13,116 nt of DNA. It comes from a candidate division WOR-3 bacterium (lineage in GTDB: Bacteria > Hydrothermota > Hydrothermia > JBDRYB01). This document shows, one piece after another, positions 1 through 13,116 of the stretch. The position numbers were made by a program, and so were the translations under genes. The stretch is taken from the NCBI GenBank assembly GCA_039803205.1, contig JBDRYB010000038.1, forward strand, positions 1 through 13,116, given 5' to 3'. The notes below the pieces were generated by a model. That model made no database searches, was not told the origin of the DNA, and worked only from the letters and a program-made list of their open reading frames with translations. The number at the start of each line of letters is the position of its first letter. Position 1 is the stretch's first letter.

Positions 1-457
1 AATCCGGCATATTCTCAGAACCCCTCCTCCAGTCCGAGGCCAGGCTCTCCTGGATAGCCTGGGACAGCACCCAGATAGGCTCTGAGGTGAGGATGTATAT
101 CAGGACGAGGTGGGATGGGAGCTCCCCTTGGACAAACTGGCGAGAGGTATCAAACGGGGAAACCGTATCCGAGTCCCCTTATTTCCCAGCGAGGGACATC
201 CAGTATCGCGCTGAGTTCAGGTGGAGAAATCCCTCTTGGCTCCCCTGGCTTGAGAAAGTTGAGTTGACCTCCCTTCCCCTCTCTGAGGATGAGGCCATCT
301 CAGGCTCAGAGGGCGTCCTGAGGTTCGGCTCCGGAAATGGGTTTATCTGGGTATCCTGGCCCAAAAACCAAGCTGATGTCTCGCTTTATTCCGCTGATGG
401 CAGGAGAATCGCCCTGAAGAGCCTACATGAAGGGAGGGCTGAATTCCGGGGCCTGAG
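1..457 (+). repeat. C-terminal constant region, copy A (matches 1992-2448 and 5518-5974)
   Basis: Manual alignment found 2 mismatches against copy B (128/2119, 443/2434) and about 10 against copy C. Confidence 0.95.
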
Positions 458-527
458 CTCAGGGGTGTATTACCTCTGGGTGAGTTCCCCCCAAAGCCTC
501 ATAAAAGAGAAGGTTGTCGTGAGATAA
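1..527 (+). CDS. 3' part (5'-truncated) of an FG-GAP/VCBS-repeat secreted protein with T9SS-type C-terminal sorting domain (paralogue A)
   Basis: Frame is open from base 3 (SGIFSEPLLQ...) to TAA at 525-527. Nearly identical to the 3' ends of 683..2518 and 4206..6044. CTD-like end VSLYSADGRRI...GVYYL...KVVVR. Confidence 0.9.
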   Translation, partial: SGIFSEPLLQSEARLSWIAWDSTQIGSEVRMYIRTRWDGSSPWTNWREVSNGETVSESPYFPARDIQYRAEFRWRNPSWLPWLEKVELTSLPLSEDEAISGSEGVLRFGSGNGFIWVSWPKNQADVSLYSADGRRIALKSLHEGRAEFRGLSSGVYYLWVSSPQSLIKEKVVVR

Positions 528-533
528 GGGATC

Positions 534-587
534 AAGGCCGGGCCGGAGACCCCTTGCACCTCCCGTTTGCTCCGGCCCGGCCTTTTT
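534..587 (+). terminator. Putative intrinsic terminator, 15-bp stem with 21-nt loop
   Basis: AAGGCCGGGCCGGAG (534-548) pairs with CTCCGGCCCGGCCTT (570-584), with TTTTT at 583-587, just after the stop codon. Confidence 0.75.
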
Positions 588-612
588 CAATTCCCACAAG
601 GGATTTGCTTGA

Positions 613-680
613 TTTTCTTTCAGTTTTCTTTCAGTTTTTTCCGTATAATATAGCCCTAGCTGAAACCTTTTGGAGGTGCA
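613..680 (+). promoter_or_regulatory. Putative promoter: 2x TTTTCTTTCAG direct repeat, TATAAT -10 (644-649), RBS GGAGGT (672-677)
   Basis: Perfect -10 hexamer conserved in all three module copies. No consensus -35 at 17 bp; the direct repeat covers that position. Confidence 0.6.
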
Positions 681-682
681 CT

Positions 683-876
683 ATGCTTGAACTTTGCATG
701 GCTCTCGTAGCGGGGTCCTGGACAGAGACAAGGCCCCAGGACTTCATGGATGGATGGTATGACCCTCTCCTGTATGTCTCACGGAGGCTTCAGGTTGAGG
801 GCGTGAATCCGGCCGACTCAGGAGCGGTGGAGTTCTATCCACGGTTTGACGCGAACAGGGATGGGTATTATGACCT
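683..876 (+). repeat. N-terminal constant region, copy B (matches 4206-4399)
   Basis: 687-837 is identical to the copy C counterpart; only a few substitutions up to the DGYYDL codons, then abrupt divergence. Confidence 0.95.
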
Positions 877-2518
877 TGTGGGAAGCGACGGGAACGGCCC
901 TTATATCAGACTTTTCCTTGGTTCACCTACGGGATATTCAAATACCAATGTGAGATTGTTCCCTATAACCTCAGGCGGCGCTTGCGATATGGCTGATCTC
1001 AATCTTGACGGGTGGCCGGAACTTATTCATTCTGGATACAAGATGCATGAATGCAGGATATATTGGGGGAGCCAAGCGGCAGGAGGGCCGGATCCCACTA
1101 ATTATACTACCCTTCCTCATGATAGCGCTGAAGCGGTATTCGTGAATGATTTGGACAGGGATACCTATCTGGACATAATTCTAGCGGAATCGGAAGCTGG
1201 AGGGCGCATCCGGGTCTATTGGGGGAGCTCCGGAGGCTATAACCCTGGACTTGTATCCTACAGAGATGATCTTTATGCTTATGGCCACAACATAGAAGTT
1301 GCGGATCTGAATAAGGATATGTATGAAGATGTGGTGCTCGTGCGTCGGGAGGATCCGCTCTGGGGACTTTCTATACTTTGGGGAGATGGGGATAGGGACC
1401 TACAAAACAACCTGGTTTGGTTTGATTGGGTTGGGAATAACACTGAGTTTATTCCCCATGGCCTTACCCTTGGAGATTTCAATAAGGATAGCTGGATAGA
1501 CATAGTGGTTACAAGCTGCGACTATTCTTTCCCCGCGGAGGCAGCAGTTTACTTCTCAGATAACGGTTCATTCAGTCCAAGTAACCGCCTAATTCTCCAT
1601 CCCAGCCATTCGTATGGTGGTTCATCTGCTTGGGATGTTAATGGGGATGGGTGGCTTGATATAGTGTGCTTCCGGGGAGGTGGAGGGGGTTGGAACGCTC
1701 CCTTGCTTCTCTACATTAACAAAGGGACTCCCCCGTATTTCAGTGATGATGACACAGTAAGAGTCGGCTACTCTGCTCAACACTCCGGAGGATTCTTGGG
1801 GGATTTTAATTGGGATGGAAAGGCGGACATTTTTGCCAATGTAAGAGAGCTTGCTTATGACTACGTATACTGGGGAGTCCAACCTACGGGTGCATATGAT
1901 AGTGTACAGATTCTGAGCGTTACCTATGATCACCACGGCGGGTTCCGTGAGTGCGGAAACATCTACGACCGCTCCCCTATGGCATGGTATGAATCCGGCA
2001 TATTCTCAGAACCCCTCCTCCAGTCCGAGGCCAGGCTCTCCTGGATAGCCTGGGACAGCACCCAGATAGGCTCTGAGGTGAGGATGTATATCAGGACGAG
2101 GTGGGATGGGAGCTCCCCATGGACAAACTGGCGAGAGGTATCAAACGGGGAAACCGTATCCGAGTCCCCTTATTTCCCAGCGAGGGACATCCAGTATCGC
2201 GCTGAGTTCAGGTGGAGAAATCCCTCTTGGCTCCCCTGGCTTGAGAAAGTTGAGTTGACCTCCCTTCCCCTCTCTGAGGATGAGGCCATCTCAGGCTCAG
2301 AGGGCGTCCTGAGGTTCGGCTCCGGAAATGGGTTTATCTGGGTATCCTGGCCCAAAAACCAAGCTGATGTCTCGCTTTATTCCGCTGATGGCAGGAGAAT
2401 CGCCCTGAAGAGCCTACATGAAGGGAGGGCTGAGTTCCGGGGCCTGAGAGCGGGAGTCTATTTCATAAAGCTTAACTTCCAAGAAGGTCATCTGACAGAG
2501 AAGATCATCGTAAGATAG
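683..2518 (+). CDS. FG-GAP/VCBS-repeat seven-blade beta-propeller secreted protein with T9SS-type CTD (paralogue B, 611 aa)
   Basis: ATG at 683 follows GGAGGT and matches the start of paralogue C. Seven DxxxDG-type motifs: DANRDG, DLNLDG, DLDRDT, DLNKDM, DFNKDS, DVNGDG, DFNWDG. CTD ends GVYFIKL...KIIVR. Confidence 0.9.
   Translation: MLELCMALVAGSWTETRPQDFMDGWYDPLLYVSRRLQVEGVNPADSGAVEFYPRFDANRDGYYDLVGSDGNGPYIRLFLGSPTGYSNTNVRLFPITSGGACDMADLNLDGWPELIHSGYKMHECRIYWGSQAAGGPDPTNYTTLPHDSAEAVFVNDLDRDTYLDIILAESEAGGRIRVYWGSSGGYNPGLVSYRDDLYAYGHNIEVADLNKDMYEDVVLVRREDPLWGLSILWGDGDRDLQNNLVWFDWVGNNTEFIPHGLTLGDFNKDSWIDIVVTSCDYSFPAEAAVYFSDNGSFSPSNRLILHPSHSYGGSSAWDVNGDGWLDIVCFRGGGGGWNAPLLLYINKGTPPYFSDDDTVRVGYSAQHSGGFLGDFNWDGKADIFANVRELAYDYVYWGVQPTGAYDSVQILSVTYDHHGGFRECGNIYDRSPMAWYESGIFSEPLLQSEARLSWIAWDSTQIGSEVRMYIRTRWDGSSPWTNWREVSNGETVSESPYFPARDIQYRAEFRWRNPSWLPWLEKVELTSLPLSEDEAISGSEGVLRFGSGNGFIWVSWPKNQADVSLYSADGRRIALKSLHEGRAEFRGLRAGVYFIKLNFQEGHLTEKIIVR
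1962..2448 (+). repeat. C-terminal constant region, copy B
   Basis: Begins TCTACGACCGCTCCCCTATGG (same as 5488) and ends GGCCTGAG. Confidence 0.95.
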
Positions 2519-2529
2519 GAGGTTTAACC

Positions 2530-4050
2530 ATGTGTAGCTTGCTCTTCAATATAGGTGTTCTGGGAGCCCTTTTCGCCAAGGGCTTGCCGGATCTGCAGAC
2601 GCTCCACTATGGCTCCTTTATGTGCACCACACGAGATGGAGGCTTCGCGGTCACCGGATATCTTCCTTCAGCGCTATTCGAAGGCGGAGGTCTCATAAAG
2701 CTCACTTCAACAGGCGAGCTGGATTGGGCAGTTGGGATATCAACCCTTCAACCGAGCTTTAGGCTTAGTGCCAGCGTGATCCAGACATCTGATGGTGGAT
2801 ACGCGATAGCAACAGACATAGAAAGGGAGGGGGCGCACGATTTTCTGGTCATTAAGCTCAACTCCAACGGTTCTTTCAGGTGGGCCAAGACCATAGGCGG
2901 AATCGTTGGAGATGATATCCCTACTTCCATAATAGAAACATACGATCACCATCTTGTAGTCTCAGGCTGGTCCACTAGCTACGGTAACGGAAGCACGGAT
3001 GCTCTTGTGGTTAGACTGGACGAGAACGCGGGGTTTGTGTGGGCTTGCACTTTGGGTTCACTATCGGAGGAAGAGATATACTCCTCTTCCCTTGCTCCTG
3101 GTGGTGACAACCGTTTTCTGTTTGCCGGAGTGGCTCACGGGGCCAATACGGATGTGATACTGTTTGAGTTGGACAACGCTGGAAACCCGATATACATGTA
3201 CAAATGCCAAGACATTGGAATTCCTAATGGTGAGGACTATGCAAGATGTGTTGTAGCCACTGCACCTGATAACGGGTTTTTGCTAGTTGGCGAAACGACG
3301 AGCTGGGGAGGTAGTGATATGTTCGTGGTCAGGGGAGATGCCACCGGAACAATGAGGTGGGCACGGCTAATTGGCGGACCGCTCGGAGAGGCCGCTCTCT
3401 CGGCCACGCAGACATCCGATGGGAACTTCGTTGTAGCCGGTATAACCTGGACATACAGCATAGGTGGAAGGGATCACATGATATTGAAAATGGATAACGA
3501 GGGGAATCTCCTGTGGTGCACTGGTTTTGGCGGACCTGACCAGGATTTCGCTCAGACGGTCGTTGAAGCTGAGGATGGAGACCTCGGTATCCTGGGTTGG
3601 GGAATGAGCTACGGTGTGCCAACGGCCCTATTGAAGATAAGAGCTGATGGGACCTATCCTAACTGCGTTATGGAGATCCGGCCGATTGTCTCAGAAGTGA
3701 TACCCAACCATGGCCCTCACTCCCTTGCTCACCAACCCTGCACCCCGGATATCCTACCCGCTGATGTCCAGATAACCCCATTTTCCACATCCCTTACTAA
3801 TATATGTGAACCTCTATACGAGGACCTCAAAGAGACACGAGATTTGCCTCACTCTTCCCTCCTCTGCGCTTCATCATCCGGAGGCCTCCTGTTCATCTCT
3901 CCAATTGAAACGAAGATAAGCATATACTATCCCGATGGCCGGATAGCCTATGTTGGTGAGCTAAGTGCAGGGCGAAACCGGATCGCTCTTGGACCAGGAA
4001 TATACCTGTGGCAGACAGGGACTTACAGCGGTAAAGCTGTGGTGAAGTAA
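2530..4050 (+). CDS. Secreted beta-propeller-repeat protein (QTSDGG-type repeats) with T9SS-like CTD
   Basis: 506 aa; RBS AGGAGGT overlaps the upstream TAG. About seven repeats: TRDGGFAVTG, QTSDGGYAIA, ETYDHHLVVSG, PGGDNRFLFAG, PDNGFLLVG, QTSDGNFVVAG, EAEDGDLGILG. C-terminus ISIYYPDGRI...GIYLW...KAVVK. Confidence 0.85.
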   Translation: MCSLLFNIGVLGALFAKGLPDLQTLHYGSFMCTTRDGGFAVTGYLPSALFEGGGLIKLTSTGELDWAVGISTLQPSFRLSASVIQTSDGGYAIATDIEREGAHDFLVIKLNSNGSFRWAKTIGGIVGDDIPTSIIETYDHHLVVSGWSTSYGNGSTDALVVRLDENAGFVWACTLGSLSEEEIYSSSLAPGGDNRFLFAGVAHGANTDVILFELDNAGNPIYMYKCQDIGIPNGEDYARCVVATAPDNGFLLVGETTSWGGSDMFVVRGDATGTMRWARLIGGPLGEAALSATQTSDGNFVVAGITWTYSIGGRDHMILKMDNEGNLLWCTGFGGPDQDFAQTVVEAEDGDLGILGWGMSYGVPTALLKIRADGTYPNCVMEIRPIVSEVIPNHGPHSLAHQPCTPDILPADVQITPFSTSLTNICEPLYEDLKETRDLPHSSLLCASSSGGLLFISPIETKISIYYPDGRIAYVGELSAGRNRIALGPGIYLWQTGTYSGKAVVK

Positions 4051-4057
4051 AGAGCCC

Positions 4058-4111
4058 AGGCCGGGCCGGAAATCCCTTGCACCTCCCGTTTGCTCCGGCC
4101 CGGCCTTTTTT
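4058..4111 (+). terminator. Putative intrinsic terminator (copy 2)
   Basis: AGGCCGGGCCGGA pairs with TCCGGCCCGGCCT, followed by a T6 tract. Confidence 0.75.
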
Positions 4112-4205
4112 CAATTCCCACAAGGGATTTACCCGATTCTTTTTAGTTTTCTTTCAGTTTTTTCCCGTATAATATAACCCTAGCTGAAACCTCTGGAGGT
4201 GCACT
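4058..4205 (+). repeat. Intergenic module copy 2
   Basis: Same hairpin, TTTTCTTTCAG, TATAAT (4168-4173) and GGAGGTGCACT as 535-682. Confidence 0.95.
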
Positions 4206-6044
4206 ATGTTTGAACTTTGCATGGCTCTCGTAGCGGGGTCCTGGACAGAGACAAGGCCCCAGGACTTCATGGATGGATGGTATGACCCTCTCCTGTATGT
4301 CTCACGGAGGCTTCAGGTTGAGGGCGTGAATCCGGCCGACTCAGGAGCGGTGGAGTTCTACCCACGGTTTGACGCGAACAGGGACGGATATTATGACCTG
4401 GTATCATCCGAGTATGGCGGGCCAAACATAATCATCTGGTGGGGAAGCCCAACAGGATACAGCTCAACAAACAGGCGAAACTTCCCGGTTACAACGGCCG
4501 GAAACTGCGACATGGCGGACCTGAACCTTGATGGGTGGCCAGAGCTCATTGCCTCATGCACGGGAAGCAACGATACCTGCAAGATATACTGGGGCTCTCA
4601 GGCATCCGGAGGCCCTGATCCCAACAACTTTACCCCTCTCCCTCACGGAGGCTCTGAAACCGTTTACATCTATGACCTGGACAAGGATACATACCTTGAT
4701 GTCGTGCTTGGAACCCAACTCGGTACATGGAGTCCAATCAAGGTCTTCTGGGGGGGGCCGGGGGGATATTCCCCTGGTAACCTCTCTGTAAGCCTTGATG
4801 TGAAGGTTCAAGGCCACAACCTTGAGATATGCGACCTCAACAAGGATGGATATCCGGATATCGTATCTCCATATGCAGACGCATCGGGATGGGGGCCGCA
4901 CATCCTTTGGGGAGATGCCACCCCGAGGGACCTCACGGACAACCCTACTTGGTTCCACACGAGATCAGGTGCCTCAAATGCCCACGGTATTACCTTGGCT
5001 GATCTCAACAACGACGGTTGGCTGGATATCGTGGTTTCTTCTTTTGCATCAGGGAACCTCTCATCCGTTTATTTCTCTGATAATGGAACCTTCAACCCGA
5101 CCAATTCCATTACCCTCACCACTTCCTCCTGCTATGGCGGTTCAATAGCCTGGGATTTCAACGAGGATGGCTGGCTTGACCTCCTGTTTCTGCCAGGATA
5201 CGCTACAGCAAAGAAGCCCACAATATACTTTAATACCGGGACTCCACCGTATTTCGCTGATGCGGATACCGTTGGTGTAGGTTTGGCGGTTCAGTATTCA
5301 GGCGGCTTCATAGCTGATTTCAACCTTGATGGGAAACCGGACCTCTTCGCGAACGGGTGGGACAACGTTATCGGCGTTGACACATCCTTTGTGTTCTGGG
5401 GAATAAGCCCCTCGGGCTCGTGCGACAGCATCCAGAAACTACCCACTAATATTGATCACCATGGGACCTTCCGTGAATACAGCAATGTCTACGACCGCTC
5501 CCCTATGGCATGGTATGAATCCGGCATATTCTCAGAACCCCTCCTCCAATCCGAGGCCAGGCTCTCCTGGGTAGCCTGGGACAGCACCCAGATAGGCTCT
5601 GAGGTGAGGATGTATATCAGGACGAGGTGGGATGGGAGCTCCCCTTGGACAAACTGGCGAGAGGTATCAAACGGGGAAACCGTATCTGAGTCCCCTTATT
5701 TCCCAGCGAGGGACATCCAGTATCGCGCTGAGTTCAGGTGGAGAAATCCCTCTTGGCTCCCCTGGCTTGAGAAAGTTGAGTTGACCTCCCTTCCCCTCTC
5801 TGAGGATGAGGCCATCTCAGGCTCAGAAGGCGTCCTGAGGTTCGGCTCCGGAAAAGGGTTTATCTGGGTATCCTGGCCTGGGAACCAAGCTGATGTCTCG
5901 CTTTATTCCGCTGATGGCAGGAGAATCGCCCTGAAGAGCCTACATGAAGGGAGGGCTGAGTTCCGGGGCCTGAGCTCAGGGGTGTATTACCTCTGGGTGA
6001 GTTCCCCCCAAAGCCTCATAAAAGAGAAGGTTGTCGTGAGATAA
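4206..6044 (+). CDS. FG-GAP/VCBS-repeat seven-blade beta-propeller secreted protein with T9SS-type CTD (paralogue C, 612 aa)
   Basis: RBS GGAGGT. Motifs DANRDG, DLNLDG, DLDKDT, DLNKDG, DLNNDG, DFNEDG, DFNLDG. CTD tail identical to paralogue A. Confidence 0.92.
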   Translation: MFELCMALVAGSWTETRPQDFMDGWYDPLLYVSRRLQVEGVNPADSGAVEFYPRFDANRDGYYDLVSSEYGGPNIIIWWGSPTGYSSTNRRNFPVTTAGNCDMADLNLDGWPELIASCTGSNDTCKIYWGSQASGGPDPNNFTPLPHGGSETVYIYDLDKDTYLDVVLGTQLGTWSPIKVFWGGPGGYSPGNLSVSLDVKVQGHNLEICDLNKDGYPDIVSPYADASGWGPHILWGDATPRDLTDNPTWFHTRSGASNAHGITLADLNNDGWLDIVVSSFASGNLSSVYFSDNGTFNPTNSITLTTSSCYGGSIAWDFNEDGWLDLLFLPGYATAKKPTIYFNTGTPPYFADADTVGVGLAVQYSGGFIADFNLDGKPDLFANGWDNVIGVDTSFVFWGISPSGSCDSIQKLPTNIDHHGTFREYSNVYDRSPMAWYESGIFSEPLLQSEARLSWVAWDSTQIGSEVRMYIRTRWDGSSPWTNWREVSNGETVSESPYFPARDIQYRAEFRWRNPSWLPWLEKVELTSLPLSEDEAISGSEGVLRFGSGKGFIWVSWPGNQADVSLYSADGRRIALKSLHEGRAEFRGLSSGVYYLWVSSPQSLIKEKVVVR

Positions 6045-6168
6045 GGGATCAAGGCCGGGCCGGAGACCCCTTGCACCTCCCGTTTGTTCCGGCCCGGCCT
6101 TTTTCAATTCCCACAAGGGATTTGCTTGATTTTCTTTCAGTTTTCTTTCAGTCCATTCCGTATAATAT
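5488..6168 (+). repeat. C-terminal constant region copy C plus intergenic module copy 3 (5518-6168 matches 1-651)
   Basis: Direct repeat at offset 5517 from window start; homology ends just after TATAATAT. Confidence 0.95.
6051..6104 (+). terminator. Putative intrinsic terminator (copy 3)
   Basis: Same stem with one C>T change giving a G-U pair at the top; T5 tract follows. Confidence 0.75.
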
Positions 6169-6207
6169 CCCACGACATAAGAGCATATAACCATATGGAG
6201 GTGTAGG

Positions 6208-7785
6208 ATGAACTATCTAATCATGCTCATAGGATACGCTTGGCCGCCTGGATGGTGGCCGCAGTATGGCGCGGATGCCCAGCACACGAGGGTTCAGCTC
6301 ATGAAGGGGAACATGATAGGGCAACCTGCCATCATAGGAATCAATCTTTCCAGTGGAACGGAGAGCGAGGGCCCTGCCATAGCAACGATATCCGGAGTGA
6401 GCCACATCTTCCTTGAGTACGACTATGGAGACCCTGATGGGATAATTGCAATAAGGTATGTTGGTTTCTACGAGAGAGCGTGGAGCTGGGACTACGCTAA
6501 TGTTCCATCCCAGGGCTCTGCTTTGGCTGTTTGGGATGTTGACAACGACGGGACAGTGGAGGTGCTTCACGCCAACCAATATACCTCCGAGGACATTGGG
6601 GCCATATTTTGCCGGGTGGGGGCCACCGGGGTTCTAGAGTGGTATGGCCCTTACGATCAGCCGGATGCCGCGACTCCAACCATTTATGATCTGGATGGCA
6701 ACGGAACCATGGAGATATTCTTCGGGTGCATGACGGATGATACTCTCTACTGTTTAAATTCCAACGGAACTTTGCGCTGGAAGTCACCAAAACCCTCTGG
6801 TGGCGGGGACATGAATTACGCTCCTGCGGTTGGACAGATTATCCCCGGTGGAGACCCTGAGATTGTGGTTCAAACAGGGGATTATATTGCCATGTATAAT
6901 GCGAGGACAGGGGCTTTGCTCGCCTCCAGAGATATGCTCAGTGGCACCCTTTGTAGTGCACCGGCAATCGCAGATGTGGATAAAGATGGTGTTATGGAGG
7001 TCTTCATATACAAGGATTCATCAGATGTTCTTGGAGAGCGTCTCTGGTGCTTGAAACCCTCGGGTTCTGGCTTCACCCCCCTTTGGTCCAAACAGGTCTC
7101 TTGCGGCGGAAATGTTCAGAAACAGGGCATGGGCATAGCAGATCTCAACAACGACGGGTGGCTTGATGTGGTTATAGGTGCCGGCGGCACATCGGACAGA
7201 GTTTACTGTTTTAGGGGTTATGATGGTTATCAGATATGGGTATCTAATCAGCTAGCGGGAGATGTTCATAGGGGCGTGGCTATCGCCGATATTGATGGGG
7301 ATAATCGCTGGGAGGTCATCGCCCAGACAATTCCAGGTTGGATATACTGCCTAGCCGGGGAAAACGGGGCGATCCAGTGGCAGGTTGAGTTGCCTTCTTG
7401 CACGGATGCCCACGATGTCAGTGTAGGAGATACGGACAACGATGGTTGCTCCGAGATAGTCGTGGCTGGCGACGGTGGTTCCAGGCTTTGGGTTCTGGAC
7501 AGGAGTGGGACTAACTGCGGCTCGGTTGACGCTGAGGAGGCCGAGACAGGGGAGCGGGCCATCAAGGCTTGGTTTTCGGATGGTAAGATCTGCATCTCAT
7601 CGCCTCGTGATGGTAATGCCATGATCAGCATCTACGACCCCGTGGGCCGTCTTGTTCTATACAGAGAGATGAAGCTCCTGCGAGGAGAAAATTCGCTGAT
7701 TGTTGACCTAGAACCAGGGATATATATGGGCATAATAAATACAGGGAAAGAAACAGCGAGGTTCAGGATCCTCTTGACGAAATAG
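6208..7785 (+). CDS. FG-GAP / PQQ-like beta-propeller secreted protein with T9SS-like CTD
   Basis: 525 aa; RBS GGAGGT at 6197-6202. N-terminal [11 protein letters not shown] motif; DVDNDG, DLDGNG, DVDKDG, DLNNDG, DIDGDN, DTDNDG motifs. C-terminus [11 protein letters not shown]...PGIYM. Confidence 0.88.
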
Positions 7786-8629
7786 AAGCCCTTTCAGAAT
7801 CCTCATATGCGAGCGCGACCGCCTTGGCTTTGTCCCTAACCCTCAGGATGAACCTCGCCCTGTCCGTAGGAGACAAGGCGCCCCGGGCGTCAAGCATGTT
7901 GAACGCGTGAGACATCTTTATGACAGCATCATAAGCGGGGTAAAGTAGACCCTTTCCAAGCAGGCGCTCGGCCTCGGCCTCATACTTTTCAAATAGATAA
8001 AGAAAGAAATCCGGATCCGACTCCTCGTAGTTATACACCGAAAACTCGCGCTCAAAATCCCTGTAGATGTCACCCCATGTCACCTCTTCGTTCCACTTGA
8101 GGTCAAATATGCTTCCTTTGCCCTGGAGATACATGGCTATTCGCTCAAGGCCGTAGGTTATCTCGCCTGTTATGAGCTGGAGGTCAAGTCCGCCTACTTG
8201 CTGGAAATAGGTGAACTGGGTTATCTCAAGCCCATCAAGCCAGACCTCCCATCCGAGGCCCCAAGCGCCCAGGGTCGGGGATTCCCAGTCGTCCTCCACG
8301 AAACGGATGTCGTGATCCTCAAGCTTGATGCCCAAGGCTCTCAGGGATTCAAGGTATATGTCCTGAAAGTCATCCGGAACCGGCTTCATCACAACCTGAT
8401 ACTGGTGATACTGCTGAACCCGGTTGGGGTTCTCAGCGTATCGGCCGTCCTTTGGCCTTCTGGCTACCTCAACATAAGCCGCGCGCCACGGCCTCGGGCC
8501 CAAAGCCCTCAGGAATGTCGCTGGATTGAATGTCCCCGCGCCTAGCTCGGAGTTATATGGCTCAAGTAGAACGCAACCCTGGGATTCCCAAAAGGAATCA
8601 AGCGCCCTTATTAGCCTCTGAAATGTCAT
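7763..8629 (-). CDS. glyQ: Glycine--tRNA ligase alpha subunit
   Basis: Signature motifs [82 protein letters not shown]. Confidence 0.98.
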
Positions 8630-8631
8630 GG

Positions 8632-9411
8632 CTATTCCACGATTATCCGCTCGGTGAAAGCCTTGTTCCCCATCTCGGCCCTGAGGATGTAGGCCCCCCT
8701 GGGCAGGGATGAAGTTATCGTTATGATGTGGGTTCCGGCCCGGAGGTATTCCTCAAGCCTGAAGACATTTCTCCCGAGCATATCTGTGAGCACGAGGCTG
8801 GTTCGCGAGTCCTCTGGGACCCGGAGCCTGATGTTCAGCGGCCCGCTACCTGGGTTCGGATAGACGGAGAGGGTCGCCTCAGGGATGGGCTCGCCCTCTT
8901 CAACAGCGTAATAAACCTCAGCAACAGCCCTTATCAGAAAGTCCCCCGGAAAGCCATCGTCCTGGTGCCAGAGAACCCCATCATACCACCAATTGTAACC
9001 ATCAAGGAAGGTGTCGTGCCAGTTGAAGTATACCGTGTCTCCACGCTGATCCTCTGATGACCAGCCAGGATATATCCAGCCTTTGTTCACGGTTATGTTT
9101 TGCCCAGAGATGTTTATGTAGTTCCAGGAATCGTATGAGGGGTTTATTACGCCCTCAGCGAGAAGGGTGCCCGGATTCCCACCGTCGTCATCATCCCAAA
9201 GGCAATAGTGGAGCTTGGGATTCAGCCCATTGGGGTTTGCTGGATAAAATAGGAGCCCCAGAACCCACGCGGAGTCAGGCACAGGCAGGGAAACCGCTTC
9301 TCGCCATTCCGAGAAATCGTTCCCACCCCAGTTATACGGGGTTCCATCATCAACCCTCAGGGTTTCGGTCTCCTGGGGGAAGAGAAGAAGTATCGGTAAA
9401 AGGTTTATCAT
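8632..9411 (-). CDS. Secreted protein with T9SS type A sorting domain (259 aa)
   Basis: Likely start [11 protein letters not shown] at 9411 (hydrophobic signal, GGAG just upstream). Canonical CTD: AVEE...LSVYPNP...TDMLGRNV...GAYILR...IIVE. Confidence 0.85.
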
Positions 9412-9637
9412 GCTCCGCAAACTGTGCCTTAAAGCGCTGAACCTCGTCAGCGAAGACCTTGATGAGTATCCCGAGGACAACAGCGTCATCTGTTATCCCG
9501 ACCAAGGGCGCGAGGTCAGATATGAGATCAAAGGGCAGAATGAAGTATAGGAGAGAGAAAATGAGGACGAAGTAGAGCCTCTTGCGGGGCCTGTATCTTC
9601 CCCTGAGCCAGGCCGAGATCATCCCAAAGAAGGCCAT
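9350..9637 (-). CDS. YkvA / DUF1232 family small membrane protein
   Basis: Motif LLYFILPFDLISD..PLVG.TDDAVV. ATG at 9637 has AGGGAG upstream. Overlaps the next gene's start. Confidence 0.85.
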   Translation of the reverse strand: MAFFGMISAWLRGRYRPRKRLYFVLIFSLLYFILPFDLISDLAPLVGITDDAVVLGILIKVFADEVQRFKAQFAEHDKPFTDTSSLPPGDRNPEG

Positions 9638-9692
9638 TATGTTCTCCCTCGCTCTGCTGGTTCGGTTCCCTTTTTCTTCCAAACGCCCCCAT

Positions 9693-9701
9693 ATTATAAC
9701 A
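9693..9701 (-). promoter_or_regulatory. Extended -10 promoter (TGTTATAAT) for the ykvA-like / CTD protein / glyQ unit
   Basis: Reverse complement of attataaca matches TGnTATAAT. Confidence 0.55.
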
Positions 9702-9740
9702 CCCCTGAGCCTGCCGGTGCATCCTCTTGCACTTTGGCCT

Positions 9741-9746
9741 TATAAT
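9741..9746 (+). promoter_or_regulatory. Putative -10 (TATAAT) for pckA
   Basis: Perfect hexamer 30 nt upstream of the ATG; RBS GAAGGAG at 9762-9768; no good -35. Confidence 0.45.
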
Positions 9747-9776
9747 ATTCAAGCTAGCCTTGAAGGAGAGATTTCA

Positions 9777-11420
9777 ATGGATTTCTGGAAAAACCTTAAC
9801 ACCCTCTTGGAGAGGCATCCGAACACCCTTTTTAACCCGCCCAGGCCCGATCTCATCAGGATGGCGGTTGAGAACAAAGAGGCGATAGTCTCGGCAAACG
9901 GCGCGCTCGCTACATGGACCCCGAAGGAATCCACGGGCAGAAGCCCTCAGGACACATACATGGTTCGGCGCCCTCAGAGCGAGAAAAACATAGACTGGGA
10001 CTCCCCGAACTGCATCCCCATGGAGCCGAGCACCTTTGAGATGCTCTGGGAGGACGCGCTGAAGACCCTTTCAGAAAAGCCGAGGCTCTACATAATGGAT
10101 AGGGCGCTCTCTGCTGATCCCTCCTATGCCCTCAAGCTCAAGGTCGTCACGGACAGGGCCCTCCACGCGCTCTTCTCATGGAACATGTTCAGGGAGCTTC
10201 CCCCCGGAGCAGAGAAGAGCGTTTTCGCTGACAGGGAGTTCATCCTTCTCGTTTTGCCATATAACAAGCTGGACAGGGCCAGATACGAGGGAAGGCTCAG
10301 AAGGCTCCCTGATGGCAGGACATCGGATATGGCCGTGGCCATGGATTTTGATAACATGCTTGGGGTTGTCTATGGCTCAGCTTACTGCGGTTCCATAAAA
10401 AAGACCATGTTCACGGTGATGAACTACCTTCTCCCTGAGGTCGGCATCCTCCCGATTCACTGCGCGGCAAACGAGGGACCCGCTGGGGATTGCGCCTTGT
10501 TCCTCGGTCTTTCTGGAACCGGAAAGACATCGCTTTCGGCCGATCCGTCAAGGGCGCTTCTAGGAGATGACGAGCACGGCTGGTCAGACAACGGGATAGC
10601 GAACTTTGAGAACGGTTGCTACGCGAAGCTCATAAACCTCAGGCAGGACAAGGAGCCTGACATCTGGAACGCGGTTCTCCACGAGGACCATTACCTGAAC
10701 CACGGCGCTATTGTTGAGAACGCCATGATCTATCCCGATGGGCGCTTTGACCTTGACGACGACAGGTTCACACCGAACTCAAGGGCATCGTATCCCCTTT
10801 ATTTCCTCAGGAACATAAAGGATCCTCCCGTATCAGGCCATCCGAAGACCATATTGTTTCTGGCCGCTGATGCTAATGGCGTCCTGCCGCCAATAGCAAG
10901 ACTGAACGAGAAGCAGGCCATGCTTTGGTTCCTCATGGGCTACACAAGCAAGCTCGCTGGCACTGAAACCGGCATAATTGACCCTGTTTTCACATTCTCC
11001 AGGTTCTTCGGAGCGCCCTTCATGCCCCGCAACCCATCGGATTACACCACCCTCCTTGAGGAGAAGATAAGGAAGCACGGCTCAAGGGTCTACCTAGTTA
11101 ACACGGGCTGGTCCGGCGGGCCATTCGGGGTAGGCAAGCGAATAGACATAACCCTGACCAGGAGAATGGTTTCTGCGGCCCTCTCCGGCGAGCTTGAAAA
11201 TGTTCCCTACAAAGAGGACCCCCTCTTCCACCTCCAGATCCCGACCGAGTGCCCGGGCGTTCCCTCTGAGATACTCTTCCCGAAGAACACCTGGCCCAAC
11301 AAGGACGGGTTTGACGAGATGGCCCGTAAGCTCGCCGCGGAGTTCTCAAAGGCGTTTGACAAGTCGTTTGGAGGAAAGGTCACTGACCCAGATGTCGTGA
11401 GCCAGTGCCCTGGCAAGTGA
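9777..11420 (+). CDS. pckA: Phosphoenolpyruvate carboxykinase (ATP)
   Basis: TGRSP, Y.GSIKK, HCAAN, P-loop GLSGTGKT, GDDEHGW, NFENGCYAK, GVLPPI, YLVNTGW. ATG at 9777 follows GAAGGAG. Confidence 0.97.
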   Translation: MDFWKNLNTLLERHPNTLFNPPRPDLIRMAVENKEAIVSANGALATWTPKESTGRSPQDTYMVRRPQSEKNIDWDSPNCIPMEPSTFEMLWEDALKTLSEKPRLYIMDRALSADPSYALKLKVVTDRALHALFSWNMFRELPPGAEKSVFADREFILLVLPYNKLDRARYEGRLRRLPDGRTSDMAVAMDFDNMLGVVYGSAYCGSIKKTMFTVMNYLLPEVGILPIHCAANEGPAGDCALFLGLSGTGKTSLSADPSRALLGDDEHGWSDNGIANFENGCYAKLINLRQDKEPDIWNAVLHEDHYLNHGAIVENAMIYPDGRFDLDDDRFTPNSRASYPLYFLRNIKDPPVSGHPKTILFLAADANGVLPPIARLNEKQAMLWFLMGYTSKLAGTETGIIDPVFTFSRFFGAPFMPRNPSDYTTLLEEKIRKHGSRVYLVNTGWSGGPFGVGKRIDITLTRRMVSAALSGELENVPYKEDPLFHLQIPTECPGVPSEILFPKNTWPNKDGFDEMARKLAAEFSKAFDKSFGGKVTDPDVVSQCPGK

Positions 11421-11425
11421 GTTAC

Positions 11426-11541
11426 CCGGTCCCCAAAGATCACGGGCCTAATTGACTGTGTAGGTGCGGATTTCCTCTGCGCCTCCCAAGTAGGCCCTTT
11501 AGTCCGGTCGCGGCCGAATACGGCCCCCTGGCCTCAGGGGC
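11426..11541. other. Structured intergenic segment (long imperfect hairpin plus two short hairpins); possible ncRNA or terminator region
   Basis: GGGCCTA/TAGGCCC, AGGTGCGGA/TCTGCGCCT, GGCCG-AATA-CGGCC, CCCCTG-GCCT-CAGGGG. Confidence 0.4.
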
Positions 11542-11665
11542 AAAATTATAAAATCCTCTTGAGTCAAGTATTTCCCGGTTCCCTGCCGGAGCTTGACAGG
11601 GTTTTATTGGGGATTAAGAGATCGCAAGAGCGCTAATCCGCACCGGGCCTAAAAAAGATTCGCGC

Positions 11666-11708
11666 TTGACTCTCTCTCTCTCTGGACTTTACAATTTGCG
11701 CCGGAGGT
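11666..11708 (+). promoter_or_regulatory. Sigma70-like promoter TTGACT-N18-TACAAT with (CT)7 tract, and RBS GGAGGT
   Basis: -35 at 11666-11671, -10 at 11690-11695, (CT)7 at 11670-11683, RBS at 11703-11708. Confidence 0.7.
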
Positions 11709-11712
11709 TTTC

Positions 11713-13032
11713 ATGGGACTGAAGCAGTCAAGATACAACTTCTTCTTTGATGGGGACGGAGGGGCCAAGCTCGCTTTCAACTCCATGACAGCGGCCCTGG
11801 CAGAGATAGAGCCAGATAAGTGGCCCATAATACAGAAACTTCTGGACGATCCGAACAGAGCGCCCCTGAACGAGACCGAAAAGGAGCTCCTTGAACAGCT
11901 CAAATACGGAGGGTTCCTCATAGACGAGGACTTTGATGAGATAGCCTACCTCAAGGTCATGAACAGGATGGCAAGGTTCTCAAGGGACAGCCTGGGCCTG
12001 ACAATATGCCCTACCCTAAACTGCAACTTCAGGTGCTTCTACTGCTACGAGACACACCCTCAGGGGGTCATGTCAAAAGAGGTTCAGGATAAGCTGGTTG
12101 AGTTTGCTAAGGAAAGGCTCGAAGGATCTAAGAGCTTTCAGGTAACCTGGTATGGCGGTGAGCCCCTCCTTGCCTTTGATGTGATTGAGAACCTCTCGGA
12201 GAGGTTCATTGAGTATTGCGACGAAAAGGGCATTGATTACTCTGCCTTCATCGTTACCAACGGCTATCTTCTCACCCCGGACAAGGCCAAGCGCCTCGCG
12301 GATCTCAGGGTCTCAGGGGCCCAGATAACCCTTGATGGCCCTCCTGAGGTTCACGACAAGCGCCGTGTCCTGGCCAACGGGGGGCCGACATTCTGGAGGA
12401 TTATGGAGAACCTGAAATCCGCTCTGGGGTTTATTCCGAACATAACCATAAGGATAAATGTGGACAGGGAGAACAGGGACAGGGCTTTGGAACTTCTGGA
12501 TGTGCTGGAGAGGGAGGGATTAAAGGATAGATTGATAGTTTCAATCGGAAGAGTACATCGTATAAGTAACGTATGCAACGATATGGTAGAAGAGATCTCC
12601 TACAACAAGGAGGAGTATAGAGAAATACTTTTAGAGTTGCGGGAGGAAGGTTACAAAAGAGGGTTTGGACTCTGGCAAAGACCAAAGTCAAGGGATGTTT
12701 TTTGCGCGGCAGAGAGAATCAATTTCTTTTTGGTAGACTGTGAGGGGCGTTTGTTCAAGTGCTGGACAGAGATAGATGATAACAAACCCGTAGGCAATGT
12801 CTGGCCGGAGCGAAAGCGGGATTTCTCCAGGGAAAGCAAGTGGCTATTGCATGAACCTTTTGAAAACCCGACTTGTTTGGGGTGCAGATTGCTACCAATA
12901 TGTATGGGGGGATGCCCTTACCAAGCTATGAGGGATCAAAAGCTGCCCTGCGAATACACCGGCTCTGACGAGTTGCAAAAGCATCTGGTCATGAGTTATT
13001 CTAGCCGGCATGGTTGGTGTCCGGAGCTATAA
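11713..13032 (+). CDS. Radical SAM / SPASM domain protein, probable peptide maturase
   Basis: CNFRCFYC (CX3CX2C), WYGGEP, TNG, QITLDG. SPASM C-x13-G-x4-C ... CxxC-x5-C-x3-C ... C. N-terminal SRYN...GGFLI extension typical of the RRE-like domain of peptide maturases. Confidence 0.92.
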   Translation: MGLKQSRYNFFFDGDGGAKLAFNSMTAALAEIEPDKWPIIQKLLDDPNRAPLNETEKELLEQLKYGGFLIDEDFDEIAYLKVMNRMARFSRDSLGLTICPTLNCNFRCFYCYETHPQGVMSKEVQDKLVEFAKERLEGSKSFQVTWYGGEPLLAFDVIENLSERFIEYCDEKGIDYSAFIVTNGYLLTPDKAKRLADLRVSGAQITLDGPPEVHDKRRVLANGGPTFWRIMENLKSALGFIPNITIRINVDRENRDRALELLDVLEREGLKDRLIVSIGRVHRISNVCNDMVEEISYNKEEYREILLELREEGYKRGFGLWQRPKSRDVFCAAERINFFLVDCEGRLFKCWTEIDDNKPVGNVWPERKRDFSRESKWLLHEPFENPTCLGCRLLPICMGGCPYQAMRDQKLPCEYTGSDELQKHLVMSYSSRHGWCPEL

Positions 13033-13049
13033 CAACAAGGAGGTGAACT

Positions 13050-13116
13050 ATGAGATACATATGGAAGCCAACCGAGGAACACGCTGAGTCGTGTTGGGAT
13101 ATCTGCCCAACCAAGT
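13050..13116 (+). CDS. Candidate Cys-containing RiPP precursor peptide (3'-truncated): MRYIWKPTEEHAESCWDICPTK...
   Basis: Strong RBS AAGGAGGTGA at 13037-13046; starts 17 nt after the rSAM stop; open to the window end; CxxxC. Confidence 0.7.
   Translation, partial: MRYIWKPTEEHAESCWDICPTK

Follow-up and report, generated by a model that had tools for sequence, protein, structure and literature searches.

Probable exchange of predicted propeller heads between near-identical arms of secreted proteins in a mismatch-repair-deficient WOR-3 lineage

Propeller heads of old origin, or patches within them, are probably exchanged by RecA-type recombination between shared arms in predicted secreted proteins of a candidate division WOR-3 bacterium, and the loss of mismatch repair has likely eased this exchange. 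We draw this conclusion from a window of 13,116 nucleotides (contig JBDRYB010000038.1, the whole stretch that was analysed; assembly GCA_039803205.1, G000 below), in which three paralogous genes, A, B and C, have near-identical ends and a strongly diverged core (Table 1).

Table 1. Features of the locus, with positions in the window.
Feature	Positions	Strand	Description
Gene A, 3' part only	1..527	+	ORF 3-527; C arm (1-457) and A/C-type T9SS-like tail; Por_Secre_tail over cut-off
GC hairpin	534..587	+	CACCTCC loop and T run; folded with RNAfold; repeat family D7
Promoter-like cassette	612..682	+	TCTTTCAG at 616-623 and 627-634 (11-bp period), TATAAT 644-649, GGAGGT ribosome site
Gene B (611 aa)	683..2518	+	Short signal, N arm, predicted seven-blade FG-GAP propeller, beta-rich C arm, predicted T9SS type A tail
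B 5' constant arm	683..876	+	4 mismatches to 4206-4399
B variable core (predicted propeller)	877..1961	+	Seven DxN/DxD motifs, at residues 56, 105, 156, 208, 265, 318, 374
B 3' constant arm	1962..2448	+	10 mismatches to 5488-5974
B-type tail end	2449..2518	+	7/22 aa to A/C tail; 22/22 to P0131
Gene D	2530..4050	+	DUF5122/delta-60-like propeller, cargo-type tail; within the array
Second hairpin and promoter-like cassette	4058..4205	+	4058-4399 vs 535-876 = 95.1%
Gene C (612 aa)	4206..6044	+	N arm 4206-4399, core 4400-5487, C arm 5488-5974, A/C-type tail 5975-6044
Third hairpin and promoter-like cassette	6045..6168	+	Right end of the 651-nt direct repeat
Gene E, further FG-GAP cargo gene	6208..7785	+	Pfam and tail profile matches; synteny in G001, G002, L026

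The original prediction had described near-identical blocks at both ends of B and C and a 3' block shared by the truncated gene A. All of these blocks were recovered, that of A (positions 1-457) differing from B at 2 positions, and the variable segment is bounded by the motifs DANRDGYYDL and YDRSP, as had been claimed. The silent sites behave as predicted, too: at fourfold-degenerate sites B and C differ at 2/25 in the N arm and 3/74 in the C arm (5/99 in the two arms), compared with 55/81 in the core, where differences are saturated (Fisher p about 2e-20). The amino acid identity of the two cores is 185/356. The claim of a constant 3' end holds for the arm, but not for the last 22 residues, in which B differs from A and C; the tail is therefore a separate module. 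Identity extends past the arms through the hairpin and the promoter-like cassette. Note that the N arm of A is not homogenised with those of B and C (46/53 amino acids identical, 9/20 fourfold sites different).

Gene D, which lies within the array that had been proposed, is an unrelated propeller of another family. A direct repeat of 651 nt (1-651 vs 5518-6168, 97.8%) brackets B, D and C. The 5' part and the core of gene A are found on another contig (G000:C16:2-1561(-)), the end of which overlaps the start of the window by exactly 114 bases; a join across this overlap would complete the gene. Gene E is the right anchor of the locus and is conserved in the relatives G001, G002 and L026. The locus holds one copy in G002 and L026 and three in G000. 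The gene order inside the window is uncertain. Assembly contigs end inside arms in G000, G001 and L022, and the record P0131, in which gene A is full-length and core A carries a B-type tail, implies an alternative order, A-D-C-(B)-E, that is just as valid. Assembly paths can also give rise to tail swaps such as those of P0131 and P0178. In practice, such arms fragment metagenome assemblies and can scramble gene order.

That the variable segment is essentially a propeller was borne out by profile, motifs and structure prediction. Gene B matches Pfam FG-GAP_3 (PF13517), the predicted seven-blade propeller spans residues about 55-425, and the AlphaFold model has a mean pLDDT of 92, with structure matches of the propeller at Z 26-29 (for example, 9etn_A with Z 26.2 and rmsd 2.9 over 339, and 7cec_A with Z 26.9). 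As in the propellers of the integrin-alpha/CRTAC1 type, seven DxDxDG-type loops lie on one face; unlike these, with which identity is about 10-13%, the proteins are bacterial and have a T9SS tail. In the model, the variable residues cluster on one face, a point that the original prediction had proposed to check, namely in the loops opposite the calcium loops: among the cores A, B, C and X (see below) loop identity is 0.83 for a-b and 0.64 for c-d, but 0.20 for b-c and 0.29 for d-a. The T9SS sorting-domain profile TIGR04183 (cut-off 23 bits) scores B at 25.6 and A at 23.2, and C is borderline at 20-23 (20 bits when scanned alone, 23 when searched with its neighbours). SprA, of the T9SS translocon, is over its cut-off on contig C15. 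A, B and C are thus predicted to be secreted surface proteins of the T9SS type A cargo class. A search of the ESM Atlas with the C arm returned scores of 0.80 or less only.

The hairpin at 534..587, which has copies after D (4058 on) and after C (6051 on), is likely a terminator. Neither the hairpin nor the cassette was listed in a terminator consensus scan and a sigma-70 scan, the hairpin because its loop exceeds 8 nt. The same promoter-like cassette precedes A, B and E, as well as C, where the first repeat is degenerate, and occurs in G001, G002 and L026. It is likely the site of a divergent regulator encoded on C16; the spacing of its repeats resembles that of SARP sites (PMC4393881).

The evidence for exchange comes from other assemblies and species. 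Within a species the arms hardly differ, and between species their identity is 70-80%. The tree of C arms places A, B and C in a single clade (100/98), and the core tree disagrees with it, as core A joins the A-slot cores of other species (70-71%); here and in a second family the terminal segment clusters by genome and the middle by allele. By these comparisons the arms are species-specific, and the cores are older than the species and common to several of them. Furthermore, a fourth core, X, sits within the arms of A in P0121 and P0021. The arms of P0121 are those of A (N arm 53/53, C arm 150/152), whereas its core is 54-57% identical to the cores A, B and C and 82% to a core of G001. With tblastn core X had no match in G000 (best 56%), and the A slot of G001 holds an X-like core with 56% identity to A. 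The two core-swapped forms are protein records without DNA context; P0021 would come from the same species as G000, judging by its arms and by neighbouring accessions (P0176 594/613, P0168 572/615). In the otherwise near-identical alleles P0177 and P0168 there are patches that match other lineages and not the paralogues of G000. The core swap, the discordant trees, the replaced patches and the one-sided variation all argue for the proposed role of the constant arms as homology for core exchange.

Selection alone fails to explain the identical arms, because among nine single-copy orthologues of the C2 type the conservation of the core (66-88%) at least equals that of the C arm (67-85%). The original prediction had named, as a finding that would count against it, relatives that carry the same fixed paralogues with arms as diverged as their cores; this was not observed, and it is in single-copy orthologues that the C arm diverges as much as the core. 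In other species, L26_A and P0005 agree at 155/161 residues of the C arm and 22/22 of the tail, and at 171/344 of the core, and P0179 and P0004 have a common C-arm block (roughly 95%). Homogenised arms are, however, not universal. The more distant trio P0024, P0025 and P0027, encoded on one contig of 9,437 nt, has C arms of 54-60% identity, and in the tandem pair F1/F2 of L022 the N arms are not homogenised (8/18 fourfold sites differ). A scan of genome contigs gave distant FG-GAP matches only, and among shorter homologues there were nine distant partial proteins, none of the six compared having arms of the G000 type.

The same sandwich of constant ends and variable middle was seen in six further secreted-protein pairs of G000. 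At least seven families show it, among them unrelated ones without any common sequence. In the second family (C4/C21) the arms are 98% and the cores 56% identical, and compared with another species each core reaches 79-89% and the C arms 78-80%. Blocks are shared by 8/228 cargo pairs of G000 at 45-90% identity, one of the eight being an ORF-overlap artefact. Counted by gene, 20/166 cargo genes have shared blocks vs 0/77 and 0/52 in mismatch-repair-positive controls; these have only 4 and 3 pairs at 45-90% identity and their zeros cannot test the link to repair, and a gene-level Fisher test on 20/166 vs 0/129 overstates the difference, genes not being independent. An expansion of cargo genes as a trait of the genus only was rejected, since T9SS tails occur in all 41 genomes of the class, with a maximum of 84 in G013.

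MutS1 (MutS_I) is found in 0/3 genomes of the genus vs 38/38 other genomes of the class, and PF01119 in 0/3 vs 32/38. In all three genus genomes, which are 86-98% complete, mutL is a MutL_C stub of roughly 190 aa in its syntenic place between hprK and miaA, and NucS was found in none of them. By its gene content the genus is a mismatch-repair-deficient lineage, without MutS1, full MutL and NucS. Note that the loss concerns one lineage only, on which the link between repair and exchange rests. A MutS2-type gene is retained; the title of a reference in PMC2582958 names MutS2 as a suppressor of recombination. RecA is present. Natural transformation may be the route of DNA import: ComEC was found, and DprA was looked for and not found.

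Could the array be an artefact, in which strain alleles of one locus were strung together or arms were collapsed to a consensus? The contig breaks inside arms and the alternative order of P0131 would fit; so would the fact that X1, our best run, may be the source of the assembly, that all four runs come from one study and that the 90% cluster of gene B has one member. We nevertheless find this scarcely credible. In X1 the cores of B (25.2) and C (28.1) are at single-copy depth, which is matched by the genes D (27.7) and E (28). The depth of the 3' arm is 67.4, about 2.4 times that of the two cores; depth shows real copies, contrary to the assembly collapse that the original prediction had considered. 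Contigs of this run pass from core into arm without differences, and the arms carry copy-specific SNPs. Assemblers cannot merge sequence unless it is near-identical beforehand, and further species and families show the pattern, too. Recombinant junctions were looked for in contigs only, none of which spans an arm, and no junction was seen within one sample. As a side observation, a contig of run X4 has matches to the window at places that are matched by none of the G000 paralogues; this hints weakly at one more core and was left out of the argument. A dedicated programmed system, that is, an integron- or shufflon-like recombinase or a retroelement that moves or diversifies the cores, is very improbable as well, even though the gene-hairpin-promoter units are regular, in several pairs the boundaries are close to the same two motifs and the genome has 7 tyrosine-recombinase matches. 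None of the seven is on C38 or C16, and there is no fixed crossover site: the junction lies after RFDANR in B/C, after DLFS in A/X, inside the signal in P0129/P0132 and inside the core in P0177/P0168, which speaks against an integron or shufflon. The lack of a reverse transcriptase (RVT_1) match in G000, which is 96% complete, speaks against a diversity-generating retroelement. Moreover, the families with the pattern are unrelated. The claim that no dedicated recombinase is needed thus stands by these absences and the shifting junctions only.

Passive concerted evolution, in which A, B and C are fixed old paralogues with neutral ends homogenised by conversion and without modular exchange of cores, deserves more attention, but we consider it unlikely. 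It accounts for the identical arms, tails and promoters, and it fits two further observations: core A occupies one and the same slot in G000, G002 and L026, and homogenised blocks are seen as well in two regulator genes, and in some cases in just the tails. It does not account for core X in the arms of A, the X-like core at the A slot of G001, the patches from other lineages or the varying copy number of the locus.

Under the preferred reading, exchange of heads between arms, crossovers or conversion tracts would begin in conserved motifs at the propeller edge (RFDANRDG; DHH..FRE..YDRSP) or beyond them, within the signal, the tail, the hairpin or the promoter. A whole head or a few blades would be replaced by an allele from another strain or lineage; alternatively, recombination would change the copy number. 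Arms would remain interchangeable and keep recombining, and heads would be too diverged to homogenise; selection on their binding targets would likely maintain this diversity. Exchange may take place within a cell line, and the heads are predicted to be binding modules. Silent-cassette variation was rejected, as A, B and C are full ORFs, each equipped with a start and a ribosome site and preceded by a promoter-like cassette of its own; with every copy intact, the genes would be expressed together as a repertoire with turnover in the population, and not as a silent-cassette switch. A broader reading, which may hold but which we rather doubt, is that the more than 100 secreted proteins of this repair-deficient genus form a recombination-fed, genus-wide and antibody-like library in a free-living thermophile, run by RecA alone, with species-specific stalks, tails and promoters as universal sockets and with heads and single blades circulating between strains and species.

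Conserved flanks around a variable middle without a site-specific enzyme are known from Borrelia vlsE, Anaplasma msp2 and Neisseria pilE/pilS, where promoterless partial cassettes serve one expression locus; the locus described here shares the flanks, the variable middle and, probably, recombination without such an enzyme. In Helicobacter pylori, according to PMC2795765 and PMC2582958, babA/babB and homA/homB have a 3' segment kept in concert by gene conversion and a middle of distinct alleles, and the species is without MutHLS repair and retains a MutS homologue unused in repair. The likeness includes the concerted 3' segment, the allelic middle, the absent mismatch repair and the MutS homologue kept. 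The system here works similarly but is not a member: these are predicted T9SS-type FG-GAP propellers and not Helicobacter outer-membrane proteins, cores are about 52% identical between paralogues, whereas homA and homB exceed 90% overall, the shared parts comprise the two ends as well as hairpin and promoter, related cores occur in different species, and the bacterium belongs to a free-living lineage known from hot-spring metagenomes instead of a human host. For T9SS cargo of Porphyromonas gingivalis, PMC5266723 describes allelic exchange and domain rearrangement and proposes frequency-dependent selection. There, and probably here, T9SS surface proteins (predicted in our case) vary by homologous recombination between strains; in P. 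gingivalis gingipain adhesin domains and single-locus alleles are exchanged, whereas here it would be a propeller, flanked by the arms that coexisting paralogues have in common, in no fewer than seven families and in a lineage without mismatch repair.

Surface genes with constant ends and a variable middle are known mostly from pathogens that face immune pressure. Here such a design is found in several unrelated families of predicted secreted proteins, in an uncultured lineage of hot springs whose genus has cleanly lost mismatch repair. This makes it possible to test whether the loss of a recombination barrier lets a repertoire of surface proteins expand and turn over, and whether phage, prey or the binding of surfaces drives it in the absence of a host. 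The layout of heads and sockets, as it occurs in nature, also offers a scaffold for thermostable binding proteins that is ready for use.

Between the paralogous propeller genes B and C, only 4 bases differ in the 194-nt 5' (N) arm and 10 in the 487-nt 3' (C) arm. The two genes disagree at 2 of 25 fourfold sites in the N arm and 3 of 74 in the C arm vs 55 of 81 in the core (p about 2e-20), which bears out the original prediction of near-identical ends around a diverged core. Since 51-62% of fourfold sites differ between species of the genus in ordinary orthologues (three genes), the cores are no younger than the species splits. Identity extends past the coding arms, as 535-876 is repeated at 4058-4399, and 1-651 recurs at 5518-6168 (97.8% identity), bracketing B-D-C. 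The final 22 residues of B are of a different type, and A has an N arm unlike the one in B and C. The core of A lies on contig C16, behind a divergent TPR-containing gene; the end of C16 and the window start overlap by exactly 114 bases. In two further paralogues (on C30 and C2) the arms are unhomogenised (69-81% DNA identity).

The window, a complete contig (C38) of the 2.3-Mb, 96% complete genome G000, is present in 5 runs, all hot-spring metagenomes from two studies; 4 of the 5 contain at least half its words. Named homologues come from candidate division WOR-3. G000 encodes the SprA translocon and has 125 matches to the T9SS tail, 109 of them exceeding the cut-off, and the propeller proteins are predicted to be secreted.

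Positions of genes, paralogue pairs and the MutL remnant (genes B and C in window coordinates; other entries by contig)
Feature	Coordinates	Placement	Character
Gene B	683-2518		
Gene C	4206-6044		
Pair C21/C4	C4:81530-83392 and C21:3412-5349	separate contigs	identical ends, diverged middle
Pair C21/C3	C21:32097 / C3:143581		identical ends, diverged middle
MutL stub	G000:C5:75135-75797 (L079:3136-3798, minus strand); also L081, L082		MutL_C

That the near-identical arms are an artefact of assembly is very improbable. In run X1, from which the assembly may derive, contig depth is 25.2 for core B, 27.7 for gene D, 28.1 for core C, 28 for gene E and 67.4 for the 3' arm, and the core contigs continue into the arms without differences. 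Each of the four runs compared, all from one study, has at least partial coverage of both cores. Among the contigs listed none spans an arm, so the order of genes in the array is not fixed. One protein record, P0131, joins core A to the tail of B on a contig equal in size to the one with the partial C; this would be an alternative path A-D-C-(B)-E, arising either from rearrangement or from an assembly choice. There is strain variation: gene D has a 12-nt deletion in runs X3 and X4 (window 3214), and the region of the final b-c loop in core C has small indels in X3 (5366-5370). A dedicated exchange system is hardly more credible than an artefact: while G000 has 7 tyrosine recombinase matches, none is on C38 or C16, and a reverse transcriptase was not found in the genome. 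The array does not qualify as cassette antigenic variation, a retroelement or an integron.

Passive conversion of the ends around fixed paralogues accommodates the near-identical arms, and we regard it as unlikely, if less so than the previous two readings, because the cores vary between assemblies. Arms and cores have different histories. The C-arm tree, with 31 rows after exclusion of six partial ones, puts A, B and C in a single clade (support 100/98), whereas in the core tree (34 rows, three excluded) A clusters with the cores of G002 and L026 at the A slot, next to the divergent regulator (70-71%), and B and C lie elsewhere; the arms follow the species and the cores do not. Constraint does not explain the 98% arm identity, since across nine single-copy C2-type orthologues conservation of the C arm (67-85%) does not exceed that of the core (66-88%). 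In G000 three copies lie between the regulator and gene E, as against one each in G002 and L026; G001 breaks in the arm.

A fourth core, X, absent from G000, is seen in the records P0121 and P0021, where it lies between the N arm of A (53/53) and a G000-type C arm (150/152). Core X is 54-57% identical to A, B and C and 82% to the core at the A slot of G001. Records with accessions near that of P0021 are 594/613 and 572/615 identical to G000 proteins, which suggests that P0021 comes from the same species. Core A is seen with A-, B- and C-type starts, so that the signals are mixed too. For L26_A and P0005, both of another species, we find 155/161 identities in the C arm, 22/22 in the tail and 171/344 in the cores; in P0179 and P0004, from a third species, a block of roughly 95% is limited to the first part of the C arm. 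There are also sub-core patches: P0177 equals the C2 gene outside residues about 61-150 and 391-420, where it matches P0013 and P0014 instead; the replaced stretch in P0168 has its best match in P0139. The distant trio P0024/25/27 and, in its N arms, the L022 tandem pair run counter to the general pattern.

The variable segment was originally taken to be a seven-blade propeller, and the AlphaFold model of B (mean pLDDT 92, alignment of 79 sequences) bears this out, because its residues about 55-425 match seven-blade propellers (4a7k, Z 28.9; CRTAC1 9etn, Z 26.2). We assigned loop classes using the seven motifs and the secondary structure of the model rather than coordinates. For the four cores A, B, C and X, loop identity is 0.83 for the calcium-type a-b loops, 0.64 for c-d, 0.20 for b-c and 0.29 for d-a; 6 of the 7 b-c loops differ in length, and none of the 7 a-b loops does. 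Propeller topology places the b-c and d-a loops on the face away from the calcium loops, the one that in integrins is the ligand face. Variation is one-faced, as the proposed check on the model had asked, and this face may bind a ligand. The two arms may fold together into one stalk domain. FG-GAP_3 matches number at least 108, 82 and 50 in the genus genomes vs 0-30 in 12 other genomes of the class.

A direct repeat, TCTTTCAG, with an 11-bp period lies about 9-10 nt upstream of a TATAAT-like hexamer; it precedes each of A, B, C and E as well as the corresponding genes of G001, G002 and L026. Since each copy follows these elements, A, B, C and E look jointly expressible. According to PMC4393881, a SARP site has a pair of repeats with 11-bp spacing that stops 8 bp short of the -10 box. 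For the divergent gene, the only matches are to TPR. In two related contigs (L024:7676-8185 and L025:8065-9930) the regulator gene is apparently split into two frames.

We compared G000 with itself and applied a two-state segmentation to 8 hand-picked pairs. Seven of them (B/C, C21/C4, C21/C3 and pairs on C14, C26, C39 and C40) have a same-diverged-same pattern, and the eighth has one shared end; these are secreted-protein families, with some pairs across contigs. In C21/C4 the arms are 98% and the cores 56% identical; the C4 core is 79-81% identical to G001/G002, the C21 core 89% to P0144, and in these comparisons with other species the C arms are at 78-80%. Among cargo genes, 20 of 166 in G000 have a shared block (75 nt or longer, 92% or higher; one ORF-overlap pair removed), vs 0/77 and 0/52 in the mismatch-repair-positive G013 and G007, where cargo regions only (60 and 56 stretches) were compared. 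Of 228 paralogue pairs at 45% or more in G000, 8 share blocks (one artefact, one whole-gene duplicate); with only 4 and 3 such pairs the controls are underpowered per pair. Separately, 93 linked near-identical repeat regions of 100-1200 nt, mostly intergenic and many at contig ends (e.g. C26:15188-15825, C30:1915-2532, C34:476-958), are perhaps several small mobile or REP-like elements. Window 11713-13032 holds a radical SAM gene whose tail is cysteine-rich, followed by a short ORF that begins at about 13049. Positions 11742-11864 have a near-identical copy on C3, and the last 150 nt of the window (12967-13116) match C1:378-527.

G000 has RecA and ComEC; DprA was not found there. Mismatch repair genes are missing from the genus: MutS domain I is found in 0/3 of its genomes vs 38/38 others of the class, the MutL domain PF01119 in 0/3 vs 32/38, and NucS in 0/3. 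The sole remaining mutS-like gene is of the MutS2 type. This loss is not a gap, because a MutL C-terminal stub of roughly 190 residues sits between hprK and miaA in 3/3 genomes; G004 has a full 557-residue MutL ahead of a miaA-like gene. Conservation of the stub (72-74% identity) suggests a retained or new role. In G003 (L085, G003:C73) MutS1 is present, but the best match to the stub is a 373-aa frame, and none of the three genomes in its family has PF01119; mismatch repair may have decayed there a second time, in part. Homeologous recombination rises when mutS or mutL is lost, an effect that a part of PMC2884548 gives as suspected. The loss may contribute causally to the arm/core pattern, with which it is correlated in one lineage.

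The G000 genes work like the bab/hom genes of H. pylori (in the part of PMC2795765 available) and like T9SS allelic exchange in P. gingivalis (likewise PMC5266723), although they belong to neither family; H. pylori also lacks MutHLS, as an excerpt of PMC2582958 states. We were not able to find literature on WOR-3 with type IX secretion or FG-GAP (most subscription journals lie outside the coverage), nor, judged by title and abstract start, anything on this system in related literature. The words secretion, T9SS, repair, recombination, propeller and adhesin do not occur in the main text of PMC12542636, a study of 181 WOR-3 genomes.

We think it probable that old heads or blades are swapped in through constantly recombining, interchangeable arms. 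Being interchangeable, the arms would keep recombining, presumably by RecA, and so stay identical within the species. They would also offer landing homology for old heads or single blades imported from other strains and lineages, and the incoming heads, potentially under selection, would replace resident ones or alter the copy number.

Follow-up and report, generated by a model that had tools for sequence, protein, structure and literature searches.

The maturase and precursor locus

The window, by which we mean the whole 13,116-nt stretch of DNA analysed, makes up one entire contig, C38, in a genome (G000) of 2.3 Mb and 96% completeness, and the sequencing runs that contain it are hot-spring metagenomes. 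Near its 3′ end lies the gene for a predicted peptide maturase, P0002, whose closest named homolog is from a candidate division WOR-3 bacterium, followed by a small cysteine-rich ORF that the contig end cuts. The source is thus probably a WOR-3 bacterium living in hot springs. The features of this region are:

11666..11695, plus strand: sigma-70-like promoter match upstream of the maturase gene (TTGACT-18-TACAAT; a consensus match only)
11713..13032, plus strand: RRE–radical SAM–SPASM peptide maturase P0002, 439 aa (ORF, HMMs and PF04055 match)
11713..11988, plus strand: RRE (predicted leader-binding) domain, residues 1–92 (structure model and fold matches)
11713..12477, plus strand: conserved 5′ half of the gene, codons 1–255, with the RRE, the SAM-cluster motif and most of the barrel (GC3 0.68)
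12022..12045, plus strand: radical SAM-cluster motif CxxxCxxC (C104, C108, C111)
12478..13032, plus strand: variable 3′ half of the gene, with the last barrel strand, linker and SPASM domain (GC3 0.52)
12703..12951, plus strand: SPASM domain, C331 to C413 (HMM and homolog alignment)
12970..13116, plus strand: start of a segment held in common with contig C1 (sequence identity)
13037..13045, plus strand: ribosome-binding site of the peptide gene, AAGGAGGTG, upstream of the ATG at 13050
13050..13116, plus strand: precursor peptide gene, first 22 codons plus one base, cut by the contig end

The promoter match is the single such site in 11380–11760, against a mean of 0.2 in shuffled sequence, and an Rfam scan of the window returned no match. 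Elsewhere in the window, tandem FG-GAP/T9SS genes share blocks that are 95–98% identical.

The original prediction, made from the letters alone, had described a full SPASM cysteine set and an N-terminal extension, and both descriptions hold. All seven SPASM cysteines are present (C331-X13-G-X4-C350 and C388-X2-C391-X5-C397-X3-C401-X11-C413), the protein scores 48.3 bits with the SPASM model TIGR04085 (cut-off 27), and each of the seven residues is kept in 117–119 of 119 homologs. By analogy with the characterised enzyme CrpC, C331, C350 and C401 are predicted to form AuxI, and C388, C391, C397 and C413 AuxII; an eighth cysteine, C288, kept in 116 of the 119 homologs, could be a ligand for the open site of AuxI. 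The extension (residues 1–92) is predicted to have an RRE-type fold. Modelled alone it reached a pLDDT of 94, and its best structural matches were TigE (Z 8.7, rmsd 2.9, 92 residues aligned), MccB (8.3) and TbiB1 (6.7), with lasso B1 (6.6) and PbtF (6.3) following; eight of the ten top chains in this comparison were RiPP enzymes. A sequence profile of the same region found nothing significant in the PDB (best RiPP match TigE, E 1.9), and Foldseek with the RRE model returned none at E ≤ 0.001. In the AlphaFold model of the complete protein the SPASM domain is badly predicted, with pLDDT below 50 at residues 323–402 and 284–291, and a predicted complex of residues 1–92 with the peptide scored 0.28 against a mark of 0.32, a result that we used neither way.

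Among family HMMs, P0002 matched best the Clo7bot maturase model TIGR04334 (367.9 bits, E 6e-110; cut-off 600), then TIGR04463 (304.5 bits, E 1e-90; cut-off 525), CefB (228.4 bits; cut-off 600) and, with none of these cut-offs being reached either, the geopeptide maturase (192.6 bits; cut-off 400), PapB (116 of 340 bits), ScfB (67 of 425 bits) and the CXXX-repeat maturase TIGR04115 (48.4 of 350 bits). The top five NCBIfam matches are all RiPP maturases for Cys-rich peptides, and the group is large, with 1,520 proteins at E ≤ 1e-60. In the HMM search advised in the original prediction, the SPASM model was passed, but the cut-offs of TIGR04334 and of the Clo7bot peptide model TIGR04333 were not reached. 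Its suggested resemblance to Clo7bot systems survives for the enzyme, as the best match at 368 bits; that score is below 600, and the peptide lacks a TIGR04333 match.

The peptide gene begins 17 bases 3′ of the maturase stop codon, with its ATG at 13050 behind AAGGAGGTG, in agreement with the small ORF and strong ribosome-binding site first described. Its window part is MRYIWKPTEEHAESCWDICPTK, followed by a single T with which the contig stops; the dash in the peptide string as originally given is not a gap. The final 147 nt of the window are also found on contig C1, where 146 of 147 positions agree (one mismatch, then 127 identical bases), which looks like an assembly-graph overlap. The segment shared with C1 comprises the last ~20 maturase codons, the peptide and then, beyond the window, a C25-peptidase-like gene. 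On C1 the peptide, P0001, occupies 444–307 on the minus strand and its ORF closes after 45 codons. It has a 14-residue leader-like start of the type M-R-Y-I-x-K-P, seven cysteines in 21 residues (positions 15, 19, 23, 27, 31, 33 and 35) and a Gly-rich tail, so that the CX3CX3C first thought possible is right and in fact longer, CX3CX3CX3CX3CXCXC. Among 100 ORFs of 25–80 aa behind AGGAGG in the genome, two, P0001 included, encode at least five cysteines.

Assembled contigs from three metagenome runs bear on the window's own copy: X1, which is possibly the source run, X2, another sample of the same study, and X3, a further sample, taken in the study that also produced the likely source run. In X1 the maturase contig (window 11802–13019) and a 19-kb C1-side contig end at the same place, and both enter a 2,159-nt contig that starts at 12990, equals the window end and positions 1–504 of L001 with 0 differences, and passes the end of C1. 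The same contig recurs in X2, with a length of 2,561 nt. Since this contig joins the maturase contig and the C1-side contig, the window's peptide is very probably P0001, and the peptide is very probably present twice, one copy following the intact maturase and the other, on C1, preceded by just the final 20 maturase codons. Contig depths, which are not copy numbers, fit two copies (47 versus 27 and 33 in X1; 10.6 versus 5.8 and 6.2 in X2). Stretches without cover, namely window 12520–13116 and L001 1–504 in X3 and window 12805–12989 in X2, were not counted. That the ORF might run on as a long ordinary protein, the case named against the original prediction by its author, is excluded for the C1 copy by its 45 codons and very likely excluded for the window copy by the structure of the assembly graph. 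A ~55-nt repeat lies at the C1 junction, with many copies in genome G002 and one weak second copy in G000.

P0001 has no Pfam or NCBIfam family match and none to TIGR04333 (cut-off 31 bits), and a TIGR04333 search of G000 gave a single unrelated 15-bit match, on contig C14. Two protein searches found no true homolog, only P0001 itself and one unrelated repeat protein. In the ESM Atlas all matches were below 0.9 (best 0.85); bacteriocin-labelled clusters CLI_3235 and CLOSPO_01332, at 0.77–0.82, are leads only.

Of 271 further genomes from the phylum, 11 contain a maturase homolog at E ≤ 1e-70, and at eight of these 11 loci a small Cys-rich ORF with a similar leader adjoins the gene, most of the small ORFs starting M-[KDET]-[YFW]-[IL]-x-x-P. 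Such ORFs were likewise seen at 11 of the 17 metagenome loci analysed (from 22 retrieved, several of them near-duplicates). Two genomes of the same genus have no P0002 match at E ≤ 1e-40 and carry other genes after pckA; the unit is therefore accessory. A search of genome contigs found one distant locus, with no peptide seen there. Maturase gene remnants lie on C3 (codons 11–51) and C1 (last 20 codons) and in G001 and L050, and locus L038 holds a frameshifted copy.

The original prediction had advised extending the contig; the full peptide was read on its C1 copy, and no transporter lies adjacent: no ABC transporter was seen in the available flanks of the window or of loci L037, L038 and L039, and G000 gave 0 matches to C39 peptidase. 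The gene 3′ of the peptide resembles, at 41% identity over 71 aa, a T9SS-tailed C25 peptidase that C1 encodes at another position. We considered this C25-like gene as a leader peptidase and set it aside; it is absent beside L037, L038 and L039.

The locus has two features of the ranthipeptide/sactipeptide class, an RRE-linked radical SAM–SPASM enzyme and an adjacent short precursor with a leader and a Cys-rich core. The original proposal of a RiPP maturase with a Cys-rich precursor is supported by the predicted RRE fold, the maturase HMMs, the short closed peptide and the small Cys-rich ORFs with similar leaders beside homologs, and on these predicted features we regard the pair as a real RiPP unit. 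Neither the mosaic structure of the maturase nor the duplicated peptide cassette was part of that proposal.

Mosaic structure of the maturase

Comparison of P0002 with its nearest relatives divides the enzyme in two. Residues 1–250 are 99% identical to P0003 (MEO0212206.1) and 96% to P0004, and residues 251–415 are 38% and 30% identical, respectively, the P0004 comparison being shorter because that protein ends early. Back-half identity is thus about level with that against Clostridia Clo7bot-type maturases (32–35%). Together with P0005 and P0006, these proteins make up a set of four relatives with a swapped back half; within P0002–P0006, identity is 82–100% over residues 1–227 and 26–37% over 277–415. 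Relative to the P0003 form, the breakpoint lies at 12477/12478 (codon 255/256), where GC3 drops from 0.68 to 0.52.

This pattern is confined to a few of the proteins compared. We took 119 top homologs, picked by likeness to P0002 and clustered at 90% identity (not a random sample), with the 688-aa double-domain protein P0010 left out. Of their 7,021 pairs, 71 have at least 75% identity over the N-terminal part (residues 1–227), and in 61 of these the C-terminal part (277–415) is 61–94% identical. The other ten, with C-terminal identity below 45%, are exactly the ten pairs among P0002–P0006. In trees of 43 rows, the terminal branches of P0002–P0005 are 0–0.09 for the N-terminal part and 0.99–1.52 for the C-terminal part, the latter being a quick tree that carried a long-branch warning. 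In the C tree these rows fall close to their own lineage in unresolved order, and their back halves are not assigned to distant clades. Among 626 candidates, a search that used only the back half found no relative above 39% (17 other proteins at 30–39%) and therefore no donor.

The second junction form was also found in a metagenome. Run X3 has a contig that tracks window 12113–12477 with 7 differences and leaves it at 12477; the 20 loose bases beyond, at the end of this one contig of depth 3.7, read in frame P-G-A-V-Q-L, which is P0003 residues 256–261. The X1 contig passes 12477/12478 in the window's form (11802–13019, 0 differences). Both junction forms are present as DNA, and the organisms concerned are ~98% identical along window 12113–12477. 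The flank on the side of pckA is likewise covered by X3 contigs that differ from it at few positions, an indication that the replacement took place at the same site. Breakpoints placed by alignment fall at about codons 228, 256 and 276 in different relatives, a spread more in keeping with homologous than with site-specific recombination. Towards C1, X3 contigs depart from the G000 sequence at the border of the duplicated segment; one of them runs on into bases matching the 3′ part of the C25/T9SS paralog, which suggests the T9SS-tail gene end as the far recombination arm. We consider a recombinant origin of the back half very likely on these comparisons. Four-fold-site divergence from the L037 gene rises from 54% in the front to 75% in the back, with only 12 back-half sites, too few to use.

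P0002, P0003, P0005 and P0006 retain full-length SPASM cysteine sets after the switch, and relatives P0003–P0007 score 294–354 bits with TIGR04334. Five of six catalytic-proximity positions hardly vary between the swapped forms, and the reaction type is therefore probably unchanged.

Two loci show what accompanies the halves. At L037, the locus of P0005, whose front half is an 82% relative, the peptide has the leader MRYILKP and an unrelated 38-aa core; the locus carries the same 12 bases around the ribosome site, with the stretch ACAACAAGGAGG before the peptide. At L039, the locus of P0007, the peptide has MTYLIEP, the leader of the 70%-identical relatives, and an unrelated 42-aa core. The leader thus seems to follow the RRE and front half and the core to differ with the back half, as judged from one informative comparison among P0002–P0006. 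Because a precursor is known for only P0005 among the four swapped-half relatives, co-exchange of core and back half rests on that comparison, and we put it at about an even chance as a route of diversification.

A wider model, which we offer tentatively and hold at slightly less than even, is a plug-and-play RiPP system: the fixed RRE and SAM-binding front would serve as one recombination arm, and cassettes of back half plus cognate core would be swapped against it. One leader-recognition chassis could then give rise to a library of differently bridged peptides, and the conserved T9SS-tail gene end may be the other arm.

Proposed chemistry and competing explanations

Our main reading, to which we assign a probability of roughly 0.6, is a two-gene RiPP unit in which the maturase would modify the adjacent peptide as thioether rings and in which recombination has likely replaced the back half, and probably the peptide core along with it, among close relatives. 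Through its RRE the enzyme likely recognises the peptide's M-R-Y-I-x-K-P leader, and the cysteines of the peptide would then be joined to nearby carbons. Such rings are likely because CrpC has nearly the same cysteine numbering and makes thioethers, and by this analogy thioether chemistry for P0002 is probable. If the enzyme works as CrpC, CteB and PapB do, a 5′-deoxyadenosyl radical would take a hydrogen from the acceptor residue, and the substrate cysteine, held at the open iron of AuxI, would then be coupled to that acceptor; the role of auxiliary clusters is system-dependent, according to the accessible part of one account (PMC10114670). The four-residue cysteine period would, by analogy, place the peptide in a CrpC-like C-X-X-acceptor register with up to five in-line rings, the candidates being C15–I18, C19–K22, C23–I26, C27–N30 and C31–Q34. 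A beta or gamma (ranthionine-type) linkage is somewhat more likely than an alpha one. P0001 also contains C31-X-X-Q34, a C-X-X-Q/D motif, and C33-X3-E37, and the available portion of PMC9413430 gives CX3E as the PapB motif; the C15–C31 series has few Asp/Glu acceptors. A homologous crossover within the conserved 5′ half would keep the RRE–leader pair and import a substrate-facing half with its own core. The strain-level turnover suggests a competition or signalling peptide, a role that we tentatively entertain over housekeeping or metal storage.

The explanation that fares best among the others, which we nonetheless think unlikely, accepts an ordinary thioether RiPP unit and treats the mosaic as a by-product: scattered old paralogs, frequently decaying, would have had their 5′ halves homogenised by gene conversion, independently of any exchange of peptides and without selective benefit. 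Decay is evident in the remnants on C3 and C1 of G000, in G001 and in L050 and in the frameshifted L038 copy; the genome also converts its tandem FG-GAP/T9SS paralogs in the window, and in the C tree the back halves remain close to a single lineage. However, the four full-length enzymes keep their SPASM cysteines after the switch, the one testable relative combines a different back half and a different core with the same leader, and the few differences in the pckA-side flank of X3 argue for replacement at the same site.

Less probable still is that the peptide is modified without thioethers, by a Trp16-X-Ile18 cyclophane or another C–C bond, with C288 completing AuxI and the peptide cysteines left for disulfides or metal. 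TigE, the best structural match of the RRE, is a cyclopropane-forming, non-thioether enzyme; W16-D17-I18 in P0001 fits an aromatic-X-X pattern, C288 is conserved (116 of 119), and the catalytic-proximity residues of P0002 (Y112, Y147, V181, T206, W351 and T352) are identical at 0 of 6 positions to those of CteB, listed as F/F/T/S/H/Q in the portion of PMC10288494 available. Against this, the cyclophane and C–C families score low on P0002, none reaching its cut-off (DynA 78 of 450 bits, YhhB 58 of 445, DarW 51 of 650), compared with 368 and 305 bits for the two best models; CrpC, of the second-best family, makes thioethers according to the accessible sections of its description; and cysteines are common to 16 of 16 aligned neighbour peptides, which a core Trp is not. 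Because these families reach only 51–78 bits and the closest relative's peptide has no Trp, the Trp crosslink that the original prediction had offered as its alternative is unlikely.

We find it improbable to a further degree that the small ORF is an unmodified metallothionein-like metal binder or a relic, with the enzyme acting on another substrate or none. Seven cysteines in 21 residues, flanks in which no transporter was seen and the second peptide copy behind no more than 20 terminal maturase codons would suit such a role, but an RRE is part of the enzyme, homologs throughout the phylum and in further lineages also have Cys-rich neighbour ORFs whose leaders are similar, and a leader-pattern search of G000 found this peptide only. 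Finally, we find it most improbable that the completed peptide or the mosaic arose as an artefact of assembly. In favour of this are the repeat at the window's end, the lack of any one contig across the full stretch, the loss of rare variants from contig assemblies and the chance that X1 is itself the source run, but the X1 contig from 12990 matches with 0 differences, is entered from both sides and recurs in X2, and the mosaic pattern is seen in five proteins from NCBI, JGI and ENA.

Comparison with known systems

The thioether reading of the two-gene unit draws most on CrpC of Methanococcus voltae, a TIGR04463 (rSAM_vs_C_rich) enzyme and by HMM the nearest to P0002 that has been characterised. 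In the parts of the CrpC paper open to us (PMC13692751), that enzyme has an RRE at residues 1–92 and cysteines at 104/108/111, 333/352/403 and 390/393/399/422, and it makes thioethers, probably ranthionine, in the motifs ACAGM, CAVD, PCAGD and CPLVL of CrpA, a 28.8-kDa Cys-repeat protein; in all four motifs the cysteine precedes the acceptor. As far as those parts describe CrpC, P0002 resembles it in the RRE at 1–92, the CxxxCxxC at 104/108/111, a seven-cysteine SPASM set of near-identical numbering (compared without aligning CrpC), and hence in the three-cluster cysteine set (3 + 3 + 4) plus RRE, and both adjoin a Cys-repeat substrate. On the same partial account the two differ in that the neighbour here is a 45-aa peptide rather than a large Cys-rich protein of 29 kDa, P0002 has no CrpB-like partner, and its back half is mosaic.

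Proteins named Clo7bot maturase are 38–41% identical to P0002 and likewise have a short peptide downstream, and the proximity residues YYVTW are common to P0002 and three of the four Clo7bot maturases checked; P0001, however, has no TIGR04333 match, and the phylum is different. A literature search, with subscription journals outside its scope, found no paper on Clo7bot, TIGR04333 or TIGR04334 chemistry. The best solved relative of P0002 is CteB (PDB 5WGG/5WHY; E 3.6e-31 by sequence, and 3e-13 by Foldseek in a match of low quality because the SPASM domain is poorly modelled). P0002 shares the RRE–radical SAM–SPASM layout of CteB, the SCIFF ranthisynthase, and PapB, and P0001 has one CX3E; in contrast, identity is ~20%, and P0001 has neither a six-Cys SCIFF core nor a run of CX3D motifs. 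CefAB (NF038107/8) and the CXXX-repeat system (TIGR04115) also pair a periodic-Cys precursor with an adjoining SPASM maturase, but the cysteine period here is four, unlike the five of CefAB, and P0001, although it does have a CXXX repeat, matches neither the CefAB nor the TIGR04115-system peptide model; the CefA model matches two of 16 neighbour peptides, P0001 not among them. Among the matches listed, none was relevant by title for FlmE, OhkG or CefB, and no relevant paper was found for RiPPs in WOR-3. By analogy, P0002 would act like the CrpC, CteB and Clo7bot-type thioether maturases, while belonging to none of these families by score or substrate.

A search for intragenic swaps in radical SAM or RiPP maturases, subscription journals and figure-only supplements being outside its scope, found no report. 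That near-identical relatives differ at ~65% of back-half residues raises the unit above an ordinary uncharacterised member of its group. If the halves do travel with their cores, these enzymes would be natural chimeras showing where a radical SAM/SPASM maturase tolerates cutting, and they would separate leader recognition (the RRE) from core selection (the linker and SPASM domain), which would bring an open question of the field within reach of a direct test on four or five enzymes of probably thermophilic origin. In the available portion of a 2026 review (PMC13500794), RiPPs are said to diversify mainly through tolerant, conserved enzymes, with little mix-and-match of maturases. As in the pattern set out there, the leader of the system described here is conserved and the core variable; unlike in that pattern, the catalytic back half of the enzyme also changes between near-identical relatives.

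Decayed maturase copy on contig C3 and the peptide segment on contig C1

Contig C3 of the same genome (G000) carries a decayed copy of the maturase gene, in which maturase codons 11-51 are directly joined to 30 nt resembling window positions 11531-11560:

L002 6275-6424 (G000:C3 112275-112424), minus strand, decayed maturase copy

The copy sits directly behind an uncharacterised gene of ~205 aa whose product ends in GVRW, and homologs of this gene adjoin the maturase in the relatives' loci L038 and L039. The decayed copy may mark the ancestral site.

On C1, the duplicated segment carrying the precursor peptide is bordered by a short element, and the peptide is followed by a gene with a paralog elsewhere on the contig:

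L001 515-571 (G000:C1), ~55-nt element bordering the duplicated segment
L001 2-253, minus strand, gene after the peptide
L063 916-3534, C25-peptidase/T9SS paralog of the gene after the peptide

The element has at least 15 matches in genome G002 and three in G001, many of them at contig ends; in G000 it has just one second copy, a weak match. The products of the peptide's downstream gene and of the paralog both begin with about ten hydrophobic residues and have no basic n-region, and the tail-coding end of the paralog is also found at the start of C10, on C7 and at another site on C1.

Surroundings of the maturase in the window

The genes upstream of the maturase are ordinary neighbours, and tandem paralogs occupy the beginning of the window:

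1-6168, three tandem FG-GAP/T9SS-tail paralogs (genes 3-527, partial; 554-2518; 4206-6044)
7763-8629, minus strand, glycyl-tRNA synthetase alpha
within 7763-11420, also a T9SS-tail protein, a DUF1232 protein and ATP-dependent PEP carboxykinase

DNA blocks of 95-98% identity are common to the paralogs at the 3′ end and, in some cases, at the 5′ end, but the middles differ; further copies lie on C30, C16 and C2. This pattern suggests gene conversion or cassette shuffling among predicted secreted proteins.

The spacer of the promoter-like site upstream of the maturase contains a (CT)n run (11668-11683), from which four bases are missing in one contig of the hot-spring metagenome run X3, a length difference that could tune the promoter.

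Homologous maturases elsewhere

In a same-phylum genome, three tandem Cys-rich precursor genes (L024 1001-1396; leaders MDYILQP and MDFILKP) lie 5′ of a homologous maturase. Another homologous maturase, with a Cys-rich precursor of 74 aa (L053 5701-7362), is surrounded by archaeal-looking, putatively Thermococcales-like genes. The 688-aa homolog P0010 has two tandem CxxxCxxC radical SAM cores followed by a single SPASM domain.
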